From: a phage
Reading direction: 5' to 3' (one strand)
Assembly: GCA_027263115.1 (NCBI GenBank)
Contig: GCA_027263115.1_3656.1
Length of the DNA stretch: 64,000 nt
The notes under the pieces: generated by a model
What the model saw: the letters and a program-made list of their open reading frames with translations, nothing else
Databases searched by the model: none
What the model was told of the DNA's origin: nothing
Made by a program: the position numbers and the translations under genes
In this document: piece by piece, positions 1-64,000 of the stretch
Layout: every line of letters begins with the position of its first letter
Position numbering within the stretch: the first letter of the stretch is position 1

Positions 1-263
1 ACACCGATGCGGAAAACAATATCTGCTGGGAGTTCGAAACTGAAGATATCCATAAACTTTTCACCTTCCTAGGTATTAAGGTTGAGGCCAAGTTTGAAGA
101 AGGCGAGTGCGACGATTGTGGATTCTACGAGGTAACAGATTTCTATCTCCCAAGTGGTGAGAACCTTTACTATGAAAGCCACTTCGGCAACTCAAATATG
201 CCACAAGGTTGGGATGAGTTTTTTGAAATTGCGGAAGAGGAGCTGACATACCGTGATTATTGA
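1..263 (+). CDS. hypothetical protein, C-terminal fragment (gene begins upstream of window)
   Basis: Open frame from window edge to TGA at 261-263, no internal stop. Confidence 0.45.
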   Translation, partial: TDAENNICWEFETEDIHKLFTFLGIKVEAKFEEGECDDCGFYEVTDFYLPSGENLYYESHFGNSNMPQGWDEFFEIAEEELTYRDY

Positions 264-711
264 TACTGTAGCGGGAGATTTAATCTCCCTTTTTAAGAGC
301 GGTGCTGGTCACCTGATCCACGGTTGTAACTGCTTTCATACAATGGGTGCAGGCATAGCGAAAGATATTGCCCGTGAGTTCCCTCAAGCACTGGCAGCCG
401 ACAAAGAGACTGCCTATGGTAATCTGGACAAGCTGGGTATGTTTTCTTGTTGGGAGCATTTTGCCAAGAACAGGGTCGTATATGGAATCAACCTGTATAC
501 CCAGTTCTACCCAGGGCCCAATGCTGAATACTTCTCAATAATGAAAGGTTTTGAGCGAGTCAACGAGGTATTCAAAGGTGTGTCATTGCCGTTCTACATT
601 CCTAAAATTGGATGCGGTATTGGCGGTCTAAAGTGGGAACATGTAGAAGATGTAATTAATCTTGCAACCACAGATATTGATGTGGTTGTAGTAGAGTACA
701 AAAAGTGTTGA
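253..711 (+). CDS. macro-domain-like protein (ADP-ribose binding/processing fold)
   Basis: 152 aa, GTG start after GAGGAG; Gly-rich segments HGCNCFHTMGAGIAKDIAREFP and PKIGCGIGG resemble macrodomain loops. Confidence 0.6.
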   Translation: MIIDTVAGDLISLFKSGAGHLIHGCNCFHTMGAGIAKDIAREFPQALAADKETAYGNLDKLGMFSCWEHFAKNRVVYGINLYTQFYPGPNAEYFSIMKGFERVNEVFKGVSLPFYIPKIGCGIGGLKWEHVEDVINLATTDIDVVVVEYKKC

Positions 712-736
712 CGACCATCTTCTGAGGTGATATAGT
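708..736 (+). promoter_or_regulatory. sigma70-type promoter TTGACG-N17-TATAGT
   Basis: Near-consensus -35/-10 with 17-nt spacer, upstream of small ORF 766..936. Confidence 0.5.
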
Positions 737-765
737 TTCCACAACAACTAAGAGAGGAGAGCACT

Positions 766-936
766 GTGGAGACTAAAATCTTAATTCTTGCTGTGGTAGA
801 TACAACCGAAGGAGCTATATTCGAATCTGCAGGGGGGTATTTCTACCTACCATACGGAAAAAGAACTTCCGAGCCAAGTAAAGATTCAATCCTCAAGGTG
901 TTCCCGTGTGCTTTCTGGCTGGAGATTTTGGTATAA
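766..936 (+). CDS. small hypothetical protein (56 aa)
   Basis: GTG start 5 nt after AGAGGAGAG; below 60-aa track cutoff; promoter immediately upstream. Confidence 0.4.
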   Translation: METKILILAVVDTTEGAIFESAGGYFYLPYGKRTSEPSKDSILKVFPCAFWLEILV

Positions 937-962
937 GATTGCAGAGGATTTGGGAGAGAATT

Positions 963-1157
963 ATGAGAAACAAGAAAGAGCTTTACTCTGGTGAGTGGAT
1001 CAACGATCAACAGGTGGGAGAGGTAACCTGCTTCAGATGTTTTACCAGGTACAATCTTAAAACTGCACCAAAAAGTGTTCCAAAGACTGATGGTTATTAC
1101 ATAAAAGAACCTCATTGCCCAAAATGTAAATGCCGATTGTACTGGAGCAATCTGTAA
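963..1157 (+). CDS. small zinc-ribbon protein
   Basis: ATG after GGGAGAG; two CxxC pairs (CFRC, CPKC); start trimmed from track ORF 906..1157. Confidence 0.5.
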   Translation: MRNKKELYSGEWINDQQVGEVTCFRCFTRYNLKTAPKSVPKTDGYYIKEPHCPKCKCRLYWSNL

Positions 1158-1161
1158 GAGG

Positions 1162-1189
1162 TTGACATCTGAAAACTGCAGTGTATAAT
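1162..1189 (+). promoter_or_regulatory. sigma70-type promoter TTGACA-N16-TATAAT
   Basis: Consensus hexamers upstream of ORF 1221. Confidence 0.55.
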
Positions 1190-1220
1190 ATACGCATAAA
1201 CTAACAGAGAGCGATGTATT

Positions 1221-1412
1221 ATGGTAATTTTTAACCGGGATGGTATCATAGTTAGACAGCACCCGTTCCTTGAATACTATCAAATTGAGCAATGGTGCTA
1301 CGGGGATTGCAATCACTCCTATGGGCAAAGTTGGGGATATCGTACAGTTTTTGAATCAACAGATCTTGACAAAGTAAGACAGAGAGTTTTAGAACTTATT
1401 AACAACAAGTGA
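1221..1412 (+). CDS. hypothetical protein
   Basis: 63 aa ORF downstream of consensus promoter. Confidence 0.5.
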   Translation: MVIFNRDGIIVRQHPFLEYYQIEQWCYGDCNHSYGQSWGYRTVFESTDLDKVRQRVLELINNK

Positions 1413-1419
1413 GTATGAT

Positions 1420-1755
1420 ATGGTAACATTAGAAAGACGTAAAGCTATCGCCGCCACACTGGCAGACATCTTTTGGGAGTGCAATTTAAAAGATACCCGA
1501 TATTGTGGCGCATCTGTAGATGCATTATTCCCACGGCCCACTATTGTTGCAATGGGAAACCTGTCAAACGTGGTGTATGGAGCATGGGACAAAGAAGGTG
1601 GATTTTATATCTGGCAACCTGACTACGGGACCTGGAAAGAGGTAAGGGGTGCGGATGACTTTGGGCCTGCAGTTGCCAAAACGATGGATGGCTGGCAAAT
1701 TTATGTTGGAAATGACATGAAGCTGAAAGGCGAGATTGTTTACTGGTTACCTTAA
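1420..1755 (+). CDS. hypothetical protein
   Basis: 111 aa ORF, 8 nt after previous stop (operon-like). Confidence 0.55.
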   Translation: MVTLERRKAIAATLADIFWECNLKDTRYCGASVDALFPRPTIVAMGNLSNVVYGAWDKEGGFYIWQPDYGTWKEVRGADDFGPAVAKTMDGWQIYVGNDMKLKGEIVYWLP

Positions 1756-1775
1756 GAAAGTGCAGGAGATAAAGT

Positions 1776-2021
1776 ATGAACAAAGGGTGGACATTTGTAG
1801 ACGGCGTTGAAAACATGCCTCTAGGAAAGTATATTGTAGCCATGGCAGATGAGAATGGCAAGGTTGATTTCGGAGCTTGCGAGATTGTTCTTGCAGGATC
1901 TGGTGACCATGTGCACAAAACTGGGATAATTAACGGTCATTTCTACTTTGATTACAACCCTGTTGTGGCGTATATGGCTATGCCAGAGTTAGAGCTCCCA
2001 AAGGAGGGTGCAGATGTTTAA
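1776..2021 (+). CDS. hypothetical protein
   Basis: 81 aa, SD GGAG upstream. Confidence 0.55.
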   Translation: MNKGWTFVDGVENMPLGKYIVAMADENGKVDFGACEIVLAGSGDHVHKTGIINGHFYFDYNPVVAYMAMPELELPKEGADV

Positions 2022-2211
2022 GCTTAAATCTGCATGGAACATCGCTGTGGGGGACGAGATCCGCATCCCAGGTGGAAAGACCATTATGAAGATATCACGT
2101 ATCGAGTATGAAGGTGATCGTGTATTTCATATCTTTGCAGAAGATGGTCGAGAAATTTATATACAGGCAGGCTCTCACATCTATATCCATAAGAAAGGGG
2201 ACGACAAATGA
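2008..2211 (+). CDS. hypothetical protein
   Basis: 67 aa, SD AAGGAGGG, overlaps previous stop. Confidence 0.5.
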   Translation: MQMFKLKSAWNIAVGDEIRIPGGKTIMKISRIEYEGDRVFHIFAEDGREIYIQAGSHIYIHKKGDDK

Positions 2212-2540
2212 CAGAGATCATCGTTTCAACTGCAGGGTATGTATTCCTGACAATCATTGCGTTGGCTATTCTGGTGGCGGTGTATGGATTTGTTATCCTG
2301 CCTATTCTTGAGACATTTAGCTTGTGTCGGTGTTGGAGAAAAGCTTACGGACCACAACCGTGGAAAGACTGGTTTCATTTGGTGCGTATAGCGTTCTCTT
2401 ATGCCTATGATCACTCCAGCAGTGCATGCGTAACCGGGTACCATGCCTACAACTGGAACTGGGAAGGGCTGGGGAGATGGACTGTTACAAAAACTATACC
2501 CTTACGGTTGTATAAAGGAAAGAACACACTGGGAGCCTGA
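2208..2540 (+). CDS. hypothetical membrane protein
   Basis: 110 aa, ATGA start/stop coupling, N-terminal hydrophobic helix. Confidence 0.55.
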   Translation: MTEIIVSTAGYVFLTIIALAILVAVYGFVILPILETFSLCRCWRKAYGPQPWKDWFHLVRIAFSYAYDHSSSACVTGYHAYNWNWEGLGRWTVTKTIPLRLYKGKNTLGA

Positions 2541-2850
2541 TATTTTAAGTTATCAGGTTGCCAGAGATCAGGAGGATTTCTAAAATGGATTTCCTCCTTT
2601 TGATATTTTACCTACCAGGATATTTTAAAATCCTTAGAAAATCAGAAAATGGATCGAAAACTAAAATGGATTTTTCAGAGCAGGCACGACGAGATGAACC
2701 ACTCATCCTATCGTCTGCACCATATTCCAGACCACCATTACAGATTTCCCGCACATGCTCACACCCTTCTACTAGAACTTCCCCCACTTACCCTTGACCT
2801 TTTATAGTAATAATCCAACCACTACCTTGAAGTTGTGGCGCAGCTTTCCA

Positions 2851-2938
2851 AGTACTCGATCTGTTTTTCGTTTCAAAGATTGAATTTTCTGAAAATTTTT
2901 CTCGATAAATTTCTCAGTACTCGATCTGTTTTTCGTTT
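2851..2938. repeat. direct repeat pair (22 bp AGTACTCGATCTGTTTTTCGTTT x2) in ORF-poor T-rich segment
   Basis: Identical copies at about 2851-2873 and 2916-2938, surrounded by related tttcgtttt / aaatggattt motifs. Confidence 0.6.
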
Positions 2939-3554
2939 TCTGAATCTGATTTTCTGGAAATCGTTCCGGCTCTCGACCTGAAATTTTTGGGGACGAAATC
3001 GATTTTTCGTTTTCAGAAATGGATTTTTAAAATTTCTATATGGGAATATTTTAGTGGATACTATTTTATAGGAAATTGTTACGGAGGGTAATTAGCGTGC
3101 TAATTAAATTTATTAAATGCGAGGAGTTCTCATTTAGAATTTTGAATGATAATCATTCTCGTTTGCAGAATAACGGGCAGGCCCGGTGATTGTCTCCCGG
3201 CCCCTACTGCCCCGGCTTGTTATTATAGTAACACACAGGACAAAGAAAGCAAGAAGTTTTTGCATAAATTTTTAGACGATAATGATAATCGTTCTCATTT
3301 CATGCAGCGCCCATCCCCGGTGGTTGTCTCCCCCGTCACCGGTGCCTGCCGTCCTTTCGATAGGTATATTTTGCCACCTGGCGGGGCCGCTGTCAACACT
3401 TTTCAAAAAAATTTCTAACCTGATGCGCTGACCGCTGCAACCTGGCGGGGCCAGCCTGGCAGGGCCTAACTGACCAGGTAGGAGAGAATGAAGGCTTGCA
3501 AACCTGGTGGGCCTATGCTATAGGATAGGTAACAATTGAAGAGGAGGTACAAAA

Positions 3555-3731
3555 ATGGAAGGTAATATGATCCCCCTGGAAAATGTAGCTATTAATGACG
3601 CTGAGGCTATCGCCCTGGTTGAAAAGGCTATGGCGGGAGCGTTGGAACATAAAGAAGAGTACGAAAAAATGATGGTTAACCTGGCAGGGGCGGCGGCTGG
3701 AGAATTCTACCCAAAAAATAATTTTAACTAA
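3555..3731 (+). CDS. small hypothetical protein (58 aa)
   Basis: ATG after GAGGAGG; below track cutoff; position confirmed relative to downstream ORF 3817. Confidence 0.5.
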   Translation: MEGNMIPLENVAINDAEAIALVEKAMAGALEHKEEYEKMMVNLAGAAAGEFYPKNNFN

Positions 3732-3734
3732 TGG

Positions 3735-3763
3735 TTGACAGCTCGGACAGTTCTTGTTATTCT
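3735..3763 (+). promoter_or_regulatory. sigma70-type promoter TTGACA-N17-TATTCT
   Basis: -35 consensus, moderate -10, upstream of ORF 3817. Confidence 0.45.
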
Positions 3764-3816
3764 TATCCTCGCAAGGTGAACAACACCACACTAATTAACA
3801 GAGAGGATAAAAAATC

Positions 3817-4014
3817 ATGAACGCCTACGGAATTAAAGTACGTCGCAACACTCGCCAGGTGGTCACCAATCAAGTGATTTGCCGGGTGGATGTAACCATC
3901 AACAACGGGCAAGGCCTTTATAAATTTCGTCGCGGTCATAGCTATACCCTGCAACAGCTTAACCGTTGCGCCCTGACAAAAGGTCAGATCAACCACTGGT
4001 TTAATAAAAAATAA
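3817..4014 (+). CDS. hypothetical protein
   Basis: 65 aa, SD AGAGGA upstream. Confidence 0.55.
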   Translation: MNAYGIKVRRNTRQVVTNQVICRVDVTINNGQGLYKFRRGHSYTLQQLNRCALTKGQINHWFNKK

Positions 4015-4026
4015 TGTTGACATATG

Positions 4027-4055
4027 GTCTGACACAAAATACACTGAAATCGCAA
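4027..4055 (+). promoter_or_regulatory. sigma70-type promoter TTGACA-N17-TACACT
   Basis: Hexamers upstream of ORF 4078. Confidence 0.45.
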
Positions 4056-4077
4056 AAGACACTAAGAGGATAAAATC

Positions 4078-4476
4078 ATGAAAACCACTACCTTTAATTT
4101 TGATAATGCGGACTTTTCTTTTTCTGATGTCAAGAACTGCCGCCGTGATCGTGGATTTTACAAGGCTTATAATCTGGTGGGCCTGGACGATGACAATAAT
4201 TTGCACGAAGTAGCTGAGATCCGGTATTATGCCGCCGCCAGTGGTAACACTCACTACTGCGTGTTTTGGATTCACGACAACAAGAACAATAAGTACGGTT
4301 ATACTGGCGGCAAGGCGAGCGGTCACGGTTACGATAAAGCTAACGCAGCACTTGAGAGTGCATTAAATGCTATGGGGATCACTGCCGACGGCTGGATCTA
4401 CGAAGAAGAGTTTTTGTCGGCACTTGCTGACCACCTGGGCTATAAAAAGCACATTGTGACATGCGCCCACGAATAA
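4078..4476 (+). CDS. hypothetical protein
   Basis: 132 aa, SD AAGAGGA upstream. Confidence 0.6.
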   Translation: MKTTTFNFDNADFSFSDVKNCRRDRGFYKAYNLVGLDDDNNLHEVAEIRYYAAASGNTHYCVFWIHDNKNNKYGYTGGKASGHGYDKANAALESALNAMGITADGWIYEEEFLSALADHLGYKKHIVTCAHE

Positions 4477-4482
4477 AAATCA

Positions 4483-4510
4483 TTGACACGCTGCAAAATT
4501 TAAGTAAACT
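4483..4510 (+). promoter_or_regulatory. promoter-like TTGACA-N16-TAAACT followed by leader hairpin
   Basis: Consensus -35, weak -10; GC hairpin GGCGGGG...CCCGCC then CA-rich leader. Confidence 0.4.
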
Positions 4511-4558
4511 AGACACAAAAGGCGGGGATGTTTCCCGCCAGCACAAAGGAAAAAGATC

Positions 4559-4954
4559 ATGAATAAGAACGTACGCCGCATCATGAACGAACTGGCAAAC
4601 GATGAAAAAATTATTGACATGCATTTATTCAACATTTGCCGCCGTTGTGTAACATATAACAACCGCGCCGCAAAAGCGCGTGAGATGAATGCGAAAGGCA
4701 CCTTAAAGCCCTTTCAGGTGGTTGTAAAATCTATAACCAGTGCAGCAGGCCAGGCGCATGACCACAACAACGAGAGCGCTAATATTGATCCGTCTTACGT
4801 AATGAAACGGATCCGGACTTGCAAGAATAAAGAGCAGGTGTATAACGTCATAGATTGGCTGGACTCCCTGGGTGATGTGGTTTACAATAGGTTTTCTGCA
4901 GCTATCGAGATCCAGCTTGACAGATTGGACGGGAAAGTACTGAAAACTTACTGA
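4559..4954 (+). CDS. hypothetical protein
   Basis: 131 aa, SD AAAGGAAAAAG. Confidence 0.6.
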   Translation: MNKNVRRIMNELANDEKIIDMHLFNICRRCVTYNNRAAKAREMNAKGTLKPFQVVVKSITSAAGQAHDHNNESANIDPSYVMKRIRTCKNKEQVYNVIDWLDSLGDVVYNRFSAAIEIQLDRLDGKVLKTY

Positions 4955-4955
4955 G

Positions 4956-5001
4956 TTTATTTTTAGATGGCCTTGACTCCAGGGCCATCAATAAAGTAAA
5001 C
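4956..5001. repeat. 46-bp intergenic repeat element, copy 1 (TTTATTTTTAGATGGCCTTGACTCCAGGGCCATCAATAAAGTAAAC)
   Basis: Near-identical copies at 5575-5620 and 9310-9355; contains ATGGCC/GGCCAT inverted repeat and TTGACT box. Confidence 0.7.
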
Positions 5002-5033
5002 TAACCACAGTTGAGCGGAAAGGGGGCTTAAAG

Positions 5034-5153
5034 ATGAGTACTACACGCCAGCACACAAAGGTAACTATTATCGTTTGCATCATTGGTTACATCCTGGCGC
5101 AAATGTTGATGGGTAGCGCCAACGGTATCGCAAAATTTTTCTTAAACTTTTAA
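5034..5153 (+). CDS. small hydrophobic peptide (39 aa)
   Basis: ATG after AAGGGGG; single TM-like helix; paralog-like to the 11513 peptide (shared S-x-NGI motif). Confidence 0.4.
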   Translation: MSTTRQHTKVTIIVCIIGYILAQMLMGSANGIAKFFLNF

Positions 5154-5181
5154 TTGACAAGCTAACTTAGATCAGTATACT
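5154..5181 (+). promoter_or_regulatory. sigma70-type promoter TTGACA-N16-TATACT
   Basis: Hexamers followed by GGGAA/TTCCC leader hairpin. Confidence 0.5.
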
Positions 5182-5231
5182 AAACACATAAACGGGAAAA
5201 CTTCCCAGAACACACAAAAGGAGAAAACACC

Positions 5232-5573
5232 ATGACTACTATGACCGCCGCAGAAAAAGCTATGCAGATCGCCGCGCTGAAAAAACAGATCGCAGACCTT
5301 GAGAATAAGATCGATAACTTTGAAATCGACGAGGACAAGTACGACGAAAACTATGATGAATGGTTAGACGAGATCTACGGCGAAATTATGATCGGAAACA
5401 TTTCTTTTCTTCCGTCGCGTATCCTCAAGGAGCTAGATCCTATCGCTTACCGCTGCGGATTTAGCGACTACATCGACAGCTTGGATATTGAGGACGATGA
5501 AGAATACCAGGAATTGCATACAGAGCTTGAAGAAGTGAAAGAAGAGCTTGCAGAACTGGAAGAAAACGAGTAA
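5232..5573 (+). CDS. highly acidic coiled-coil protein (DNA-mimic candidate)
   Basis: 113 aa, SD AAGGAG; roughly one third Asp/Glu with heptad-like N-terminus. Confidence 0.6.
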   Translation: MTTMTAAEKAMQIAALKKQIADLENKIDNFEIDEDKYDENYDEWLDEIYGEIMIGNISFLPSRILKELDPIAYRCGFSDYIDSLDIEDDEEYQELHTELEEVKEELAELEENE

Positions 5574-5574
5574 A

Positions 5575-5620
5575 TTTATTTTTAGATGGCCTTGACTCCA
5601 GGGCCATCAATAAAGTAAAC
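5575..5620. repeat. 46-bp intergenic repeat element, copy 2
   Basis: Identical to copy 1 over about 46 bp. Confidence 0.7.
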
Positions 5621-5662
5621 TTTATACTGTTAACACTGAACTAATGCATAGGAGTTAAAACC

Positions 5663-5908
5663 ATGGCAGCACTAATCACCAAATATTATGCCCCTACCAA
5701 CACCAAAAGCGCCCGTATCATGGTAAAAGGCTTCGGACGTAAAAAGGTTTACACCTGGGATTATGCCTTAGACACGGAAGACAACTACACCAACGCGATG
5801 ACCGATTTTATTAATGACCTGAACACGCGGATCTTGACAAATTATCAAATTACCGATATTGCCTATATAGGGGAAGGCGGGATCTGTTTTGTCGGTATCG
5901 TCAAATAA
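5663..5908 (+). CDS. hypothetical protein
   Basis: 81 aa, SD TAGGAG. Confidence 0.55.
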   Translation: MAALITKYYAPTNTKSARIMVKGFGRKKVYTWDYALDTEDNYTNAMTDFINDLNTRILTNYQITDIAYIGEGGICFVGIVK

Positions 5909-5983
5909 GCTGGTTTTTCGGTGGTCCTGGTAGCAGGGCCATCTATAAAGATAGTTTATCAACACAATGAAAGGAGAAAGTAC

Positions 5984-6331
5984 ATGATCAGCGGGGCTAG
6001 TTTTATTATTGGCGCTATTGCTACGGCTTTAATTGTAAACAAGATCCAGGATAAAAAGGAAAGTACCGCCCTTGCAGAATATCCATTTTGGACATTCAAC
6101 GATAATGAAGATTATATTATAAAGTATAAAAATAAAGAAGGTGACCAAGTAACACCGCGACCGATCCCGGCTTACAAAATGCAGGAAACACTGTACCGCC
6201 TGGAAGCGGGGGGCGCAAAAATTGTAGACTTTTGGGGATACGATCACACAGATCAGGAAGTTATAAAGCGCCGTATCCGGGCTATTCAGGCCAATATTGA
6301 AGTTAGCAAGGGGGGAATATATGAAGATTAA
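5984..6331 (+). CDS. hypothetical membrane-anchored protein
   Basis: ATG after AAAGGAGAAAG (start trimmed from track ORF 5921); N-terminal hydrophobic helix. Confidence 0.55.
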   Translation: MISGASFIIGAIATALIVNKIQDKKESTALAEYPFWTFNDNEDYIIKYKNKEGDQVTPRPIPAYKMQETLYRLEAGGAKIVDFWGYDHTDQEVIKRRIRAIQANIEVSKGGIYED

Positions 6332-6518
6332 TTTTGAGAAGATTGTAAAGCGATCTCATGATTCCGAAGATCTGCCGGAACGACGCCAGCGTAACAATAA
6401 ACTGAATAAGCCAAAAAGATTTGGGAAGATCTGGCGAAATCATTATGATCGTAAACTGCCGGGCCTGCTTTTGGAACGTGAACGACAGGCGGAACGATAC
6501 CGCCACAAAGACAAATAG
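6321..6518 (+). CDS. small basic protein
   Basis: ATG after AAGGGGGG, overlaps previous gene by 11 nt; Arg/Lys-rich. Confidence 0.45.
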   Translation: MKINFEKIVKRSHDSEDLPERRQRNNKLNKPKRFGKIWRNHYDRKLPGLLLERERQAERYRHKDK

Positions 6519-6525
6519 CAACCAA

Positions 6526-6553
6526 CGCCCCGCCATTGTGCGGGGCTTTTTAT
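6526..6553 (+). terminator. rho-independent terminator
   Basis: GCCCCG-loop-CGGGGC hairpin followed by TTTTTATTT. Confidence 0.6.
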
Positions 6554-6698
6554 TTCTATCCCGCCGATAGCGCCCCTGGTTGGCCCTACAAGCGCCATAA
6601 AGGCCCCTACCTATGCAATCCCCTTTATTAACCTGAAAACATCGCCCAGGGCCGTTTTATGGTGTTAAAATATTATTGATAGTTATTTTATTTAAAGC

Positions 6699-6727
6699 TT
6701 GACACCTTGGAATAGTCCGGATATACT
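6699..6727 (+). promoter_or_regulatory. sigma70-type promoter TTGACA-N17-TATACT
   Basis: Hexamers upstream of ORF 6763. Confidence 0.5.
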
Positions 6728-6762
6728 AACCACATCAAAGCAAGAAGGAAGGAGTAAACGCC

Positions 6763-7032
6763 ATGCGTAAATTAAAAAATTTTGATAAAGTTGATATTGT
6801 CCTGAATAATTTTTACTACTGCAATAACAAGGCCGTTTGGTGGCGTGATAGTTCCACCGATAAAGTCAAGGCGCGCTTTCTCCAGGGGCACTGGCAAGGC
6901 CGCCCAGTGATTAAAATCATGGGGCAATTGGTAGCGTTTAAAAATTGCCGCCGTGTTGATGACGTTGAAGAGATTTTAAACATTTTGCGCCACAATAATT
7001 TAAAAATAGTGTTGACAAGTAAATCTCAATAA
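6763..7032 (+). CDS. hypothetical protein
   Basis: 89 aa, SD GGAAGGAG. Confidence 0.55.
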   Translation: MRKLKNFDKVDIVLNNFYYCNNKAVWWRDSSTDKVKARFLQGHWQGRPVIKIMGQLVAFKNCRRVDDVEEILNILRHNNLKIVLTSKSQ

Positions 7033-7039
7033 GTATAAT
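7012..7039 (+). promoter_or_regulatory. sigma70-type promoter TTGACA-N16-TATAAT
   Basis: Consensus hexamers, then leader hairpin GGCGG...CCGCC. Confidence 0.55.
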
Positions 7040-7096
7040 TAAAAACACAGGCGGGAAAACTTACCGCCACTAACAAAGAAAACAGGAGAAAATATC

Positions 7097-7720
7097 ATGA
7101 CCACCGTTAACATTACCACAGGTTGCAATTTATCTTTCGACGTGCTGACCGACGAACAAAAAGAAAAAGCTATTGAAATGGTCCGCGAAAGAGAAGAACA
7201 CAGCGGAGAGGATTTTTTCGCAGAAAGTGTAATTGAATATTATAAAGAACAAGTTTTTCCAGAGTACGGCCTTGAAGATACCGATGTACATTGGTCCGGC
7301 TTTTGGTGCCAGGGTGACGGCGCGTCAATCAGTGCTGAAAACGTGGATTTAGAAAAATTCTTGCGTAAAGTAAAGGCCCTGACCAAGTTCCGATCAATTC
7401 GTCACTTGTTTGGCACAATGCACGATGGCGAGTTATCAGCCAGTATTGAACGCGACAAGTACAGCCATTACAGCCATGAAAACACTGTAAGCGGATACAT
7501 TGATACCACCTGGCTAGATCTGACCGCCAAACAAGAAAACAAAGTGGAAGACCTGGAAGAGCTGATCACCGAGACGGTACGGGAGCTATCCCGCAAGGTT
7601 TACGTAGACCTGGAGGAGGCCTATCTAGAACAGTTCACTACCGAAAACCTGATCGGCCTTATTGAGGCCAATGATTGGCGGTTTGATGTGGATGAATATG
7701 GAGAGATGAGTTTTTCATAA
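7097..7720 (+). CDS. acidic hypothetical protein (207 aa)
   Basis: Largest early ORF; SD CAGGAG; Asp/Glu-rich. Confidence 0.65.
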   Translation: MTTVNITTGCNLSFDVLTDEQKEKAIEMVREREEHSGEDFFAESVIEYYKEQVFPEYGLEDTDVHWSGFWCQGDGASISAENVDLEKFLRKVKALTKFRSIRHLFGTMHDGELSASIERDKYSHYSHENTVSGYIDTTWLDLTAKQENKVEDLEELITETVRELSRKVYVDLEEAYLEQFTTENLIGLIEANDWRFDVDEYGEMSFS

Positions 7721-7728
7721 ATAAAGTG

Positions 7729-7756
7729 TTGCAATAATCTAAAAACCTGCTATATT
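7729..7756 (+). promoter_or_regulatory. promoter TTGCAA-N16-TATATT with leader hairpin
   Basis: Followed by GGGGCAA-loop-TTGCCCC hairpin and CA-rich leader. Confidence 0.45.
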
Positions 7757-7809
7757 AAAACTCAAGGGGGCAAGACGTTTGCCCCACACAAAACAAAGAG
7801 GAAAACATT

Positions 7810-8190
7810 ATGAAAAACACTACTAAAGCTATTGACACCGTTATGTTTAACCTGGTTACCTTTCGCGAGGATATGAAAGATCTTCCACGTGAAACAGTGT
7901 GCGATCACATTGAAAACTATCGCAAACTAATCAAAGAGTTGCCTTTAAAACGTGACCAGTATGCGGCTAACGCTATGCTCAACGCCATGATCAAAAAGAT
8001 GATTCAGTGTGATTTAACCCTGGCCTATGATTATGCAGGTGGTCGTTTTGCAGTATACAATCAGCCCGTGCCTGGTATGGGCACCACCGAAGAATTGCAC
8101 GCGCTCAATCTAAAACAAGACGTGTGGGATAGTATGCCCCGCGTGGTGGTGTGGGCAGAAAGCGGAAAGATTTACGGCGATAATTTTTAA
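7810..8190 (+). CDS. hypothetical protein
   Basis: 126 aa, SD AAGAGGAAAA. Confidence 0.6.
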   Translation: MKNTTKAIDTVMFNLVTFREDMKDLPRETVCDHIENYRKLIKELPLKRDQYAANAMLNAMIKKMIQCDLTLAYDYAGGRFAVYNQPVPGMGTTEELHALNLKQDVWDSMPRVVVWAESGKIYGDNF

Positions 8191-8200
8191 TCAGGTAACA

Positions 8201-8226
8201 GGCGGCATATTTGCCGCCTTATTGTT
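8201..8226 (+). terminator. rho-independent terminator
   Basis: GGCGGCA-loop-GCCGCC hairpin followed by TTATTGTT. Confidence 0.55.
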
Positions 8227-8254
8227 AAACAGAACTGCAAAAGAGGTACATAGA

Positions 8255-8626
8255 ATGGAATTTATTATTTTGGCCGTATTAGTTGCCTTGTTTAACGCCT
8301 GGATCGCTGGCAAGATGGGTAGATCCGCCTTTTTATGGTTTATTATATCTATTTTCCTGGGGGTGGTTTCAACTATTGTACTTGTTATCCTTGCAATTGT
8401 TGACAAAGGTGATAATAGAAAGGGTAAAGTATTTTCCGACCTGTATGACGCGCAAACATTTGTCAACGCCTATTATAGTGATCTTCCAGTCTCCCTACGC
8501 TGCAGCCTTGCACAACAGGTTTTCGATGAAGCTAAAACCAGAGATCACGCCCATGAGATTTGTTTAACTGAGGCGGATCGCCTATTTGAGAGGAATAGAA
8601 AATATGTGGGCCAGCCGTTTAAATAA
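8255..8626 (+). CDS. hypothetical membrane protein (two predicted TM helices)
   Basis: ATG after AAAGAGGTA (start trimmed from track ORF 8222). Confidence 0.55.
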   Translation: MEFIILAVLVALFNAWIAGKMGRSAFLWFIISIFLGVVSTIVLVILAIVDKGDNRKGKVFSDLYDAQTFVNAYYSDLPVSLRCSLAQQVFDEAKTRDHAHEICLTEADRLFERNRKYVGQPFK

Positions 8627-8849
8627 TACCACGTTAATTAATCCCTTTGATGAAGATTTGAAGCCAGCCGCCTGGCGTGATGGATTCAATAACGAACGCT
8701 TTATTTTCAGGCCTGATCTTAAGGAATTTTATAACAATGGATCGAACAACGACAGAGATAATTTTTCTTGTGATGTGCGTGGTGATGGTACTCCTGGGGG
8801 CCATTGTAAACCACGTCACTACTACCAGGATGAAAGGGGGAGACGATGA
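8604..8849 (+). CDS. hypothetical protein
   Basis: ATG after GAGAGGAATAG, overlaps previous gene by 23 nt. Confidence 0.4.
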   Translation: MWASRLNNTTLINPFDEDLKPAAWRDGFNNERFIFRPDLKEFYNNGSNNDRDNFSCDVRGDGTPGGHCKPRHYYQDERGRR

Positions 8850-8965
8850 CAACCAAGGATAAGCCCCGCACCGATAAGGTGCGCCGGGTTATGGTATGGC
8901 TTGAGATCATCGCCCTTGAAATATTGTTAGGCGTAGGGATGTATTTTATCGCTGTAAGTAACTGA
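8846..8965 (+). CDS. small hydrophobic peptide (39 aa)
   Basis: ATGA overlap with previous stop, SD GGGGGAG, single TM-like helix. Confidence 0.4.
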   Translation: MTTKDKPRTDKVRRVMVWLEIIALEILLGVGMYFIAVSN

Positions 8966-8969
8966 TAAC

Positions 8970-9012
8970 GGCCCCCGATCCCTGGGGGCCTAACTTTTTA
9001 AAATTTTTTTTC
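8970..9012 (+). terminator. rho-independent terminator
   Basis: GGCCCCC-loop-GGGGGCC hairpin followed by long T-rich run. Confidence 0.6.
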
Positions 9013-9022
9013 TCCCTGAGTG

Positions 9023-9052
9023 TTGCAATCCGATCCAGAATATGGATAATAA
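9023..9052 (+). promoter_or_regulatory. promoter-like TTGCAA-N18-TAATAA
   Basis: Shares ATATGGATAATAA core with the 10186 promoter; followed by leader hairpin. Confidence 0.4.
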
Positions 9053-9106
9053 TAATCAACGGGGAGCTAATCCCCACCAACACAAAAACCAGAAAGGAGA
9101 AACAAA

Positions 9107-9307
9107 ATGAGCAACAATATCCGCGTTATTAACTTCAAAAAAGAAGAAAAAATTGCCGTGCTGATTGACGGTCAAGAAATCTTCAAGGGCTATTATGAAG
9201 ATCATCAAACGGCGATTAGTATCACTCGCGTGATTGGTTACCATAATTTTTACCCCCAAGGCGCTGAGGCGGCGGTTAAACGAATCAAAGAGATTGTAGG
9301 CCTGTAA
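9107..9307 (+). CDS. hypothetical protein
   Basis: 66 aa, SD AAAGGAGAAA. Confidence 0.55.
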   Translation: MSNNIRVINFKKEEKIAVLIDGQEIFKGYYEDHQTAISITRVIGYHNFYPQGAEAAVKRIKEIVGL

Positions 9308-9309
9308 AA

Positions 9310-9355
9310 TTTATTTTTAGATGGCCTTGACTTCAGGGCCATCAATAAAGTAAAT
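9310..9355. repeat. 46-bp intergenic repeat element, copy 3
   Basis: Two mismatches relative to copies 1 and 2. Confidence 0.65.
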
Positions 9356-9391
9356 TTAAACCCTGTTAAAAGACCACGCAGTTAACAAGGA

Positions 9392-9700
9392 GTGATAGAC
9401 ATGTTTATCCAGGCTAATAATCTTTATTTCTTTGATGGTCAGATCGTAGATGGTGTGGAAGTGGAGATCACCGGGTGCCCTGGCGGTCAGGCTATGACTT
9501 TTCGGAATAATGCCTTTGATGATTCTCATATCGTTATGAGAATGGAAGTTACGAAGCTGGACGACAAGAAAACACTTATTGACTATTCTGTGAAAGATCA
9601 TCCAGACTACCACATGATCTATGGTGATTTGTGCGTTGTTGACCGTGACAAGGTGGGCGGCATTGTGATCGCTATTGTGAACGATGTTTTCTCAAACTAA
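9392..9700 (+). CDS. hypothetical protein
   Basis: 102 aa, SD AAGGAG. Confidence 0.6.
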   Translation: MIDMFIQANNLYFFDGQIVDGVEVEITGCPGGQAMTFRNNAFDDSHIVMRMEVTKLDDKKTLIDYSVKDHPDYHMIYGDLCVVDRDKVGGIVIAIVNDVFSN

Positions 9701-9717
9701 TTTCAGCAGGTGATTTT

Positions 9718-10068
9718 ATGAAAATAAAACTATATTACCTTAATGAGCTTAACCCCCTTGCCCAGGTCCGCGCCATAGCTAATACCTTGATTTGTGAGAA
9801 ATCTGTATATTGTGTTGAGCTTAACGCCATGCGTGAACGTCTCAAAGGTGGTTACTTTGACATCCATACTGCAATCAACGGCCTGAATATGGAATTTATA
9901 CGCTTACGTAACAGCCGCTGGAATCTGGCAAGAATGGAACAAGATCCGGCCTACCTTCGTAAGCTGGTTATTGAAAATCATCTGATGTTTAATGCCGAGG
10001 GTGATTATTACCATTTTCACCGCAGACGCTGGTACCGTGGCGGCAATACAGGCAAGAATGCAAAATAA
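9718..10068 (+). CDS. hypothetical protein
   Basis: 116 aa ORF following previous gene. Confidence 0.5.
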   Translation: MKIKLYYLNELNPLAQVRAIANTLICEKSVYCVELNAMRERLKGGYFDIHTAINGLNMEFIRLRNSRWNLARMEQDPAYLRKLVIENHLMFNAEGDYYHFHRRRWYRGGNTGKNAK

Positions 10069-10103
10069 GGCCCCTAGCAGGGCCTGCAGCAATATAATCA
10101 CAT

Positions 10104-10137
10104 AAAGGCCATGCAACCGCATGGCCTTTATTATTTT
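10104..10137 (+). terminator. rho-independent terminator
   Basis: 11-bp stem AAAGGCCATGC/GCATGGCCTTT, then ATTATTTTGG. Confidence 0.65.
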
Positions 10138-10185
10138 GGCGTTACAACGGCATACGGGGCGCTTAAAAAATTTTTAAAGAAGTAC

Positions 10186-10215
10186 TTGCATCATTCCCGA
10201 CAATATGGATAATAA
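10186..10215 (+). promoter_or_regulatory. promoter-like TTGCAT-N18-TAATAA
   Basis: Paralog of the 9023 promoter, followed by GGGGG/CCCCC hairpin. Confidence 0.4.
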
Positions 10216-10270
10216 GAGTTGTCGAGGGGGAGGCCCCCAATCGTTGACCAGATAGATAGGAGTTAAAATC

Positions 10271-10555
10271 ATGGCTATTGTTACCGCTGGCGATGTAGTA
10301 GAAATGGAAGCAAAATACTTAAAAGCGGGTATGCACATCCTACGGAATGATCAAGAGTTATTATTAACGATGGTTGACTATAATCCCGGCCAGGATTATC
10401 CAAGCATCGACTACTTTTTTGAGTATGTTGATGAAGAGTTGAAAGAGGATGAGGCATATTGCGGTGAGTTCTGCAACTTCTTTTGTCCTGATGAGGTTGT
10501 AAAGGTTATTTATCAACCTGGCGTACCTTTCCCACTGCACGCTATCAATAAATAA
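10271..10555 (+). CDS. hypothetical protein
   Basis: 94 aa, SD TAGGAG. Confidence 0.6.
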   Translation: MAIVTAGDVVEMEAKYLKAGMHILRNDQELLLTMVDYNPGQDYPSIDYFFEYVDEELKEDEAYCGEFCNFFCPDEVVKVIYQPGVPFPLHAINK

Positions 10556-10609
10556 ACCTGGCGGGGCCGAAAAGGCCCCAATTATGAAAATAAAGAGAGG
10601 TAAATCATC

Positions 10610-10843
10610 ATGATGGAACAAATTAAACGCGCTGAGGCTATTAATGGCAATGTGATCTATTTTGTCAGCAAAAACGAAAAAGGCGTACCATATGCGGCGG
10701 TAATAGTACAACCTGACGGCGATTATTGGTTTACTGTGTACGGCGCTTATTCTTTTGGGCGTCCAGTGCATGATAAAATTTTGAAAGTAGCGAACCCTAC
10801 CGGGAAGAATATCACAGCAGAAAAATTTTTTGAAAATAGTTGA
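10610..10843 (+). CDS. hypothetical protein
   Basis: 77 aa, SD AGAGAGGTAAA. Confidence 0.55.
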   Translation: MMEQIKRAEAINGNVIYFVSKNEKGVPYAAVIVQPDGDYWFTVYGAYSFGRPVHDKILKVANPTGKNITAEKFFENS

Positions 10844-10867
10844 CATGACCATATAAGACTGTAATAT
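10840..10867 (+). promoter_or_regulatory. sigma70-type promoter TTGACA-N16-TAATAT
   Basis: Hexamers then leader hairpin GGGGC/GCCCC. Confidence 0.5.
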
Positions 10868-10918
10868 ATAAATCAAAGGGGGCAACAAGCCCCACCAACC
10901 ACAAAGAGGATAAAAATC

Positions 10919-11098
10919 ATGGCTATTATTGCAAAGACTGAGATCGTAGGCTTAGATTCTATTCTACTCGCATATGAGGAAGCTATAGAAATGTATGTGG
11001 TTTCCTACGGTGAATATATCCGTGAATATAAATCTATTGATCTAGCTTTTGAATGTTATATTCGCCAGGTCAATAAAGCATATGATGATTATCGTTAA
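10919..11098 (+). CDS. small hypothetical protein (59 aa)
   Basis: ATG after AAGAGGATAAAAA; below track cutoff. Confidence 0.5.
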   Translation: MAIIAKTEIVGLDSILLAYEEAIEMYVVSYGEYIREYKSIDLAFECYIRQVNKAYDDYR

Positions 11099-11189
11099 AA
11101 TAGTTTGACAACAAACAACCATCTAACAAAGCATAATACATAAGGTGGTAGAATGATCCGCCACCTGGAACAAAGAAGAGGTAAACACC

Positions 11190-11435
11190 ATGAAAAGCAA
11201 TAAAGGTTATAACGGTTACAAAAACAAAACTCATTGGAATGTAAGCCTTTGGATTAATAACGATGAGTCATTGTACCGGTTGGCCCAAGGCTTTATTAAC
11301 GCCAATGCTAATCGTAATGATGCGGCGCGGGATATGATGCTTTTTCTGGAGCTAACCGGACAAGATAAGACCCCGGACGGCTTCAAGTACAGCACTACGG
11401 CGATCCGTGCCGCGATGGTTGGAATGAAACACTAA
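11190..11435 (+). CDS. hypothetical protein
   Basis: 81 aa, SD AAGAGGTAAA; preceded by GGTGG...CCACC leader hairpin. Confidence 0.55.
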   Translation: MKSNKGYNGYKNKTHWNVSLWINNDESLYRLAQGFINANANRNDAARDMMLFLELTGQDKTPDGFKYSTTAIRAAMVGMKH

Positions 11436-11512
11436 AAGCATATAGCCGCCTTACCCTGGGGCCGCTGCTACGGCCCCATGAATAAGGTTACTAACAGAAG
11501 AGAATAAACACC

Positions 11513-11617
11513 ATGAAACAAAAATTAATTGATGCTGTGATCCTGGTTATTGCCTTAGGTATTGGCCTGATTGCAACCATGGCTAATGTGATCTTGTCTT
11601 CCAACGGTATCGGGTGA
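11513..11617 (+). CDS. small hydrophobic peptide (34 aa)
   Basis: ATG after leader hairpin and AGAAGAGAATAAA; TM-like; shares SSNGI motif with the 5034 peptide. Confidence 0.4.
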   Translation: MKQKLIDAVILVIALGIGLIATMANVILSSNGIG

Positions 11618-11626
11618 GGTTGACAA

Positions 11627-11842
11627 ATGATCACTAACAAAACAGGAAAAACAGAATTTTTACGCAACTTACAGATCGGCAAGCCTGAGATCTGGCATTG
11701 CACTAAAACACCACGTGACGAAATGAAAGACTTCACCGCCACGCTGCAACGGGTAAAGATATCCATCACGCAGAAAAAGGCCTTGCTAGTGGTGGAAGGT
11801 GAGATCCCCCAAACCGTTGTTATAGTTGAGCGTACAGCATAG
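11627..11842 (+). CDS. hypothetical protein
   Basis: 71 aa, weak SD GAGGT. Confidence 0.45.
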   Translation: MITNKTGKTEFLRNLQIGKPEIWHCTKTPRDEMKDFTATLQRVKISITQKKALLVVEGEIPQTVVIVERTA

Positions 11843-11933
11843 TTTAATTTATAGAGATACCTGAAAATTAACCAATAAAGCATAAACAGGCGGTTACCGC
11901 CGCCTTAAACGTAGCAGAAAGAGGATAGACACA

Positions 11934-12218
11934 ATGAAAAAGATGATCGCAGTGGTTGCCCTAGTTGTTGGACTTAATGCGCCTGTAATGGCTAAAGAGC
12001 TGGCAAAAGAGGTTAATCTAACGGATATTCATGCCGTCAATCAAATCGGGGTTACTTATCGCTTATGCCTTGCCGCTAAAACTTTTAATGACGGCACAAC
12101 AGAGTACTACGGATTCGAGGGTATCCGGTGCGGTGAGCTTGCTCGCGACCTTAAGGAAGATCCAGATCTGGAAGATCTACCCATCACCGTAAACGGTAAA
12201 GCTTACGTAAACCGTTAA
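11934..12218 (+). CDS. secreted/periplasmic small protein
   Basis: 94 aa, SD AAGAGGA; N-terminal signal-peptide-like MKKMIAVVALVVGLNAPVMA. Confidence 0.6.
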   Translation: MKKMIAVVALVVGLNAPVMAKELAKEVNLTDIHAVNQIGVTYRLCLAAKTFNDGTTEYYGFEGIRCGELARDLKEDPDLEDLPITVNGKAYVNR

Positions 12219-12220
12219 CC

Positions 12221-12355
12221 ATGAGAAAGATAATCATCACCTTGGGGATTGTGGTAGCAATACTGGCGCTCTTTCCCCTTATGGTTAGGTATGTGCTGAT
12301 CAGTGTTGTCCTGATAGTCAGCGATCTATTGGAAACGGTTGGCACCTTGTTTTAA
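12221..12355 (+). CDS. small hydrophobic peptide (44 aa)
   Basis: Starts 3 nt after previous stop, no clear SD, strongly hydrophobic. Confidence 0.3.
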   Translation: MRKIIITLGIVVAILALFPLMVRYVLISVVLIVSDLLETVGTLF

Positions 12356-12368
12356 AGAGCGATAAAAA

Positions 12369-12560
12369 ATGAATATCGAACAAGTTAGAAAGGTATTAGC
12401 GGTACTGCGTTATCATAATCATAGAAAGGTCATAGACGATCCTGATTATGTTGATTCAAGTCTAGAAGAGGATACACTACAAGCCATAAGTAACATGCAA
12501 GAATTGCTAAAGCGCATGACAGAGAAAAACAGACCGGACTACATAGGCGAAAAAATATAA
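12369..12560 (+). CDS. hypothetical protein
   Basis: 63 aa ORF in gene array. Confidence 0.5.
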   Translation: MNIEQVRKVLAVLRYHNHRKVIDDPDYVDSSLEEDTLQAISNMQELLKRMTEKNRPDYIGEKI

Positions 12561-12577
12561 TATTTATAAACTACAAA

Positions 12578-12607
12578 ACAGGGCTTGCAATGGCCCTGTT
12601 TTTGTTA
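12578..12607 (+). terminator. rho-independent terminator
   Basis: ACAGGGC-loop-GCCCTGT hairpin followed by TTTTTGTT. Confidence 0.65.
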
Positions 12608-12687
12608 TACTTATTCTACGGCAGGCACCTGGCGACGGGGGGAGACAATCACCGGGCCTGCCTGTCATACAAGAACTATAAAAACCG

Positions 12688-12716
12688 TTGACATCTGCCA
12701 TGGGGTGGGGTAACAT
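12688..12716 (+). promoter_or_regulatory. promoter TTGACA-N17-TAACAT
   Basis: Followed by GGGCA/TGCCC hairpin and CA-rich leader. Confidence 0.45.
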
Positions 12717-12770
12717 TTATCTTGAAGGGGCAAAAGTGCCCACACAACAACCAGGAGAGAGGAAAACATT

Positions 12771-13043
12771 ATGTCAAGCTGGATTAATCAAGAAGTCGAA
12801 TCACGTTTTAATGCTATATGGGATCTCATCGAAAAAGAGGACGGAACATCAAGCCCCTACCTCAACAATTTGGAATTCCATTTTGTGGAAGCGATGAACG
12901 CAGAACATGATCACGAAGGTGGCGCGGATGAGTTCGCTAAAGGTTATGGCTTTAACAATGCCAACGAAATGATCGAGGCGGTTGTACTCCAGGCTGAGGA
13001 AGATTATCAATTAAAAACGCTTGAATTCTGCCGCCGTAAGTAA
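12771..13043 (+). CDS. acidic hypothetical protein
   Basis: 90 aa, SD AGGAGAGAGG. Confidence 0.6.
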   Translation: MSSWINQEVESRFNAIWDLIEKEDGTSSPYLNNLEFHFVEAMNAEHDHEGGADEFAKGYGFNNANEMIEAVVLQAEEDYQLKTLEFCRRK

Positions 13044-13103
13044 TAAGATAATGACACGGGCCAAAAGGCCCACTAATCAGAACCACACAAAGGGAGAAAG
13101 AAA

Positions 13104-13322
13104 ATGACAACCCGTAAAATTAAAGTTGTTTGCATTGAATCGACTGGGGGCGCTTTTGTAGTTGGTCAGGAATATAATGCGGTTTTAATGGGTACGGATT
13201 GGAAGGTTAAAGGCCTTAATGGTTACGAGTACGGCACTACTTGCGGCTTGCGTGGTCGAATCGGATACGTGAGTTTAGACAATAAAGAAAAATTTGTTTT
13301 CGACACCCTTGTGAGTAAATAG
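13104..13322 (+). CDS. hypothetical protein
   Basis: 72 aa, SD AAGGGAGAAAG; preceded by GGGCC/GGCCC hairpin. Confidence 0.55.
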   Translation: MTTRKIKVVCIESTGGAFVVGQEYNAVLMGTDWKVKGLNGYEYGTTCGLRGRIGYVSLDNKEKFVFDTLVSK

Positions 13323-13400
13323 CATGAATTGCTAAAGACTGATCTGCGAACTGCTGTATTATCAACTAATCAAAACGAACCACATAAAGAGGTAAACATC

Positions 13401-13664
13401 ATGAAACGTCTTGATCAGCTCAAACTAGTTCAGTACATGGCCTACAGAATTCTTGAAGTCCAAAAAGGTAGCAAAAAAGAGGTTTGCGAGAAAGCTTATA
13501 AGATCTTTACCCGCAAAAAAGATGACTGGATGCTACGCCAGACCAAAAAGGCTGACATCTTGGGGTACCTGGAAGAAGAGATCCGCCTTGAAGAGCAAGA
13601 AGAGATCCGCCGCAGTGAAGCAGATTATCAGGCAGCTTGGGAAAACTGGATGAATAACAAATAA
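13401..13664 (+). CDS. hypothetical protein
   Basis: ATG after AAGAGGTAAA (start trimmed from track ORF 13329); Lys/Glu-rich. Confidence 0.5.
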   Translation: MKRLDQLKLVQYMAYRILEVQKGSKKEVCEKAYKIFTRKKDDWMLRQTKKADILGYLEEEIRLEEQEEIRRSEADYQAAWENWMNNK

Positions 13665-13728
13665 TACAACAAGTTACGGTCAGGGGGCAATAAAGCCCCT
13701 TGATCACATAAAAATTATGCTATCCTTA

Positions 13729-13757
13729 TTGACAAGGATCGGCAGTTTTGCTATATT
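13729..13757 (+). promoter_or_regulatory. sigma70-type promoter TTGACA-N17-TATATT
   Basis: Hexamers upstream of ORF 13807. Confidence 0.5.
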
Positions 13758-13806
13758 CTTTTTTAAAGGGAAGTTGTAAGAAAATTAACTAAGAGGTAAA
13801 AACACC

Positions 13807-14226
13807 ATGAACATTAAATCTAATAATCCGGCATATAGCTTTGATAACGCTTTTTGTCACGGTCCGGCGGCGAAAGGATTCGAAATCGATGGTAAACTAA
13901 TTATTGTCAATGTTGACGGGGAAGAGGTTGCAGTATATCCGGTGGCAGACGTAAAAAGCCGTTTACAATGCCGCATTGATGTTACCGCCTATCAGCTTGA
14001 TCCGGTCCGCATAGTTGCCCTGGTCCTGGAAGAAGAAATTAAAGCCATGCACCATAGCAACAGGTTTATTGGTGACGCTCAGGATAATATGAAGGTGTGC
14101 CGCCATAAAGTTAATGAAGTGCTTAAAGAGTACGGCTATAAAGATCTTATGATCAAACGTGATGAAAAATTCCGGTACCGTAACGACCTGGCAAATCGAA
14201 TCTATGAAATATACGAATCATTATAA
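13807..14226 (+). CDS. hypothetical protein
   Basis: 139 aa, SD AAGAGGTAAAAA; last gene of rightward early array. Confidence 0.6.
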   Translation: MNIKSNNPAYSFDNAFCHGPAAKGFEIDGKLIIVNVDGEEVAVYPVADVKSRLQCRIDVTAYQLDPVRIVALVLEEEIKAMHHSNRFIGDAQDNMKVCRHKVNEVLKEYGYKDLMIKRDEKFRYRNDLANRIYEIYESL

Positions 14227-14244
14227 TTTTTTAACTGAATTATC

Positions 14245-14270
14245 AAGGGGCTTAGGCCCCTTTCTTTTTG
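14245..14270 (+). terminator. rho-independent terminator closing the early array
   Basis: AAGGGGC-loop-GCCCCTT hairpin followed by TCTTTTTG. Confidence 0.65.
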
Positions 14271-14877
14271 TCTGATCTTCCCCCTACCATAAACGGCCCT
14301 ACCTGGCAAGTGGAATAATTGACGAGCCATCAACCCCACACACTGTACAAATATACATGTAAAATAACTATTGCATAACTTTTCATTGTGTGGTAGCAGG
14401 GCTATTTTTACCCGTTTTTCCTTCCAAAATTGCACGTAATGCAGCTATTGCACAAAATTTAACCTGATGCATATCTTCAGTGTCTTGTCAACAACTAAAA
14501 ATCTTTATAAGTCATGCACTTACATAACCACAAAAGCGTGCTCTACGTGAAAAATCGAGTATAACTATAGCCGCCAGATCTCAGAATTTACGTACGCTCA
14601 CCATTCTATAGTCTGCTAAGTATTTATTCCAACCATAGAATAACGGAATAGTCAATACCTGCATAAAATAATTATTCGTGTAAACTGCATAACATAAATC
14701 AGCTTAGGTGTCAACATTTTTCGTAAACAGTCTGAAATTATCACGATGAGTTATCATAAACAGAGAAATCTTTAGTCGTCTAATGTTTACTGTACGTTAC
14801 TATACTAACTGAAATCATTAGATGACTAATAGAAAGATAAGAAATAATTAACAATACAATTATTTTATCTGTAACAA

Positions 14878-15165
14878 TAAGGCAACTATGCAAACGAATG
14901 GCATGGCGCGACGGAGTCGCGACATAATATAAAAGCAGTAACCATCACCCCCGTGATAGTTTGTCTGCAATCTATTAATCAGATCATAGTTGCCTTGTAT
15001 TTAGTTAATCATGACATAACAAGCAAGGCAACTATAGATCTGCTAATAGTTGCCCTGCTTTTATATTATGTCATAGGAACGCCCGAAGGGGTGACCTAGT
15101 CACCTGGCATAGCCAGCGAAAGATTATTAACTTGGTAATAGTTATCATGCAAACGAATGGCATGG
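14878..15165. repeat. nested palindromic region: 18-bp inverted repeat (about 14921-14938 vs 15055-15072), 19-bp direct repeat ATGCAAACGAATGGCATGG x2, AGGCAACTAT/ATAGTTGCC inverted copies
   Basis: Reverse complements and direct copies read directly in the sequence; no ORF with a ribosome-binding site. Confidence 0.65.
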
Positions 15166-15179
15166 CTTATCATCTCTGT

Positions 15180-15420
15180 GTAAACAGTCAATCATGTAAA
15201 CTATTAGATATGTAAACAGTAAAGGGCGTGAACAGTAAGCGAGGGAATAGTAATAGCGTGAATAGTGACAGCGTAAACAGTGACAGCGTAAACAGTCAGG
15301 CATGTCAATTATGTCATATTGTGTCACCATTATGTCACTATTGTGTCACCAGTATGCCCAGTATGTCAATTGAGTCTAAAGTGTCAAAGGTGTCAGACAA
15401 GTTTTTCTCCTCTTTGTCAA
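15180..15420. repeat. tandem short-repeat arrays (GTAAACAGT family incl. 15-mer TGACAGCGTAAACAG x2; then 22-bp TTATGTCAYTATTGTGTCACCA x2 with further TGTCA units)
   Basis: Direct reading; track ORFs here are low-complexity artefacts of the repeats. Confidence 0.7.
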
Positions 15421-16866
15421 GTGCTGCATGAAAAATTTACAAGCTTGTATGGTAGCATTTTTGCGGCCCGTTTACATTCAGTGATGTATGTATAACCCTT
15501 GTTGTGTGGGAGTTTAGACGTCTAGACGGTTGGAAGTCTGCAGGTCAATATCTAATCTATCGGCTGCTAACTATATCCCACACAAATAGTAAGAAATATA
15601 ATTGTTATATGTGTAAACAGTAACTCATGTTATCAATCCCTGTATGGATCGCCAGTGGTGCGCATAATGGGTATTATGTTAAATTGCCCGTAATGATAAC
15701 AGTTCTCACAATGATAGGTATTCTCATTCATCCACACAAAATAGGTTGCAAATGTTGTGCCACTGTGTGAACGGCCTGGCCTATTAATTTCTCTCACTGC
15801 CTCGATATTTGAGGATTGTTATAAGAATGAGAAGTATTCCCATTCCGTCCGCCTGGCAGCGCTCCTGTAGGTCCTGCAAGGACTCTAGCTGAAAGCTAGA
15901 CCCTTCGGGCCTCCCTGTAGGTCAGGTCAAAATCGTGGCAGAACTGAGCCTGTTCAGATATTTCTGGCTGACTCTTCAGGTCTGTGTGGGAAAAGCCAAC
16001 CTCTCCGGCGGGGCAGGGGAGGGAGGTAAATTAAAAAATTTACGTGGTGTATGAAGCGCTCTTCAGGTAAGGCAGGTATTATGTGATGAAACCCTCTTCA
16101 GGCAATGATATTTGTGGGTGTGATATTTGCTGGAAAGCCAGATATGACGGGACTCCCGGCGGGGCAGGGGTAGTACAGACGGGGGAAATATGGGGATGTA
16201 GTTGGGGAAATTGATCAGGCAGGTAGAGTATGGAATATGTTACAAGTATGTTAAATATGGAGGTTGAATATCTGTAGGATTTGTGTGTAAAATCAAAGAC
16301 TTAAGTGGTGTTGTGGTATTTTCTATAAATAATTCAAGTTTAATAGGTAATATTTGCCTCTATCCACTTTGTGTGGTAAACAGATTCAGATGAGATTAGT
16401 TTACAAGTGTATACATAATATACAAATTAAAGATACAAGAAACCCCCCTCCCCCCTTCGGCTACCATTCACCTTTTCCTCTGACTGGTACTTAAACACTT
16501 ATTCAGACTCTTCAGGTTATCACCCATATATCATATGGCAGTGACTGGTGTCCTCCGGCCCCTCTTTCGTCACCCGTCCGCTTCGCCATGCTAATGCCAT
16601 AGCTAATGGTTCGGTTGTTCACCCTGTTCACTCAGGTGTATCTCTATACCCCTTCAAACCGAAGAGAACAGAAAACCCGAATTACTCGGTAAAAGAAAAG
16701 AGAAGAACTTAATTTTATCAGGATAGGCAAGAATGTCAAGGCATGACTGCTCACTAAACAAGCAAACAGTCATGTGTGGGAGGTAAGTGATTGTGGTGGT
16801 AGGAAATTTAGTTGAAAGATGTGTTATAGGTGCTTCCAGCACTTTAGCCGGGCAGCTAATTGTGTG

Positions 16867-17082
16867 TCAGTCCAGCGGTTCATCCTCTACTTCACTGAAA
16901 TCAATGTTCATGGTCTCTTCCCAACCATCGATCTCAGCACAAGAGTGGAGTTCTTTAGGGTTTACTCCCAAAGCCTCAGCAACAGAGTCTATATTTAACA
17001 CCTCTGGCAGGTATGATTCATCGAATTCAAGGTAAATCAGGCCACGAGTGTTGTCAGCTCCACCAAATATCTCTATCTTCAT
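16867..17082 (-). CDS. hypothetical protein (distal end of leftward block)
   Basis: 71 aa, ATG preceded by GAGGAG on minus strand; N-terminus MKIEI like several upstream paralogs. Confidence 0.5.
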   Translation of the reverse strand: MKIEIFGGADNTRGLIYLEFDESYLPEVLNIDSVAEALGVNPKELHSCAEIDGWEETMNIDFSEVEDEPLD

Positions 17083-17203
17083 AAAATCTCCTCTGGGAAT
17101 GAAAGTGTGAACAGGGTTTTATACGTTCTAATGCACAGGAATTATACACGTTTGCCTCTTCAGGCCATGCTTTAGCATGAGGAACCTGTGTGGGCTCGGT
17201 GCT

Positions 17204-17416
17204 TCATAGTCTACCACCTCTGAACTCTTCGTGCTCAGGCATAATAGAGAACCAGATATCTACGATGTCCTCCCACGTCAGGTCATCAGCCTCAGGATCT
17301 GTCTGGGACGAAGATGAAGAGTCCTCAGAATCTAAGTTTTCCTCTTTAACTGGCTCATCCAAGGGACATATGGTCACTCCTTCGGATGTCTCTTCAGATG
17401 CATGTGTGTTGATCAT
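17204..17416 (-). CDS. small acidic hypothetical protein
   Basis: 70 aa, weak SD GGGTGG; very Asp/Glu/Ser-rich. Confidence 0.4.
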   Translation of the reverse strand: MINTHASEETSEGVTICPLDEPVKEENLDSEDSSSSSQTDPEADDLTWEDIVDIWFSIMPEHEEFRGGRL

Positions 17417-17776
17417 GTTCCACCCGTGAGTATTCCGGCAACAGCCGCTATGGAAGTAATGATCATCAGGATCACCACTAAAACTTCAGACAATGTTCTC
17501 ATTGTGTATTCCATATTCTCCAAACTGTGTGTGGATACTATCACGGGAGCGGTAATGTGTCAACAGCAACGCCGCGAGGGTTTGGTTAAAATCCGAGCGT
17601 ATGGTGATTTGGGTCAAAACGGACGTGCGTTCTCGCTACGCTCGAAAGAGAGACTTGTTTGTAGAAAGCTCTTAAACGCTCTGTAACGAGATTATCTGTC
17701 CAAGGTATGCAATCGTGCACCAGATAAAGAAAAGGACGCCACAGAGCGTCCTAGGTGTCTTAAATTTGATATTTTG

Positions 17777-18088
17777 CTATACCCATGATGGCTTATCAAG
17801 GTTGGAGTAGCTGAAAGGTGTCAAAAGGTGACTGTCAAAATCTCTCAAACTATCCAGATCTTTTTCCTCGTCCTGACACCATCTGTGCCTGCATTTATTG
17901 TTGTAGTGCATAGAATGCATGGCGTTCTGCAACTTAACAGGCACAAGTGATTCCGGAGTAGATAGTATTGTTGGGTATGCCAGAACCACCTCAAACAGTG
18001 GAAACACATCGAAACTAAAATCTACCTCTGCAGAGGTTGATGGCATGTAGGAGTATTTAGCCGTCTTTGTAGACATAATCCACCTCAC
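17777..18088 (-). CDS. hypothetical protein
   Basis: 103 aa, ATGA coupling with upstream gene. Confidence 0.5.
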   Translation of the reverse strand: MRWIMSTKTAKYSYMPSTSAEVDFSFDVFPLFEVVLAYPTILSTPESLVPVKLQNAMHSMHYNNKCRHRWCQDEEKDLDSLRDFDSHLLTPFSYSNLDKPSWV

Positions 18089-18411
18089 ACAGGTTTGATA
18101 ATACCTTTACCGAATAATTCTTCGTATCTAATCTTATCCGGATCCCACTCTTGGATAATTTCGAAGACAATATCCAACCCAGGGATAATCACTTCTCCAG
18201 TGTCAAGTTTGGCAAGAACAAAACCAGAAGGCTGAATGGTTTCCCAGTTGCGCCGATTGGAATAGAAGACCTCGAAAATATCGCCGACCTTTATCTGTTG
18301 ATCAAGATGTTCAAGATTCTCTTTCATATAGACGCAGCGGATTTTTCGTGCAGGCCATAGACCACCTGCATCACGTTCATTTAGCTCTTTTACAGTAATC
18401 GGTATACCCAT
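18085..18411 (-). CDS. hypothetical protein
   Basis: 108 aa in tiled leftward array. Confidence 0.55.
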   Translation of the reverse strand: MGIPITVKELNERDAGGLWPARKIRCVYMKENLEHLDQQIKVGDIFEVFYSNRRNWETIQPSGFVLAKLDTGEVIIPGLDIVFEIIQEWDPDKIRYEELFGKGIIKPV

Positions 18412-18433
18412 CTCAAATCTCCTTCATAGATAG

Positions 18434-18464
18434 TAAAAAGAGGGGCCCAAGCCCCCCCTCTTTG
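18434..18464 (-). terminator. hairpin terminator (G/C-rich stem, T-run on minus strand)
   Basis: AGAGGGGG...CCCCTCT stem between genes 18468..18773 and 18085..18411. Confidence 0.5.
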
Positions 18465-18467
18465 TCA

Positions 18468-18773
18468 TTATTCTACAGAGCGTTTGAACAGAATGTCTGC
18501 CTCAGACATGTGCTCAACCTCTTCTTCGATTTTAGCGCGACGTTTTTCAGCCTCATAGCGAATATCGAACTCGGTAGCCACCAGAGATTTGATGAATTTA
18601 GGAGAATACAGGTGATCCTGCTTCTCAACGAGAATGATATCCTTAATGGCATCTTTCAGATCTTTAATCTGAAGTTGGAGTTCTACCAGTTCTTCGATTG
18701 TTTTGCGAAGGCGATCACGCTCTGCAGTGTCAGAAGGAAGAGAGGTGAACAGTTCAACTTTAGATTTAGCCAT
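18468..18773 (-). CDS. hypothetical protein
   Basis: 101 aa, coiled-coil-like, tiled array. Confidence 0.55.
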   Translation of the reverse strand: MAKSKVELFTSLPSDTAERDRLRKTIEELVELQLQIKDLKDAIKDIILVEKQDHLYSPKFIKSLVATEFDIRYEAEKRRAKIEEEVEHMSEADILFKRSVE

Positions 18774-18801
18774 AGTAAGAGTCTCCTTATGTTGTTTTAA
18801 A

Positions 18802-19119
18802 TTAACGTTCTACAAAAATACCGTTCAGTTCAATAACCAGGAATTTCTGGTCTTCACTATCGTCTCGTGCCAGCACCTCACAGACGTATCGGTCATCCCC
18901 ATCATCATCGCAGTCAAATACAAGACTGAGGACTTTATCATGGTAAACCTTCGCCACTACCGCCTCGTAAGTATTGCCGATTGTGAATCCAAGATAATCT
19001 CCGATGCATTTGACAACAACATGGTCTCCAGCATTTAAGTCAATCTTCGTCATTACTGCGCTCCTTGGGTAATAATACTGTATGTAAAACTTTAACCAGA
19101 GATGTGAATAACGCCCCAA
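18802..19119 (-). CDS. hypothetical protein
   Basis: 105 aa, tiled array. Confidence 0.55.
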   Translation of the reverse strand: MGRYSHLWLKFYIQYYYPRSAVMTKIDLNAGDHVVVKCIGDYLGFTIGNTYEAVVAKVYHDKVLSLVFDCDDDGDDRYVCEVLARDDSEDQKFLVIELNGIFVER

Positions 19120-19208
19120 AACACACCGATAGCGCTAAAACAGACAAGGCCATCATTAAAGCTTCAGTAAAATCAGTCATTCCTCACCTCTTGTTAGTCA
19201 CTATACTA

Positions 19209-19472
19209 TCATTTATCCTTGTCGTCAAGAACTTTTTTAAATCTTTCAGGGATATCTCCCGTTCTTAGATAGTTCATGACCTCGCAAGGTTCCCACTTGA
19301 ATTTCTTACAGAGCAGGGCGGCTGAGATTGTTTCATTGCGAAAAGAAAGGATATTAATATCCCACTCTGAGAACCCCAACTTCCGAAGGGTAGCTACAGA
19401 AATCCTCACCGCAACCCAGCAGCAAAAACATGCAACAAACGCCACTGCTACAACCCACATCAGGATGTTCAT
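19209..19472 (-). CDS. hypothetical membrane protein
   Basis: 87 aa, N-terminal TM helix. Confidence 0.5.
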   Translation of the reverse strand: MNILMWVVAVAFVACFCCWVAVRISVATLRKLGFSEWDINILSFRNETISAALLCKKFKWEPCEVMNYLRTGDIPERFKKVLDDKDK

Positions 19473-19561
19473 ATAAGCACCTTACTGAAATACAAGACAC
19501 AGTGTTAAGGTTACTGACCAGCAAATAATTAACAGTGCCGTTGCAACCTTGGCAAGATTTA

Positions 19562-19849
19562 TCATAGTGCCTCTAAGATTTCATATCCTTCGGGTCGGAA
19601 TACAAGCCACTCCGTGGCTCCGTTTGGTCGATACGCTTTATACAGAACAACCTGGTCTCGGCACATGCACATGGCTACATAGTTTTCATCCACACCTGCA
19701 GCCTGCATTGCATCTTCTTCTCCGGCAACTGCTTTGCTTACAACTTCCTTGGTAGGCAGGTGTGCGATCAGCTCGTCACCATCATTAATTCCAAAATGGC
19801 TGAGTTCGCCGTTGGTATCTTTAATCTTAATCTTAACCAGATCTTTCAT
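19562..19849 (-). CDS. hypothetical protein
   Basis: 95 aa; stop overlaps next start. Confidence 0.55.
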   Translation of the reverse strand: MKDLVKIKIKDTNGELSHFGINDGDELIAHLPTKEVVSKAVAGEEDAMQAAGVDENYVAMCMCRDQVVLYKAYRPNGATEWLVFRPEGYEILEAL

Positions 19850-20178
19850 TAGTCTTCCCCCAGGTTCAAAGGTCCTAAGATTTCATATGCCAGATTAGAA
19901 GTTACAAGAGGGTCTTCTGCGTCTTTAGTATTATACCACCCGTGAATAACCAGAGTCCCACTTTGTTTCATGTCCAACTGGAACTCTTCTGCCGTTTCCT
20001 CATCCAGCTCCAAGATTTCCATAAGGTATTTGATGTTAGGGAGGTATGCAGCTGTTACAGTCCCCTCTACCAGACCTTCAGGCCAACCTACATCTGGATG
20101 ACAAGTAGGAACCAGGTTGGTCAGCTTAATGGTGTACGCTTTTTCTGCACGAGCCTTCAGTAACGGGTCAATCTTCAT
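19849..20178 (-). CDS. hypothetical protein
   Basis: 109 aa; 1-nt overlaps on both sides. Confidence 0.55.
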   Translation of the reverse strand: MKIDPLLKARAEKAYTIKLTNLVPTCHPDVGWPEGLVEGTVTAAYLPNIKYLMEILELDEETAEEFQLDMKQSGTLVIHGWYNTKDAEDPLVTSNLAYEILGPLNLGED

Positions 20179-20528
20179 TATTCGTCCTCCTCTTCGGTAC
20201 CTGCTTCCAGTAATAAGTTAAGAATATCTTCTGCACAAGGTTCATAGAACTCTTGGCCTTCATTATCGATGATTTTGTAGTCATCTCCACGAATAATCAG
20301 GGGATCACTCTCAAAATTATCGAGACCTTTAACAACGACAACACGATCGATTGCCATCATTGTAAGAACTTTATCGACATCTTCCTCTGCTACACCATAC
20401 TGCAGCAGAATGTCTTTGGTAGGAGGAACAGCATCCACCACAACGCCGTTACCAAAACCTTCTGGAAGTTTAGCTAAAATATCTTCCGGAACCACATTCA
20501 CATCAAAACCGGTAATTTCTACTTTCAT
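20178..20528 (-). CDS. hypothetical protein (MKVEITG paralog family)
   Basis: 116 aa; acidic C-terminus. Confidence 0.55.
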   Translation of the reverse strand: MKVEITGFDVNVVPEDILAKLPEGFGNGVVVDAVPPTKDILLQYGVAEEDVDKVLTMMAIDRVVVVKGLDNFESDPLIIRGDDYKIIDNEGQEFYEPCAEDILNLLLEAGTEEEDE

Positions 20529-20789
20529 TTACAGCACCTCTTCGTCAACTACTTCATAAAAATGGCCTGGGATTGCAATAGCGTTCTCACCTTCACCTAC
20601 AAACACAGTTCCGTCAAGAATCAACATCATAAGAATTTCTGTAATATCCTCTTCCGGAACGTTGCCAAAACCTTTAATCAGCTCGTAGGTTGGAATATTT
20701 ACCTCTAAGATGTCACCATCTTTAGAACGGAAATCAACACCGTCCTGAATCTCTGCCGTTTCAAGGTTTTTCAATTTAATCTTCATCAA
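20529..20789 (-). CDS. hypothetical protein (MKIKL paralog family)
   Basis: 86 aa; minus-strand promoter TTGACA-N17-AATAAT at about 20819-20847. Confidence 0.55.
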   Translation of the reverse strand: MMKIKLKNLETAEIQDGVDFRSKDGDILEVNIPTYELIKGFGNVPEEDITEILMMLILDGTVFVGEGENAIAIPGHFYEVVDEEVL

Positions 20790-20865
20790 TCGGTCCCCTG
20801 TCTTGTTAAGATGAAGGTATTATTTCACACAGGGTTGGCGTTGTCAACACCTGTGTGCAAGAAAA

Positions 20866-21261
20866 TTACTGAAACAGTGCGGATAAATTACCTTCTGGTG
20901 GGAACTTATCTGCCAAAAACGGTGTTAGCACAGTAGCCTTCTGAAGATCTGGGGTCCACTCGTTGTTCAGAACATCCCAGTAGTACGCAATGTTGCTGTG
21001 TGGGTGCCGCATTACGAACTTTTTCCCTTCGTAGTCATCTGAAACCTCTACAGAAGAAATAACAACAGAATCTTCAAGGGTTTCTTCATAGAAAGATCCA
21101 CCTTCAAATTTCCAACGAGATGCAAGAGCCCCTGCCTTGAACGCTGCAGATAACGGACTGTCGGCAAGAACATACATTTCTTGCACTCTGTCGCTGCGAT
21201 CTTTGCTTCTTACGTTGTATACAGTATCTGAGCTATACTCAACACGGTATAGGCTTACCAT
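20866..21261 (-). CDS. hypothetical protein (paralog of 23068..23466)
   Basis: 131 aa; shares HP...YYW...WTP motifs with 23068..23466. Confidence 0.55.
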   Translation of the reverse strand: MVSLYRVEYSSDTVYNVRSKDRSDRVQEMYVLADSPLSAAFKAGALASRWKFEGGSFYEETLEDSVVISSVEVSDDYEGKKFVMRHPHSNIAYYWDVLNNEWTPDLQKATVLTPFLADKFPPEGNLSALFQ

Positions 21262-21593
21262 TACCGCACCTCCTCAATAACTTCCACATCTGAACCTACC
21301 ACAAATGCAAAAGGACAGGTTTCATGAAAGATATCCGGATCGCCGCCAAGCTTGCTAACAATTTCTCCACCACTAATAAACACAAGCTCACCGATATTCA
21401 TCAGATTGCTGAAATAGTACCCATAATGATTAAAGAATGCAGCAGGGTCAGGTAGACTAGTAGCCTCAAGCACTACATCGGTTGAGGTTACTTTCTTATC
21501 ATAACCTCTCGCCTTTTGAGATGCAAGATCTGCAGAATCCTCAGGCGACCGGAGATGCATAGGAATTGTTTCACCAATAAAGCGTACTTTCAT
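21261..21593 (-). CDS. hypothetical protein
   Basis: ATG after GGTGA (track ORF 21261..21620 opens with TTG). Confidence 0.5.
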   Translation of the reverse strand: MKVRFIGETIPMHLRSPEDSADLASQKARGYDKKVTSTDVVLEATSLPDPAAFFNHYGYYFSNLMNIGELVFISGGEIVSKLGGDPDIFHETCPFAFVVGSDVEVIEEVR

Positions 21594-21597
21594 ATTA

Positions 21598-21861
21598 TCA
21601 CCCAACAACCATAGCTTCAAAAGGAGTCATGAACGAATAAACGGCATCATCATCTGCTTCAGGGAATGCTCCCAAAGACTTCATATCTGAGCCCTTGACA
21701 AATACAAGGTTTTGATCAAAGGCTTCTTGGGGGTCAATCCGATACATATTTCGTAAAATATCGCTTACCTCCTCATCAAGAGGTGAGTATGCTGTGCACG
21801 TTTTTCCGATCAAGCTTTGAGAATCAGGGTATCCACCTGAAGTTTTAAAATAAACAATCAT
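21598..21861 (-). CDS. hypothetical protein
   Basis: 87 aa, tiled array. Confidence 0.5.
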   Translation of the reverse strand: MIVYFKTSGGYPDSQSLIGKTCTAYSPLDEEVSDILRNMYRIDPQEAFDQNLVFVKGSDMKSLGAFPEADDDAVYSFMTPFEAMVVG

Positions 21862-21952
21862 ATAGTATCACCTCTGGTAAGAGATTGGGACTCCTTTCCC
21901 ACAAATAATTACAAATCTTCCTTAGCGAGGAAGTATGCTAATCCAAGCAGGA

Positions 21953-22222
21953 TTATTCCTCTACAATCTCATACACATCAGGAGTTACAATCAACTCTTC
22001 TCCGTTACCCGGTGCAACAAACACCACCAAACCTTCAGGTGTGTGCTTTTTAGCCATCTCGATAACATCTTCTCGCAGAGCTGGCTCCATCAGATCAAAA
22101 CCTTCACCTAGGGCATCACGAACCACCTTCATATAGTCCACTGGTTGTGCTTCAACAATCATGCCTTCAACCAGTCCACAATTTTTGTCTGCCAGCTCAG
22201 TTTGGAATAATTTAATTTTCAT
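21953..22222 (-). CDS. hypothetical protein (MKIKL paralog family)
   Basis: 89 aa; C-terminal VYEIVEE. Confidence 0.55.
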   Translation of the reverse strand: MKIKLFQTELADKNCGLVEGMIVEAQPVDYMKVVRDALGEGFDLMEPALREDVIEMAKKHTPEGLVVFVAPGNGEELIVTPDVYEIVEE

Positions 22223-22248
22223 TTAGAGGTCTCCTCAATTATTTGATA

Positions 22249-22350
22249 TTAATAGCCGTAACCTAACACATTAACTACAACTGCGATTGCAAACATAATT
22301 TCAAAGCATGCAATCTCTACACTTGGGACTAATTTCTTAATCACGCCCAT
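22249..22350 (-). CDS. small hydrophobic peptide (33 aa)
   Basis: ATG after GGAGAATGAGGTG on minus strand, just downstream of hpf. Confidence 0.35.
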   Translation of the reverse strand: MGVIKKLVPSVEIACFEIMFAIAVVVNVLGYGY

Positions 22351-22359
22351 TGTAGCACC

Positions 22360-22677
22360 TCATTCTCCAAAGTCAATCTTTACTTTTCCTTTCCCTTTAC
22401 CTTTCTTTCCACCGCATTTAGCCAGCTGACGTGCTGCAACATCTACCATACGGTCAGTTGCCTCGTAAGCATCACTGCCTTTAGCTTTGGCAATAACTTC
22501 TTTTCCAGAAGTGTCAAAAATGAACGCCATAACTTCCTGGTGATCATTTTCAACTTTTACACTTACACGTGCATGATTTACAGAAGGATGTAGACGCTCC
22601 AGTTTTGACATTTTGTGGGAAATGAAAGACACCATACCTTCGGTGATTTCTACGTTGCCAGTAATCTCAATTTGCAT
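22360..22677 (-). CDS. hpf: ribosome hibernation promoting factor (HPF/RaiA family)
   Basis: 105 aa; MQIEITGNVEITEGM...LERLHP...ARVSVKVE...EVIAKAKGSDAYEATDRMVDVAARQLAK parallels E. coli HPF; lysine-rich tail. Confidence 0.8.
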   Translation of the reverse strand: MQIEITGNVEITEGMVSFISHKMSKLERLHPSVNHARVSVKVENDHQEVMAFIFDTSGKEVIAKAKGSDAYEATDRMVDVAARQLAKCGGKKGKGKGKVKIDFGE

Positions 22678-22724
22678 AACGTGTTCCTTTTAAAGAAGAG
22701 AGAATAACTCTCTCTTTGAAAACA

Positions 22725-22753
22725 ATAATACTATAACTGAAGCGTTGTGTCAA
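22725..22753 (-). promoter_or_regulatory. sigma70-type promoter TTGACA-N17-TATTAT (minus strand) for hpf
   Basis: Consensus hexamers, followed on minus strand by an AGAGAG/CTCTCT leader hairpin. Confidence 0.55.
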
Positions 22754-22759
22754 CAGTTT

Positions 22760-23050
22760 TTACAGATTGTTGTCGATAGTATTTAAAATATCTACAGCAA
22801 GATCTGCCATTTTTCGAACATACTCTGCAAACTCAACAGGATCCTTGATCAAAGAATTCACAGGGTCGTACCCTAGAGCGTTTAAAATGGCTGCAGCATC
22901 TACAACCTTCTCATCATTTGCGAAGATCTCTCCGTCAAACTTGTAGGTCCATTTTGAGTCAACCTTAGCAGAGCAGGGTTTGTCCATGCTTGTTACACCA
23001 TCGTCTTTAAACTCTCCTGCGTTATCAATATTTAGAATTAAATCCATCAT
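22760..23050 (-). CDS. hypothetical protein
   Basis: 96 aa, tiled array. Confidence 0.55.
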   Translation of the reverse strand: MMDLILNIDNAGEFKDDGVTSMDKPCSAKVDSKWTYKFDGEIFANDEKVVDAAAILNALGYDPVNSLIKDPVEFAEYVRKMADLAVDILNTIDNNL

Positions 23051-23067
23051 GGTGACACCTCACTGTT

Positions 23068-23466
23068 TCAGTTTAGCTTTTCTTCAACAACCCCATAACT
23101 TGGGGCAGAGTCAAGAGCTTTCTGGTTTAAAAGTGGCGTAGCAGAATCTGCAAACGGTGTCCAAGTTTTTGTTCTGGCATTCCAGTAATGCTTCACTCTG
23201 GAATCTGGATGCACTATAACAAAAACTTTTTCACTTGTCAACACATTAATTTCTTCTACACCCTTGCTGATAATTTCTCCGTCATAGCCCCCAGTCTGGT
23301 ATCCTTCGTACCAGGTTCTTGCATAGGCATAGCCAGCCTGCCAGCATGCAGCCTCCTCCGAGGTGGAGACTACGTAGAAGTCTTTCTCAAATTCTGGAAT
23401 ACGCCCTTGCTTTACGCTCCAAGCCCCGCGAATTTTCATTGTAACTTTAAACAGTTTATTTTTCAC
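23068..23466 (-). CDS. hypothetical protein (paralog of 20866..21261)
   Basis: 132 aa; shared HPDSRVKHYWNARTKTWTP-type motif. Confidence 0.55.
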   Translation of the reverse strand: MKNKLFKVTMKIRGAWSVKQGRIPEFEKDFYVVSTSEEAACWQAGYAYARTWYEGYQTGGYDGEIISKGVEEINVLTSEKVFVIVHPDSRVKHYWNARTKTWTPFADSATPLLNQKALDSAPSYGVVEEKLN

Positions 23467-23478
23467 AACGGTTACCCA

Positions 23479-23733
23479 TCACAGCTCTACAATATCTGCA
23501 TCTGACCCTACCCCAAAGGCATAGTAGGACTCTTCCCCGAAATAATATTCAGGTGCACCAGCGGTGATCAGGTCTGATCCCAAGATAAACACCACGTTGT
23601 GGCCTACATAACTGTGATGTTGCCGCACAGGATCATCCCACGGCAACCCTTCAAAGTATACCGCAGGAACGACCTTTCCATTCAGGAAGGATTGTCCCAA
23701 GTAGACGTTAGAATCAAGAATTTTAACCTTCAT
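23479..23733 (-). CDS. hypothetical protein (MKVK / DLIAAGA paralog family)
   Basis: 84 aa; motifs MKVKILDS, DLITAGA. Confidence 0.55.
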   Translation of the reverse strand: MKVKILDSNVYLGQSFLNGKVVPAVYFEGLPWDDPVRQHHSYVGHNVVFILGSDLITAGAPEYYFGEESYYAFGVGSDADIVEL

Positions 23734-23950
23734 GATCGTCCTCCACTACCTCTACATCCTCACCTAGGGCAAAGTTATAGGTCCACTGACTGTCAAAGCA
23801 TTCCTGAGATGCACCAGCGGCAATAAGATCTGCTCCTTTTATTTTTAAAAGGTCAGGGTAATCTTCGTTAGGGACAGCAGTAAACACTTTTCCTACTAAA
23901 GGCTCCTGACCAATATAGAAGCTTGAATCTAAAACTTTAACTTTCATCAA
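23723..23950 (-). CDS. hypothetical protein (MKVK / DLIAAGA paralog family)
   Basis: 75 aa; motifs MKVKVLDS, DLIAAGA, VEVVEDD. Confidence 0.55.
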   Translation of the reverse strand: MMKVKVLDSSFYIGQEPLVGKVFTAVPNEDYPDLLKIKGADLIAAGASQECFDSQWTYNFALGEDVEVVEDDHEG

Positions 23951-24234
23951 CGGTCTCCATCAGGTGGTTGTGGGACGTAAACACTGTTACGAATATCGTC
24001 AGCAGTGTAGTAATAAGTGGTTCCAACCCTGTCTCGGGCTGCAATGTACTCTGCTATACCAATAAGTGCCATTGATTTGGTGGCGTATCTTCCCAACTCG
24101 TTAGCTCCCCAGTAGAATTTAGACCAGTAGGGAATAAGACCGAACAAATATACCTTTTGACGAACTTCCCAGTAAGTGCCTTTTCCGACAAGTTTAAACT
24201 CTACTTCACTACTGTTAATCTTTTTCATTATCAA
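23947..24234 (-). CDS. hypothetical protein
   Basis: 95 aa, ATGA coupling. Confidence 0.55.
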   Translation of the reverse strand: MIMKKINSSEVEFKLVGKGTYWEVRQKVYLFGLIPYWSKFYWGANELGRYATKSMALIGIAEYIAARDRVGTTYYYTADDIRNSVYVPQPPDGDR

Positions 24235-24527
24235 TCTCCCTCTACCGTGGTCGGATTGTCAGTAAGAAATTGAGCATTGGCTGGAGGCACGCCTGACATT
24301 TTCCACACAACCATAAGTTTGTAACCAGGCACTCTATTAAGTGCAGATCGAGTAGAGTTTGTGCACGTATACTTTCGCTTTCCAAACCCGTTCTCCATCA
24401 TAATCCAGTACCCAGTATCTTTGTCACCAGGTATCGGTAGACCACCTTCATCAACCCACTGAATGGACCACGGCACGATGGCTACAGCTTTATATTTAAA
24501 CTTTTTAAACCACTCAAAAAGTTTCAT
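24231..24527 (-). CDS. hypothetical protein
   Basis: 98 aa, ATGA coupling. Confidence 0.55.
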   Translation of the reverse strand: MKLFEWFKKFKYKAVAIVPWSIQWVDEGGLPIPGDKDTGYWIMMENGFGKRKYTCTNSTRSALNRVPGYKLMVVWKMSGVPPANAQFLTDNPTTVEGD

Positions 24528-24712
24528 AATTCAGCCTCGCTTGGCAACTCTTCTACCTTAACATGCCGAAAAGTGTTACCGTAATGGTTGATCCATGACA
24601 TCAGCTCGCTTTCTTGCTCTTCCTCTGGGATGAACTCTCGAATGCTGACAAGTTTTAAGAAAACCCAATCACAATCTGCACCCATTCTACCAGACAGGCA
24701 ATAGTGCTTCAT
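24524..24712 (-). CDS. hypothetical protein
   Basis: 62 aa, ATGA coupling. Confidence 0.5.
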   Translation of the reverse strand: MKHYCLSGRMGADCDWVFLKLVSIREFIPEEEQESELMSWINHYGNTFRHVKVEELPSEAEL

Positions 24713-24730
24713 AAAACCCTCCTGCCTGGT

Positions 24731-24925
24731 TTAGAATATTGCTTCTTCCATTGCGCCTGAGAGCAACAAAGAGGTGATCTGGCTAACATTCATCTCAGAC
24801 TCTACTTCCTCCCCTTTGAAAGGTTCGCGGCAGAATAGGACTGTTTCAGGACTTTTACTTCGAACAATATAATACAAATCATTCAATGTGTTGTAGTAAT
24901 AAGTGTTAAAACGTAAGTTTTTCAT
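24731..24925 (-). CDS. hypothetical protein
   Basis: 64 aa. Confidence 0.5.
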   Translation of the reverse strand: MKNLRFNTYYYNTLNDLYYIVRSKSPETVLFCREPFKGEEVESEMNVSQITSLLLSGAMEEAIF

Positions 24926-25209
24926 TTTCTAGTCCTCTTCTTAGATTTTTGGGGAGAAACGCTTTCTGCAATACGAGACAGACGTTCTTCTGAAGCCTTA
25001 CCTACTCCAGGTTTTTTGAGTGGATTATCTTTATGACCACAATCCAACTGGATATTGGATACCTCTCCAACTTTGTAAGTCAATTCTAGCAAAAGGTTGT
25101 CGTCCTTGTCAAATGTTTTTACGATAAATTTTTTATCGTTCTCCTGAACTTCATATCTGGTACCTGCAGTATACAGCATGGTGCCATCAGCATAGGATAT
25201 CCAGATCAT
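24922..25209 (-). CDS. hypothetical protein
   Basis: 95 aa, ATGA coupling. Confidence 0.55.
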   Translation of the reverse strand: MIWISYADGTMLYTAGTRYEVQENDKKFIVKTFDKDDNLLLELTYKVGEVSNIQLDCGHKDNPLKKPGVGKASEERLSRIAESVSPQKSKKRTRK

Positions 25210-25553
25210 TGAGCCTCCTTTTGCTGCAACAGCATTAACTCTTTGTTAGAGATCTTTACTGCTGTTTTTATTGTTCCATCTTCACGAAACCACGACCAGA
25301 ACTCTACAGTGTCACCACTATCAAGTAAAGCATGCCCATGGTAAAAATCTTTGTCCTTAGACAGTTTCTCATCTATATCTGCATCAACACATTCGTGATC
25401 CATAGCATTTTGCCTGAACGCATCGGTTATGCCAATGCACGCCTTGCTCTCAAGACTGGTATATCCGATATCTTTTAATTCAGTTTCCCAAGTCCAGTAC
25501 CCTATAAAAGCTAAAACAGCTACCCACAGTAATAACGTTTTAATCTTTGGCAT
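25206..25553 (-). CDS. hypothetical protein with N-terminal signal/anchor
   Basis: 115 aa; hydrophobic N-terminus LLLWVAVLAFIGYW. Confidence 0.55.
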   Translation of the reverse strand: MPKIKTLLLWVAVLAFIGYWTWETELKDIGYTSLESKACIGITDAFRQNAMDHECVDADIDEKLSKDKDFYHGHALLDSGDTVEFWSWFREDGTIKTAVKISNKELMLLQQKEAQ

Positions 25554-25615
25554 TCTCTCTACCTCTTTCTTAGTTTATTTCACTATGGCACATCCTTTGT
25601 GCCATATCTCAACTA

Positions 25616-26086
25616 CTACTTAAATAGTAGTTCAAAATAGTGCAAAATTAACAGAAGTTGAACTACACCTAGTGCAACGGCGAGTATGTTAATCTTAGAA
25701 TCGAAAAACTTCTTAACTTTTACTCTAAAAGGTTCCTTAATGTCCTTTACGATCCTATCTATAGATGACCTCATATCTCTGATTACCATCCTGAACATTA
25801 AAGACGGATGCTCCCCCATCTCTGTAACGGAATCGAAAACATACTCTCTTCGGTCATAAGGGCCGCCAGCTCTGCGTATTAACCTCTCCACAGAGACCTC
25901 GAACGTCACACCTGTAACGTAATCATCTATAACAAGTCGTGACGGGTCTTTACCTTTACTATCAAGAGGTATCAAAGTTATCTTTCCAGATTTTGTTAAA
26001 ATTTCCCCTTTTTCAAGCAAGGTGTACCAATGCTCTCTGCCAAGACTGTTGAGGCACGTTTTTACATATTTAACAAACATCGTCAC
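25616..26086 (-). CDS. hypothetical protein with C-terminal TM helix
   Basis: 156 aa. Confidence 0.55.
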   Translation of the reverse strand: MTMFVKYVKTCLNSLGREHWYTLLEKGEILTKSGKITLIPLDSKGKDPSRLVIDDYVTGVTFEVSVERLIRRAGGPYDRREYVFDSVTEMGEHPSLMFRMVIRDMRSSIDRIVKDIKEPFRVKVKKFFDSKINILAVALGVVQLLLILHYFELLFK

Positions 26087-26286
26087 CCCTCATCGCACGT
26101 CTGATATAACCACTCTATAAAATCTTGATACCATTCGCCCTCTGAGCGCTCCGTAGGCCAATAATCTTCACCCTCTCGTGCATTAAAATCTGAGTATTCA
26201 ACTTTCCACTCCTTTACCAGCTCGTGGAGAAGGTTTTCAGCCTGCTCTAAAGATTTATTTTTTACCATTGCTGTCTCCTTTTTCAA
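26083..26286 (-). CDS. hypothetical protein
   Basis: 67 aa, ATGA coupling, SD AAAGGAGA. Confidence 0.5.
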   Translation of the reverse strand: MKKETAMVKNKSLEQAENLLHELVKEWKVEYSDFNAREGEDYWPTERSEGEWYQDFIEWLYQTCDEG

Positions 26287-26351
26287 GATAGTTATACATC
26301 AGAACTGCACCACCTAAGATGGCTACCAGTAACAATATCCCAGATAGCATC

Positions 26352-26504
26352 TCAATAAACATGGCTTGAAACACTGGAAGGTCTCCCTAAATTAACGCAC
26401 CATTTTAAATACATGCTCTTTTCCCATAAAGGTGCCTGGCTAAGATCTGCGTAGAACGCAATCTCTTTAAGAACAGTATAGATAGTTTTAGGTGCGGTCT
26501 CCAT
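26352..26504 (-). CDS. small hypothetical protein (50 aa)
   Basis: Internal ATG preceded by AGGAAGGAGA (track ORF 26352..26540 trimmed). Confidence 0.35.
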   Translation of the reverse strand: METAPKTIYTVLKEIAFYADLSQAPLWEKSMYLKWCVNLGRPSSVSSHVY

Positions 26505-26715
26505 CCCTACTCTCCTTCCTGATATTCTTGTAGTAATCAACTAGGCACATTATTACGATGAAGATAACAACAGGCCAAAAAGGTGCAGCAGTGATGATGG
26601 TGATAAAATCATCAAACTTCACCCTTCGTCTGGACACGATGCATACACCTGTCAAGAATACCGCTGTTATAACGGACATTACCAGGTAACCTATTAGCAC
26701 AACATTTATACTCAT
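26488..26715 (-). CDS. holin-like small membrane protein (two TM helices, charged C-terminus)
   Basis: 75 aa; two hydrophobic helices and a KESRDGDRT tail. Confidence 0.4.
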   Translation of the reverse strand: MSINVVLIGYLVMSVITAVFLTGVCIVSRRRVKFDDFITIITAAPFWPVVIFIVIMCLVDYYKNIRKESRDGDRT

Positions 26716-26745
26716 TGGTCCTCCCTTTGTAGGTTAAATTGTATA

Positions 26746-27279
26746 CTACAAATGGTCGCTGAGGGTGTCAAGAAAATTATCCCGTTCTTTCTCAGAGTTT
26801 TCATGTGTGTAGCTGAAAAACATATCGAGAATAACCTTATTGATATATTCCAGCTCCTCTGTGTTCAGATGCTTAGCAGGATCTACAATGACATCCCAAA
26901 TATCATACAGACCACACTCATGATACCCATAACGCCACTCAATTGTCAAGCTGAGCGGCAAATCTTTACCTTCACAAACAACCTTCCATCTACATATGTT
27001 GGTATCTGGTCGTACCTGTGCACGGTACACCTGCACAAAATCCAATTTGAATTTGAGGTACTCGTCATACAATTTAAGCACAAAGCTCTCGATTTGTGGA
27101 GACACTTTTGCAGCAAACTGTGCGTATTTGTACTTGCACTGGATGATCTTTCTGCGTTTTGCAGTTAAATTTTTTGCCGCCAGTTGTTCTTCAGTGTATC
27201 TCCACCTACGATCAACAAACGCAACAGGGTCTTTGTCCCCATAGAGGTCTTCCCAGTTAATCAGAAGCATACCTGTCAC
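26746..27279 (-). CDS. hypothetical protein
   Basis: 177 aa. Confidence 0.6.
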   Translation of the reverse strand: MTGMLLINWEDLYGDKDPVAFVDRRWRYTEEQLAAKNLTAKRRKIIQCKYKYAQFAAKVSPQIESFVLKLYDEYLKFKLDFVQVYRAQVRPDTNICRWKVVCEGKDLPLSLTIEWRYGYHECGLYDIWDVIVDPAKHLNTEELEYINKVILDMFFSYTHENSEKERDNFLDTLSDHL

Positions 27280-27509
27280 TCCTCCACAACTTCAAGGCCT
27301 TTACCGCCTCGCTCTGGCAGATTACTTAAAGATAGGTAATACATATAATCAGGAGAGATCCTGCCAGACTCTGCACCTGCAGCTAGTAAATCCTTCCCTT
27401 TAACCAGGACAACATTCTCGTTTGCAGATAGCCGTTTTGCTTCCACAATTTTACCAACACAGTCAACCAAGGAAGGGTACCCTAAATCTGTAAGAAATTT
27501 AACTTTCAT
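27276..27509 (-). CDS. hypothetical protein (MKVK / DLLAAGA paralog family)
   Basis: 77 aa; motifs MKVKFLTD, DLLAAGA, VVEE. Confidence 0.55.
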   Translation of the reverse strand: MKVKFLTDLGYPSLVDCVGKIVEAKRLSANENVVLVKGKDLLAAGAESGRISPDYMYYLSLSNLPERGGKGLEVVEE

Positions 27510-27546
27510 GCTACCTCCTACCTACCGTCCCTGGTAAGATAAATTA

Positions 27547-27945
27547 TTACTGAACAGAGCGCGGTGCTGGGAAGGATAACTCTTCTAAAGAGAAGATTTC
27601 ATTTCCTACCACCCAAGTTGCTGGGTCATCTGGATCAACAGGTTGGATAATCATTACCTCATCCGCCTCGCACACACGTTTCCCACCCATAGTAGCGTCA
27701 GCCACTAACATACGCGGCTCTTCAGAAATGCACAGGTAGCCACCTCGGCCCACTGTTCCTTCCACGGGATCCTGCCCTTTGACCACAATGAATACCTTCT
27801 CTCCTGTGGAGATATTACTTTTCACACTAACAGTTTGACCAACTTTAGATGTACCGATCTTGGTGGCTTCAAACATTAAATCCCGAATTACTGTTGCATA
27901 GTTGCCGGACACTTTCTTACCTTCTTTAGTAATCTCAATCTTCAT
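27547..27945 (-). CDS. hypothetical protein
   Basis: 132 aa, SD AAGGAG. Confidence 0.6.
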   Translation of the reverse strand: MKIEITKEGKKVSGNYATVIRDLMFEATKIGTSKVGQTVSVKSNISTGEKVFIVVKGQDPVEGTVGRGGYLCISEEPRMLVADATMGGKRVCEADEVMIIQPVDPDDPATWVVGNEIFSLEELSFPAPRSVQ

Positions 27946-28181
27946 AATCTAGGCTCCTTAAATGAATCTATGTAATCAATTAAATCCCAAGCATCGCGAT
28001 GGGCTGTCAGAGGGTATACTTCTCCGAGAGGGATCATAGCAATAAGTCTATCAAAAACCCAGTCTGGACGCAACATTTTATGGTGATATTCCCACTCACC
28101 TTCCACAGATTTTTTCTGAGTGATCAGGATCTCTGTGTAGTGTTTCGCCTGTCTTGAGTAGATTGAAAATGACTTGTACAT
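27942..28181 (-). CDS. hypothetical protein
   Basis: ATG after AGAGGGGG (track ORF 27942..28217 opens with TTG). Confidence 0.5.
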   Translation of the reverse strand: MYKSFSIYSRQAKHYTEILITQKKSVEGEWEYHHKMLRPDWVFDRLIAMIPLGEVYPLTAHRDAWDLIDYIDSFKEPRL

Positions 28182-28217
28182 AAATGACCCCCTCTTGTTG
28201 AAAACAACAATACACAA

Positions 28218-28502
28218 CTACCAGGTTACTGTCAAGTAGGCAACCGTATTATTTTTCTCTGGGGAGATGCCAACAACATCTACCTGCAGACCTCCTGCCC
28301 TTAAATCTCCAACAATGTGCGGGAAGTAATCTGAGAGATGCGAGGGTAGATTTATCGAAAATCCGCACCCCAGAAAGCCTGCTAACGCTTTATTTTGTAT
28401 CTCCCCTACAATCGCATCATAAATGGAGTTAAGCTCGTCAGGGAGCGTTACAGGGCGTTTTAGCGCTAGCTGGTGTAATTTGTCCTTAGCACTCATTTTC
28501 AT
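28218..28502 (-). CDS. hypothetical protein
   Basis: Internal ATG adjacent to stop of upstream methyltransferase gene. Confidence 0.5.
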   Translation of the reverse strand: MKMSAKDKLHQLALKRPVTLPDELNSIYDAIVGEIQNKALAGFLGCGFSINLPSHLSDYFPHIVGDLRAGGLQVDVVGISPEKNNTVAYLTVTW

Positions 28503-29032
28503 TTCAGGTCTACCTCTGGGGGTGCCAACCACATAAACGGCGGCAAGTCTAAACGGTTTTTCTTATCCCACACAAAATATGCATATGCTTGCCCGTCAGT
28601 TCTGCCGTTTGATTGAAATGATGGACGCTTAGATATTGTGATCACAGTAGTAGGTGCATTATCAAGCCACCATTCAAATCTGGCTTTGCTTTCCAGAAAA
28701 TTAAGACGCAAAAGCATAATAACTACGTCAGCATCTTTCAACGCCTTGTCTACAAACTCACGAGCCAGGCTGTATGGTGGGTTGGTGATAATACAGTCAA
28801 CATGGTTGTATTCTGTATTCAGATAGTCAACACCTTCTTGTATTTCTCCCCATGCAGATCCTAACGGCATACGGGAGTAGAACACACCTGAGGCACTATT
28901 CCTGCAAGGCTCTAAGTAGGTCCAGTCTTCTGGGAACGGAATAAGGTCATACAGCCCTTCTGCACACCACTCCGGTGTCACATACTCATCGTAGGCGTTA
29001 CGTTGTTCATCAGGTTTTCTAGCACAAGTCAT
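28499..29032 (-). CDS. DNA N6-adenine methyltransferase (small, Dam-like)
   Basis: 177 aa; catalytic IITNPPYS motif. Confidence 0.7.
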   Translation of the reverse strand: MTCARKPDEQRNAYDEYVTPEWCAEGLYDLIPFPEDWTYLEPCRNSASGVFYSRMPLGSAWGEIQEGVDYLNTEYNHVDCIITNPPYSLAREFVDKALKDADVVIMLLRLNFLESKARFEWWLDNAPTTVITISKRPSFQSNGRTDGQAYAYFVWDKKNRLDLPPFMWLAPPEVDLK

Positions 29033-29045
29033 GCAAATCTCCAGA

Positions 29046-29068
29046 TCATAAAAGCCCTCCGAAGAGGG
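29046..29068 (-). terminator. rho-independent terminator (minus strand)
   Basis: AAAGCCCTC-TTCG-GAGGGCTTT hairpin followed by TTTTAT on minus strand. Confidence 0.55.
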
Positions 29069-29083
29069 CTTTAGAATTAATGT

Positions 29084-30133
29084 TTAAGCTTCTTCGACAA
29101 TTCCTGCACCCAGGATTTTTTCATTGAGCTCTTTTGCTGTTTTAATAATATTGTCCACCAGACGCTTGCGAGTCTTATCTTTCACCTTAACCTCTTCACC
29201 GCCGTTCAGAGTAGTCTTCAATTGAGACAGAATATCCTGAAGTTCAACGACAGAGAATCTCTGCAGATCTTCTGAAGTAATCTCACTCAGGGCAATTCTG
29301 ACGGTCTCGCCACTTTCCATCTGCAGATTCAGGAACACAGTGTGAACATCACCTTTCGAACCACCCGCTTTTGCAGATTCAACAGCATGAACTAACTCAT
29401 CTAAAGATGTGCACTGGTGAATCTCCGGAAGACCTGCTTCACCTAACACGCCTTCTTCATCACCTTTTGCCAGAAGCTTTTTCGGTTTTTGTCCGTTCTG
29501 GATGCGTTGTATGTTGCCTTCATCCAGAATAATAGCTCCAGTGCGTGCTGCCAGCTCTTCTCCGTCCAACCACACTTCGCCACCAGCTGTGATGGATGCG
29601 ATCTCATCTTCTGTCAGCACCCCACCGTAGTATTTTTCGATCAGGCGTTCAAAACGTTTTTTCCAGTAGCTGACCTGAGTATTCATGTTCACACCGTTAC
29701 CATAAGTGCCACCTTGATAGTAGTGGAACATAAACTCTGTGTCCGGAGCCACAGTACGTTCTTTACAACCAAGCCATAAGATTGTTCCAGCAGAGCAGCA
29801 CATCCCTTCAGCATGTGCAACAACGCTTGCCTGAGACTCTCGGAATGCCTGCAGATAAGCCATTGCAATGTGCACGCAACCCCCAGGGCTATTGATGATC
29901 ACCCGAATGCTTTCTTCCGGCTGAGCCATACGGATCGTCTGCAGACGAGACATATGATCTTGTAAGTCTTCCAAATCGTCGATATAAAGAACGTGGTCAA
30001 CAACAGGTGTTGGGTAGCTGTATGTTTCCATGATACCGCCCGGCATACCAAACATTTTATTACTCATAGGTTCGAAACCGTTCTGTTTTTCTTTCATGCC
30101 GTGTACCATGGTGCTGCGAGGTGTTAAATTCAT
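29084..30133 (-). CDS. ClpP/S49-like serine peptidase with C-terminal extension
   Basis: 349 aa; VINSPGGCVHIA, GMCCSAGTIL (Ser), FHYYQGG (His) resemble ClpP-family motifs. Confidence 0.6.
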   Translation of the reverse strand: MNLTPRSTMVHGMKEKQNGFEPMSNKMFGMPGGIMETYSYPTPVVDHVLYIDDLEDLQDHMSRLQTIRMAQPEESIRVIINSPGGCVHIAMAYLQAFRESQASVVAHAEGMCCSAGTILWLGCKERTVAPDTEFMFHYYQGGTYGNGVNMNTQVSYWKKRFERLIEKYYGGVLTEDEIASITAGGEVWLDGEELAARTGAIILDEGNIQRIQNGQKPKKLLAKGDEEGVLGEAGLPEIHQCTSLDELVHAVESAKAGGSKGDVHTVFLNLQMESGETVRIALSEITSEDLQRFSVVELQDILSQLKTTLNGGEEVKVKDKTRKRLVDNIIKTAKELNEKILGAGIVEEA

Positions 30134-30193
30134 GAGAAATCCTTAATATTGGAAGTTGAAAGCTATTTATTTAAACCTGATTCACATTTACCT

Positions 30194-30505
30194 TTATTTA
30201 GCAATCACTATGGAATACTTACGATTGTCAGAAGCATCACAGCTCAATGATTGCCAGTCTACCACATACCACGTATCATTGTCAACAATTACTTTATCGC
30301 CTGTTCTGTAGCAGGTGCTGCTTTCAATAATCCGAGACTCGATAAAGAATCTGTGTCGGCGCTCACGTAGCAACGCTAAGTTGATTATATTACCACCACT
30401 GTCCTTGATCCACACATTCTTGGATCCTTTATTTGCCAAAATTGTCTCGCCGTTATAGACAAACAGGCAGTATATTTTATTCAGTCTCTCTTGTATTGTA
30501 GCCAT
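30194..30505 (-). CDS. hypothetical protein
   Basis: 103 aa. Confidence 0.55.
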   Translation of the reverse strand: MATIQERLNKIYCLFVYNGETILANKGSKNVWIKDSGGNIINLALLRERRHRFFIESRIIESSTCYRTGDKVIVDNDTWYVVDWQSLSCDASDNRKYSIVIAK

Positions 30506-30608
30506 ACTATCTCCTTCTCCTTGTCTTGTCCGATAATAATATCTAAAGCTTACCTGTTTGTCAACAACTGTTTTAGATATTTAAGGGTGGAATAACCACC
30601 CTTCTGTA

Positions 30609-31397
30609 TTACTCGGAAACAGGGGTCCAAATATGATTTGCACGATCCTCAATAAGATTGAGTGCAATCTGACGACCCAACCCGGAACGAACAACATCGT
30701 CTGGACTATCAAAGCTGATCATTCCAACCTCAGGGTCTGGATGACGAGTAAAGAAATCCGTCACCCATGCAAGGCCAGATTTACCAGGGATGTCACGTTG
30801 GCTATTATCGCCCATAATTACAAGGGTGGCCTGATCAGAGATCCTTGTGATAATTGACAACATTTCTTCAGGGTTAGTTTGCTGTGCCTCGTCAATCAGG
30901 ACAAAGCATCGCTCATCGAAACTACGACCACGAATGCTTTCAACCTCACAAATCTCGATACGGCTGTTCTGACCGTCTCCCAGCATTGCGGCAAAAGCAC
31001 CTTTGCCAACACGACGACAAATCGTGTCCATCATGCTTCGAAGATAGGGCCACAGTTTCTGCATTGCATTTCCAGGTTTAAATCCTGAAGTCTTTCCTGT
31101 CTGAACGTAAGGACGTGCAACAATGATCTTATCAATCTCGTTCTTACGCAGAAGATCACCTGCATATGCAGATGCCATGAATGTCTTACCGGATCCAAAC
31201 ACACCGTTTACAATGATAATCTTACGTGACCCTAGATAATCAAGATACTTTTGCTGCTTCTTATTCATTGGTCGGAGAGCTGGAGCGGTGTGCTCTCTTT
31301 CGTCAGCAAATTTCTCAGCAGCCTTGCGCAGGCGATCAGATTTGCGAGCCTCTCTAGCTTCATCACGCATGCGTTTTGTTTCTTTAGCTCGACCCAT
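30609..31397 (-). CDS. phoH: PhoH-like ATPase
   Basis: 262 aa; Walker A GVFGSGKTF and PhoH-like overall pattern. Confidence 0.85.
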   Translation of the reverse strand: MGRAKETKRMRDEAREARKSDRLRKAAEKFADEREHTAPALRPMNKKQQKYLDYLGSRKIIIVNGVFGSGKTFMASAYAGDLLRKNEIDKIIVARPYVQTGKTSGFKPGNAMQKLWPYLRSMMDTICRRVGKGAFAAMLGDGQNSRIEICEVESIRGRSFDERCFVLIDEAQQTNPEEMLSIITRISDQATLVIMGDNSQRDIPGKSGLAWVTDFFTRHPDPEVGMISFDSPDDVVRSGLGRQIALNLIEDRANHIWTPVSE

Positions 31398-31435
31398 GTT
31401 GGGACTCCTTTCAGATTGAGATGTGCCAAGTACTT

Positions 31436-31786
31436 TTACTGCAACAGTTTTTCAATAGCCGCTTCCATGCTGCTTGCAACAGCCTGAACTCGGATATTCA
31501 TCTCTTCTTGGTGGATCAGCTCCTTAAGCTCTTTAATGGTAAATTCTTTAGAGAAACCTTCCACCATAATCTTGTGTAAGGCTTCTTGCGTATCTACTTG
31601 CAAGAACTTTTCCAGTTTGTTGGCAGAGGCTTCTAAATCAGCCCGAATGCGAGGGTCATCTGTGCGATTCAGCATTAGGCGTAAGCCATCAAGATTAGTA
31701 GAAATAGCGTCTGCATGTTGAGTAACTAACCGTGGCAAAATGAGATCTACAAACTTATTAGCCAAATCGATACGTTCTTGTGTCAC
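31436..31786 (-). CDS. hypothetical protein
   Basis: 116 aa, GTG start overlapping stop of upstream micro-ORF. Confidence 0.5.
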   Translation of the reverse strand: MTQERIDLANKFVDLILPRLVTQHADAISTNLDGLRLMLNRTDDPRIRADLEASANKLEKFLQVDTQEALHKIMVEGFSKEFTIKELKELIHQEEMNIRVQAVASSMEAAIEKLLQ

Positions 31787-31896
31787 TGTTGCACCCCCTC
31801 TTCATCCTCATGATGTTTCTTTTCACGCTTGTGTTTTTTCTTGAGCTCAAGCGCAATTTCTTTTTTGTACGCCTTCTTCAAGGCTTTTTTAGCCAT
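31783..31896 (-). CDS. small highly basic protein (37 aa)
   Basis: ATG after GAGGAGGTG; Lys-rich; GTGA coupling with downstream gene. Confidence 0.45.
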   Translation of the reverse strand: MAKKALKKAYKKEIALELKKKHKREKKHHEDEEGVQQ

Positions 31897-31960
31897 TTGG
31901 CACCTCCTCTGCTTTCATTTTACGATAATTATACCTATCTAAACAAAGCTTTGTCAACAG

Positions 31961-32434
31961 CTAGTCTACCTGAACCCAACCGCCTGATACTTTTTTAAAC
32001 ATTCTTTGGTTATCACTGCCTCGGAACGGTTTCTTGGTTGGTAAATCTTTTACATACTTACCGTCAATGATGATATCAGCCAGTTTAAGAACATCACTAG
32101 AGATATGGTCAAATGTGAACCCAGTATATACAAGAATAGTTTTCTTGTCACCAAATTTTTCCTTAATTTTCTCCATCAGGCTAATAATATCTGGCTCATT
32201 ATAGTATGCTAAGGGTTCTCCACCCAGCAGAGAGATACCGCACACAGACGGGTTATCTAAATCTGACAAGATTTTTTGCAAGTCTTCTTCAGTAAACTCT
32301 CTCCCCTTATCTTTTGACCAAAATGCCTGATTAAAGCAACCAGGGCAAGCGTGTGGGCACCCAGATACCCATAAGGCAGTTCTAATACCTGGCCCTTCGG
32401 TGTAAGATATTTCTGTGTATCCGGCAATATTCAT
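31961..32434 (-). CDS. nrdG: anaerobic ribonucleotide reductase activating protein (radical SAM)
   Basis: 157 aa; CPHACPGC radical-SAM cysteine cluster; adjacent to nrdD. Confidence 0.85.
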   Translation of the reverse strand: MNIAGYTEISYTEGPGIRTALWVSGCPHACPGCFNQAFWSKDKGREFTEEDLQKILSDLDNPSVCGISLLGGEPLAYYNEPDIISLMEKIKEKFGDKKTILVYTGFTFDHISSDVLKLADIIIDGKYVKDLPTKKPFRGSDNQRMFKKVSGGWVQVD

Positions 32435-32547
32435 AGATACTCCGCATCACATTTAGGGCAATGCCAAATAAAATCGTCCAGTGCCTTGCACCAACGAAGA
32501 TTGCAACGACAACCACACTTGCAAATTTTATAAATACCTGTAGACAT
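32431..32547 (-). CDS. small cysteine-rich protein (38 aa, 7 Cys)
   Basis: ATG after AGGAGGT; ATGA coupling with nrdG start; sits between nrdD and nrdG. Confidence 0.5.
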   Translation of the reverse strand: MSTGIYKICKCGCRCNLRWCKALDDFIWHCPKCDAEYL

Positions 32548-32610
32548 ACTGTACCTCCTAGCTCACTGTGTGTCAATAATATGCCACATCCTTGTGGCTT
32601 TTGTCAAGTA

Positions 32611-34734
32611 TCAGCAACCACAACTTCCGTAGTGCTTAACCCGTTCTATAACTTCCGCTTGCTTACCTTTATTGTAAGGACGGGAGTTTGGACTAGACAG
32701 GTACCCGGATACACGTCTGATCACACTGATCGTTCCCTCTTCATGGTTTCCACACTCTGGGCATACAAAGCCTTTAGCTGTTGCACTAAACTCACCAGAG
32801 AAACCACACTTGAGACATTTATCCACAGGTTGGTTAATACCAAAATACATAATGTGTTTATACCCGAAGTCAACAAGAGCCTCTAAAGCATCCAGGTTGT
32901 TTTTCAGATTTGGTGTCTCTACGTATCCGATGTTGCCACCAGAGGAGATCATAGCAAAACCTTCTTCATACTTCCACTTATCAAAAGGAGAGCTATTGAT
33001 CCATACTGGCTGATGGAAACTGTTGGTGAGATATTCATGCTCGTGCTTCAACACTTCAGGATATTCACGATCCAGACAGGTTGCAGCTTTATAGCATAGG
33101 CTCTCAGAAGGGGTGCCGTACAAGCTAAATGCTAGTCTACTTTCCTTCTTGTATCGCTCACAAGCATCTCTCATGTGCTGAAGGATTCCAAGAGCTAAAG
33201 CCTTGTCACCCTCTCTGCCCAAAATCTGACAGGTTTCATACACACCAATATACCCAATACTGATGGAAGCGTACCCGTCATAGAAGAGTTTATCAATACT
33301 CTCTTCAGGATCCAGGCGAGCAAGAGCGCCTTCACACCACATGATAGGGTTCTGCCCTGCCTTGGTGCCTTTCAGACGGTTAACCCTTACAAGGTGAGCC
33401 TCGTATGCAAGATCCAGATACTCGTCAAGAACGGCAAAGAAATCAACACCTTCCGTCTTAGCTTTTGCCGCAATCATTGGCAGGTTAAGACTAACAACAC
33501 CCAAGTTGAATCTGCCGAGGTATTTCTCCTCGCCTGTTTCCAAGTCATTGTATTTGCTAAGAAAACTCCGGCAACCCATGCTCGTTACTTTACCATCTGT
33601 CGAGCCTGTCACTTTACGATTTAGTGGAACAGAAACAAAGTCAGGATAAATCCGCTCTGCAGAGCATTCCAGAGCTAATCGTTTCAAATCATAGTTAGGA
33701 TCTCCAGGGTTCATGTTGACACCCTCTTCTAGGAAGAACAGCACTTTAGGGAACACAGGTGTGATACGTTCTTCACCAAGACCCATTTTGTGGACTTTCA
33801 AGTAATTTTTGGTAATCATTCTACCAAAGACCGAGGTATCCAGTCCTAAACTTAATGTGATGAATGGAGTTTGCCCGTTGACAGAAGTTAACGTATTGAT
33901 TTGATAGAGCAAAGTCTGCATGCTGTCAAATACGTCTTTATCTGTCATTTGCATTGCAACAGTCTCAGCATCTGGCAACCAATGTTCCTGGCAAAATTTA
34001 AGGTTCTTCTCATAGGTCGCTTCAGCATACTGTGCCAGATAATGATCAATATGGCTCATAGTCTGACCACCATATTGAGCACTAGCTACTGCACTAGAGA
34101 TTTGGCTAAGGATTGTTGTTGCAACCCCTATTGACTTCGGCTTACTGACATGGGCGTTACCAATGTTGAATCCGTTTTCCAACATATCTGGATAATTTAC
34201 CAAACAACAGTTTGTTAACGGACTGATCAAGTAGTCAAGATCATGCACATGGATGAAGCCTCTATTGTGCTCTTCTGAGACACGGTCTGGCAGGATCTGT
34301 GTTGATGCAAGGTGTTTGCTAAGGATGCCTGCAAGCAGGTCACGATGAGTGTGTACATGATTGGTAGGCTTATTTGCGTTTTCTTTTGTAAATTCATCAC
34401 AAGTGCGATCCAAGAAGCCACTAATATCTGCAAGCAGTTTTCCACCTGCCTCTCTATTATTATCTCTTGTCTGCCTATACTGGATGTATTCTCTGGCTGC
34501 ACATTTTAAACCCATATCCATAAGAGCGTCTTCAACAAGGATATGGATATTTTTTACAGAGATCGTGCACTGGTCGGTTGGTAGAGTGTTAGCAACAACT
34601 TCATTAACCGCGCAGGCGATCCGGTAAGCTTCTTCTTCAGTATGTCCAGACTCAAGTAAGGCGGACTCTGCCGCCTTGATCACCTTAATTCCGTTATAGA
34701 CCTCTTCTCTACCGTCCCGTTTTACAACTTTCAC
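32611..34734 (-). CDS. nrdD: anaerobic ribonucleoside-triphosphate reductase (class III)
   Basis: 707 aa; C-terminal glycyl-radical motif RRVSGYL and zinc-ribbon cysteines. Confidence 0.9.
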   Translation of the reverse strand: MKVVKRDGREEVYNGIKVIKAAESALLESGHTEEEAYRIACAVNEVVANTLPTDQCTISVKNIHILVEDALMDMGLKCAAREYIQYRQTRDNNREAGGKLLADISGFLDRTCDEFTKENANKPTNHVHTHRDLLAGILSKHLASTQILPDRVSEEHNRGFIHVHDLDYLISPLTNCCLVNYPDMLENGFNIGNAHVSKPKSIGVATTILSQISSAVASAQYGGQTMSHIDHYLAQYAEATYEKNLKFCQEHWLPDAETVAMQMTDKDVFDSMQTLLYQINTLTSVNGQTPFITLSLGLDTSVFGRMITKNYLKVHKMGLGEERITPVFPKVLFFLEEGVNMNPGDPNYDLKRLALECSAERIYPDFVSVPLNRKVTGSTDGKVTSMGCRSFLSKYNDLETGEEKYLGRFNLGVVSLNLPMIAAKAKTEGVDFFAVLDEYLDLAYEAHLVRVNRLKGTKAGQNPIMWCEGALARLDPEESIDKLFYDGYASISIGYIGVYETCQILGREGDKALALGILQHMRDACERYKKESRLAFSLYGTPSESLCYKAATCLDREYPEVLKHEHEYLTNSFHQPVWINSSPFDKWKYEEGFAMISSGGNIGYVETPNLKNNLDALEALVDFGYKHIMYFGINQPVDKCLKCGFSGEFSATAKGFVCPECGNHEEGTISVIRRVSGYLSSPNSRPYNKGKQAEVIERVKHYGSCGC

Positions 34735-35009
34735 TTTTTCTCTCCAAAACCATTCTTAACAAAAGAGATGAAATCGTCGGCACCGCCTATATGGACACTT
34801 TCAAGATTACTTTCTAAGAAGATCTGCGGCAACGTTCTGGGTACGATTGGACTGCACTTCTCAATAAGCTCTTCTTTTGTGTAACCCTCGCCAAGTGTCT
34901 TATATACAAAAGGCAGACCCTTACTGACTGCAAATTCTTTTGCTCTTACACAATGTGGGCAGTTATCTTTACCGTAAATAATAAAGAAAAAAGATTTTTC
35001 ACAGCTCAT
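34731..35009 (-). CDS. glutaredoxin/thioredoxin-like redoxin
   Basis: 92 aa; CPHC active site near N-terminus; adjacent to the nrd genes. Confidence 0.75.
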   Translation of the reverse strand: MSCEKSFFFIIYGKDNCPHCVRAKEFAVSKGLPFVYKTLGEGYTKEELIEKCSPIVPRTLPQIFLESNLESVHIGGADDFISFVKNGFGEKK

Positions 35010-35012
35010 GTA

Positions 35013-36101
35013 TTAAAACTCCCAAATTTCTTCTTCAGCGTCGTTAACAGTTGTGTTGACGCGGTAGTCAGTGTTCGACATTTCTTGGTTCGCCGTCTGT
35101 TGCAATGAAGGTTTCATCCACACCTGCATAAACGGTAGAGGGTCCTTTGTTGGCGGCACAAAGTCTTTGTCGATGTCGTAGTAATCATAAATCGGTGAGC
35201 AGTTATAGTCAACCCATTCTTTAAGCAACGGTGAGTTAAGACCTATAATCGCTCTTCCTTCGCTGAAAATATAGTCACTCCAACCGTACTCTTTGGTTCG
35301 TACTTCATCAAGAATCTCTTTTAACTCCCCTTTTATCTCAAGGAAGCTTTTCTCCCATGCGGGATCATTAAGCAGGATATCAATGATGGCAAAATCACCT
35401 TTCGAATGTAGCATTTCGTCAAGCATGATTTTTTGAACAAGCTGCGCCACCTGAACAAAGATACCCTGCTCAGCTACTGCGAAAGTGCATGCAAAACTTG
35501 CAATAAACTCAATACTTTCCAGAGCTAAAAGTGCAAAAAGCGCTCTAAGAATGCATTTCCGCACAACATCTTCTTCAACACTAGAAGGATCCAGTCGGTA
35601 TTTTGCACCAATAACCTCAAGCTCTTGCATGTATTTGACAATAACGCCGGATCTGCTCAGAACGTTTTGGTTTTCCTGAATCTCTTCTATAATCTCACGG
35701 GCATTGGGGAGGCATTGTCTAACAATCTCTGAGTAAGTTAGTGCGTGAAGAACTTCAATCTCTGACTGTTTCATCAATAGAGTGAAAAGCTCACTATTGG
35801 TGATAAATGGTGAAAACAGACAAATGATAGATCTTGCCGCAACGCTATCAGCCTCCCATTGCCACATCAAGGTCTGCACCATCACGTCATAAGTTGACTT
35901 TGAGCATGTTACAAAATCTGAAATAGATTGCGACAAATCCACTTCATCCTCTGCCCAGTCTTGTTCTTTTTGTTTTTTGTATAGTTCAAACAGTTGTGGA
36001 TATTTTTTGTTGATAGAGTCGTACATACCCATTTGCTGTCCTAGAAACAGCGGATAGTCACCAGTTTTATGAGCGGTGTTCTCAGCATTAAATACAGCCA
36101 T
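35013..36101 (-). CDS. nrdB: ribonucleotide reductase class Ia beta subunit
   Basis: 362 aa; ferritin-like di-iron protein immediately downstream of nrdA. Confidence 0.85.
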   Translation of the reverse strand: MAVFNAENTAHKTGDYPLFLGQQMGMYDSINKKYPQLFELYKKQKEQDWAEDEVDLSQSISDFVTCSKSTYDVMVQTLMWQWEADSVAARSIICLFSPFITNSELFTLLMKQSEIEVLHALTYSEIVRQCLPNAREIIEEIQENQNVLSRSGVIVKYMQELEVIGAKYRLDPSSVEEDVVRKCILRALFALLALESIEFIASFACTFAVAEQGIFVQVAQLVQKIMLDEMLHSKGDFAIIDILLNDPAWEKSFLEIKGELKEILDEVRTKEYGWSDYIFSEGRAIIGLNSPLLKEWVDYNCSPIYDYYDIDKDFVPPTKDPLPFMQVWMKPSLQQTANQEMSNTDYRVNTTVNDAEEEIWEF

Positions 36102-36107
36102 TATTCT

Positions 36108-36135
36108 AACCTCTAAAATGGGGCCGAAGCCCCTT
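36108..36135 (-). terminator. hairpin (possible attenuator/terminator) between nrdA and nrdB
   Basis: GGGGC-TTCG-GCCCC stem followed by ATTTTAG on minus strand. Confidence 0.4.
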
Positions 36136-36140
36136 TAAAA

Positions 36141-38456
36141 TTATAGTGCACAACTTTCGCAATACTGATCTTCAACTGAACTATCTGCATTCAAAGGATA
36201 GTTCTTTCTGGTTTCATCTTCAGCCTGTTTCTTGGCATGAAGTTCCTCTGCCAAGGAGTCGCCAGCACCAACCCTAGAGTTTAAATAATACCATGTCTTC
36301 ATTCCGAATTTAGTGGCACGGATAAGGTACCCTAGCTGCTCCTTCATTGAAATTTTACCATCTTTCAACTTGGTGTAGTCTATGTACAAATCCGCGCTGA
36401 TTGCCTGACCTGTGAATTTTTGAATCACAGCATACATATCGATCATGTCGTTAGTATCAACGTCCCAAGCCGAAGTGTAATACTCTTTCAACTCATCATA
36501 GTCAGGAACGATAAACAGCACCTGCCCTTGTGGCGACTTTTTAAAGATAATGTGCTCACGGACAGGATAGACCCCGTTAGTGGTGTTTGTTGCCAGCGAA
36601 GAGCTTTCATTAGGCATATATGCTTCAAGAACGCTATTACGTAGCCCACCATTTTCAATGATTTCTTTACGTAACCCTTCCCAATCCTGTTTAAGAGAAG
36701 GATCTTTCACCACGCTATCGACCTCTTTGTTATAGGTGTCGATTGGTAACCAACCTTCTGGATATTTTGTTTTATGCATCCACTCGCAGACACCACGCTC
36801 TTTTGCCAACCGTAAACTTGCCTTATGCAAGCTGTAGCTGTGAAGTTCTGCAAGATCGTGAACGAGCTGTTTACTTTCAGGAGATCCGTAAGTAACCTTG
36901 TGGCTGGCAATAAAATGTGCAACATTGGTAAGGCCAACCCCGATGGATCTGCGTTTTTTAACTGTGCTTTCCATATTTTCATACGGATATGTCATGATTT
37001 CCATAACATTGTCAATCATAAGCACCGTATAGTATGCAACATCCTCATACTCCTCTGGAGTAACCCTCCCAGCTACAAGAGATGACAGGAAGCACAATGC
37101 AACCTCTCCATCATCAGCATCGTACTTGAAGATATTACGCATATCTGAATAGCCTTTTGTCGGGAGGGCTATTTCTGCACACAGGTTACTTGAATAGATC
37201 ACATCTTTAAAAGGTGTATGTCTATTCATCTCATCTGTCCAGTATACATACAGCCTTCCCACCTCAGTACGCTGCGTGATCAGTTCAACAGCAAGATCTC
37301 TGGCCCGGATCCATGTTTTAGGAATACTGTCATCTTTAGCAATACGATCAACCTCTGCATCAAACTCCTCCATAGACATGGTGAAGATACCCTCATGCAG
37401 TTGAGGCGCGTGCTTATAAGAAACAAGCATCCAATCCAAATTCTTAGCCACACGGTTGATAAACGACCTATTAATACCGATGGAGTAGTCCATGGTGTTG
37501 ATTCTTTTTGAAGCAACAGTCATAGGGTTTCTCAAACGGATTAGCTCATCAATCTGCGGGTCTAGTGCAAGAAATGATACTGTTGCAGAACCGCCACGTG
37601 ATTGTTGTCTGTTCTCCTTAACCCCAGCATCAATACCTCGATAATATGGAATCTTACCCATGTGTTTAATAGTGTTACCACGAACACCATCGCCTGCAGA
37701 TCTTGATGATAAATAGTAGCCGATACCTGCTTGGTTAACCGTCATTGTGTACGCAACTTCACGTGCCACACCAATAGATTTTGCTGTATCGTCAGCTTTT
37801 ATTACACAACAAGATGCATACCCTGTCTTACCTGTGCGCAGCCCGTTTAAGTACGGTGTCGGGGCATTGATCTTTAAGTCGGACAGATAAGTGTATAATT
37901 TTACAACATCGTTGATACGACGTTCTTTCGGCATATTCTTCATGACAGCCATTGCTATCCCCATAAACATCATCTGGGGAGATTCAAACAAGGTGTCTTT
38001 AAGAGTATCCTTGATCCCGTATTTGTCGCGAAACTGTTTAAGGACTGCATAGCCATAACCGAGATCTTTACTGTGGTCAATAACAGCGTCTAAAGTGTTT
38101 AGCTCGGTAAAGCTATAGCCCATATCCTCCCAATACCCTTTCTCAACCATGGTATTGTAAAATGATGGTAAGGAAGGGATCTTTGTAAACCCTCCAAAAG
38201 CCTCTTTATAAATCTGACCAATAAGAACACGACCAGCCATACGGGAATGTGCTTCGTCTTTACGGCTAACACAGGAGTCTATGATAGCTTGGTTAACTTC
38301 TTTGGTTGTACATCCATCATACAGTCGTTTGTATGCATCCAGTGCAATATGTGACCAATTGCCGTTACCGTCGTCACCGAAAATAGCTGCCTTATTTAAA
38401 CGTTCTGGATCGAATGCTACCTCACATCCGTTGCTTTTAATTACCTTGGTGATCAA
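36141..38456 (-). CDS. nrdA: ribonucleotide reductase class Ia alpha subunit
   Basis: 771 aa; N-terminal ATP-cone-like region, active-site NLCAEI, C-terminal CESC; TTG start after GGAGGAAG. Confidence 0.9.
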   Translation of the reverse strand: MITKVIKSNGCEVAFDPERLNKAAIFGDDGNGNWSHIALDAYKRLYDGCTTKEVNQAIIDSCVSRKDEAHSRMAGRVLIGQIYKEAFGGFTKIPSLPSFYNTMVEKGYWEDMGYSFTELNTLDAVIDHSKDLGYGYAVLKQFRDKYGIKDTLKDTLFESPQMMFMGIAMAVMKNMPKERRINDVVKLYTYLSDLKINAPTPYLNGLRTGKTGYASCCVIKADDTAKSIGVAREVAYTMTVNQAGIGYYLSSRSAGDGVRGNTIKHMGKIPYYRGIDAGVKENRQQSRGGSATVSFLALDPQIDELIRLRNPMTVASKRINTMDYSIGINRSFINRVAKNLDWMLVSYKHAPQLHEGIFTMSMEEFDAEVDRIAKDDSIPKTWIRARDLAVELITQRTEVGRLYVYWTDEMNRHTPFKDVIYSSNLCAEIALPTKGYSDMRNIFKYDADDGEVALCFLSSLVAGRVTPEEYEDVAYYTVLMIDNVMEIMTYPYENMESTVKKRRSIGVGLTNVAHFIASHKVTYGSPESKQLVHDLAELHSYSLHKASLRLAKERGVCEWMHKTKYPEGWLPIDTYNKEVDSVVKDPSLKQDWEGLRKEIIENGGLRNSVLEAYMPNESSSLATNTTNGVYPVREHIIFKKSPQGQVLFIVPDYDELKEYYTSAWDVDTNDMIDMYAVIQKFTGQAISADLYIDYTKLKDGKISMKEQLGYLIRATKFGMKTWYYLNSRVGAGDSLAEELHAKKQAEDETRKNYPLNADSSVEDQYCESCAL

Positions 38457-38683
38457 TTTGCTTCCTCCACTTCATTAACGTATTTATCAAGGCAGGTATC
38501 AGTATCTTGCTGGATAAAGGTATCCTCTTCTACAGAGATATTTATAATTTTACCTGTATACTCGTCATAATAAACATCATCATACATTTTAATATCGTTT
38601 GTCAGGCCGTTGAACCAAAGCCAACCAACATACTCTGCCCGACTTGCAAAACCAAGATCCTTCCACTTGGAGTTATGGCTCAT
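38453..38683 (-). CDS. hypothetical protein
   Basis: Internal ATG after GGTGGTGAAG; TTGA coupling with nrdA start. Confidence 0.5.
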   Translation of the reverse strand: MSHNSKWKDLGFASRAEYVGWLWFNGLTNDIKMYDDVYYDEYTGKIINISVEEDTFIQQDTDTCLDKYVNEVEEAN

Positions 38684-38693
38684 CTTCACCACC

Positions 38694-39155
38694 TTAGCTT
38701 TCAATACCGAATAATTTTTCCAGGCGATGCAGATCTTCAAAATTGAAAGGTTCATCAACAATATGAATATCTTCAGCCTTTTCAGATTGTTTTGTATACT
38801 TTCTTACATTAACACGATCCTCTACTGGGATATCATACGGGAGATCTTGAACAAGCATTGCCTCACCAGGTGCTTTATCCACATCTAAAATATCTACACC
38901 GTTATACATTTGCGGGTATCTAAAGTCTGCACGCATAACACCAGCAAATACATCTGCCTTTCGATAATGTGTTGGCTTATTTTTGCATCGAACGTTTTTT
39001 CCACGAAGAACATCAATACTTTTTAAATCAAACCCTACGGCAAAGAGTGCAGCTCGGAGACCGTTTCGTGTGCGAACGTTAAACCCAGGGACGGTAGCTA
39101 GGAAATCTAAAGTAACTGAAATAAATGTCTTTTTAGGAATCATAACATTACTCAT
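38694..39155 (-). CDS. hypothetical protein
   Basis: ATG after GGAGA (track ORF 38694..39194 trimmed). Confidence 0.5.
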   Translation of the reverse strand: MSNVMIPKKTFISVTLDFLATVPGFNVRTRNGLRAALFAVGFDLKSIDVLRGKNVRCKNKPTHYRKADVFAGVMRADFRYPQMYNGVDILDVDKAPGEAMLVQDLPYDIPVEDRVNVRKYTKQSEKAEDIHIVDEPFNFEDLHRLEKLFGIES

Positions 39156-39253
39156 ATCTGTCTCCATTTCTGGCTCACCAACAAAGTGAGCCATTATTAT
39201 AGATTATCTGATACTATTAGTCAACACAAAAGTTACCTATCGCTGTGATAGGA

Positions 39254-40237
39254 TTAACCTTTCACGAAGTGGTTATTAAGCAGTTGTCTGTGCTGAACCC
39301 ACCCACAAAAGTTGGCAGACCAGAATTTACCATCACGGTCTTGATGGGTTACACCTTCCTGCCAAACACAGCTGTCTTGTGTGATTTCACATGAAGACAG
39401 GTAGTAGTTTAAACGTTCCATTGCGTTATCGTGATCCATAGGTGTTGCCTGGTGCTCGTAAGGGCTTGCATGGATACGATCCCCACCAATCAATTTTTTA
39501 GCCACACTGTCTGCCTTTTCAAACGTGCTGTCAATATTTCGATAAGATACTTGTGCACAGCAACTAGCACTGATAGACAGAGCTTCTTTAGTATCGAGAA
39601 TGCAGAGCTTTCCTTCTGTGTCACGTACAGCGTAGTTAAACTCTCCGTCCAAATAAACGTGCTCTACATATGGAGTGTGCCATTGCCCTGGTTTAAGGAT
39701 TTCAGGAGTGCTATTCACAAGAGCTTCCCACATACAATTAGCCAACATCTGAATCGTAGGATCCGCATCGTGCCAGCAACGGAGATGGAAAAAATTATTC
39801 CACTCTGTGCTTGTTACAACTGTTTTCATGCGCTGAAACGGCTCCACTAAGCGGTTACATACTTGTTTATGGTAACCAGCAAGGGCGAACTTCTCTGCAT
39901 GCCAAGCGGCGTTTTTTGCAGCTTCTTTCCAAAACTCTTCAGGGGTTAGCTCCATGTCAGTGTACTCTACACGGATCTTTTGATCGTGTTCTCCACCATC
40001 TTCCATACCTCGCTTATTTACACCGAAGCGAACTGGCATTGCCGGATTCTCCACAATCTGTTGCAGCATCTTGCCGACAGGTACTGCACGGGAAGACATG
40101 GCGTTTCGGCTGAACACTCGGTGCGTCATAAGCTCTGAGTGAATAATTCGAGGATACTCTAGTTCAAAAGTGGTGATACGCTTACCTTTCTCGGAAATGC
40201 TGTCAGCAATAATCTTTGCAGTGCACAGTTTTAGCAT
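39254..40237 (-). CDS. thyX: flavin-dependent thymidylate synthase-like protein (ThyX family)
   Basis: 327 aa; THRVFSRNAMSSRAVP matches the ThyX RHRxxSxxxxSxR signature except first Arg is Thr; SD AGGAGA. Confidence 0.7.
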   Translation of the reverse strand: MLKLCTAKIIADSISEKGKRITTFELEYPRIIHSELMTHRVFSRNAMSSRAVPVGKMLQQIVENPAMPVRFGVNKRGMEDGGEHDQKIRVEYTDMELTPEEFWKEAAKNAAWHAEKFALAGYHKQVCNRLVEPFQRMKTVVTSTEWNNFFHLRCWHDADPTIQMLANCMWEALVNSTPEILKPGQWHTPYVEHVYLDGEFNYAVRDTEGKLCILDTKEALSISASCCAQVSYRNIDSTFEKADSVAKKLIGGDRIHASPYEHQATPMDHDNAMERLNYYLSSCEITQDSCVWQEGVTHQDRDGKFWSANFCGWVQHRQLLNNHFVKG

Positions 40238-40437
40238 TATTTAGCTCTCCTTGTTTTAATTTTGGAAATTTCGTCTGGGTTTACGTTGGCCTTAAATGCA
40301 AGGTATCTGTTGAACATGTCAGAGCACATATCTTGGGTGATCCTGGAGGCATACACTAGCTTACCTCCTAGATCATACACCTCTAGCCAGTCACCGTATC
40401 TGACTACAGGATCGCCACCTTTAGAACATCTGCCCAT
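40237..40437 (-). CDS. hypothetical protein
   Basis: 66 aa. Confidence 0.5.
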   Translation of the reverse strand: MGRCSKGGDPVVRYGDWLEVYDLGGKLVYASRITQDMCSDMFNRYLAFKANVNPDEISKIKTRRAK

Positions 40438-40438
40438 T

Positions 40439-41032
40439 TCAAATACCTTCTAAAAATTTTCCTATTTTATACCAGCTATTAGCGGTATAGTCAACACTGA
40501 CCTTTAACTCCTCGAATTGCTCATAAGGTGTATCTTTTAGGATTTTAATAACTTCAGGTCGTGAAGCGAATTGGTTCAGGTATTCATGCCTGTCGTCAAT
40601 TATAACATCTACAGCCACATTCCCTTTGAAATGTGTGGCGTAGAAGCCGTGGCCCTGGGTGTGATCGTCCAGATCCATAAAATCACTGGTCCAACGCTTT
40701 AAGAACCTTGATTTAGATGCAAGGTGACCTTTCTTGCATACCGAGATAAATGCAAGCTTGTGACCACGAGCCACCAAATCTTTCATAACCTCAATAGCCC
40801 CCTCTTCAGGCTTAAGAAAGTCGTAGAGGAACGGATCACTCCAGAAATCAAAAGGTCCTATGATGTTTTCTTTGGGGCGATCAGGCCAATACTTTGACAG
40901 ATCGTAATACATCAGCCCATTAGAAGGTTTAACGACTGTCTTACTGGCTGGACCATACAAACGCTCCAACCACTCCCACCATGCTGTTCCTGAATCTACC
41001 AGTGTCAAATCTACATCAATTCCGATTAACAT
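40439..41032 (-). CDS. HAD-superfamily phosphatase (5'-nucleotidase-like)
   Basis: 197 aa; N-terminal IGIDVDLTLVDS (DxDxT motif). Confidence 0.6.
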   Translation of the reverse strand: MLIGIDVDLTLVDSGTAWWEWLERLYGPASKTVVKPSNGLMYYDLSKYWPDRPKENIIGPFDFWSDPFLYDFLKPEEGAIEVMKDLVARGHKLAFISVCKKGHLASKSRFLKRWTSDFMDLDDHTQGHGFYATHFKGNVAVDVIIDDRHEYLNQFASRPEVIKILKDTPYEQFEELKVSVDYTANSWYKIGKFLEGI

Positions 41033-41640
41033 TCTTCTTGGGCCTCTTTAGCATCAATATACTTGCACACAATCTCCGATGCACATTCCCAAGGTGCACC
41101 TTCAGGATTTACAACATCGAACTCAATCCCTTTTATTCCGTTATTTTCCAGACTTAGATAGGTTCTGGAATCATTTCCCCAGTCATATCCGACACGGTGA
41201 ATACGGAACAACAACAGATCTCCACCTGTGCTGTATGCGTACTCGCTAAGGCATGCCAGCTCCTCTTTGAATCCCCCATCGGAGTAAACAATAACCCCTT
41301 TACCTTCAGGGAAATCTTTCTTCAAAGATGCGACTGCGGCTTTACCGAAAGCATCTTCACCAAAGATAGGTTTAATCAGATTTTCACTACAATGGATCAT
41401 CCATTCTCGCGGAGAAACATGCTTGCCGTCTATCATTAAGAAAGGGCAAGGCTCTTCTTTGTAGTGGCGGTCATAAAGTGCATTCCAGAGTTGAGGAGTT
41501 ACACCAGCTGCCTTAATTGCCACACTGAAGAGCATTTCCTTAACCTCACGGTGGTGTGAGTTAGGAATAGCTTCCAACAAGAGATCTGCAATGTGATCCT
41601 TACCACTGCTGGGTGGGGCGTTAAGAACAATAATATCCAT
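41026..41640 (-). CDS. P-loop nucleotide kinase (dNMP kinase-like)
   Basis: 204 aa; N-terminal LNAPPSSGKDH P-loop. Confidence 0.5.
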   Translation of the reverse strand: MDIIVLNAPPSSGKDHIADLLLEAIPNSHHREVKEMLFSVAIKAAGVTPQLWNALYDRHYKEEPCPFLMIDGKHVSPREWMIHCSENLIKPIFGEDAFGKAAVASLKKDFPEGKGVIVYSDGGFKEELACLSEYAYSTGGDLLLFRIHRVGYDWGNDSRTYLSLENNGIKGIEFDVVNPEGAPWECASEIVCKYIDAKEAQEEC

Positions 41641-41843
41641 TAAAAACCTCCGTGGTATTCTTCAACTGCATCAATAATACTTTTACACTTATCTACCAGC
41701 TCGTTAGCCACTACAGCATCGTCTTCCCAAACAGCCTCCTCAATCTGATCAAGCAATGATCGCATCTTACTCATCATTTCTGGGATAAAGTTTTCTGAAA
41801 AGCTGTCTGGAATTGTTAACTCTAGTGTCATTTCGGTCTCCAA
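41640..41843 (-). CDS. small acidic hypothetical protein
   Basis: 67 aa. Confidence 0.5.
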   Translation of the reverse strand: METEMTLELTIPDSFSENFIPEMMSKMRSLLDQIEEAVWEDDAVVANELVDKCKSIIDAVEEYHGGF

Positions 41844-41858
41844 TCATACTATGCGTTA

Positions 41859-42317
41859 TTAGAAGTTTGTTTTTACACGTCCCTTCTCATCAACCTCGTT
41901 GTTAGCTAAAAGCGTTACAAAGTCTGTGAAACGAACATGAAGAACCCTTTTCTTATCAAGGTATCCTAAAGCCACCCCTGAGAAATTTAGCATCAAAGGG
42001 GCTAAAGAAGCTCTGGCACTGAAATGCTGTTGTTCTACCCTTCCAACACCCTTAGTGTAGGATGGGTTAAGATTGTAAGTTCTGAATCCCAGTTTTGTTG
42101 GAGCTTTAGAATTAAAAACGACTTTATAGCGTTTCTTACTCAACTTATGCTCCAGGATAAGCATTCCCTTATCACCTTTGATAAGTTGAAAATCTGTAAA
42201 GTGCTCTTTTAAGACGAAAGGTAGTGCCAGTCCCATCGCCTGTCCTCTTTGTACCGCTGTCTCACCAAAAGCTTTTGCATCAGTAAGTTCTTTGGTCAAG
42301 TCTATGCTTTTGATCAT
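41859..42317 (-). CDS. hypothetical protein
   Basis: 152 aa. Confidence 0.55.
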   Translation of the reverse strand: MIKSIDLTKELTDAKAFGETAVQRGQAMGLALPFVLKEHFTDFQLIKGDKGMLILEHKLSKKRYKVVFNSKAPTKLGFRTYNLNPSYTKGVGRVEQQHFSARASLAPLMLNFSGVALGYLDKKRVLHVRFTDFVTLLANNEVDEKGRVKTNF

Positions 42318-43128
42318 ACCTGGTCTCCAAAATGTATTGTAGTTCTTTCTTACCTATACTCTTCATTCCAGCAGTCTTACCTGCTTCTTCTTGAAAAGAA
42401 GAATAGCATTCAGCAAACACTCTGTCAACACCGTTAACTAAAGATTTTATGAAATATGTTGATTCTTCAGATTTTGGGTCATCATCCCCCAATACTTTTC
42501 CAGCATTATACCCAACACGTCTTACACAGAAGTCGTAGTCATCTGGTGTGCTAAAAGAAAATAACTTATTCTCTCCAATCTCTACAGGATCCCTATTGCA
42601 CGCCTTTTTCTCCCAAATTTGGAAAACACATGGCACGTCATAAGGTTTGCCATTAAGTAAAAACGAATTCTTAGGGCACCTTTCGCTGTAGACAAGGTGC
42701 ATCGACATGTCCAGTTTGTTTGCAAAAAATATTTTTTCAAATGTCCGTGGCAAGATGAAGGCTATAGCCCCTCCAAGCTCTAGCAATGATGCACAATGGT
42801 TAAAGAATTTGCAAGCTAAGGATGAATTCTTGCCAAATGGTGGGTTACCTATGAAGACATCTGCCTTGGGATGCACCTCCAAGAAGTTTGCCTGAATGCA
42901 CGGTGTTGGTCCTTCAAATTCAGGATCTGGTACTAAATCGTACGACAGTATCTCTGAAAATAGTTTTGAAAAAGAACCCCTTCCAGCAGAAGGCTCAACG
43001 TATGCACAATTCCCATACTTATCTTTTACTTTACCAACAAGATATTCTGCATACTCAGGGTTTGTGTAGTATTTGTCGTTGGACTCTTTCTTGCTCAAAG
43101 TGCCTCCAAAAGGAAAAGGGAGGCGCAA
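42280..43128 (-). CDS. DNA methyltransferase (N6-adenine/N4-cytosine type)
   Basis: Motif I YVEPSAGRGSF and motif IV FIGNPPFG; true start probably TTG at 43098 after GGAGG. Confidence 0.7.
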   Translation of the reverse strand: MRLPFPFGGTLSKKESNDKYYTNPEYAEYLVGKVKDKYGNCAYVEPSAGRGSFSKLFSEILSYDLVPDPEFEGPTPCIQANFLEVHPKADVFIGNPPFGKNSSLACKFFNHCASLLELGGAIAFILPRTFEKIFFANKLDMSMHLVYSERCPKNSFLLNGKPYDVPCVFQIWEKKACNRDPVEIGENKLFSFSTPDDYDFCVRRVGYNAGKVLGDDDPKSEESTYFIKSLVNGVDRVFAECYSSFQEEAGKTAGMKSIGKKELQYILETRYDQKHRLDQRTY

Positions 43129-43143
43129 GCCTCCCTATAATTG

Positions 43144-44127
43144 TTAGATTATCTGAATCAGGGTATTTTTCATTTCTTCTCTGGTGCGGATGTTGTTACG
43201 GTCACGAACAACAGATCCACAACCTTCGCAGCGGTATGTTTTAAATGCACTCAGTTGAGTATACGCCAAAGCTTCTTCCTCGTGAAGGTGTTCTCCACCA
43301 CAGCGTGGGCAACGAACTTTTGGCTCCTCATCCTGGTAGTACAATGACATGTTGGGGTGCTGCTTAGCAAACGGGCGAGCCAGCAAATACAGGCCTTCCA
43401 GAGATAGGATATCGCCAACATTGTACTCCCGCATCTGTTTAAACGCCTCAAGATCACCGTGAACACACTTGATCCACATTTCAAATGTGTGGTCAATCAG
43501 TTTCTGTCGGGCAAGTTGGAAGTATTTGCATGCATACTCCAAAGTGTTTGCATTCAAACGGAATGCCTTCTTGATCATTTTAAGGGTGTCAACCTCTTTG
43601 TAGGGGCTTGTTGGAGGCAATCCGTGAAATGCAAATCGTTGGTTGGCCCACCCACAGTCAAAACCTGAATTGTGGGCTACTGCGACATCACATTTATCCA
43701 GATAATACCACAAATCCTGAATCAATTCGAGATCATTGTGAATATCCTCATCCCACATTTTGTAATCAGGAAGAGCGCAGTCAACCACACTAGGACTGTC
43801 TAACCACTTACCTGCGAAAGTTAGCATGTAGGGCATAATTTCAATACCGCAGGTTTGAATGTTGGTCTTATAGTGCCCAAAGAACCAGCCGTTTGTTGGG
43901 GATGTCTCTGTATCATACACCCAAACTTTAGCACCTTTGTGCTCTTCAAGGAAGCGCTCCGTTGCTTCTCCTACAATCTCTGACATATTCTCTTGTGCAC
44001 GTTTAAGCTGTAGTCGGATCCAGCTCTCACGTGACTCACGGCCTAAAAATTCACGAGCAATTTGTCTATTAGTGTATCCTTGTTGCTTTAGTGTTAAAAT
44101 TTGCTCAAGAGTTAACTTTGTCATCAT
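43144..44127 (-). CDS. DnaQ-like 3'-5' exonuclease (DEDD) with N-terminal HTH and C-terminal zinc ribbon
   Basis: 327 aa; VYDTETSP, AHNSGFDCGW, YNVGDI motifs; CPRC...CEGC. Confidence 0.6.
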   Translation of the reverse strand: MMTKLTLEQILTLKQQGYTNRQIAREFLGRESRESWIRLQLKRAQENMSEIVGEATERFLEEHKGAKVWVYDTETSPTNGWFFGHYKTNIQTCGIEIMPYMLTFAGKWLDSPSVVDCALPDYKMWDEDIHNDLELIQDLWYYLDKCDVAVAHNSGFDCGWANQRFAFHGLPPTSPYKEVDTLKMIKKAFRLNANTLEYACKYFQLARQKLIDHTFEMWIKCVHGDLEAFKQMREYNVGDILSLEGLYLLARPFAKQHPNMSLYYQDEEPKVRCPRCGGEHLHEEEALAYTQLSAFKTYRCEGCGSVVRDRNNIRTREEMKNTLIQII

Positions 44128-44139
44128 CGTTAAGATTCC

Positions 44140-44361
44140 TTAGTAAAACTGAAGAATGTCTTTTAAAGCGAAGTCACGATATTCGCCCTTGTCTACATCG
44201 AAGGCACGCATCAACCACTGCTCTTCTTTATGATACTCTGTAGAGCCAAACCATAAATTAGGCTCAGTAACGCAGCGATCTGCAACAACACCTTTCCAGT
44301 TACGGTATTTCATCCTGATCAGGACTGAGTCGCAAGGATTGAATACCTTTTTCATCCCCAT
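44140..44361 (-). CDS. hypothetical protein
   Basis: 73 aa. Confidence 0.5.
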   Translation of the reverse strand: MGMKKVFNPCDSVLIRMKYRNWKGVVADRCVTEPNLWFGSTEYHKEEQWLMRAFDVDKGEYRDFALKDILQFY

Positions 44362-44905
44362 AGAAATCTCTCTCCTCAGTTTTCTTTATAAACTCCTGCA
44401 TGTAGAGCTCAATAGCCTCATGCTTGGTGCACTCTGGATTAATGACAAGATTGAGATCTGATTCTGCTCGTGCAATAATCGTAGCTTTAGAGCATCTCCT
44501 CAAGAACTTTGTCATATCATCTCTGTAGTTTTTGTGGAGCGGGAAGTCGCTGTAGTCTTTCTCCAAATAGTCAGCCATCCGGCGCAACGCCTCTGATAAA
44601 CTGCAATCTGTATACTCGTTACAGTATTTCATCCAGTATTTAAGCACATACCCCTCAAAGGTATTAGTGCATTGAGACAAAACACCCCTGCAACGACCAG
44701 TCAGATGATCATGATCTAAACAAGGCTTACGAAGTGGCTCGCACAAGATCGGATCAAGACCATCCTGCTCCTCTGACAATTCTTTTCGAAAGTTGGCTAT
44801 GTCCTTAGAATCTTTTAACCACCCGTTATGAACTGGGGCTTTGACAGCTTTCTTTCTTATTTTACGCTTTGCGATAATCCCTCCAGATGAGCCCTGCCTA
44901 TCCAA
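44300..44905 (-). CDS. endonuclease VII-like nuclease
   Basis: PCLDHDHLTGRCRGVLSQCTN matches the endonuclease VII signature; start uncertain (49-nt overlap). Confidence 0.55.
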   Translation of the reverse strand: MDRQGSSGGIIAKRKIRKKAVKAPVHNGWLKDSKDIANFRKELSEEQDGLDPILCEPLRKPCLDHDHLTGRCRGVLSQCTNTFEGYVLKYWMKYCNEYTDCSLSEALRRMADYLEKDYSDFPLHKNYRDDMTKFLRRCSKATIIARAESDLNLVINPECTKHEAIELYMQEFIKKTEERDFYGDEKGIQSLRLSPDQDEIP

Positions 44906-45486
44906 TAAGCATCTGCGAGATCGGCCTTACCTTGTACCAAATTGATCCCGTCTAGGAACCCAGGTTCAGATACTTCGCAGGCCTTAACCATCAACTTTTT
45001 ATCCATTGTAACAGGTTTCTTCACAGTATGCTCTTTACCTGTCTTTTTGTCAAGCTTTTTCTTCTCCTCAAAAGCAAGTTCTTCAGGAAGATGACTACGA
45101 GCAAACTTTTTGGCAGTTGTTGGTGTCACTGTGTGGACCTTAAACAGGCCGTCATTTTCACAATCAGCTAAGGCATCCCAAAGCATAATTTCAAGACCGT
45201 AAAACAACCCAGCCAGTTCACGTGTGGCATCCCCGCGTGATCCAAAGGAAAGCCCTTCCATAACCACGGTGTCAACGTGATGCGTGTGGATATAATATCT
45301 GACCTGTTTGCAGATCCAGTCAATACGCTCAGCAGCTGTTGCAAAAGAAACCGTCCCTGGTTTCTTCTCTTTTGCAGATGAGCTTTGAGTTCGTAACACA
45401 ACCTTATGAACAGGCTTTCCATCGTCCCATACAACGCAAGCTGTGTGTGTCAACGACTGGTCTATGGATAATAGACGCTCTCTCAT
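44857..45486 (-). CDS. RuvC-like Holliday junction resolvase
   Basis: 209 aa; LSIDQSLTHTACVV (Asp), MEGLSFG (Glu), ADLADAYWIG (Asp) in RuvC-like order. Confidence 0.55.
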   Translation of the reverse strand: MRERLLSIDQSLTHTACVVWDDGKPVHKVVLRTQSSSAKEKKPGTVSFATAAERIDWICKQVRYYIHTHHVDTVVMEGLSFGSRGDATRELAGLFYGLEIMLWDALADCENDGLFKVHTVTPTTAKKFARSHLPEELAFEEKKKLDKKTGKEHTVKKPVTMDKKLMVKACEVSEPGFLDGINLVQGKADLADAYWIGRAHLEGLSQSVK

Positions 45487-45818
45487 GCTTCCTCATCCTC
45501 CTCTCCTTCATCAGGAGCATAAGCCTTATCTTTGAACAAGACGAGAGAGCAAAGCTTAACATCTGTTTCCACACTGGTGAACATGCATAACCGCTCGCCC
45601 TCAATCAACTCACAATCCTCTTTTAAAACAGCAGACCATACACGGTCATCTGCGTAATCATCTGTGTACAGGATGTATGAAATAGTGTCATCTTCATACA
45701 ACCGCCACATACCTGTGGCAACAACGAATGTATTTTTTGTTTTAAGTGTCCCTGTTGTGTGATCATCCTCAAAAACAGCTTCCATAATTGCGTTATCTAC
45801 AGAATTTTTAGTCATCAA
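45483..45818 (-). CDS. acidic hypothetical protein
   Basis: 111 aa, ATGA coupling. Confidence 0.5.
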   Translation of the reverse strand: MMTKNSVDNAIMEAVFEDDHTTGTLKTKNTFVVATGMWRLYEDDTISYILYTDDYADDRVWSAVLKEDCELIEGERLCMFTSVETDVKLCSLVLFKDKAYAPDEGEEDEEA

Positions 45819-46954
45819 ATTGCTCCAACATTTCTAAGAACGTTAACAAGTTTTGTTTGATCATTGAATGTTCGCTTCATATACAAACAGTCAAAAATTA
45901 TACTCATCCATTGACCTACGGAGATTCTACGATCAATACCATTGAAGTCAGTATACTTAACAACACCTTTCGGGAACCACTTCTTGTACTGATCAATAAT
46001 AGCCACCCACATCTCCTTTGGAGTGCTGCACTGAGACAGTAGGTAGAATGCTGAGGCATCTCCGAACTTACCCTTACCGATAAGTCCTTGATACGGCTTG
46101 ATGTTGTCAGCAGAGTCACCACACAGCATTTGGTATCCGAAGAACAGCATTCCGTAACCACCAACCTCTCCATTAGGCTTCATGAAGATGTTCCCCATAC
46201 CGTTATCGATCAGCATAGGGGTTTCCCTTACAAAATCTCCCTTATCGTTTCGCATGGGATCGAACACAAGCCCCGGTAGTGTTCTTTGGTCCTTATCAAT
46301 AGAGATAATAAACTTGTTGAACTTACCTGTTTTTTGGTAGTGGTTCCAACCTTCAAATTGCTGGATAGCTAACCAGTCATCAGCCTCGATACCGTTGATC
46401 ACTTGAGCATTATACTGCTTTTGGAGATACTGTCTTGCATCTCCAAGCAGCAGTGGTCGAAGAGTATTGTTACGGTTGGCTTTATATCTTTCCGGCATGG
46501 GAAGATCTAGTCTGAAATTACCTGTGCCTCCAAGTACCCCCACGCACCGATCTTCCGGAATACCGAGATAATTAAGGACTGCATTAGCTTTACACTTAAT
46601 TGTGTGCAAGCAATTCTCTACAGGATCAGGGGTTTGGATATCCAAGACATCGAAATCTTCTCGTGTCCACGGAATAAACTCCTTGCCAGCCTTTTTACAT
46701 GCAGCTTCACGGTTGGTATTCTCAGCTTTTAACCAACCACCAACGGTGTTCTTCTGCCGCCCCCAGAACTCTGTTCGTGTTTTAAACATCTTCTTACGTC
46801 CGGAGGCTTTGTGTGTTACCTCAATTGTCCTTTTTTCACAACTTGCTGCAGCTTGATATGCAACCTGATCGAAGTCATAATAAACTATAGCGTCAGGTTC
46901 AAGAAGATCAGCCAGACAATCTATGGACTCAATAAGTGGATATTCTCTACTCAA
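45815..46954 (-). CDS. 5'-3' exonuclease / flap endonuclease (FEN family)
   Basis: 379 aa; GIEADDWLA and CGDSADNIKPYQGLIGKG helix-hairpin-helix-like motifs. Confidence 0.65.
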   Translation of the reverse strand: MSREYPLIESIDCLADLLEPDAIVYYDFDQVAYQAAASCEKRTIEVTHKASGRKKMFKTRTEFWGRQKNTVGGWLKAENTNREAACKKAGKEFIPWTREDFDVLDIQTPDPVENCLHTIKCKANAVLNYLGIPEDRCVGVLGGTGNFRLDLPMPERYKANRNNTLRPLLLGDARQYLQKQYNAQVINGIEADDWLAIQQFEGWNHYQKTGKFNKFIISIDKDQRTLPGLVFDPMRNDKGDFVRETPMLIDNGMGNIFMKPNGEVGGYGMLFFGYQMLCGDSADNIKPYQGLIGKGKFGDASAFYLLSQCSTPKEMWVAIIDQYKKWFPKGVVKYTDFNGIDRRISVGQWMSIIFDCLYMKRTFNDQTKLVNVLRNVGAI

Positions 46955-47255
46955 AGACCCTCCTGTTAGTTATTCTGCAAGATGGTTGGATGCTGTAATG
47001 GAATGCATCATCACTCTCTGCAATAAGTGACTCAACATCCCAATACTTTTCAAAAAGGAACGGATTAGACCCCCAGTGGTGGGTTATTTTCATCAAGGAG
47101 TCTGGTATCATATAACCACAGATCTTAATTACATCGCCAGGTTGAATTGTGTTTTCATGAAGGTTACTTGCCTTCTTCAGAATCATACCTTTATGATTCT
47201 CGTTTGCATACAACTGGACAATATCTTTATCTTCAATAATAAAAATTTTAAGCAT
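46947..47255 (-). CDS. hypothetical protein
   Basis: 102 aa. Confidence 0.5.
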   Translation of the reverse strand: MLKIFIIEDKDIVQLYANENHKGMILKKASNLHENTIQPGDVIKICGYMIPDSLMKITHHWGSNPFLFEKYWDVESLIAESDDAFHYSIQPSCRITNRRVFE

Positions 47256-47314
47256 ATCTGGTTCTCCTAGTTTATAGATATCTGACCGATAATATCAGAT
47301 TAATAACACTTTTG

Positions 47315-47608
47315 TCAAGACTTTTTAGTCTTTCTTGGAGAGCTTTTTGTTGATCTTTTCCTTTTGTGGTAGATTCCAAGTGCAGCGTTTTCTTGGGCGC
47401 ACGTTTTAACAGTTCTCAGACAAGAACTTTCAGCTTTAGGCAGGTTTAACTCCCACCAACCAAGCCAGTAAAGTTCTGATTCAGACAACTGCTCAGATTC
47501 AGCCTTCCGATACAAGGCTTGCATACCTCTGATGATATCGTCCAGAGGTGTATCGAATACAAAAGCTGTCTTATCGAATTTCTCTTTTACAGGTCTCTTA
47601 GCCATCAA
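47315..47608 (-). CDS. hypothetical protein
   Basis: 97 aa, basic C-terminus. Confidence 0.5.
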   Translation of the reverse strand: MMAKRPVKEKFDKTAFVFDTPLDDIIRGMQALYRKAESEQLSESELYWLGWWELNLPKAESSCLRTVKTCAQENAALGIYHKRKRSTKSSPRKTKKS

Positions 47609-48062
47609 GGTAACCCTCTATCCACGAAAAGTCAGTCTTCCATTCTGGAACTTTACTAAGCTCACGCCACTCTGCAAAGCAGTCTCGGTAATACGCCTCT
47701 GCCATACCTTTGGTGATCTTATTCACCTTAGCCAACTGATTAACTGCCTGAGCATACTTTCCACGGATATTTGCTAACCCAGGATGCACCGATGTGTGAC
47801 AATCTGGGCACAACGCTATCAGTCCGACAAGCCGGATCACTCCCTCTTCGAAAGTGTAAAGTTCATGACACTCCACTGGGTGTTTGCTGCCTTTACCGCC
47901 GCACACCTCACAGGTGTAGTTGGCTTCTCTATAGCACTTCTTGCGGATCTTATCCCACTCACTCTTCTTTACAGCGTTTCGGAGGTTATTATACCAAGCT
48001 GTTTCTGGGATCAGTTGCACAATAAGCCTGCGTTCAGACTTCATTAAACGTCCGTCTTCCAC
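47598..48062 (-). CDS. zinc-finger protein (possible HNH-like nuclease)
   Basis: 154 aa; CEVCGG...CHELY...CPDCH. Confidence 0.4.
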   Translation of the reverse strand: MEDGRLMKSERRLIVQLIPETAWYNNLRNAVKKSEWDKIRKKCYREANYTCEVCGGKGSKHPVECHELYTFEEGVIRLVGLIALCPDCHTSVHPGLANIRGKYAQAVNQLAKVNKITKGMAEAYYRDCFAEWRELSKVPEWKTDFSWIEGYLDG

Positions 48063-48071
48063 GTATTCTCC

Positions 48072-48278
48072 TCATTCAAAGAAATGGGTGCGAGGGCAGG
48101 AACCTGCCTCTCCTTGTTTCACAAGTTCGTAGAGCTCACCTTGGCTTGTCTCATAAAGGCAAATACGTTTACCATTGTCCCGATATACATCGACAAGATA
48201 CGCTGTTTCACCTGCAGACACGACACCACAGGCCAGACATGCCGCCATGAACAAAATTGCCAACAGAAAATCTTTCAT
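48072..48278 (-). CDS. small secreted or lipoprotein-like protein
   Basis: 68 aa; signal-like MKDFLLAILFMAACLACG; immediately downstream of endolysin. Confidence 0.5.
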   Translation of the reverse strand: MKDFLLAILFMAACLACGVVSAGETAYLVDVYRDNGKRICLYETSQGELYELVKQGEAGSCPRTHFFE

Positions 48279-48341
48279 GGTTAAACCCTCTCAAACATTT
48301 TATGAGGTGACAATACCACGTCCGTGTGGTTATGTCAATGA

Positions 48342-48812
48342 TCAATCCAGGACAACACCGCCTGCCTTTTTAAACACCTCGATCAACTTCTCGATCTTCT
48401 GTTCATGCTGACCATATCCAGCGCCGGGTAACGAAGCCCAGCGGGAACGGCATTTGCGGATAGCTTCGTGGATACGCCCTTCGTCAATGTCGGCGAGAGC
48501 CTTGCACTCACGGATCAGTTGCAACGCAATCTTGTCCTGACTGGCAGGGCCAAAATCTGGTAATCCTAACTGTTTCATGTAGTGTTTAGCAAACTTCTCC
48601 AAAACCTGGTAACGCCCAGCAGCGGAGGAGGTAAGTTTAGCATTTAGCTTAACGTAAACACCTGGATGCTTGCTGTAATCGCTGAACAGCTTGCCGCCGA
48701 CTATGACATCGTACCCCCGATCCTTGGTAGGTTGTCTACCATTATCTGTTCCTTCCGAATATGCGATCATATCCAAGAAAGCTTTTCGTTGAACATTTTT
48801 ATCAAGTTTCAT
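48342..48812 (-). CDS. endolysin, lambda R-like lytic transglycosylase
   Basis: 156 aa; near-colinear with lambda R (QRKAFLDM...SEGTDNGRQ...GYDVIVGG...WASLPGAGYGQ). Confidence 0.9.
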   Translation of the reverse strand: MKLDKNVQRKAFLDMIAYSEGTDNGRQPTKDRGYDVIVGGKLFSDYSKHPGVYVKLNAKLTSSAAGRYQVLEKFAKHYMKQLGLPDFGPASQDKIALQLIRECKALADIDEGRIHEAIRKCRSRWASLPGAGYGQHEQKIEKLIEVFKKAGGVVLD

Positions 48813-48936
48813 TTTTCATACTCTCCAGTTTACTCATAACTAACCCGATCAACAACACTGCATAGTGTGGTTATGTAGGTGCCAATTGAAAAACCATCAT
48901 TCAATTGGCTACCGTTACCTACTAAACCATCCTACA

Positions 48937-50220
48937 TCATTCCAGAACCTCCCAAGTGTCTGGGTTAACATTTCGGACGCAGATACCGACAGGGAATTGG
49001 TAGTTGTTGTCTTCTGTCCTTGCTTGATATTTGAAGGTGACAAACTTGCCGATCATTTCCTGCATCCTGTCATAGCTACGCTCCTCGTGCGTGCCTTTCA
49101 TCTTCATTTTAACAACAACACCTTCCTTGTCAACACAGATAAGAACACCTTCATCATTCTTATCTTTCTCAACGTCAATAACTTTCACCTCTGCGTCGTT
49201 GAACTTTTTCCATTTCAATGCTTCAGATGTTCGCTGACCATACTCATATTTACCACAGAAGTTACGCATAATGGTACCTTCATATCCCTCAGACATAAAT
49301 ATACCAACAGACTCTTCGCACCGATCAACTGTGTATGCAATCTCTGCATCAACAACCTTAATATGATCAAGCATCAAAGAAGCAATAGCACCATTTGCCT
49401 CCATAAGATCCTTACAGCGTCCAGACTCTGTTTCAGGATCCCACCACACCTTATCGCTAGGAATATCGAAAATATGATACTCTAAGTCGTAGCTGCAGTA
49501 CCCTCCGTAACGCAAATCATCACGAACAGGCTCAACATCAACAGGAATGTCCATCTTGTTGAAGTTTTTGTATGTTGCTAAACCTGCTTTAATCGCAGCC
49601 TGACGGCGTTTTTTATCTGCCTTGTAGTCTTTATCGATCTCGGCCTGAATTTCTTCCTGTGTGCGCCACCGTTTAGCAAGAGACACTATTTTCTGCAGAG
49701 GCAGACCATGAATATAGAGCTCTCCGTCGAGCTGTTTAATCCCGGTGGTTAGGTGGAAAGAGCGAAGTTGCTCCAGAAGCTTCCCTTGAATAGGGTAGGA
49801 CTTATTACCACGGGAAATAAATTTAGGCTCACCATTCTGGAAAACAACAAGTAGACGAAGGCCATCTAACTTACGCAAGATCCAGCAAGGTAATTTAAGT
49901 GCCTTGCCACGCTTCAGGTAGTCATGCACCAACATGGGTAAAAGATCAACACCTTGCTCACAATCTTCCATACTCTCCACGTACCCGAGTCGGACCTGTT
50001 TTTCCCACTTACTGATCGCTTCCAGCTCGGCCTGTTGCTCAGCTGTAGTTTCATTAGCGCGACCCACGTTCTTAGGTGTGCAGATCGTCTCTTTGTATTG
50101 CAGTTTACCATCAAGCTTGCCAAACTCTACGATAACCTTATCACCATCCGTGAATACTTTCCACTGTTGGTGGCTGCCATCTTTGTTCAGTGCGTACAGT
50201 GTTGTTTTGATCTGATGCAT
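48937..50220 (-). CDS. ATP-dependent DNA ligase
   Basis: 427 aa; motif I KLDGLR, motif IV EGYEGTIMR, motif V LKWKK. Confidence 0.7.
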   Translation of the reverse strand: MHQIKTTLYALNKDGSHQQWKVFTDGDKVIVEFGKLDGKLQYKETICTPKNVGRANETTAEQQAELEAISKWEKQVRLGYVESMEDCEQGVDLLPMLVHDYLKRGKALKLPCWILRKLDGLRLLVVFQNGEPKFISRGNKSYPIQGKLLEQLRSFHLTTGIKQLDGELYIHGLPLQKIVSLAKRWRTQEEIQAEIDKDYKADKKRRQAAIKAGLATYKNFNKMDIPVDVEPVRDDLRYGGYCSYDLEYHIFDIPSDKVWWDPETESGRCKDLMEANGAIASLMLDHIKVVDAEIAYTVDRCEESVGIFMSEGYEGTIMRNFCGKYEYGQRTSEALKWKKFNDAEVKVIDVEKDKNDEGVLICVDKEGVVVKMKMKGTHEERSYDRMQEMIGKFVTFKYQARTEDNNYQFPVGICVRNVNPDTWEVLE

Positions 50221-50489
50221 TACTCGGCCTCTTCCTTAAAAATGTTAAACATCTCTTCTTTACTCATTACCAGCCAGTCCCCCATAAAATCAACAAGCCA
50301 ATCACCCTGGTACAAGACTAGGTTACCAAACGGCTCTACAAGCTCACACATGCGACGAAGATCTCTGGTCCGAACAGGTGACGATGTAAACACACCTGTA
50401 TCAATCCACCGTTGCAGATCAGATACTGATGAAGAGCTTCCGTCAAACTGGTGTGCTTCTACAGGTTTAGCAAGATTAAATAATGGCAT
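50220..50489 (-). CDS. hypothetical protein
   Basis: 89 aa. Confidence 0.5.
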   Translation of the reverse strand: MPLFNLAKPVEAHQFDGSSSSVSDLQRWIDTGVFTSSPVRTRDLRRMCELVEPFGNLVLYQGDWLVDFMGDWLVMSKEEMFNIFKEEAE

Positions 50490-50784
50490 TGCAGTCCTCC
50501 TTATCTAATAGGTCTTTTATCGGGTAAACAAGCAGGTGTGGATCGTAATAATTTATAGTTTTATTCTGCCACACTATGAACTTAATTACAACTAAATTTA
50601 CCACATCTTTATCTCCATGTAGTCCAACACACAGATTTGTCCATATTTTGTGGTTGAATACTTTGCTGTCGATGTAGATTTTAGTGTCAAACTTATCCTC
50701 TATCCTGCCTATGAGTTTAACCAACTCTTTCATCTGATCCCCAAACACAGCATCGTTTTCAAGATCTCTAGAGTGCTTGTACAT
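50476..50784 (-). CDS. hypothetical protein
   Basis: 102 aa. Confidence 0.5.
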   Translation of the reverse strand: MYKHSRDLENDAVFGDQMKELVKLIGRIEDKFDTKIYIDSKVFNHKIWTNLCVGLHGDKDVVNLVVIKFIVWQNKTINYYDPHLLVYPIKDLLDKEDCNAII

Positions 50785-50809
50785 AACTAACTACCTCACT
50801 GCATACTTT

Positions 50810-50840
50810 CCATAATAAGTAAAGCCGGGTAATCCCGGCT
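50810..50840 (-). terminator. hairpin terminator (minus strand)
   Basis: AGCCGGG-ATTA-CCCGGCT stem followed by T-rich tract on minus strand. Confidence 0.45.
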
Positions 50841-50846
50841 ATGTTG

Positions 50847-51560
50847 TTAAATATACTCTGTTACATCCTTGAAGCTCGAAGGCTTCATGATCTTACCTTT
50901 ACTGTCAAGGAATATGATAACTTTATTACCGTTGTAGAATTCTTCCTTGGCAACAAAACCTTCATATCGACCATCAAAGCGTCGTTCAAGATCTTTAATC
51001 TCCAACTCGATTAGTTGTTCAGCAGGCATATCTGCACTGGCACCGTGTGAATACTGTAGATGGTTGACCCGTGCAAACTTGCTGTCATTCGATTTGAGAA
51101 CCTTACGCATCATCCCGCACACATCGCCGCGAAGCTGGAACAGTAAAGCTGTTGACAACTCCGCTAAGCGGTAAGCTGACGCTCTTTGCTTAGATGTGTT
51201 TTTAGCAGCGATCAGTGTATCATAGAACTCACCGATCTTGAACTTAAGACCTCGTGGATTATCAAACAGGTTTGACCACTTTTCGTGATTGTCATTAACA
51301 AGATAAGCGGCATAACTTGTGACAACGTGAAGATCGCAGGCCTCTTTTAGCAGGTGATCTCCACCATCACCTTTCTCCAGCTCTTCCAAAACTTCATTGA
51401 ACTCTTCCTCAATGAAGCTAAGCTGTAATTCGAACGGTGTGTATGATTTTTTCACTTTAGCTGCCACACGGTTCCAGTTTTCCACCCAGTTGGCAGACCA
51501 AAGGTAGTTTTCAGGTTGGGACAGTTTTTCCAGGTTGTCAATTAATTTGGTATTCAGCAT
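50847..51560 (-). CDS. hypothetical protein (possible MazG-like NTP pyrophosphohydrolase domain)
   Basis: 237 aa; acidic helix FIEEEFNEVLEELEKGD...LKEACDLHVV. Confidence 0.3.
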   Translation of the reverse strand: MLNTKLIDNLEKLSQPENYLWSANWVENWNRVAAKVKKSYTPFELQLSFIEEEFNEVLEELEKGDGGDHLLKEACDLHVVTSYAAYLVNDNHEKWSNLFDNPRGLKFKIGEFYDTLIAAKNTSKQRASAYRLAELSTALLFQLRGDVCGMMRKVLKSNDSKFARVNHLQYSHGASADMPAEQLIELEIKDLERRFDGRYEGFVAKEEFYNGNKVIIFLDSKGKIMKPSSFKDVTEYI

Positions 51561-51573
51561 TAAAGGTCTCCTT

Positions 51574-52335
51574 TTAAAGTTCCATAAAGTTTTCTACGGT
51601 CTCAATGAATGTTTTATCAGAGAAAGCGTCAACCGCCCCGTTAAACCAAACTGGGATGCCGCGATCCTCATACTGGTAAATATCACTACGTGAAATGCCA
51701 TTCTCCTCTAGATGCTGTGAGTCGTATTTGTTAACGATCAGCAGTTTGGTTCCCTTATTGCAGGCAGGGAATAGTTCCCAGTTAAAATTGATAACTGTGT
51801 TGGAACAACCTACAAGGATAACCATATCATTGCTAGTGAGAGAAGTCAACAGGTCATACATGTCTGTATACTTCGGAGCTACTTCTCCGAAGAACACCAC
51901 ATTAGGCTTAACCCAGATATACTTTCCTGCATCTACCTCAGAGTATCCAATGTCCCTAATGACGTTACTTCCTTCATCGTCATCATAGACTATTTCTGGC
52001 AAATACCCGTGGACATGTAGAATATCTTCATGTTTTACACCAGCACGCTCCAGCAAATCATCTACATTGGTGGTAAGATTGATCACACGGCCAGGCCAGC
52101 GGGAATACCACTCAGCGATCCGGAGATGCGCAAGGTTAGGATCAACACTGCCCAGAGCTACACGGCGTGCATTGTAAAAGTCATGCACCTTATAGTAGTT
52201 CTTGGCAAAGGTGTGGATGTTGCACACCTCATCGATGCTGAAATTCTCCCACATTGCAGTGCTACCAGATCGGAAAGTGGGAATACCAGATTCAGCGCTC
52301 AAACCAGCACCGGAGATAATAATCAGTCGTCGCAT
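51574..52335 (-). CDS. Sir2-family NAD-dependent deacylase / ADP-ribosyltransferase
   Basis: 253 aa; GAGLSAESGIPTFR, LTTNVDDL, LHVHGY; no obvious zinc-binding CxxC pairs. Confidence 0.8.
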   Translation of the reverse strand: MRRLIIISGAGLSAESGIPTFRSGSTAMWENFSIDEVCNIHTFAKNYYKVHDFYNARRVALGSVDPNLAHLRIAEWYSRWPGRVINLTTNVDDLLERAGVKHEDILHVHGYLPEIVYDDDEGSNVIRDIGYSEVDAGKYIWVKPNVVFFGEVAPKYTDMYDLLTSLTSNDMVILVGCSNTVINFNWELFPACNKGTKLLIVNKYDSQHLEENGISRSDIYQYEDRGIPVWFNGAVDAFSDKTFIETVENFMEL

Positions 52336-52343
52336 AAGTGTCC

Positions 52344-52694
52344 TCAGTAGATGTTTTGTTTAATCTCTATTCCAAACTTTTTAAACGAGTCAGCTGCAAG
52401 CATGAATTTACGAGCCGCTGATGGATTAGAAGTATGCACGAAAATCTTCACGTTGTCAACTACAGGAGGCTTACCAAATACAAATTTTTCCTCTAACATG
52501 CAGAAACAGTCGTACCCTTCGAAGACTTCTCCTAAATCGCTGTCAAAATGCCACTCAGAAACGCGCCTGTAGAGCTTTCTATTATCGTTAATAAAATCCA
52601 TGAACTCAGAAGAGTTCTTCAGCCAAAGAGCATCTTGGATTCCGTAATTTGACGGATCTCTCAAGTCATCCAGCCACACAATCAACTTCTTCAT
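52344..52694 (-). CDS. hypothetical protein
   Basis: Internal ATG (MKKLIVW) with ATGA coupling to upstream gene. Confidence 0.5.
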   Translation of the reverse strand: MKKLIVWLDDLRDPSNYGIQDALWLKNSSEFMDFINDNRKLYRRVSEWHFDSDLGEVFEGYDCFCMLEEKFVFGKPPVVDNVKIFVHTSNPSAARKFMLAADSFKKFGIEIKQNIY

Positions 52695-53608
52695 TGCATA
52701 TAGTCCTCGTTGTGAAAATAGCAATCAAGTATCTCACGGCGTTCCTGCTCCAGGAGGCAGTTCCACACATCTTCTGTGTAATTGCTACGAATGAAGTTTA
52801 CCATTCCGTAAAACTCTTCGTCAATACGTTTAAAGATATCATCATCCCAAATCTTCCAAGCTTTACCCCTCATTACGGCCTTCCGTGCCAAATAGTATGG
52901 AGACTTGATCTTCAGCTGCAGGTCATAAGGGTAGTAAGGCTTACGGATCATATACCCTTCGCCCATTGTTTCTGCAGCTAATTCTTTTGCATAGCTGAAC
53001 GGGATTTCACGCACAGTGTGAGGACGTTTTGCACCAAGGTATTTGGCAATCCCATCTAAAGCTGCTTCTGGTAGCATTATTCCAGAATCATTATATCTGC
53101 AACCTATCAAATATGCGCCATGGTCTTCTTGAACAATATGCGGATCTGAAGGGTGACAAATTTCAAACATGAATGTCATGTTTTCATTGCCCATAACCTT
53201 CTTGATAAGATCTAAATTACCACATTGCTCCCTGATGGTTTCTTTTGCGAGGTTACAATATGGGGAATCAAGAGACCCGGTTGTTGAGAACAATAGTTCA
53301 CCTTTATGAGATGATACCACACCGAGGAATCCGTTCTTTTTCTCTACCGCAGTAACAAGTTTACTGTCCGGTAGGTTGGTGGAGTTTTCTCCTAAGTTGA
53401 ATACTTTTGTGAAAGGCCATGCCACAACATTCCCCTCATTGCCAACAACAATACCTCGGCACTCCAGTAAACGCGGAGACAAATGCCACAGATCGTTGTA
53501 GAATACTTTTCTGGCATATTTATAGATCTTTAATCCAAGATCTGGATAATACCGACTGGTTACAAGACCTTTGTCTACTAGGTCATCTGCATTAAAATAC
53601 TTCATCAT
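52691..53608 (-). CDS. RNA ligase (Rnl2-like nucleotidyltransferase)
   Basis: Motif I KKNGF, motif IV EGYMIRK, motif V LKIKS; first ATG at 53626 lacks SD, ATG pair at 53608/53605 follows GAGGAA. Confidence 0.65.
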   Translation of the reverse strand: MMKYFNADDLVDKGLVTSRYYPDLGLKIYKYARKVFYNDLWHLSPRLLECRGIVVGNEGNVVAWPFTKVFNLGENSTNLPDSKLVTAVEKKNGFLGVVSSHKGELLFSTTGSLDSPYCNLAKETIREQCGNLDLIKKVMGNENMTFMFEICHPSDPHIVQEDHGAYLIGCRYNDSGIMLPEAALDGIAKYLGAKRPHTVREIPFSYAKELAAETMGEGYMIRKPYYPYDLQLKIKSPYYLARKAVMRGKAWKIWDDDIFKRIDEEFYGMVNFIRSNYTEDVWNCLLEQERREILDCYFHNEDYMQ

Positions 53609-53669
53609 ACGTTCCTCATTTGTCATTTTGTCAGTCTATCCTGCCACACAAATAACCTAGTGTCAACAC

Positions 53670-53698
53670 TTGAAATTAACAAAACAGTTAGGTATACT
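53670..53698 (+). promoter_or_regulatory. sigma70-type promoter TTGAAA-N17-TATACT
   Basis: In the 100-bp divergent region, upstream of the kinase gene. Confidence 0.5.
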
Positions 53699-53726
53699 AT
53701 CATTAAAATTAAAACGGAGGATTGCT

Positions 53727-54050
53727 ATGTCTAAAATGCTATATATCGTGCGTGGTCTGCCAGGGTCTGGCAAATCAACACTGGCAAATGCGCTATCTTT
53801 AGAAGGTCTGTATCCACATTTTGAGAATGACATGTTTTGGTATGACGATGACGGCAATTACAACTGGGATGCAAGTAAAGTAACACTCGCAGCAAAATGG
53901 TGCAAAGATAACGTAGAAGATATGATGCGTATGGGATACGACCGTATCGTGGTTGAAAACCGCCACGGTAATAAAAGCATTCATGATGTTCCAGACAAGG
54001 TTGTGGATCGTATGGAACGCCAGCTTAAAAACTGCATTAAACTTAAATGA
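53727..54050 (+). CDS. polynucleotide kinase-like P-loop kinase (T4 Pnk kinase-domain-like)
   Basis: 107 aa; N-terminus MLYIVRGLPGSGKSTLA parallels the T4 Pnk kinase P-loop; SD ACGGAGGA. Confidence 0.7.
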   Translation: MSKMLYIVRGLPGSGKSTLANALSLEGLYPHFENDMFWYDDDGNYNWDASKVTLAAKWCKDNVEDMMRMGYDRIVVENRHGNKSIHDVPDKVVDRMERQLKNCIKLK

Positions 54051-54057
54051 GGAATGT

Positions 54058-54612
54058 ATGAAATACTTTGTAACAAGCGATACGCACTTTCTCCACCAGC
54101 GGGTCATGGAGTTTGATTCATGTCAAAAACACAGATCTCAATATGATCACAATCTTGACAGTATGAATGCGGGAATCATCACCGAGTGGAACTCCGTTGT
54201 GTCACCTGCAGACACTGTGTTCCACCTGGGAGATATTGCGTGCACTAATGATAAGAATATCAACAACTTACTTCCAGATATTCTAAATATGTTGAACGGA
54301 CATATTATTCTTGTTCGTGGCAACCATGACACAAGGACGACTGTCAGAATTATGAAAGAGTTCGGTCATGAGGTTGTAGATTATTACGAGCTTCGCCACA
54401 ACAAGAATTTGATCTGTATGAGCCATTACCAGTTTGCAAAGTGGAACAGAAAGCCTCACGGATCAGTCCAACTGTTCGGTCATGCTCACGGAACCACACA
54501 ACAGTTGTTTGGCAGGCAGCTTGATGTCGGTTGGGATGTGTGGGGGAGACTCTTACCATTAGAAGAGGCATACCGTATTGCAATGAGTTTTGATATTGAC
54601 AGCAGGGAGTAA
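54058..54612 (+). CDS. calcineurin-like metallophosphoesterase
   Basis: 184 aa; motifs SDTHF, GDIA, GNHD; SD GAGGAA. Confidence 0.75.
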   Translation: MKYFVTSDTHFLHQRVMEFDSCQKHRSQYDHNLDSMNAGIITEWNSVVSPADTVFHLGDIACTNDKNINNLLPDILNMLNGHIILVRGNHDTRTTVRIMKEFGHEVVDYYELRHNKNLICMSHYQFAKWNRKPHGSVQLFGHAHGTTQQLFGRQLDVGWDVWGRLLPLEEAYRIAMSFDIDSRE

Positions 54613-54659
54613 TCCCTGCTATTTTAAAGAAAATTGCCACACAAGGAGAATCAGGAGAT

Positions 54660-55010
54660 ATGAAAGATGGGGATAAGCTGCTATATCTTAAAGTCCCCCT
54701 TGAAATACTATCTATGTCAAAAGTTTTGAATGACACAACTGGGGAGGTTGTTGTTCTTGACTTGTATGACAAGATTGTATACTGCTACCTGCACAACTGG
54801 TATAAGCTTGGAGGAAATTCCCGCTTCACACCAAGCACAAGGAAAATTGCAGCAGATGTTGGGATAAAGAAAACAAAAGCAGCAGCGTGCGTTAAAACTT
54901 TAGAATGTGCAGGAGTGGTTGAAACATCCACACAAGGGAGAGGTAAAAGATGCACATTTTCCAAAGTTTTGCCACCAGAAGAAGTTATTCGAATGTCAAC
55001 AACTGGTTAG
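54660..55010 (+). CDS. putative winged-helix DNA-binding protein
   Basis: 116 aa; SD AAGGAG; HTH-like TRKIAADVGIKKTKAAACVKTLECAGVVE; iteron array directly downstream. Confidence 0.5.
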   Translation: MKDGDKLLYLKVPLEILSMSKVLNDTTGEVVVLDLYDKIVYCYLHNWYKLGGNSRFTPSTRKIAADVGIKKTKAAACVKTLECAGVVETSTQGRGKRCTFSKVLPPEEVIRMSTTG

Positions 55011-55083
55011 ACCAGTAAAAACTTAAATATCTGTACTATAAGGGTTTGTATGTTTTATGTTCACCATGGAACAGAAACTATTA

Positions 55084-55167
55084 ACTGTCCGTGATACGGA
55101 CACCACTGTCCGTCACGCGGACACATCTGCCCGTAATACGGACACTAACTGTCCGTGATACGGACAC
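55084..55167. repeat. four tandem 21-bp palindromic iterons (core GTCCGTnAYRCGGACAC)
   Basis: Each unit carries GTCCG/CGGAC inverted half-sites; followed by AT-rich palindromic DNA. Confidence 0.75.
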
Positions 55168-55649
55168 ATAAAGAATATAACTAAAATAACTAAATAATAA
55201 AAAATAAAAGATCTAGTACTTATGGTACTAAGTACATATACTTAACTTATGTAGAATATACTAGATCCTAAGTACCATGTTTTAAATTTATTACTTTCTA
55301 TAGGTAGTGTCGGCCCTTCATTGGCACTCGCCTACGAGGGGCGAGATGCCGGGCCTCCATAGTGCACACATGCAGGTCTGTTAACATGTGTGGGAGCGAA
55401 GCGGCGCAGGCCAAAGGCCGAGCACTAATGTGGACCACCGACGAAAGCTTGCCAGCGCCGTAAGGAGTCGGTTGAGAGCCTCCCGCGCGAGTTTGGATAA
55501 AGTTTATGTGTGGAAACGGACAATGAGGCCCCTAAATCGCTCCACAGCCATATAAACTATACCAAGTAAGGCAATCGCACCAGTTTGATAGAAAAGCTCG
55601 TTACAAAGCGATACAGCGAGTTTTTCTATAACTTGAAGAGGAGGCAGCT

Positions 55650-56228
55650 ATGAGTCCACGCAAAGATGACCGTGAAAAGATTGCAAAACGTTATCAGAAT
55701 GAAGAACAGATGGAGAAAACTTTCAAGTGGAAGCCAGGTTTCCAGCGTAATCATTCTAACGCTCGTGATCGTAAGCATCCGGATAAGTGGTTAACACCGC
55801 CAAATGATGGCATGCAGGTTGGTGATGAGAAGGAGCTGTCACCTGGAAAAGATGGCAACTACATTCGCACTAAGGAAGCAGGTCCAAAGGATGACAGCTA
55901 TCTTGTAGATAAGGTTCTTGATGGTATTGATGTGGATGTTGACACTGCACGAAACCTTTTTCTTGGTTGGTATCGTACAGGGTTTTTCGACATCAAGGCT
56001 ATTCGTCGTGTTTGCGATATTAAAAAGTCTGCCTATGATGATGACTCTCTACATCGCACTCTGAGACAATACTCAGAGAGATACGGTCATCCAGTCATCA
56101 CTATTGACGATATTAACGAAGTGATGTATCATGCAGAGGTTGTTGCAGGTAGATTCGGTGATGCATATCTCGGTATTCTTTCTGCAAAAGATGAGGTAAT
56201 GTTAAATAAAATTTACTATGAACGCTGA
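55650..56228 (+). CDS. hypothetical protein
   Basis: 192 aa, SD GAAGAGGAGG. Confidence 0.65.
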   Translation: MSPRKDDREKIAKRYQNEEQMEKTFKWKPGFQRNHSNARDRKHPDKWLTPPNDGMQVGDEKELSPGKDGNYIRTKEAGPKDDSYLVDKVLDGIDVDVDTARNLFLGWYRTGFFDIKAIRRVCDIKKSAYDDDSLHRTLRQYSERYGHPVITIDDINEVMYHAEVVAGRFGDAYLGILSAKDEVMLNKIYYER

Positions 56229-56238
56229 GGAGCGCTTA

Positions 56239-56427
56239 ATGAACAACCCGGTAGCAAAGAACTGTAATAAGTTCAACAAGTCTGCAATTCACACTGACAG
56301 GAAAAAGAGCTGGTCTCCTGACATTGACGAGGAGCTTGAGAGTTACTTTGAAGACCTGGTCACTAATGCAGATGAGGTTGCGATTAAAGAATACGCAGAC
56401 AGGAAGGATAAGGCCGGAATCTGTTGA
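56239..56427 (+). CDS. hypothetical protein
   Basis: ATG after GAGGAG (track ORF 56218..56427 trimmed). Confidence 0.45.
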   Translation: MNNPVAKNCNKFNKSAIHTDRKKSWSPDIDEELESYFEDLVTNADEVAIKEYADRKDKAGIC

Positions 56428-56452
56428 CAAAAATAGTGTTACCTGATAAGAT
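56424..56452 (+). promoter_or_regulatory. promoter TTGACA-N17-TAAGAT
   Basis: Hexamers upstream of ORF 56504. Confidence 0.45.
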
Positions 56453-56503
56453 CTGCAATATGATGTGATGCAATTTTAACTTACGAGGTCTACAGGTAAT
56501 GCT

Positions 56504-56746
56504 ATGTTTAAGGTTAAGCTCGTTTTTCGTTCCATGAATGAGGATTATTTAGAAGATGAAGGTGAATTTCGTGCACTGGATGATGCAATAGATTTTGCCA
56601 ACGACTTAGCTTGTATGAATACAGGTTATGGGCTATGCTGTTGGGATGGTGGTGTTCAGATCGGTGATAGCAAGATCTTCTACTTCTACCCTGAGCCCGA
56701 TAACAAACAAATTAAGTATGTTTTATTTATTTGTGCTTTACAATGA
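56504..56746 (+). CDS. hypothetical protein
   Basis: 80 aa. Confidence 0.5.
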   Translation: MFKVKLVFRSMNEDYLEDEGEFRALDDAIDFANDLACMNTGYGLCCWDGGVQIGDSKIFYFYPEPDNKQIKYVLFICALQ

Positions 56747-57034
56747 GGTTGTTTTCGTGTATCATGATGAATATCCAATTTAAAGATGAATTTGATGGAT
56801 TTATCTCCGGATGCTTTGAAACAGGGTTCGGAGAAGACTGAGTTCCCCTTAGAGGGCTTGATAGTGCACCACACTTAAAATGGTAGGGGCAGCCAGCACA
56901 TGACGATGTGACCCCAGCCAACCTGTAATAAGGTCGAGCCAGAGCGCGGTAATGGGTATCTGGTAACCCACTTGTTGGGTCTTGCTGGTCCAGGACGCTG
57001 GGCAAGTCGCAGGGAATACCACCCTGCGGCGAAC

Positions 57035-57063
57035 TTGACAATCAGTATTTGCCGTGATAAAAT
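57035..57063 (+). promoter_or_regulatory. promoter TTGACA-N17-TAAAAT with extended -10 TG
   Basis: Upstream of ORF 57092. Confidence 0.5.
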
Positions 57064-57091
57064 CCACCTATCACGTGATAATGGAGGAAAC

Positions 57092-57430
57092 ATGGCGGAT
57101 ACAACTAAAAAGCGTCGCCGTAGAGGCAGACCTCTGAAAGAGGAGTCCAACGCCATTCAGCTAGAGAAGAACATTCTTGATATGAAGGAATCTTTTATAG
57201 CGATGGTTCCAGAAGCTCACAAAGTTTTAAGAGAGCTGATGTTGGACCCGAAAACCAAACAAAATATTCGTCAAAGCATTGCAGAGTATGTTCTTGATAA
57301 GGCAGACCGAATGCAGGAAGAATATGATGAGATGTTTGGTGAAGAGGAAGAGGTGGTAGTAGAAGAGGCTGAAAAACCAGCACCTTTTATGCCATTTACC
57401 ACAGAAATACAACCTGTTAGCAATAGCTAA
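57092..57430 (+). CDS. hypothetical protein with basic N-terminus and acidic C-terminus
   Basis: ATG after GGAGGAAAC (track ORF 56972 trimmed); KKRRRRGRPLKEE N-terminus. Confidence 0.55.
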   Translation: MADTTKKRRRRGRPLKEESNAIQLEKNILDMKESFIAMVPEAHKVLRELMLDPKTKQNIRQSIAEYVLDKADRMQEEYDEMFGEEEEVVVEEAEKPAPFMPFTTEIQPVSNS

Positions 57431-57526
57431 AATATTTTCTTGACAAACTTTGCTTAACAGTGTAATATTGTAAACATGGTCTCCCACCTTTTCTGGCGGC
57501 TAAGGTGTAAAAGAAAGCCACCCAGT

Positions 57527-57601
57527 GCCCTGTTAGCTTAGTGGATAAAGCAGCGGCCTTCTAAGCCGTTGACACTGGTTCGAGTCCAGTACGGGGTGCC
57601 A
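57527..57601 (+). tRNA. tRNA-Arg (anticodon TCT)
   Basis: Hand-folded cloverleaf: 7-bp acceptor, D-arm GCTT/AAGC, anticodon loop CTTCTAA, T-loop TTCGAGT, encoded CCA. Confidence 0.75.
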
Positions 57602-57605
57602 AATT

Positions 57606-57692
57606 GGGGAGTTATCCCGTAGAGGTAGCGGTGTAGACTGTAAATCTATTGTCATTGCGACTCGGGTGGTTCGACTCCACCACTCCCCACCA
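57606..57692 (+). tRNA. tRNA-Tyr (anticodon GTA), long variable arm
   Basis: Acceptor GGGGAGT/ACTCCCC, anticodon loop CTGTAAA, T-loop TTCGACT, CCA; 87 nt. Confidence 0.65.
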
Positions 57693-57805
57693 AATTTATA
57701 TTTTAGATGCATAAATAATACAGATAATGGCATTGATATTTATCGTCGTTTATACTAGTCACTAACTGCTCGAAAATCAGTGTCATTATCAGTATAATTT
57801 ACAAA

Positions 57806-57896
57806 GGAGGGTAGGGAGCAATGGTGCTCAAGCGGTCTTGAAAACCGTCCCATTGAGGATGACTCGATGATGGTTCGATTCCATTACTCTCCGCCA
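57806..57896 (+). tRNA. tRNA-Ser (anticodon TGA), long variable arm
   Basis: Acceptor GGAGGGT/ACTCTCC, anticodon loop CTTGAAA, T-loop TTCGATT, CCA; 91 nt. Confidence 0.65.
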
Positions 57897-57994
57897 CATT
57901 GTTGACCTTGTAATTAAGCGAAAGCCGGAAGCAGAACCGGATTATCAAATGTTACAGTCGTCATCGCCGACTAGCAACATGGTCAACATACTGA

Positions 57995-58093
57995 GCTAGG
58001 TAAGCCCTTTGGCAAGGGCGAGGATTTTTAATCCTGAAAATAGACGAGGTAGTCGTTGAATACATAGATGGTTCGATTCCATCACCTAGCACC
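57995..58093 (+). tRNA. atypical tRNA-like element (possible tRNA-Lys TTT with about 25-nt insertion, or pseudo-tRNA)
   Basis: Perfect 7-bp acceptor GCTAGGT/ACCTAGC, canonical T-arm GATGG-TTCGATT-CCATC, D-arm GCCC/GGGC, TTT-containing loop; about 99 nt; no encoded CCA. Confidence 0.35.
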
Positions 58094-58098
58094 TTTTT

Positions 58099-58174
58099 GC
58101 TGATGTAGCACAATTGGTAGTGCAATTGATTTGTAATCAATAGGTTGCAGGTTCAAGTCCTGCCATCAGCACCA
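58099..58174 (+). tRNA. tRNA-Thr (anticodon TGT)
   Basis: Acceptor GCTGATG/CATCAGC, D-arm GCAC/GTGC, anticodon loop TTTGTAA, T-loop TTCAAGT, CCA. Confidence 0.75.
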
Positions 58175-58175
58175 T

Positions 58176-58250
58176 GGCCCTGTAGCTGGAAGGTTCAAGC
58201 AAGCGACTCATAATCGCCAGACGGTGGTTCAATTCCACCCAGGGCCACCA
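58176..58250 (+). tRNA. tRNA-Met or tRNA-Ile2 (anticodon CAT), elongator-type
   Basis: Acceptor GGCCCTG/CAGGGCC with paired 1-72, anticodon loop CTCATAA, T-loop TTCAATT, CCA. Confidence 0.65.
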
Positions 58251-58261
58251 AATAGTAGATA

Positions 58262-58338
58262 CTCCGCGTAGCTCAGCTTGGTAGAGCGCCTGATTTGGGA
58301 TCAGGAGGTCGAGTGTTCGAATCACTCCGTGGAGACCA
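58262..58338 (+). tRNA. tRNA-Pro (anticodon TGG)
   Basis: C1-G72 acceptor, D-arm GCTC-AGCTTGGTAG-AGC, anticodon loop TTTGGGA, T-loop TTCGAAT, CCA. Confidence 0.75.
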
Positions 58339-58384
58339 CTTTCAGTTATACTTTAAACATATACAAACAAAAGGAACCTTTAAA

Positions 58385-58654
58385 ATGTATACACTTAAAA
58401 TTGTAGAGCGTGTGAATCCAACCCATACCGTAGATTTTCGTGACGATTTCAATCCTCTGGCTGTAAATCTTCGAGAGTCATATCATGAACTCAGCTGCGA
58501 TGCAGTGGTGGTCTTTTTTGAAGACAACTCTGAAGGGGCGGTAGCTTGTGTTGTTGATAGTGAGCAGAAGTTTTATATTTACAGAGATGTAGATGCATAC
58601 TTGATGAATGAAAATGCAGTTACTGTTAGAATCATCCACCGAGTGCCTCGATAA
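58385..58654 (+). CDS. hypothetical protein
   Basis: ATG after AAAAGGAACC (track ORF 58295 trimmed). Confidence 0.5.
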   Translation: MYTLKIVERVNPTHTVDFRDDFNPLAVNLRESYHELSCDAVVVFFEDNSEGAVACVVDSEQKFYIYRDVDAYLMNENAVTVRIIHRVPR

Positions 58655-58707
58655 GTATTAGTCTCCTTTTAGTTAGTTTCGATCTATTTAGGTTACTCAA
58701 TTTTAAC

Positions 58708-58745
58708 CCGCCCCGTTAGCTGTATAGCTGCGGGGTTTTTTCGTT
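58708..58745 (+). terminator. rho-independent terminator
   Basis: CCGCCCCG...CGGGG hairpin followed by TTTTTTCGTTT. Confidence 0.6.
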
Positions 58746-58759
58746 TCTGGAGCCTTAAA

Positions 58760-59158
58760 ATGATTTCAGGTTTAACATGGCTGAGTAGGTATAGAGGGAT
58801 CATAAAAGGTTTAGTTTTTGCAGCGGCTATAGGTGCAGCTTATCTTGGGGCCGTGTATTGGTTTAACTCTAAGCTTAATGATGCCTACCAAGAGGGTGTG
58901 TCAGCAACAGAGTTAAAGTGGGAACGGATCCTTGATCAGCAACAAAAGCAGGCCGACAAAATTAAAATGGGCCACGCAGAGGAGGTTAAAAACCTTGAAA
59001 AATCTCTTTCTGATTTGCAGGATAAATTAAATATAGCTGAGAGGGCAGGTAGAGAAAAGCAGATTATTTACCTCCAATCACCTGAAGGTAAGAAGTCAAC
59101 ACTTCCTGATCAGCTTATAGATATTTATAATGAGAGTATCAATCAGGAGGATCGATGA
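58760..59158 (+). CDS. i-spanin (Rz-like: N-terminal TM helix plus coiled coil)
   Basis: 132 aa; TM segment LVFAAAIGAAYLGAVYWF then helical region; ATGA coupling with next gene. Confidence 0.6.
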   Translation: MISGLTWLSRYRGIIKGLVFAAAIGAAYLGAVYWFNSKLNDAYQEGVSATELKWERILDQQQKQADKIKMGHAEEVKNLEKSLSDLQDKLNIAERAGREKQIIYLQSPEGKKSTLPDQLIDIYNESINQEDR

Positions 59159-59442
59159 GAGTTGCTACACTGTTTATTGCGTGCTTGTTATTATGCGGGT
59201 GTGCAACCAGTGTTGAGAAAGAATACAAGATTGACCCTCCAGATGTAGGAAGGTTGATTGTTAAACCCCCAGAAGGTGCCATGAAACCACCTGCTAAAGC
59301 TATGCCTTTGAAGAAAGGTGCGCCAGATGCAGTGAACTCTGGCATTATGAGGGATAATAATCTGTCTTGTAGCAATGATAGAGCTAAATTGATCATTTTG
59401 CAAGACTATATTAGAACACTGTTTCCAAAGGAGAGAGGTTAA
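59155..59442 (+). CDS. o-spanin (Rz1-like proline-rich lipoprotein)
   Basis: 95 aa; signal with LLLCGC lipobox-like site; Pro-rich DPPDVGRLIVKPPEGAMKPPAKAMP; SD CAGGAGGA. Confidence 0.6.
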   Translation: MRVATLFIACLLLCGCATSVEKEYKIDPPDVGRLIVKPPEGAMKPPAKAMPLKKGAPDAVNSGIMRDNNLSCSNDRAKLIILQDYIRTLFPKERG

Positions 59443-60989
59443 TGTCTAAGATTTACGGACCGTGTTCTGAAAAGCAGAAGATGATCCTAGAAAACGATGC
59501 AGATATTTTGGTAATCGGCGGTGCCGCAGGGTCTGGCAAGTCGTTCCTCTTGCAGTTGATGCCACTTAAAATTATTGATGACCCCCACAGCTCTGTGGTT
59601 ATGTTCCGAAGAACAACCCCACAGTTGGAAGGTGAGGGTGGACTATGGCCTAAAGCAGTAGCTATTTATAGTGATCTGCCTGAAAACATTAAGCCAAAGT
59701 TCAGAGAGAAGGATCATAAGTTCATTTTTCCACGGTTTGATCCGAACACTGGCAAGTGGGATAGGAGCAAAAAGGGAGCTGTTGTAAAATACTGCCACAT
59801 GGAGTATGTACAAGATAAGCTTAACCATCAAGGGCTTGAGTACACCATGGTTTGCTTCGATGAGGGAACGCAGTTCGAATGGGAGCAGATAGACTATCTG
59901 ATGTCTCGTCTGCGATCTCAGTCAAAGTATCCATCAAGAATGGTTATCAGCTGTAACCCCGATTCAGAACACATGCTTGCCAAACTGGTTAGATGGTGGT
60001 TGGACGATGAAGGGTATCCAGATCCGGAGAAATGCGGTAAGAAAAGATATTTTATCCGACGCGACGGTGAATTTATTTGGGGAGACTCTAAGGAAGAGTT
60101 GATAGAGAAATACACCACGGTTAACGGACTGGGTGTAGAGATCAAGCCAAGACCGTTGTCATTCTCGTTCATAGGCGCAACAATATTCGATAATCCTGTC
60201 TGTTTGAGAGACAACCCAGAATACCTTGCTTTCCTCGAAGGTCTACCAGAGCTGGAAAAAGCTCAGCTTCTCCATGGTAACTGGTTTGCAAAGCCTGAGG
60301 GTGCAAACTATTTTCAAAGATCTTTCCTTCGTGATGCCGATAGAGTACCCCTTGGATCAGTATCTTGCAGGGCATGGGATAAGGCAGGAACCGAGAGAAC
60401 TTCCGGCAATAAATTTCCTGACTTTACTGCCAGTATTAAGGTAAGTAAAGATAGCGACGGCTTTTATTACCTGTCAGGGGATTATTGTCCTGAAAACGTG
60501 GATGACGGGAGGTATTCCACAGGTCTGGAAGGCAAGTTCTGTAAAAAGGCTGGTGAACGAGATGTGATCATCAGGAAACAGGCGCAGTTTGATGGTGATG
60601 ATTGTATAATCGTATTCTCTGTGGACCCCGGTCAGGCAGGTAAGAGTGAGTTCTTAACCTCATCCAGATCCTTGCTCGCAGAAGGGTTCAGGGTTGAAGA
60701 AGATCCAATGCCTTCCAACAAGTCTAAACTGACAAGGTTCTCACCTTTTGCCAATCTTGCCCAACAAGGGATGGTGAGGATTGTAAAATCCAGTTTCCAT
60801 CCTGATACTCTGGAAGCATTTCTGACCGAACTTGAAAAATTCAACGGGGAAAGATCAACATTTAACAGAAAAGACGACTGGGCTGACTGTGTAGCTTCTG
60901 CAATTAATTTCCTGGAGAAAGAGGAGGTAGCACTTCCTTGTGTGATTCCATCAATCTCATCACCCTCTATGTTCAAGCGTTTTATCTAA
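59442..60989 (+). CDS. terminase large subunit
   Basis: 515 aa; N-terminal Walker A VIGGAAGSGKSF; position before portal gene; ATGA coupling with o-spanin. Confidence 0.8.
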   Translation: MSKIYGPCSEKQKMILENDADILVIGGAAGSGKSFLLQLMPLKIIDDPHSSVVMFRRTTPQLEGEGGLWPKAVAIYSDLPENIKPKFREKDHKFIFPRFDPNTGKWDRSKKGAVVKYCHMEYVQDKLNHQGLEYTMVCFDEGTQFEWEQIDYLMSRLRSQSKYPSRMVISCNPDSEHMLAKLVRWWLDDEGYPDPEKCGKKRYFIRRDGEFIWGDSKEELIEKYTTVNGLGVEIKPRPLSFSFIGATIFDNPVCLRDNPEYLAFLEGLPELEKAQLLHGNWFAKPEGANYFQRSFLRDADRVPLGSVSCRAWDKAGTERTSGNKFPDFTASIKVSKDSDGFYYLSGDYCPENVDDGRYSTGLEGKFCKKAGERDVIIRKQAQFDGDDCIIVFSVDPGQAGKSEFLTSSRSLLAEGFRVEEDPMPSNKSKLTRFSPFANLAQQGMVRIVKSSFHPDTLEAFLTELEKFNGERSTFNRKDDWADCVASAINFLEKEEVALPCVIPSISSPSMFKRFI

Positions 60990-61089
60990 GTGTTGCCAAT
61001 CTTAATTAGATGTGGTACAATAAAGTAATTGGAGATACTAGCCCTCTGACGAGGGCTATTTTGTTATACTGTTTTGAGGGGTAAAGCTT

Positions 61090-62646
61090 GTGTCCAAAAA
61101 GAACCGCAGGAAACACAACGCCACAGCCAAAACTGTGAATAAATCTGGGAACGCAGGCGCACCAACTCATAATGTTCGTATGAGTGAGATCGGTTCTGGC
61201 GCACTTTCCCAAATTATGGCAGAATCGCAATCTATGATGGTTGAGGAATTGCGTTGGCCTCAGCTGATTGCCACAGTGGAGACTATGAAATGTGATTCCA
61301 CAGTTGCTACTGCCTTAGATACAAAATATGTTTTCATCACGAAAGCATTCAATGATTTTAAGATCCTTTATAATGTTAAAAGTGAAGACTCTAAGAAAGC
61401 TGCCGAGCTTATAGAGTATTCTTTGCGTAATTTGGCAAACCAACAAACCCTTCGGGATATTGCAAGAAGCGCAGCTACCTTTAACGAGTATGGTTTTTCA
61501 CTGTTTGAGAAAGTATACCGCAGAGAGAAAGAAGGTAAATATGCCGGGATGCTTCTTATTGATAAAATTGCATTCCGACCTCAGGCCAGTCTGTCCAGAT
61601 CAGAGCCGTTTGTCTTTGACAAGAATAGTAGAACACTGACAGGTATTTATCAGTCACCTAATGCATTTCTAAACACTCAGAATGCACGCTGGGCTGGACC
61701 TCTTGCTGCAATGCCTTCAAAAGGCTTTAATGAGCCTGAAATTTTCATCCCTGCTAAAAAGCTTATGCTCATGACCCTGTCAGGAACAGAATCTAACCCT
61801 GCAGGTGTGTCACCTATGATAGGTTGCTACAGATCTTTCCGTGAGAAAGTTCTGATTGAAAACCTTGAGGTTGTTGGCTGTTCCAAAGACCTTGGTGGTG
61901 TGCTTGAGCTGAAAATTCCTTCCAATATTTTGAACAAGGCCAGCATTGATCCGAATTCAATGGAAGGGAGAATGGTTGCAGACCTTATGCTTGACGCAGC
62001 AAACGCCCATAGTGGTGAGCAAAGTTTCTTTATACTTCCGTCTGATAGAGATAAGTCTGGTAAAGAGCTTTACTCCATGACCCTGAAGGGGGTTGACGGT
62101 ATGGGTAAGCAGTATTCCACTAAAGATTTGATTGATGCCCGTAAGAAGGCGATTCTTGACCGTTTCGGTGCTGGCTTTATTAACCTCGGTAACGATAACG
62201 TTGGATCCTTCTCTCTGTCTGAGTCAAAACAGTCTATCCATGGTCATTTTGTTCAGCGTGATATAGATATTATCACTGAAGCCTTCAATAAAGATCTTAT
62301 TCCACAGCTTCTGGCATTGAATGGTATCATCCTTGAAGATGATGATATGCCTAAACTGAAACCTGGTCTGATTGAAGAAGTGGATATGGAGAGCTTCTCC
62401 AAGTTTGTCCAGAGGATCGGTGCTGTAGGTTACTTGCCAAAAACTCCTGCAGTAATTAATAAGATTCTTGAAGTAGGTGGGTTTGATGAAAGATTTGACG
62501 AGGACATGGATCAGGAAGAGCTGATGAAGCTCTTGGGCCAGGACATTAGTAGAGCTGGTGATGGAATGGCTGCAGGATCCACTGGTAACGGCACTTCTAA
62601 GATGTCATCAACCAGAGATAATTCCATATCCAACATGGAAAATTAA
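61090..62646 (+). CDS. portal protein (putative)
   Basis: 518 aa, GTG start; size and position immediately after terminase; no motif-level confirmation. Confidence 0.55.
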   Translation: MSKKNRRKHNATAKTVNKSGNAGAPTHNVRMSEIGSGALSQIMAESQSMMVEELRWPQLIATVETMKCDSTVATALDTKYVFITKAFNDFKILYNVKSEDSKKAAELIEYSLRNLANQQTLRDIARSAATFNEYGFSLFEKVYRREKEGKYAGMLLIDKIAFRPQASLSRSEPFVFDKNSRTLTGIYQSPNAFLNTQNARWAGPLAAMPSKGFNEPEIFIPAKKLMLMTLSGTESNPAGVSPMIGCYRSFREKVLIENLEVVGCSKDLGGVLELKIPSNILNKASIDPNSMEGRMVADLMLDAANAHSGEQSFFILPSDRDKSGKELYSMTLKGVDGMGKQYSTKDLIDARKKAILDRFGAGFINLGNDNVGSFSLSESKQSIHGHFVQRDIDIITEAFNKDLIPQLLALNGIILEDDDMPKLKPGLIEEVDMESFSKFVQRIGAVGYLPKTPAVINKILEVGGFDERFDEDMDQEELMKLLGQDISRAGDGMAAGSTGNGTSKMSSTRDNSISNMEN

Positions 62647-62713
62647 AAATTATCAACACAGGGGGTTGCAAAACCTCCTTTGGCGTGATAAAATAATCCA
62701 CATGGGGAATAAG

Positions 62714-63133
62714 ATGCCACAGGAAGAAATGATTTCCTACGAAATCATCTACGAGCCTGACACTAAAGATGCTCACGGTGAGTGGATGAGTAAAGACACC
62801 ATCAAAAAGGCTAAAGATAACTGGGACGCAGCATACGCCGCAGGACTAGTTTCTGAAAACCTTTTTCACTTGACCTCTACAGATGCTTTCACCATTGAAA
62901 AGACGTGGATTCAAGAAGAGTTTGATGTTGTAGTGATTGGCACTGAGCAGGTCATCAAGGCTGGCTCTTGGGTTGCTAAAGTTAAATACAATAATCCTGA
63001 ATTATGGGAAGCTAAGAAGGCTGGCATTGTTGGTGGCCTAAGCATTCAGGCAACAGGTAATGTTGATGAAGAAACTGGTGAAATTACCAACGTAAACTTC
63101 GGGATCAGTGTTGTAGAAGAGGGCAATGAATAA
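62714..63133 (+). CDS. head morphogenesis-associated protein (unassigned)
   Basis: 139 aa from internal ATG of track ORF 62558; between portal and scaffold-like gene. Confidence 0.4.
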   Translation: MPQEEMISYEIIYEPDTKDAHGEWMSKDTIKKAKDNWDAAYAAGLVSENLFHLTSTDAFTIEKTWIQEEFDVVVIGTEQVIKAGSWVAKVKYNNPELWEAKKAGIVGGLSIQATGNVDEETGEITNVNFGISVVEEGNE

Positions 63134-64000
63134 TGTCTGAAAAAACGATTACTATTAAAGAGAAGGGGATTGCCCTGTGCCACAAGGCGCAAGGCTATAG
63201 CGCTAACAACAGACCTGTATCTCTTTTGATGAAGAGTGATCTTAATCCTGAGCAGTTAACAGACGATATTGTTAAGGCACTTCGTCAAGTTACTGTGGAG
63301 CTTAGTTTTGAAGAATACCTGCGTCGTTTCTTCGATATGTGGTATGATGATGCTAAAGCACTTGCACACATGCTTGGCTTTGAGATTGAAGAAGAGGCTT
63401 GGGCTAAAGAGCATCCTGATTGGGAATGGGCGCAAGCTGACGCAGAGTCTTGTATTGCATGGCTGGAAGAGCGTTGTGATAACGTGACCATTCATAAAGC
63501 TGCAAAAGAAGGCAAGCAGCTTAGTGTGGTAGATCAATACAGTCTGTTAAAAACACAACAGATTTTTGAACAAGTAACCGCTGATCTCTTCGATAAAGAA
63601 GGGAACCTGATTAAGGCGGTACAGGAACCTGCTGAGGTGGATAAAACTACCAAGGTGGATGATATTGAAAAATCCGCAAATACCGAGGAGAATCCGGTGG
63701 ACGTAACCAAAACCAAAGAGTACCTGGACCTGCTGAAGCAAGTAGAAGAGCTGAAAGCGACCCAGAGTAAAGCTGAAGAAATTATTAAGGCCCAGGTTGA
63801 AGTTGAAAAAGCTAAAATGCTGACTAAGGCCCAAGCTTTAAGCTTTGTCGGTGAAGAAGATCATGCAACCTTGGTTGACTTCATGCTGGAAAAAGCTAAC
63901 GAACCTATCGTAGCTATGCTGGAGAAAGCTCAAGCACGCATCGCAGAGCTGCAAGCTGAAGTTGAAAAAGCTAAAGAAGAGTTTGCCACTACCGAGCACG
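63133..64000 (+). CDS. scaffold-like coiled-coil protein, N-terminal part (continues past window end)
   Basis: Open frame from ATG at about 63133 to window end without stop; Glu/Lys/Ala-rich helical repeats. Confidence 0.5.
   Translation, partial: MSEKTITIKEKGIALCHKAQGYSANNRPVSLLMKSDLNPEQLTDDIVKALRQVTVELSFEEYLRRFFDMWYDDAKALAHMLGFEIEEEAWAKEHPDWEWAQADAESCIAWLEERCDNVTIHKAAKEGKQLSVVDQYSLLKTQQIFEQVTADLFDKEGNLIKAVQEPAEVDKTTKVDDIEKSANTEENPVDVTKTKEYLDLLKQVEELKATQSKAEEIIKAQVEVEKAKMLTKAQALSFVGEEDHATLVDFMLEKANEPIVAMLEKAQARIAELQAEVEKAKEEFATTEH

Follow-up and report, generated by a model that had tools for sequence, protein, structure and literature searches.

The 64,000-nucleotide stretch of DNA analyzed here (contig GCA_027263115.1_3656.1 of GenBank assembly GCA_027263115.1; hereafter the window) comes from a Vequintavirus, an rV5-like myophage of E. 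coli. It contains a palindrome within a gene-free gap of ~2.6 kb (about 14227-16866) that has convergent gene blocks on either side. Read from left to right, the plus-strand genes are followed by a terminator at 14245-14262, ~600 nt of non-coding DNA, the palindrome at 14878-15165, iterons, TGTCA repeats at 15300-15395, the direct terminal repeat (DTR) of the virion DNA, ~1 kb of non-coding DNA and the minus-strand genes (Table 1). In the rV5 genome paper, this gap appears as a "non-coding" box; its authors expected bidirectional terminators between genes 163 and 164 and found none, and they reported that the rV5-type phage codes for a T7-like primase-helicase (PMC3606486).

The position of the DTR was taken from related phages. 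In three Vequintaviruses, Gotham, HdK5 and EdH4, the terminal repeats measure 458-459 bp according to two independent papers (PMC7471380, PMC6563267). In the records of Gotham and HdK5, an exact repeat of 459 bp stands at either end; it maps to 15396-15853 with 94-95% identity, and the record of bov10K2 starts and ends at window position 15853/15854. By homology, the DTR of the window's own phage is expected at about 15396-15853, and the window sequence appears to run through it as a concatemer-type junction. Within the same gap, a long-read study observed "molecular termination" of Bas54 and Bas51 (bioRxiv 10.1101/2025.04.16.649189). The right arm of the inverted repeat ends (15072) 324 bp outside the DTR boundary at 15396. 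This neighborhood is the most important context of the palindrome, and it had been missed by the first-pass annotation.

Two repeat arrays lie between the palindrome and the DTR. Of the features of an iteron-type origin, tandem GTAAACAGT iterons adjoin the element outside the palindrome itself, and other genera keep their reverse complement TTGACAGTTTAC at a corresponding position; neither an initiator protein nor an AT-rich unwinding element was recognized for such an origin. The second array, of TGTCA repeats, abuts the DTR, and ATTATGTCA also forms the end of the right arm of the inverted repeat. Local sigma-70 promoters just inside the DTR were considered and rejected as a conserved feature: the TGTCA repeats match well in the window, and the matches are inconsistent over 29 phages. 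On the far side of the DTR, a near-consensus promoter-like site (16739..16712) lies on the strand that folds (see below) and is aimed across the DTR at the element. It is 100% conserved in most relatives, and in the divergent IMGVR2 locus both boxes are kept while the spacer has changed. Since this site lies beyond the DTR, the element could be reached from it solely on circular or concatemeric DNA.

Table 1. Features of the gene-free gap, in window coordinates.
Feature	Position	Strand	Remarks
Strong intrinsic terminator closing the left plus-strand gene block	14245..14262	+	upstream of, and separate from, the element
Direct repeat copy 1, 20 nt	14888..14907	+	AAGGCAACTAT (14879-14889) precedes
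P4, small flanking hairpin	14908..14920	-	GCGAC-GGA-GTCGC; consensus fold
P1 closing helix, arm 2 (left arm of the inverted repeat)	14921..14938	-	CUGCUUUUAUAUUAUGUC on the minus strand
P3, 9-bp hairpin	14940..14961	-	AACUAUCAC-GGGG-GUGAUGGUU; terminator scan, consensus fold
P2, long imperfect hairpin, ~29 bp	14967..15053	-	from ATAGTTGCC / GGCAACTAT copies; consensus fold
P1 closing helix, arm 1 (right arm of the inverted repeat)	15055..15072	-	GACATAATATAAAAGCAG on the folding strand; 18/18 complement
Hypervariable mosaic spacer, P1 to direct repeat copy 2	15073..15146	.	identity down to ~0.75
Direct repeat copy 2, 20 nt	15147..15166	+	
Iteron array GTAAACAGT(CAA)	about 15177..15300	+	copy number differs among phages
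(A/T)TTRTGTCA(C) repeat array	15300..15395	+	partly phased at 11 nt; abuts the DTR
Direct terminal repeat (DTR) of the virion DNA	15396..15853	.	placed by homology
Sigma-70 promoter-like site, near-consensus	16712..16739	-	TTGACA-16-TGATAAAAT; 11/12 matches plus TG

Repeats of the palindrome

The first-pass annotation had proposed an 18-bp inverted repeat, a 19-bp direct repeat and copies of short motifs between them. The inverted repeat is exact: GACATAATATAAAAGCAG at 14921-14938 is the reverse complement of CTGCTTTTATATTATGTC at 15055-15072 in 18/18 positions, with 116 nt between the arms. Both copies of the direct repeat lie where they had been placed, but the repeat (ATGCAAACGAATGGCATGGC) is 20 nt long and not 19. 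The motif copies were located as well, AAGGCAACTAT at 14879 and 15025 and ATAGTTGCC at 14986 and 15046. In the whole 64-kb window this is the sole perfect inverted repeat of at least 14 nt with arms at most 300 nt apart. Thirty first-order Markov shuffles gave a mean of 0.13 such repeats at k=14 and 0 at k=16 and k=18, which rules out a chance origin of the inverted repeat, and an 18-nt direct repeat is likewise beyond chance in these shuffles. When folded, a 321-nt segment was far more stable than its shuffled versions on both strands (z = -6.8 and -7.4). Such a strong fold on both strands is expected of any palindrome and does not discriminate RNA from DNA.

Conservation among close relatives

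In 19 relatives the distance from a conserved left anchor to the DTR boundary ranges from 280 to 633 bp. The DNA to either side of the DTR is hypervariable, the surrounding DNA is rich in indels, and small hairpin modules shift within it; the spacer at 15073-15146 is filled by small hairpin or repeat modules that differ from phage to phage. Eighteen of these 19 relatives possess the core, a stretch from GGCAACTAT to the right arm at about 14879-15075. Identity over 14901-15050 is 97.6-99.6%, compared to 87-95% in the flanking non-coding DNA and 93-97% in the neighboring genes, making the core the best-conserved non-coding stretch near the DTR. It occurs in one copy per phage genome. Given this single-copy state and 0 matches in 5,426 E. 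coli genomes, an origin of the core from the host or from a mobile element was rejected. Searches for further relatives yielded little: a protein-anchored search of IMG/VR gave 3 loci only, and among ~120 matches of a 16-mer metagenome scan, mostly due to chance, only L093 and L121 carry the element.

The exception is FV3. Its record contains one hybrid copy of the 20-mer and is missing exactly the 259 bp between the direct repeats, and it is the sole case without the element in about 120 Vequintavirus records. FV3 was propagated nevertheless, which indicates that the element is not strictly essential. This conflicts with a transposon screen published in 2025 (HIDEN-SEQ), which found that the gap of Bas54 tolerates no insertions and concluded "an important functional role". 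The Bas54 gap is the same gap (2,512 bp, 224 TA sites, 0 tolerated insertions) and holds an element of identical architecture, with 19 of the 224 TA sites inside. The absence of insertions could be a property of the method, e.g. if the selection marker is poorly expressed close to the end of the genome. An insertion of ~1 kb that is transcribed might also be harmful through its effect on spacing or on transcription, or the record of FV3 might be an artefact; either would reconcile the two observations.

Folding of the element in Vequintavirus

A consensus fold of the minus strand was computed from 14 Vequintavirus sequences and contains four helices, P1 to P4 (Table 1). Both 18-mers of the closing helix P1 are invariant in 18/18 Vequintavirus relatives that have the element. 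The apical loop of P2 takes up a 33-nt insertion of rV5 and the changes of the IMGVR2 locus; the helix has a G.U pair at columns 38/137 and shows one compensatory change from G.U to U-A. P3 contains a U.G pair that would be C.A if the plus strand folded, and together with the U-run of arm 2 it resembles a minus-strand intrinsic terminator. A motif GUCGC...GCGCCA on the 3' side of arm 2 is common to other genera.

Hairpins followed by T/U-runs, the usual signature of intrinsic terminators, were found on both strands. On the minus strand, a terminator scan detected the hairpin 14961..14940 followed by ACTGCTTTTA. On the plus strand, an alternative local hairpin at 15021-15060 is followed by TTTTATATT, and this is annotated as a plus-strand terminator in Murica and Alma. 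Known RNA families were not matched: at the Rfam gathering threshold a scan of the window returned tRNAs only, and permissive scans of window positions 14300-16900 and of the gap of Klebsiella phage KPP-1 gave best scores of 12-22 bits against thresholds of 38-80. A coding role was rejected, the overlapping ORFs being short and not conserved and the relatives carrying +1 and other frame-breaking indels.

Homologous elements in other genera

A DTR of 514 bp has been mapped in KPP-1, a Mydovirus (PMC9862379). It likewise lies in a convergent gap, with a perfect 21-nt inverted repeat (164-nt spacer) ~310 bp outside. Weak concordant DNA matches, including the boundary motif CTTGACA[AG]GGAG, place this inverted repeat on the side of the DTR where the window has it too; homology between the proteins flanking the two loci was also sought for orientation and gave no matches. 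The same layout was found in Mydo, PVP-SE1, GEC_vB_MG, GAP31, 4MG, EspYZU15, FENT2, KNP2, BIS47 and Ro1, in 3 further loci taken from public collections of viruses and metagenomes, and in the Henunavirus pEp_SNUABM_01. All 15 elements from Mydovirus, Seunavirus and Henunavirus have perfect arms of 18-21 nt separated by spacers of 152-217 nt, and in those where the boundary motif was found, 253-428 nt separate it from the start of the arm. The element seen in the window is present in three other genera.

The arms are homologous and variable between genera (GACACAATAACACGGGAG; GACACTATAACACGAGAG; ...ACACTAGGG; GCCACCTATAAAAGCAAGTAG in Henunavirus; GACATAATATAAAAGCAG in the window), and each between-genus difference is matched in the partner arm. 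Between Henunavirus and the Mydovirus KPP-1, 12 of the 21 positions differ and all are compensated. Henunavirus shares TATAAAAGCA with the arms of the window while its interior matches Mydovirus and Seunavirus, and this mixture links the Vequintavirus version to the Mydovirus/Seunavirus version. The consensus of the 14 distinct non-Vequintavirus elements consists of five helices: a 19-bp closing helix P1, a hairpin H1, an invariant 13-bp long-range helix S2 with a short extension, and a hairpin H3. Changes on both sides of a pair occur in 9 of the 53 pairs, of which P1 has four, H3 three, and H1 and the S2 extension one each; 99.1% of the cells in this alignment are paired. None of 500 shuffles reached the covariation values, and control structures slid by 1-3 columns contained 0 compensatory pairs. 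Compensatory changes thus occur in several helices (P1, H1 and H3) beyond the controls.

Features of terminators are not kept in these homologs. The U-run of the arm is limited to Vequintavirus and Henunavirus, with none in the Mydovirus or Seunavirus arms; in Henunavirus it lies 14 nt away from the nearest hairpin, and no terminator was found after the element in Mydovirus or Seunavirus. The conserved feature is the complementarity from arm to arm.

Strand preference

Wobble pairs in the 14-sequence alignment are G.U pairs on the window minus strand, with 41 G.U cells compared to 0 A.C cells. S2 carries an invariant U.G pair, and H3 shows a change from A-U to G.U. Further G.U pairs are present in H1 of 4MG and KNP2 and in P2 and P3 of Vequintavirus, versus a single C.A in one sequence. 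The minus strand was the more stable one in 31/31 elements (14/14 and 17/17), with a mean strand difference of ~-7.5 kcal/mol using RNA parameters and of -1.7 to -6.4 using DNA parameters; base composition may contribute partly to this energy bias. The one-sided G.U pairs and the stability in 31/31 elements indicate a single strand that folds alone, as RNA or as single-stranded DNA. From the nearby genome end, which is its 5' end, this folding strand runs inward. P1 is exclusively Watson-Crick in every sequence examined while the inner stems contain wobbles, a combination that fits DNA pairing better than RNA.

Discussion

The 18-bp inverted repeat forms P1, the helix that closes a folded element of several helices and ~150-260 nt. 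That this is a conserved, strand-specific structured element we consider very probable. The covariation indicates that the element is under base-pairing selection, and with the exception of FV3 it is fixed in place and orientation near the inner boundary of the DTR in all 4 genera sampled. It is a previously undescribed, Vequintavirinae-wide element, and we infer its mechanism as follows.

We tentatively favor a role in cis as single-stranded DNA in the replication or processing of the genome ends. A 3' end would prime inward synthesis from the terminal repeat and displace the minus strand, which would be the lagging-strand template of the inward-moving fork. Just downstream of the iterons, the folded element would then act as a strand-specific loading or priming signal, by analogy with the ssi sites of plasmids. 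In Vequintavirus, the interior would have been rebuilt from GGCAACTAT / ATAGTTGCC copies and the arms would have turned AT-rich, so that the local hairpin with its T-run may have become terminator-like as well. We lean towards single-stranded DNA because the element keeps its position and orientation relative to the DTR, lies just downstream of a conserved iteron, has a strictly Watson-Crick P1 and lacks a conserved promoter or terminator. The strong conservation of the core, the Bas54 gap with its 0 tolerated insertions and the T7-like primase-helicase of the phage also count in favor of this choice. The G.U pairs, including the invariant U.G of S2, are more typical of RNA and count against this choice, as does the propagation of FV3 without the element. 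Moreover, we know of no need of a T7-type primase-helicase for a structured loading site.

The element could instead be a structured minus-strand RNA, i.e. a non-coding RNA or a cis-acting domain, which we regard as possible but doubtful. It would arise when transcription from the 16739..16712 promoter reads through the concatemer junction, or else from a promoter that escaped recognition, and the P1 helix of 18-21 bp would be an RNase III-type processing stem or a stabilising stem. With the promoter beyond the terminal repeat, such an RNA would arise only from circular or concatemeric DNA and would signal that replication had begun. The strand-specific G.U pairs, the invariant U.G of S2 and the A-U to G.U change in H3 speak for RNA, and the strand asymmetry is greater under RNA parameters. 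The folding strand is also the coding strand of the right-hand gene block, the near-consensus promoter on that strand is kept even where its spacer has diverged, the Vequintavirus element ends in a hairpin plus U-run on the minus strand, and the viability of FV3 is compatible with an accessory RNA. Against RNA, no consistent sigma-70 promoter was found between the DTR and the element (10/29 phages on the folding strand versus 8/29 on the other), the elements of Mydovirus and Seunavirus are not followed by a terminator, P1 lacks the G.U intermediates expected for an evolving RNA stem, a stop within the U-run of arm 2 would block formation of P1, and nothing near a match exists in Rfam. A search of the literature found no transcriptome data for Vequintavirinae. 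A more specific version, which we think unlikely, makes the element the 3' domain of a junction-crossing transcript that starts at 16739, crosses the terminal repeat and stops in the element. If true, the junction transcript would sense joined genomes and couple transcription or R-loops to genome-end processing or packaging; it would be the host-polymerase counterpart of junction transcription in T7 and a new class of RNA element at phage ends.

The readings offered by the first-pass annotation, a cruciform or several sites for a dimeric protein, rest on double-stranded DNA and fit the data poorly, whereas the pairing of the arms itself is borne out by their perfect covariation across genera. 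A resolving nuclease might cut a cruciform and leave a hairpin end that aids duplication of the terminal repeat, a scheme put forward for T7 concatemers. Alternatively, a dimeric protein, for example a replication initiator or the small subunit of the terminase, might bind the arms as inverted sites. We judge the double-stranded reading as a whole improbable. P1 is strictly Watson-Crick on both strands in every sequence examined, the DTR with short repeat arrays nearby recalls the T7 concatemer junction, and the gap is refractory to insertions in Bas54. Perfect arms, as in a palindrome or operator, are present in the 15 elements of other genera and in the 18 of Vequintavirus, but the short spacer and the equivalence of strands are not: the inner helices are biased toward one strand, and 116-217 nt between the arms is unfavorable for extrusion. 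A symmetric cruciform is disfavored by this strand bias and the long spacer, and FV3 argues against an essential role in repeat duplication. Arm sequences that are free to change while complementarity is kept do not behave like a sequence-specific protein site, and a pair of such sites was rejected on the divergence between Henunavirus and KPP-1. The interior was inverted in 0 of 32 sequences, which counts against double-stranded DNA and led us to reject inversion (flip-flop) sites.

Opposed intrinsic terminators forming a bidirectional module between the convergent blocks, with the 18-mers as U-rich tails, would account for the hairpin-plus-tail signals on both strands, including the one annotated in Murica and Alma, and are what the rV5 authors had predicted and not found (PMC3606486). 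We nevertheless consider such a module quite improbable as the explanation of the element. The Mydovirus and Seunavirus arms (GACACAATAACACGGGAG and variants) are equally perfect and covary without a U-run, tails need no mutual complementarity over 18-21 nt, and the left block is already closed by the strong terminator at 14245-14262, between which and the element lie ~600 nt of further conserved non-coding DNA. Arms as mere terminator tails were therefore rejected, also because termination at arm 2 would block P1; local termination may be a secondary property in Vequintavirus. Least probable is a non-functional by-product, either a quasi-palindrome whose perfection is maintained by template switching or gene conversion in a terminal region prone to recombination, or a small insertion with a 20-bp duplication at its flanks. 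The indel-rich surroundings with their mobile small hairpin modules, the flanking 20-nt direct repeats and the absence of the element from FV3 would suit it. However, the element is kept in 4/4 genera sampled and in all but one of ~120 Vequintavirus records, its core is better conserved than the neighboring genes, the covarying inner helices retain wobbles and hence have not been homogenised, and it is single-copy and not in E. coli genomes.

Several known systems share parts of this architecture. The junction of T7 concatemers has a 160-bp terminal repeat with flanking short-repeat arrays (SRL/SRR), and Chung, Nardone and Hinkle reportedly described an inverted-repeat 'hairpin end' of T7 in 1990; the existence of a hairpin in T7 concatemers is cited elsewhere (PMC4281155). 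By layout, T7 and the phage studied here are alike in a short direct terminal repeat abutted by short-repeat arrays, in an inverted repeat a few hundred bp outside the terminal repeat (here an arm at 324 bp from the DTR, with the same layout in three other genera) and in a far-side promoter pointing across the junction (phiOR in T7, the 16739 site here). Unlike the present element, the T7 repeat is not known to form a covarying structure of several helices with a perfect closing helix of 18-21 bp, and here the strand bias and the viability of FV3 argue against an essential role as a cruciform or hairpin end.

The ssi or primosome sites include the n' site of phiX174, the G4 origin, ssiA of ColE1, the G-site of plasmid R1 and the single-strand origins of rolling-circle plasmids. 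Like the element described here, they are strand- and orientation-specific multi-hairpin signals of ~100-250 nt (for our element as judged from strand bias and position), they lie a few hundred bp downstream of iterons or an origin on the lagging-strand template, and they are usually dispensable. To our knowledge, no ssi signal is closed by a perfect helix of 18-21 bp as this element is. The ssi signals are read by host PriA, DnaG or RNA polymerase, while this phage has a T7-like primase-helicase. Each half of a bidirectional terminator has a hairpin and, behind it on the outgoing strand, a T/U-run. The halves in Vequintavirus are built likewise, but here the tails are complementary over 18 nt and the homologs in other genera are devoid of U-runs. 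Retron msr-msd (with its a1/a2 repeats), Y RNA, 6S RNA and put of HK022 have a similar closing helix of distant inverted repeats around hairpins and G.U pairs on one strand; the present element differs from them in having no Rfam match, conserved promoter or conserved terminator, and no reverse transcriptase or other partner gene nearby. In T5, the injection-stop-signal region lies near the left end, is non-coding and is rich in repeats and palindromes. It and the gap studied here are both large, non-coding, close to a terminal repeat and full of direct and inverted repeats. The T5 region divides the pre-early genes from the rest, whereas no genes lie here between the genome end and the element.

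Phages of the rV5 type find wide use in the typing of E. coli, Salmonella, Klebsiella and Cronobacter and in therapy against these bacteria, and their non-coding region of 2.5 kb had been unexplained since the rV5 genome paper. Small CDSs annotated over the element in several genomes are probably spurious, and annotators should be wary of such calls. The region now has an anatomy, with a terminal repeat, an abutting phased array, an iteron kept across genera and a covarying, strand-specific folded element, and the replication and processing of the genome ends of these phages thereby become directly testable.

Position of the terminal repeat and its flanks

Window 15396-15853 is, as judged by its homology with Gotham and HdK5, the 459-bp direct terminal repeat (DTR) of the virion DNA, and the physical genome end sits inside the window as written, as it does in most GenBank records of the genus. 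The inner boundary of the DTR, on the side facing the folded element, lies at TGTCA|GACAAG, and a CTTGACA motif that several genera conserve is found ~18 nt from it. Just beyond the outer boundary, window 15854-15950 is hypervariable (65-72% identity), as a counterpart to the hypervariable DNA next to the inner boundary.

Repeats and promoter-like site around the direct terminal repeat
Feature	Window	Strand	Remarks
GTAAACAGT(CAA) iterons	15177-15300; also 14723 and 15613		
(A/T)TTRTGTCA(C) repeat array	15300-15395		partly 11-nt phased; directly abuts the DTR
Near-consensus sigma-70 promoter-like site, TTGACA-16-TGATAAAAT	16712-16739	minus	directed outward across the DTR

The copy number of the iterons ranges from 1 to ~10 among Vequintaviruses, and in other genera the unit is a single TTGACAGTTTAC, which is conserved at the equivalent position. 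The content of the TGTCA array is hypervariable from phage to phage. Read on the minus strand, its repeats give TTGACA and TGACATAAT and resemble promoter boxes; they also contain GTGTC, the recognition sequence of T7-type primases. The array may serve as a site for terminase or primase.

Across the terminal repeat, the non-coding block at window 16451-16600, C-rich on the plus strand, is ultra-conserved among relatives (99.1-99.7% identity). The promoter-like site on this side keeps both boxes in a divergent relative, with an altered spacer, and is followed ~25 nt downstream by a weak hairpin with a T-run (16677-16689).

Other features of the window and of database records

Within the tRNA cluster at window 57527-58338, ARAGORN predicted a tRNA of 99 nt at 57995-58093, the anticodon of which has 4 bases (atcc). 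Its Rfam score is only 37.5 bits, and it may be intron-containing or otherwise unusual. Further exact direct repeats of 19-23 nt, with copies within 65-160 nt of one another, were found at window 2851-2939, 55082-55167 and 63798-63975. In GenBank, ~18 MG0656xx records bear the label 'Campylobacter phage'; over the region of the element they share 90-97% identity with rV5-like phages of E. coli, and they look like mislabelled or contaminant genomes.

Annotated reading frames and small modules at the folded element

In Mydo (L027 1879-2070), KPP-1 (L023 3299-3457) and 4MG (L026 1830-1970), the annotation places small CDSs for hypothetical proteins across the folded element; in view of the covariation in the stems and the indels, these are probably spurious. 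In KPP-1 (L023 3440-3660), palindromic AATGATAAnnnTTATCATT motifs occur repeatedly within the terminal repeat and in its surroundings. These motifs resemble a dimer operator or Fur box, and weaker copies of them are present in the window at ~15691-15730 and 15133-15150.

In the segment homologous to window 14780-15395, rV5 (L003) and SYGMH1 (L013) carry a hairpin module of ~33 nt, CTCRGG.GCATAGCCYTCGTCTCRAGGRTGTTA, at different insertion sites, i.e. in the loop of the long imperfect hairpin P2 in rV5 and before the second copy of the direct repeat in SYGMH1. In PVP-SE1, GEC_vB_MG and FENT2, arm 1 (the first strand of the closing helix P1 on the minus strand) is partly duplicated, with a hairpin module of ~80 nt inserted. 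The region around the folded element appears to be one within which small modules move.

Follow-up and report, generated by a model that had tools for sequence, protein, structure and literature searches.

We identified two adjacent arrays of short direct repeats that immediately adjoin one boundary of the direct terminal repeat (DTR) in an rV5-like phage, as this boundary is placed by homology to relatives. The gene-free stretch around the arrays was already known; their position against the terminal-repeat boundary is new. The window, i.e., the whole stretch of DNA that was analysed (64,000 nucleotides of one phage contig), shows 91-96% identity in this region to ~120 rV5-like phages (genus Vequintavirus), whose genomes measure ~137 kb. 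The arrays very probably belong to the terminal or junction region of a genome with short DTRs, and the fuller reading suggested by the sequence comparisons, namely that they flank the concatemer junction and are bound by proteins in the service of packaging, has in our judgement about an even chance of being correct. The features on which the argument draws are as follows, in the order of the window:

14227 to 16866: stretch of 2.6 kb without credible genes, holding both arrays, the palindrome, the direct repeats and the terminal-repeat equivalent
14723 to 14731, + strand: isolated exact core of the array A type, GTAAACAGT, upstream of the arrays
14782 to 14790, - strand: inverted copy of GTAAACAGT with one mismatch
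14888 to 14907, + strand: first copy of a 20-nt direct repeat, ATGCAAACGAATGGCATGGC
14921 to 15072: long palindrome, imperfect overall but with perfect outer arms of 18 nt, in which ATAGTTGCC/GGCAACTAT hairpins are nested
15147 to 15166: second copy of the 20-nt direct repeat, 11 nt before array A
15178 to 15302, + strand: array A, eight in-register units with the core GTRAAYNRT and a period of 15-16 bp
15303 to 15395, + strand: array B, ten in-register units with the core TGTCA and a period of 9-11 bp (mean 9.8 bp)
15396 to 15853: equivalent of the vequintavirus virion DTR, mapped by homology to relatives
15613 to 15621, + strand: isolated exact core of the array A type, GTAAACAGT, inside the terminal repeat

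The two arrays abut, and the units of both all lie on the + strand. Array A (unit starts at 15180, 15196, 15212, 15228, 15243, 15258, 15273 and 15288) combines a core of 9 nt, which reads GTAAACAGT in four units and GTAAACTAT, GTGAACAGT, GGGAATAGT and GTGAATAGT in the others, with spacers of 6-7 nt that are unrelated to one another. Units of array B start at 15303, 15312, 15322, 15333, 15344, 15355, 15364, 15373, 15382 and 15391, and two of the ten are degenerate (TGCCC at 15355 and AGTCT at 15373). An earlier note, made from the letters of the window, had reported two adjacent short-repeat arrays at 15180-15420, and they were confirmed in the sequence, by statistics and by Tandem Repeats Finder, which returned arrays at 15179-15296 (period 15-16) and 15308-15368 (period 11/22). 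For the motif GTRAAYNRT, 15175-15300 contains 7 copies where 0.019 are expected (Poisson P ~1e-16), the count in any other 125-bp segment of the window being two at most, and TGTCA is found in 15300-15420 nine times on the + strand and not once on the - strand (0.18 expected, P ~5e-13), the next best 120-bp segment having 3. Exact copies of GTAAACAGT number six in the 64 kb (at 14723, 15180, 15212, 15273, 15288 and 15613, all on the + strand), and all of them fall within 900 bp (14723-15621), with none elsewhere. When up to one mismatch was allowed, 32 matches were obtained against 17.1 +/- 4.1 in shuffled sequences, and none of 100 shuffles reached 32, which contradicts the possibility, raised in the same note, that the motif is only as frequent as base composition predicts. 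The tandemly duplicated 15-mer that it described is exact (TGACAGCGTAAACAG at 15266-15280 and 15281-15295). Its duplicated 22-mer is present as a duplicate, but the copies measure 21 and 22 nt (15308-15328 and 15329-15350) and are separated by a one-base indel, not by a substitution written as Y. The extent to 15420 likewise needs trimming: the arrays are real, but proper units stop at 15395, and the TGTCA at 15415 is inside the terminal repeat.

Conservation is concentrated in the cores. Among the in-register units of array A in the window, pairwise identity is 0.81 in the core and 0.39 in the spacer, and in an in-register comparison across 12 genomes, degenerate units included, the core still reaches 0.71 against 0.34 for the spacer; since the register is anchored on motif hits, this contrast is partly circular and somewhat inflated. 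An information-content logo anchored on the same hits was discarded as circular, and the in-register comparison was used instead. The arrays fold no better than shuffled sequences (z = +0.26), and an Rfam search of 14200-17800 gave no match even at E<=1. A CRISPR array, with repeats of 23-50 nt and unique spacers of similar length, has different dimensions from the 5-9 nt cores and 4-7 nt spacers seen here, and the initial description of the units as spacer-less, iteron-like and not CRISPR was borne out. A coding role was rejected, because an array with a period of 11 is incompatible with a reading frame. The two ORFs that overlap the arrays (15145-15330 on the - strand and 15228-15431 on the + strand) are unannotated in most relatives.

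A block of small genes on the + strand and a long block of genes on the - strand converge on the gene-free stretch, which the rV5 genome paper drew as a grey box labelled 'non-coding' (PMC3606486). A few GenBank records carry an automatically found 'repeat_region' here, and our literature search found no paper that discusses these repeats in vequintaviruses. The long palindrome sits ~100 nt upstream of array A and is bracketed by the two exact copies of ATGCAAACGAATGGCATGGC; folded as single-stranded DNA, 14860-15175 gave z = -9.0. The palindrome probably belongs to the same cis-acting terminal region as the arrays.

The boundary of the terminal repeat was placed with several database records. 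The record of EdH4 repeats its positions 1-459 with 100% identity at 135573-136031, and this sequence maps to window 15853-15396; 'short terminal redundancies of 458 bp' have been published for EdH4 and HdK5 by Korf et al. in a paper that does not give the method for the EdH4 ends (PMC6563267). The Gotham record annotates a repeat_region at 1-459 that is equivalent to the EdH4 repeat, and the records of Gotham and YN3 match the query at two places, consistent with one copy at each end. The records of EdH4, YN3, Gotham and four bov phages start exactly at window 15853, and that of Pr121LW starts exactly at window 15396. Records that begin at one or the other repeat boundary come from several submitters. 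Two reports call vequintaviruses circularly permuted or headful on the basis of PhageTerm; the bov records from these reports were later re-issued, starting at the 15853 boundary. From the alignment of the terminal repeats we infer that 15395/15396 and 15853/15854 are the end-forming cut positions and that this phage has the same ends as its relatives. The repeat maps to 15396-15853, so the last TGTCA unit (15391-15395) would end on the very base before the virion DNA end. Mature DNA would then carry the arrays immediately inside one copy of the terminal repeat, and in concatemers they would form one flank of the junction. A setting near concatemer-processing sites at genome ends had been suggested from the letters, among other settings, and the position at the EdH4/Gotham repeat boundary supports it. 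The 15854 side of the repeat has a single 50-bp presence/absence segment and scattered copies of CTCTTCAGG, and no array.

To follow the arrays within the genus, relatives were drawn singly from GenBank phage records (a search of IMG/VR with a 32-nt pattern gave 2 loci), and 14 genomes, representing 13 distinct sequences, were cut between the second copy of ATGCAAACGAATGGCATGGC and the repeat start GACAAGTTTTTCTCC. Both arrays are kept in 14/14 genomes, array A always preceding array B on a common strand, with the same periods (15-16 and 9-11 bp) and strict single-strand polarity, and the junction TGTCA/GACAAG is invariant in all 14. The number of recognisable units per genome ranges from 1 to 9 in array A and from 2 to 8 in array B, and in phage navn array A is nearly lost, with 1 unit left. 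Most B units of the relatives read TGTCAC or TGTCAT, not TGTCAA. In an alignment of 11 genomes, scored in 50-nt bins, the arrays are the least conserved part of the region (0.25-0.58, with up to 56% gaps, vs 0.89-0.98 for the surrounding DNA and the terminal repeat). The complete genome of rV5 (137,947 bp) holds a single GTRAAYNRT cluster, of 8 copies within 160 bp (at most 2 elsewhere), and its TGTCA cluster is weaker (5 copies vs 4 in the best other segment). The pattern resembles that of an array that turns over quickly but is held constant in its presence, polarity, core and last unit, and the retention of both arrays and of the invariant junction in 14/14 genomes, despite the lowest local conservation, argues for selection on their presence.

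The most serious alternative is that the arrays are a neutral, slippage-prone minisatellite without any sequence-specific role, a tolerated by-product of tandem duplication next to the terminal repeat, for example when ends are formed by nicking, strand displacement and repair. The extreme variation in copy number (the array segment measures 112-237 nt between flanks that are ~95% identical) is what such a minisatellite would produce, as are the exact duplications of very recent date (15 and 21/22 nt) and the near disappearance of array A in navn, and the sister genera, in which the start of the repeat is homologous, have no arrays. However, neutral decay would not yield conserved cores between near-random spacers, nor does it account for two arrays in every vequintavirus compared, with strict polarity, helical phasing and an invariant terminal unit. 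Moreover, the other boundary of the repeat shows one simple indel and no array, which means that adjacency to a DNA end alone does not generate arrays. We therefore regard a purely neutral origin as unlikely, while taking it seriously.

Beyond the genus, the start of the terminal repeat is shared, but the arrays are not. In the Klebsiella phage KPP-1 (Mydovirus), coverage and PhageTerm delimit a repeat of 514 bp (PMC9862379), and its start on the array side aligns with that of the window within ~2 nt (ACACAATTCTCTCTCCTTGTCAAG...AAATTTACAA versus GACAAGTTTTTCTCCTCTTTGTCAAG...AAATTTACAA); the first ~60 nt of the repeat are in common between the window, Mydovirus (KPP-1) and Seunavirus (PVP-SE1 and 4MG). 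Hairpins of the form ATAGTTAC...GTAACTAT, resembling those of the palindrome in the window, precede the repeat in KPP-1 and PVP-SE1. Arrays were sought at the terminal repeats of KPP-1, PVP-SE1 and 4MG, and none was found. A single composite GTGTAAACTGTCAAG, in which one A core overlaps one B core, occurs ~190 nt upstream in KPP-1 and 4MG; the sister genera carry one GTAAACTGTCAAG site in place of arrays. The Phapecoctavirus Schickermooser has a 329-bp repeat, its ends and those of the Vibrio phage ICP1, a myovirus, lie in gene-free gaps, and a search of these ends gave at most two or three weak repeats. The absence of arrays from relatives with the same gene order had been named as an observation that would speak against a role as iterons; it holds beyond the genus (Mydovirus and Seunavirus) but not within it. 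Because the sister genera share the repeat start and lack the arrays, these are not a universal cut signal, and they are not needed for short-DTR end formation in general. Judging from these alignments, the arrays are plausibly an accessory, Vequintavirus-specific elaboration, amplified from a single ancestral site (GTAAACTGTCAAG).

The closest analogue is phage T7, in which arrays of a heptamer lie beside the 160-bp terminal repeat. In the T7 sequence we counted 12 CCTAAAG-like units spaced 13 bp apart between 175 and 332, the first of them 15 nt past the repeat, a looser CCTAAAG-like set before the right-hand repeat, and four copies of CCTAAAG inside the terminal repeat (at 17, 41, 60 and 94). 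The window shares with T7 a short one-strand core at a fixed period (7 nt at 13 bp in T7, 9 and 5 nt at 15-16 and ~10 bp here), a distance of 0-15 nt between the array and the boundary of a short exact DTR, and stray cores inside the repeat (here GTAAACAGT at 15613 and TGTCA at 15415). In contrast, there is no sequence homology, and T7 is a podovirus with its own RNA polymerase whereas the window comes from a myovirus of 137 kb; a single motif lies on both flanks in T7, while one flank alone is occupied here, by two motifs that differ in period; and the T7 arrays lie near early promoters, whereas here transcription units converge on the repeat. The window arrays are thus of the same architectural class as those of T7, not of one homology family. 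The T7 flanking arrays, named SRL and SRR by Dunn and Studier in 1983, are not known to have a demonstrated function, and our literature search found no functional work on them. They are reported to be dispensable, which would favour the neutral explanation given above.

Short repeats beside a terminase cut are also known from the binding sites of terminases, such as lambda cosB (R1-R3 plus IHF), P1 pac (seven TGATCA/G hexamers around the cut) and SPP1 pacL/pacR. The likeness lies in several short repeats directly beside the cut, which act in those phages, and would act here, as a helically phased loading platform, and the window arrays have the position of a pac or cosB site, being 0 nt from the inferred end at 15395/15396. 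Unlike the present case, these phages have cohesive ends or headful-permuted DNA instead of exact DTRs, their binders (Nu1, PacA and G1P) are encoded next to the site, and the sites are conserved and essential, whereas the vequintavirus arrays are hypervariable and missing from sister genera. Phage T5, too, has a non-coding region rich in repeats and palindromes that is linked to a terminal repeat, namely its injection stop signal; that region is located within a repeat of 10 kb and serves DNA entry in two steps, of which there is no sign here.

Replication-origin iterons, or a start of late rolling-circle replication coupled to packaging, were a further setting considered for the arrays, which share with the origins bound by lambda O, P1 RepA and P4 alpha the presence of same-strand direct repeats in a non-coding region. 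An A/T-rich stretch (GC 0.32-0.34 at 14650-14950, against 0.39-0.41 across and just after the arrays) is found in the same gene-free region, and a turning point of the GC skew was reported for rV5 at its non-coding stretch (PMC3606486); the authors of that paper explain the turning point by the reversed direction of transcription. ICP1, a myovirus related in DNA polymerase and primase-helicase and among the closest DNA polymerase homologs in the rV5 paper (PMC3606486), offers some support. Its termini were mapped by PhageTerm to two positions, 431 and 891, which lie 461 bp apart, the size of the repeat here, in a 1.3-kb gap without ORFs, and its authors proposed a pac site with headful packaging and placed a rolling-circle origin nearby (PMC7145576). 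ICP1 itself, however, is without tandem arrays. Gene orientation around its gap is divergent, and around that of the window convergent. Further evidence against an origin comes from the units, which are much shorter than classical iterons of 17-22 bp, from the A/T-rich stretch, the nearest part of which (GC 0.32) lies ~300 nt upstream, beyond the palindrome, and is not an adjacent unwinding element, and from the absence of an initiator gene next to the arrays, the flanking ORFs having no Pfam domains and belonging only to PHROG families of unknown function. The only initiator-like protein of the genome, a 116-aa winged-helix (wHTH) protein assigned to the PHROG category 'replication initiation protein', is encoded 39 kb away at 54660-55010, and four palindromic iterons of 21 bp (55083-55169) and an A/T-rich tract adjoin its gene. 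By these sequence features, the segment 54660-55300 (~55.1 kb) is a better candidate origin than the arrays, and an origin at the arrays themselves seems improbable to us.

The same protein had been proposed to bind the arrays, which is unlikely given that it sits beside different 21-bp repeats of its own. Two further candidates were examined. The 139-aa neighbour (13807-14226) was rejected, because EdH4, Alma, FV3 and HMD-6 have arrays without the gene, and the 101-aa regulator-like protein (18468-18773, - strand) also occurs in genera without arrays and is thus not specifically linked to them. Phapecoctaviruses have the 139-aa gene at ~90% identity with different flanking DNA.

A cluster of leftward promoters, or a platform for RNA polymerase, is a very remote prospect. 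TGTCAA occurs at 15303, 15364, 15382 and 15415 and reads on the - strand as TTGACA, the -35 hexamer of sigma-70, and a promoter scan lists two - strand sites (15387-15360 and 15369-15340) with 10/12 matches each. Their -10 elements (CATACT and CACAAT), however, are poor, the TGTCAA form is not usual among the B units of relatives, a transcript running leftward would lie antisense to the + strand genes that converge here, the sole ORF in its path (14202-14435) has no family hit, and array A would be left unexplained. A partition (centromere-like) site for a ParB-type protein, also suggested at the outset, has in its favour only that short direct repeats broadly resemble centromere arrays, and we consider it next to impossible for a strictly lytic 137-kb myovirus in which the ORFs examined have no ParA/ParB-like domains, those flanking the arrays have no Pfam hits, and the repeats occupy a position at the virion DNA end that is without parallel in partition systems.

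A role at the packaging junction can be outlined as follows. The order in the concatemer would be the last + strand gene, a terminator, the long palindrome, array A, array B, the 458-bp repeat and the rest of the genome, with one end-forming cut separating the last TGTCA unit from the repeat at exactly 15395/15396. The phased spacing, strict polarity and conserved cores point to cooperative, sequence-specific protein binding next to the cut, and the arrays may thus provide phased sites for one or two sequence-specific proteins, perhaps a small terminase or else a factor accessory to maturation; near the large terminase gene (59442-60989), no small terminase is annotated or recognisable. Array B, with about one site per helical turn, would present every site on one face of the DNA, and the spacing of array A would correspond to 1.5 turns. 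The resulting nucleoprotein complex might mark the junction and help to position or stimulate cutting, or the duplication of the repeat that short-DTR phages need, or both. The long palindrome may take the hairpin role that has been proposed for T7, and the arrays would gain and lose units through slippage or unequal exchange.

The choice of ends and the duplication of the repeat in exact-DTR phages are still poorly understood. The arrays at the boundary offer a concrete cis element of 220 bp that can be deleted, swapped or used as bait for the protein that recognises the ends. Phages of the rV5 type are common in collections for phage therapy and biocontrol, and their records are linearised at arbitrary points; the position of the arrays at the boundary explains why assemblies break here and gives a simple rule for orienting vequintavirus genomes. 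T7-style arrays beside terminal repeats arose independently in a myovirus, and this independent origin argues that the arrangement is more than an accident of T7. More speculatively, the arrays could be a fast-evolving loading platform derived from a single GTAAACTGTCAAG and bound by the small terminase or a repeat-duplication factor, tuning packaging, a proposal we hold to be rather doubtful. On that proposal, copy number and unit sequence would tune end cutting and packaging or give them strain specificity, and a coupling to late rolling-circle replication, as suggested for ICP1, is possible; if true, this large and therapeutically used group of phages would have in the arrays its first defined cis element for end formation.

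The opening bases of the terminal repeat are similar from lineage to lineage (GACAAGTTTTTCTCC, ACACAATTCTCTCTCC, AGCAAGTTCTCTT), as revealed by a comparison of window positions 15396-15450 with KPP-1, PVP-SE1, 4MG, Schickermooser and ICP1, the last of which carries GAGCAAGTTG at its 891 terminus (881-900). These similar bases may represent a terminase cut-site motif common to these lineages. The published call for ICP1 is pac/headful; however, its PhageTerm positions (431 and 891) lie 461 bp apart, which suggests that ICP1 ends in a short direct terminal repeat instead. The features discussed below are as follows.

Features within and around the terminal repeat and elsewhere in the window
13807-14226, + strand: 139-aa protein of unknown function
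14921-15072: long imperfect palindrome whose outer arms pair perfectly over 18 nt, with ATAGTTGCC/GGCAACTAT hairpins nested inside
15516-15529: AGACGTCTAGACGG, inside the terminal repeat
15864-15913: 50-bp hairpin-rich segment just outside the terminal repeat, at the boundary opposite the arrays
16712-16739, - strand: strong sigma-70-like promoter (TTGACA, 16-nt spacer, TAAAAT, extended -10 TG; 11/12 matches)
18468-18773, - strand: 101-aa protein, phrog_639 'transcriptional regulator'
55083-55169: four inverted-repeat units of 21 bp (CTGTCCGTGATACGGACAC), after the winged-helix protein gene
55160-55300: A/T-rich tract after the 21-bp units
57527-58338: tRNA cluster

Upstream of the arrays, the region 14860-15175, which includes the palindrome, gave z = -9.0 when folded as single-stranded DNA, and an exact 20-nt direct repeat (ATGCAAACGAATGGCATGGC, at 14888 and 15147) places one copy on each side of the palindrome. 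The region is partly variable among relatives (conservation 0.54-0.79), and its palindrome could be either a cruciform/hairpin element for end processing or a bidirectional terminator. At the opposite boundary, the hairpin-rich segment, which has the direct repeat CTCCTGTAGGTC/CCCTGTAGGTC on either side, is present in five of the 11 aligned vequintavirus genomes and cleanly missing in the other six. The promoter is aimed leftward at the terminal repeat over about 850 nt of gene-free DNA (15854-16700) containing G-rich and C-rich runs (16005-16030 and 16440-16455) and five copies of CTCTTCAGG; it may be the source of a non-coding transcript or of transcription through the junction. Inside the terminal repeat, AGACGTCTAGACGG is similar to two tandem MetJ 'met boxes' (AGACGTCT), a likeness that may be coincidental.

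Elsewhere in the window, 54660-55300 is a candidate replication origin. It encodes a 116-aa winged-helix protein labelled 'replication initiation protein' in PHROG, with Pfam HTH_36/DUF6945 matches slightly under the cut-offs, and annotated in rV5 only as a GntR-like regulator (ORF 79). Within the tRNA cluster, ARAGORN predicted one 99-nt tRNA (57995-58093) with a four-base anticodon (atcc) and a weak Rfam score (37.5 bits), which may be intron-containing or degenerate.

The 101-aa protein, named double-stranded DNA-binding protein in some records, shows at least 99% amino-acid identity across 115 phage records and is found in all other Vequintavirinae genera (42-60% identity). A version of the 139-aa protein with about 90% identity occurs in phAPEC8-like phages of another subfamily (Phapecoctavirus; Schickermooser NC_048196, 2019-2438). 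There, likewise, its gene is the final one ahead of a non-coding stretch of about 0.9 kb and a terminal repeat of 329 bp. The protein is absent from the vequintaviruses EdH4, Alma, FV3 and HMD-6. Its gene appears to be an accessory one, located near the genome end and open to exchange.

Follow-up and report, generated by a model that had tools for sequence, protein, structure and literature searches.

A conserved, strand-specific 9-mer at one genome end of a Vequintavirus phage recurs in Mydovirus and Seunavirus next to their direct terminal repeats

Dunn and Studier are said to have described, in 1983, the short-repeat arrays SRL and SRR of the T7 group, in which the heptamer CCTAAAG flanks the terminal repeat. 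We verified CCTAAAG arrays on two T7-like contigs (L200 and L184), with a copy every 12–26 bp on both sides of the repeat. At the T7 concatemer junction, pausing of transcription initiates maturation and packaging (PMC3276506). Lambda (the R sites of cosB) and SPP1 (the pacL and pacR boxes) have repeated, oriented short words beside a sequence-specific cut site, and T4 middle promoters combine a MotA box near −30 with a sigma-70 −10 element.

The stretch of DNA analysed here (the window, 64 kb) is from a Vequintavirus (rV5-like) phage. It includes the 2.6-kb gap that is labelled merely "non-coding" in the rV5 paper (PMC3606486), and in this gap we found the direct terminal repeat (DTR), collapsed to one copy; the coordinates of this and the other features are collected in Table 1. 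The DTR is identical to positions 1–459 of the independent records MH752840, MT884008-11, PV763136, MK327930 and MT682716. The Gotham record carries the repeat annotation at both ends, its two copies match exactly, as do those of EdH4, and the published lengths are 459 bp for Gotham (PMC7471380) and 458 bp for EdH4/HdK5 (PMC6563267). Since the gap contains the collapsed DTR, the cluster of repeated 9-mers treated below lies 127–1311 bp inside one genome end. That the region abuts a direct terminal repeat is the decisive context missed by an earlier examination of the letters alone, here called the sequence-only reading.

The first base of the DTR is marked by the cut-site word TGCYA/GRCGGACRG (the slash marks the cut), of which the GRCGGACRG part is unique per locus and falls exactly at that base in the window, KPP-1, Mydo and the BIS47-like locus; a second conserved cut site lies about 26 nt after CTTGACAARGAG. 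Further into the gap, the block of near-identity exceeds the flanking genes (92–96%) in conservation and is conserved at all positions. Small ORFs have been called in the gap, and we set them aside as the annotators' calls differ and are mutually inconsistent; the 9-mer copies are covered by no ORF. A Pfam search of eight flanking small proteins returned no domain, and no candidate DNA-binding protein was found among these.

Table 1. Features of the genome-end region in the window (strand − for the 9-mer refers to the CCTGAAGAG reading)
Feature	Position	Strand	Remarks
11-nt tandem array (N6-TGTCA), variable number	15300..15395		abuts the other DTR border; families D4, D17
Direct terminal repeat, collapsed to one copy	15396-15853		458/459 bp
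Cut-site word TGCCA/GGCGGACGG	15845..15858	−	at DTR first base
Hypervariable cassette region, GCRCTCCTGTAGGTC repeats at its bounds	15861..15935		between DTR and copy A
9-mer copy A	15972..15980	−	exact match; 127 bp from DTR first base
TGTGTGGG (CCCACACA on − strand) by copy A	15983..15990	−	invariant in 20 relatives
Local GC-rich hairpin (G-rich tract of the sequence-only reading)	15999..16026		folds in every variant
9-mer copy B	16059..16067	−	exact match; kept in relatives
9-mer copy C	16094..16102	−	exact match; overlaps −35/spacer of promoter-like site
C-rich tract	16441..16456		without co-variation with G-rich tract
Ultra-conserved block	16443..16800		98–100% identity in 20 phages
9-mer copy D	16508..16516	−	exact match; within ultra-conserved block
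Strong predicted sigma-70-type promoter toward DTR	16712..16739	−	TTGACA-16-TAAAAT, upstream TG; 11/12 match; invariant
Last gene of − strand unit converging on gap	16867..17082	−	71 aa, without Pfam domain
Promoter-like site with copy E, would drive 71-aa gene	17135..17168	−	−10 lies 9 nt past motif
9-mer copy E	17156..17164	−	exact match; intergenic spacer upstream of last − strand gene
TGTGTGGG (CCCACACA on − strand)	17187..17194	−	21 nt from copy E

The sequence-only reading had reported five exact copies of the 9-mer CTCTTCAGG, and we found all five where it placed them, each on the + strand. CTCTTCAGG is the + strand reading; the − strand reading, CCTGAAGAG, is the orientation common to the other genera. 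Dinucleotide shuffles predict 0.48 copies for the window, which has 8, a number reached in 0 of 100 shuffles, and five of the eight are packed into 1.2 kb on a single strand, at spacings of 87, 35, 414 and 648 bp. Three of these lie 127–249 bp from the cut and the other two at 663 and 1311 bp. Copies B and C form a 20-nt duplicated unit (ATGAAGCGCTCTTCAGGTAA and ATGAAACCCTCTTCAGGCAA; repeat family D10). The span had been described as non-coding, but not all of it is: the 71-aa gene separates copies D and E, and the latter occupies an intergenic spacer. The repeat is real and strongly conserved.

All five copies keep their strand across 20 relatives. In these the 9-mer cores show 7 substitutions in 855 positions versus 101 in 2280 in the 12-nt flanks (0.8% versus 4.4%, with 8% in the surrounding region), and copies A–C show 4 in 513 versus 716 in 8987 for the rest of 15940–16440 (Fisher p 2.5e-13, a value that ignores phylogeny). 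Copy A is kept in 19 of the 20, and its extended match GACCTGAAGAGTCA is common to a promoter copy in KPP-1. These counts indicate purifying selection on the core. A complete 135-kb relative has just 8 copies: four in the gap, where copy A differs by 1 nt, and the others within coding sequence.

The corresponding loci of other genera were found by way of the published KPP-1 DTR coordinates. A route by synteny of the neighbouring 101-aa protein failed because elsewhere its gene sits in a DNA-metabolism cluster, protein-anchored retrieval from IMG/VR gave 3+1 loci only, and tblastn of the genes flanking the KPP-1 gap against the window found no homology. CCTGAAGAG recurs in Mydovirus and Seunavirus, in flanking DNA that can no longer be aligned, with three copies in KPP-1, two in Mydo, four in the BIS47-like locus, two in 4MG and two in PVP-SE1 (0.04–0.08 expected in each locus). 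It is absent from 57 kb of control loci of the same genomes, and it ranks first among the 9-mers that the gaps of the three genera share in the same orientation. Its side and orientation relative to the DTR are identical in all three, the Seunavirus genome ends being placed by homology. The Mydovirus copies outside the DTR lie 0.3–1.3 kb from the cut, and inverted copies occur 87 and 303 bp inside the repeat. A scan of IMG/VR for tandem pairs of the 9-mer was uninformative, returning more than 120 unrelated contigs, mostly with coding repeats, and in the literature, searched for mentions of the word in connection with phages, primers and cDNAs were all that turned up.

We examined the neighborhood of each copy, with promoters and terminators called as consensus matches, and found three recurring contexts: the −35/spacer part of sigma-70-type promoters aimed at the DTR, the loop of a conserved terminator, and the inverted setting in the Mydovirus DTR. 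Many copies either span about −31 to −23 in a promoter-like site or form the terminator loop. At copy C (− strand, 16105..16078) the scan calls TTGCCT-16-CATAAT, with the word followed by N10-CATAAT; the CATAAT is conserved, one position differing in two of the 20 relatives. Copy E reads CCTGAAGAG-N9-TATAAT (CATAAT in most relatives), followed by GAGGAG and the ATG at 17082, a site that the strict two-hexamer scan did not call. A credible −10 at the right distance thus accompanies two of the five window copies (C and E), and was absent for copies A, B and D, as for 4MG 2991. KPP-1 2538–2566 is TTGACC-17-TATACT followed by a Shine-Dalgarno sequence and ATG, with the word at 2542, N10 from the −10; KPP-1 3496–3524 and Mydo 2295–2323 are both TTGACC-17-TATTCT leading into the DTR with no ORF downstream, with a 1-nt variant of the word at 3500 and the exact word at 2299, respectively, again N10 from the −10. 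The terminator consists of AAGGGAGCCTGAAGAGGCTCCTTT and a T-run; the scan calls it in KPP-1 and Mydo, where the word-bearing hairpins are at 2483–2506 and 1584–1607, and it is present in 4MG and the BIS47-like locus. Copy E shares the 12-mer GCCTGAAGAGGC with this terminator loop in KPP-1, Mydo and 4MG. A genome-wide promoter box was ruled out by the complete-genome counts and by a search for a degenerate box plus −10, which found no such promoter family elsewhere and no intergenic excess; one-mismatch matches to the 9-mer outside the gap are mostly sense-strand coding Pro-Glu-Glu codons.

A second motif had been noted beside two copies, and this is correct: CTGTGTGGG follows copy A after a 2-nt gap and copy E after a 21-nt gap, and a TTTGTGGGTGTG variant lies 11 nt past copy C. 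Occurrences of TGTGTGGG number 12 against 1.8 expected. A word of the CACACAA type, the complement of TGTGTGG, lies 2–25 nt from the 9-mer in the window and in the other genera (cacacaacaagggagCCTGAAGAG in KPP-1, Mydo, the BIS47-like locus and 4MG; ccacacaaaggggttgaCCTGAAGAG in Mydo), and in an unbiased comparison the 9-mer and the CACACAA word are the top two words shared across the gaps of the three genera. The proposal of a composite bipartite site therefore stands as far as conserved co-occurrence goes, but with window spacings of 2, 11 and 21 nt the pair is not a rigid site. CACACA(A/G) also occurs directly before the Shine-Dalgarno and ATG of seven genes elsewhere in the window, from which TGTGTGGG is read as the complement of a generic CACACAA mRNA-leader word.

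The locus resembles the T7 SRL/SRR arrays in two respects: the genome has an exact direct terminal repeat that is short and fixed in its ends, and the non-coding DNA just inside this repeat has several same-orientation copies of one short word, together with promoters. The two words are also alike, CCTAAAG being 1 nt away from CCTGAAG, perhaps by coincidence. The T7 arrays are dense (12–15 bp spacing) with the same word on both sides, whereas the 9-mer is found on one side only and is dispersed (35–650 bp), the other side of the DTR carrying GTAAACAGT and the 11-nt TGTCA array instead. The present phages are, moreover, large myoviruses using host RNA polymerase. As at phiOR and the T7 concatemer junction, predicted promoters just inside one end (window 16739..16712 and copy C; KPP-1 3496–3524; Mydo 2295–2323) aim at the DTR with no gene downstream; unlike phiOR, these are of the sigma-70 host type and not promoters of a phage polymerase. 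The layout of copies C and E and of the KPP-1 and Mydo sites, a 9-bp word over the −35/spacer about 10 nt upstream of the −10, recalls that of T4 middle promoters. Unlike a MotA box, the word hardly occurs elsewhere in the genome, and in Mydovirus a good TTGACC −35 is present alongside it; we know of no MotA or AsiA homologue in these phages.

The reading that we tentatively prefer, while giving it rather less than even weight, is that CCTGAAGAG (extended consensus RCCTGAAGAGKC) is a selected, cis-acting DNA word of fixed orientation and the site of a factor acting on a small set of sigma-70-type promoter and terminator modules that would transcribe toward the DTR. In Vequintavirinae phages the word marks sub-terminal DNA to one side of the DTR, and it would be recognised by a sequence-specific factor, phage-encoded or of the host, and the bound protein would turn end-directed transcription up or down. 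In the window such a factor would control the 71-aa gene through copy E and, through copies A–D, ORF-less transcripts of the 1-kb non-coding stretch. Transcription that enters the concatemer junction could, as in T7, be coupled to genome-end maturation. Two of the contexts, the terminator loop and the inverted copies in the Mydovirus DTR, are unexpected on a simple promoter-operator model.

The main rival is a packaging role, which we consider unlikely: same-orientation 9-mers would bind the small terminase subunit or a packaging-accessory protein and mark the concatemer junction, and terminase would cut at TGCYA/GRCGGACRG and about 26 nt after CTTGACAARGAG to give 459-bp repeats. That the word is restricted in three genera to the genome end, where it lies on a single side of the DTR in uniform orientation, is consistent with this, as are the three window copies within 127–249 bp of the cut, the inverted Mydovirus copies 87 and 303 bp inside the DTR, which mean that the cut is bracketed by opposed copies, and the same-orientation CCTAAAG arrays that flank the terminal repeat on the T7-like contigs. 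KPP-1 has been typed as using T7-like packaging (PMC9862379). Repeated oriented words beside a sequence-specific cut site also recall lambda cosB and SPP1 pac, but those are compact, within about 100–300 bp of the cut, while the present copies extend over 1.3 kb and across a gene; with members at 663 and 1311 bp they are far more dispersed than known pac or cos recognition sites, and in Mydovirus four genes intervene before the copies at 1.0–1.3 kb. The cut sites, furthermore, have their own distinct conserved words, and several 9-mer copies are integral to promoters and terminators.

An RNA-level element, the idea of the sequence-only reading in modified form, appears improbable. Here CCUGAAGAG in the converging − strand transcripts would, for instance, be bound by a protein or mark a processing site, or else belong to a non-coding RNA made from the strong predicted promoter at 16739. 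In its favor the orientation always agrees with the sense of the converging genes, the word is the exposed loop (UGAAGA) of a stable hairpin in four genomes and co-occurs with the mRNA-leader word CACACAA, and a near-consensus promoter begins the ultra-conserved block. Most window copies, however, form at most 1–3 flanking base pairs, and those embedded in a promoter would be missing from the RNA of that promoter. Rfam gave no gap match at the gathering score and just two chance-level ones at E ≤ 5, with no family match even at that threshold, hammerheads included. CUGAAGA fits the CUGANGA core of the hammerhead ribozyme, which we rejected as the flanks lack the GAAA and helix elements. Alignment folding of 15950–16700 against column shuffles, on both strands, showed no excess stability (z = +1.4 to −1.8). 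A large structured or riboswitch-like RNA is not supported by these scans. The hypervariable cassette region, taken separately, has alignment-fold z = −3.6/−3.0.

Both tracts that had been proposed to pair at long range are present (G-rich 16005–16026, C-rich 16441–16456), and their duplex would be stable at −28.7 kcal/mol. We rejected the pairing, however: the G-rich tract pairs with an adjacent CC(T/C)CTCC arm in every variant (+ strand, −12 to −20 kcal/mol; − strand, −9 to −16 kcal/mol) and varies widely in both sequence and length, while the C-rich tract stays CCCCCCTCCCCC without matching changes. Covariation across the relatives is thus limited to this one local hairpin, kept through sequence change, with nothing beyond it. 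On the − strand (16026..15999) the hairpin is followed by TTGGCTTTT / UUGGCUUUU and is terminator-like, the terminator scan making no call there.

Very unlikely, in our estimate, is a replication-origin module, in which word-bearing end-directed promoters would serve to prime or activate replication (through an R-loop or transcriptional activation) beside the repeat-rich, AT-rich left part of the gap, by analogy with the T7 primary origin and T4 oriF/oriG. The promoters do aim at the G- and C-rich tracts and then at an AT-rich region with iteron-like repeats (GTAAACAGT, six copies, and the 11-nt TGTCA array), and a GC-skew switch is located in the gap. This case is purely architectural, though: the word itself is outside the AT-rich part, no initiator gene was identified, and the skew change is accounted for by gene orientation, the rV5 authors themselves ascribing it to the change in transcription direction (PMC3606486). 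Absence of any present function, the copies being leftovers of a duplicated promoter/terminator cassette whose similarity reflects gene conversion or recent duplication, would explain the duplicated unit of copies B and C and the larger module shared by A and C (9-mer, TGTG(T)GGG, GGAAAGCCA and CYCCSGGCGGGGCAGGGG), but is highly improbable and was already disfavoured by the recurrence of the word, top-ranked among shared words, in genera with unrelated flanking genes and DNA, and by cores roughly 10-fold more conserved than the surrounding DNA in 20 phages.

Several known sites were compared by eye and dropped. A sigma-54 promoter would need GG-N10-GC and the spacing is N9; lambda boxA (CGCTCTT) is resembled by copy B only; DnaA, IHF and Chi sites fit poorly, as do Type IIS sites, though the word contains CTGAAG and CTCTTC.

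Returning to a factor site on end-directed transcription modules, a more specific version, which we regard as improbable, is that the 9-mer is a loading or recognition word of genome-end maturation, the factor bound to it coupling transcription by host RNA polymerase to terminase cutting at TGCYA/GRCGGACRG; host-polymerase transcription from the word-bearing promoters would then enter the concatemer junction. If true, this would be a host-RNA-polymerase version of T7 transcription-coupled packaging across a large-myovirus subfamily. To our knowledge, transcription-coupled packaging has previously been known only in podoviruses with their own polymerase.

Genome-end recognition and processing have hardly been studied in large myoviruses with short direct terminal repeats, and since 2013 the "non-coding" 2.6-kb box in rV5 had gone without explanation. 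It is now dissected into five parts: the DTR, the cut-site words, the variable-number border repeats, the promoter-led block and the 9-mer. Cheap experimental handles are gained, namely point mutations of the 9-mer (e.g., CCTGAAGAG to CCTCTTGAG), gel shifts and packaging of junction plasmids. The rV5-like phages are widely used in biocontrol of E. coli O157 and in phage therapy, and are represented in the BASEL collection; the cis elements at their genome ends therefore matter for engineering and for annotation of the genome start.

The 9-nt word CTCTTCAGG was confirmed as five exact copies, at 15972, 16059, 16094, 16508 and 17156 (copies A to E), all on the + strand, as the sequence-only reading had reported. 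The count is far above chance: the window holds 8 copies against 0.48 expected from dinucleotide-preserving shuffles of it, none of which reached 8. The DNA comes from an rV5-like coliphage (Vequintavirus) and shares 92-97% identity with rV5, Murica, navn and about 120 further records. Two gene blocks converge on the gap of roughly 2.6 kb (14263-16866) where the cluster is found; the rV5 genome paper draws it as a grey box labelled "non-coding", without explanation (PMC3606486). The motif span is not non-coding throughout, as had been described: a 71-aa gene (16867-17082, - strand) lies inside it, which leaves copy E intergenic, outside any single long non-coding stretch. Nineteen UNVERIFIED 'Campylobacter phage' records (GenBank MG0656xx) match E. 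coli Vequintavirus genomes at 92-97% identity; these are probably mislabelled or contaminant assemblies.

Several independent GenBank records start or stop within the gap, and in six of these records positions 1-459 correspond exactly to window 15396-15853. The equivalent segment is annotated as a repeat at both ends of the linear record of phage Gotham, and the two end copies are identical in Gotham and likewise in EdH4. These record ends and repeats identify 15396-15853 as a collapsed 458/459-bp direct terminal repeat (DTR), and its position inside the window means that the assembly is circularly permuted. The virion ends are cuts at 15853/15854 and 15395/15396. Counted from the first DTR base, copies A to E are at 127, 214, 249, 663 and 1311 bp, in the unique DNA just inside one end. 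Neither the DTR nor the "non-coding" box is new.

Alignment of 20 genomes gave the anatomy of the gap. DTR conservation is 89-99% per 50-nt bin, with hypervariability at both borders (see table). The tandem array at one border invariably terminates ...TGTCA/GACAAG (slash, DTR border), and the window's variant of the cassette at the other is rich in hairpins (alignment-fold z = -3.6). GTAAACAGT occurs six times left of and inside the DTR (14723-15296 and 15613), and GTAAACAG seven times. The GTAAACAGT repeats are iteron-like, and CAGTTTACAC, the complement of GTAAACAGT in context, is also common to the gaps of Mydovirus and Seunavirus. An exact 20-nt direct repeat, ATGCAAACGAATGGCATGGC, is found at 14888-14907 and 15147-15166; in one relative a block is missing from the first of these copies onward (14888 to about 15075), perhaps through a repeat-associated deletion.

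Features of the gap and of the DTR ends (L030, KPP-1 locus; L152 and L151, other Mydovirus loci, Mydo and BIS47-like; slash, DTR border)
Feature	Location	Strand	Sequence	Remarks
Variable-number tandem array	~15300-15395		11-nt unit N6-TGTCA	roughly 3-10 copies in 20 phages; abuts DTR border
Hypervariable cassette region	15861-15935		GCRCTCCTGTAGGTC-type direct repeats as bounds	outside other DTR border; 0-110 nt indels
Cut-site word	window 15845-15858; L030 3812-3825; L152 2610-2623; L151 6329-6342		TGCYA/GRCGGACRG	
Near-consensus sigma-70-type promoter	16739..16712	-	TTGACA-16-TAAAAT	starts block 16443-16800; aimed at DTR
Perfect inverted repeat	16742-16774		CATGACTG-N17-CAGTCATG	precedes promoter 16739..16712

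All five copies are kept, with strand unchanged, across the 20 aligned genomes. Their core has substitutions at 7 of 855 sequence-positions, against 101 of 2280 in the 12-nt flanks, and copies A to C carry 0.8% substitutions against 8.0% in the remainder of 15940-16440; the Fisher p of 2.5e-13 for core versus surroundings ignores shared ancestry and is hence given as effect size only. A complete 135-kb relative has 8 copies genome-wide, 4 of them here (copy A with a 1-nt variant) and the others inside coding sequence. Matches with one mismatch are mostly sense-strand Pro-Glu-Glu codons, and no family of one-mismatch sites with a -10 hexamer at the right distance was found elsewhere in the genome. 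The 9-mer is thus a local, genome-end word rather than a general regulatory box. Its extended consensus is RCCTGAAGAGKC, in which GCCT-GAAG-AGGC forms a partial palindrome with an asymmetric centre; in the papers open to searching, the 9-mer is not mentioned in a phage context.

An independent genome end was reached through the DTR reported for Klebsiella phage KPP-1 (Mydovirus), 514 bp at 116,316-116,829 with T7-type packaging (PMC9862379); synteny via the neighbouring protein had given no locus. The KPP-1 end has the same architecture, with converging genes and a 1.8-kb gap containing the DTR; no similarity was detectable between its flanking proteins and those of the window, and the locus DNA is not BLAST-alignable to the window. 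Three copies of the word, read as CCTGAAGAG, are nevertheless present here within 8 kb (0.06 expected). Mydo has 2 copies, a BIS47-like contig 4, and the Seunavirus phages 4MG and PVP-SE1 2 each (0.04-0.08 expected in each case), while four 14-kb control loci of the same genomes have none. The annotation of PVP-SE1 gene 183, across the gap in that phage, records similarity to rV5 gp167; this makes the gaps syntenic and allows their orientations to be matched. The other-genus copies then fall on the window's side of the DTR, mostly in its orientation. In an unbiased ranking of same-orientation words common to the gaps of the three genera, CCTGAAGAG came first among 9-mers, followed by the CACACAACA/ACCACACAA family, complement of TGTGTGG. 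The 10-mers in common show partial colinearity (DTR with DTR, left with left), those on the right side being mostly words that contain the 9-mer, a pattern that fits ancient homology worn down to functional islands. The doubled word AAATATCA (- strand reading, 16104-16128) is invariant in 20 relatives, and is also doubled in KPP-1 (L030 ~3712-3745), about 80 bp before the DTR.

Read as CCTGAAGAG, the word recurs in three contexts: promoter -35/spacer, terminator loop, and the Mydovirus DTR, where it is inverted and lies 87 and 303 bp from the first DTR base. In KPP-1, TTGA-CCTGAAGAG-N10-TATACT precedes a Shine-Dalgarno sequence and ATG, and the promoter scan calls TTGACC-17-TATACT. The exact word at Mydo 2295-2323 and a 1-nt variant at KPP-1 3496-3524 are both called as TTGACC-17-TATTCT, aimed into the DTR with no ORF downstream. 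Copy C is called as TTGCCT-16-CATAAT, with a conserved -10; copy E is followed by N9-TATAAT (CATAAT in most relatives), then GAGGAG and the start codon (ATG) of the 71-aa gene; no credible -10 accompanies copies A, B or D. The terminator AAGGGAGCC-TGAAGA-GGCTCCTTT plus T-run is called in KPP-1 and Mydo and present in 4MG and the BIS47-like contig, and PVP-SE1 has a TGAAGT variant of the loop with an exact 9-mer adjoining. Copy D lies inside an ultra-conserved block, 16443-16800, that is 98-100% identical in 20 phages, versus 92-96% for neighbouring protein genes. This block has no excess RNA stability, Rfam match or convincing ORF, and its lack of variation makes covariation uninformative there.

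The 9-mer is very probably a functional, selected, end-associated cis element. How it works is a more tentative matter. We lean towards a recognition word for a putative sequence-specific factor on a few promoter/terminator modules, a possible reading that is favoured because promoters are the commonest and most exactly registered setting of the word, one that recurs in unrelated sequence backgrounds; the word-bearing modules would transcribe toward the DTR, and the factor would act on them. A 101-aa protein (18468-18773, - strand), 100% identical across Vequintavirus and 42-60% in at least 5 other genera, is called a transcriptional regulator or dsDNA-binding protein in some records and lacks a Pfam domain; it may be a candidate for binding the conserved words. 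The main rival, a packaging-recognition word, is the less likely of the two: it accounts for the strict confinement to one DTR side and for the inverted copies in the Mydovirus DTR, but poorly fits the 1.3-kb spread and the copies built into promoters and terminators. The genome ends carry their own conserved words at both cuts, distinct from the 9-mer. GRCGGACRG occurs once per locus. In the window and KPP-1 it stands exactly at the first DTR base and is preceded in both by TGCYA (boundaries from the Gotham/EdH4 ends and from coverage with PhageTerm, respectively); Mydo and the BIS47-like contig have it in the corresponding place, also after TGCYA. The other cut is preceded, at about 26 nt, by CTTGACAARGAG in Vequintavirus and Mydovirus alike. 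Recognition by a factor and a part in packaging are mutually compatible. In T7, transcription pausing at the concatemer junction starts maturation and packaging (PMC3276506).

A role of the word at the RNA level is improbable. The sequence-only reading had suggested that long-range pairing of a G-rich with a C-rich tract could occur, in an RNA or in single-stranded DNA. Both tracts exist, but the G-rich one pairs locally with an adjacent CC(T/C)CTCC arm in all variants, despite large changes of loop, length and sequence, and the distal C-tract does not co-vary with it, which leaves the long-range pairing unsupported. On the - strand the local hairpin is followed by UUGGCUUUU and is terminator-like; the terminator scan did not call it. 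A structured RNA finds no backing either: Rfam gave no family match (gathering score or E<=5), and alignment folding of 15950-16700 on both strands is unexceptional (z +1.4 to -1.8 relative to column-shuffled controls). The only outliers are 15850-15999, at the DTR border and rich in hairpins (z -3.6/-3.0), and 16700-16849, with the palindrome beside the strong promoter (z -4.3, - strand). Elsewhere, a seven-tRNA cluster (57527-58338) includes a 99-nt 'tRNA-???' called by ARAGORN at 57995-58093 with a four-base anticodon (atcc), which scores only 37.5 bits as Rfam tRNA. An origin module is still less probable for the word, and duplication remnants without function are the least credible reading.

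The second word, TGTGTGGG, occurs 12 times in the window (1.8 expected). It comes 2 nt after the 9-mer at 15972 and 21 nt after the one at 17156, and the variant TTTGTGGGTGTG follows the copy at 16094. Of the composite bipartite site suggested earlier, the joint conservation of the two words survives, but their spacing is not conserved and the site is not a rigid one. CACACA(A/G) stands directly before a Shine-Dalgarno sequence and start codon at 5211, 7785, 12741, 13084, 32572, 54638 and 54929, and is thus a generic leader word of this phage, apparently a phage-specific one for the mRNA leader or for translation initiation. Nine of its 43 occurrences are crowded into the ORF-less gap, and in other genera it is found 2-25 nt from the 9-mer. 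The occurrences at 7783 and 12739 each overlap a GC hairpin in its 3' arm.

The closest known system is the short-repeat arrays around the terminal repeat of T7-group phages; Dunn and Studier are said to have described in 1983 the flanking arrays SRL and SRR. The likeness lies in DTR context, uniform orientation and non-coding setting, whereas the 9-mer is one-sided, dispersed, and embedded in host-type promoters and terminators. Membership in the SRL/SRR family was rejected, as neither the same word on both sides nor a dense array was found. Two T7-like contigs (L200 1-340; L184 4767-5560) have same-orientation CCTAAAG immediately inside the terminal repeat, then a phage promoter; this differs by 1 base from the CCTGAAG of the 9-mer core, which may be coincidence. 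The T4 MotA-box promoter element is somewhat alike in working, but the 9-mer forms no such regulon. The element is a set of sub-terminal cis-acting repeats at a DTR genome end and involves no new principle; with it, a 2.6-kb box that had lacked an explanation, in a heavily used group of phages, is resolved into specific, testable parts.
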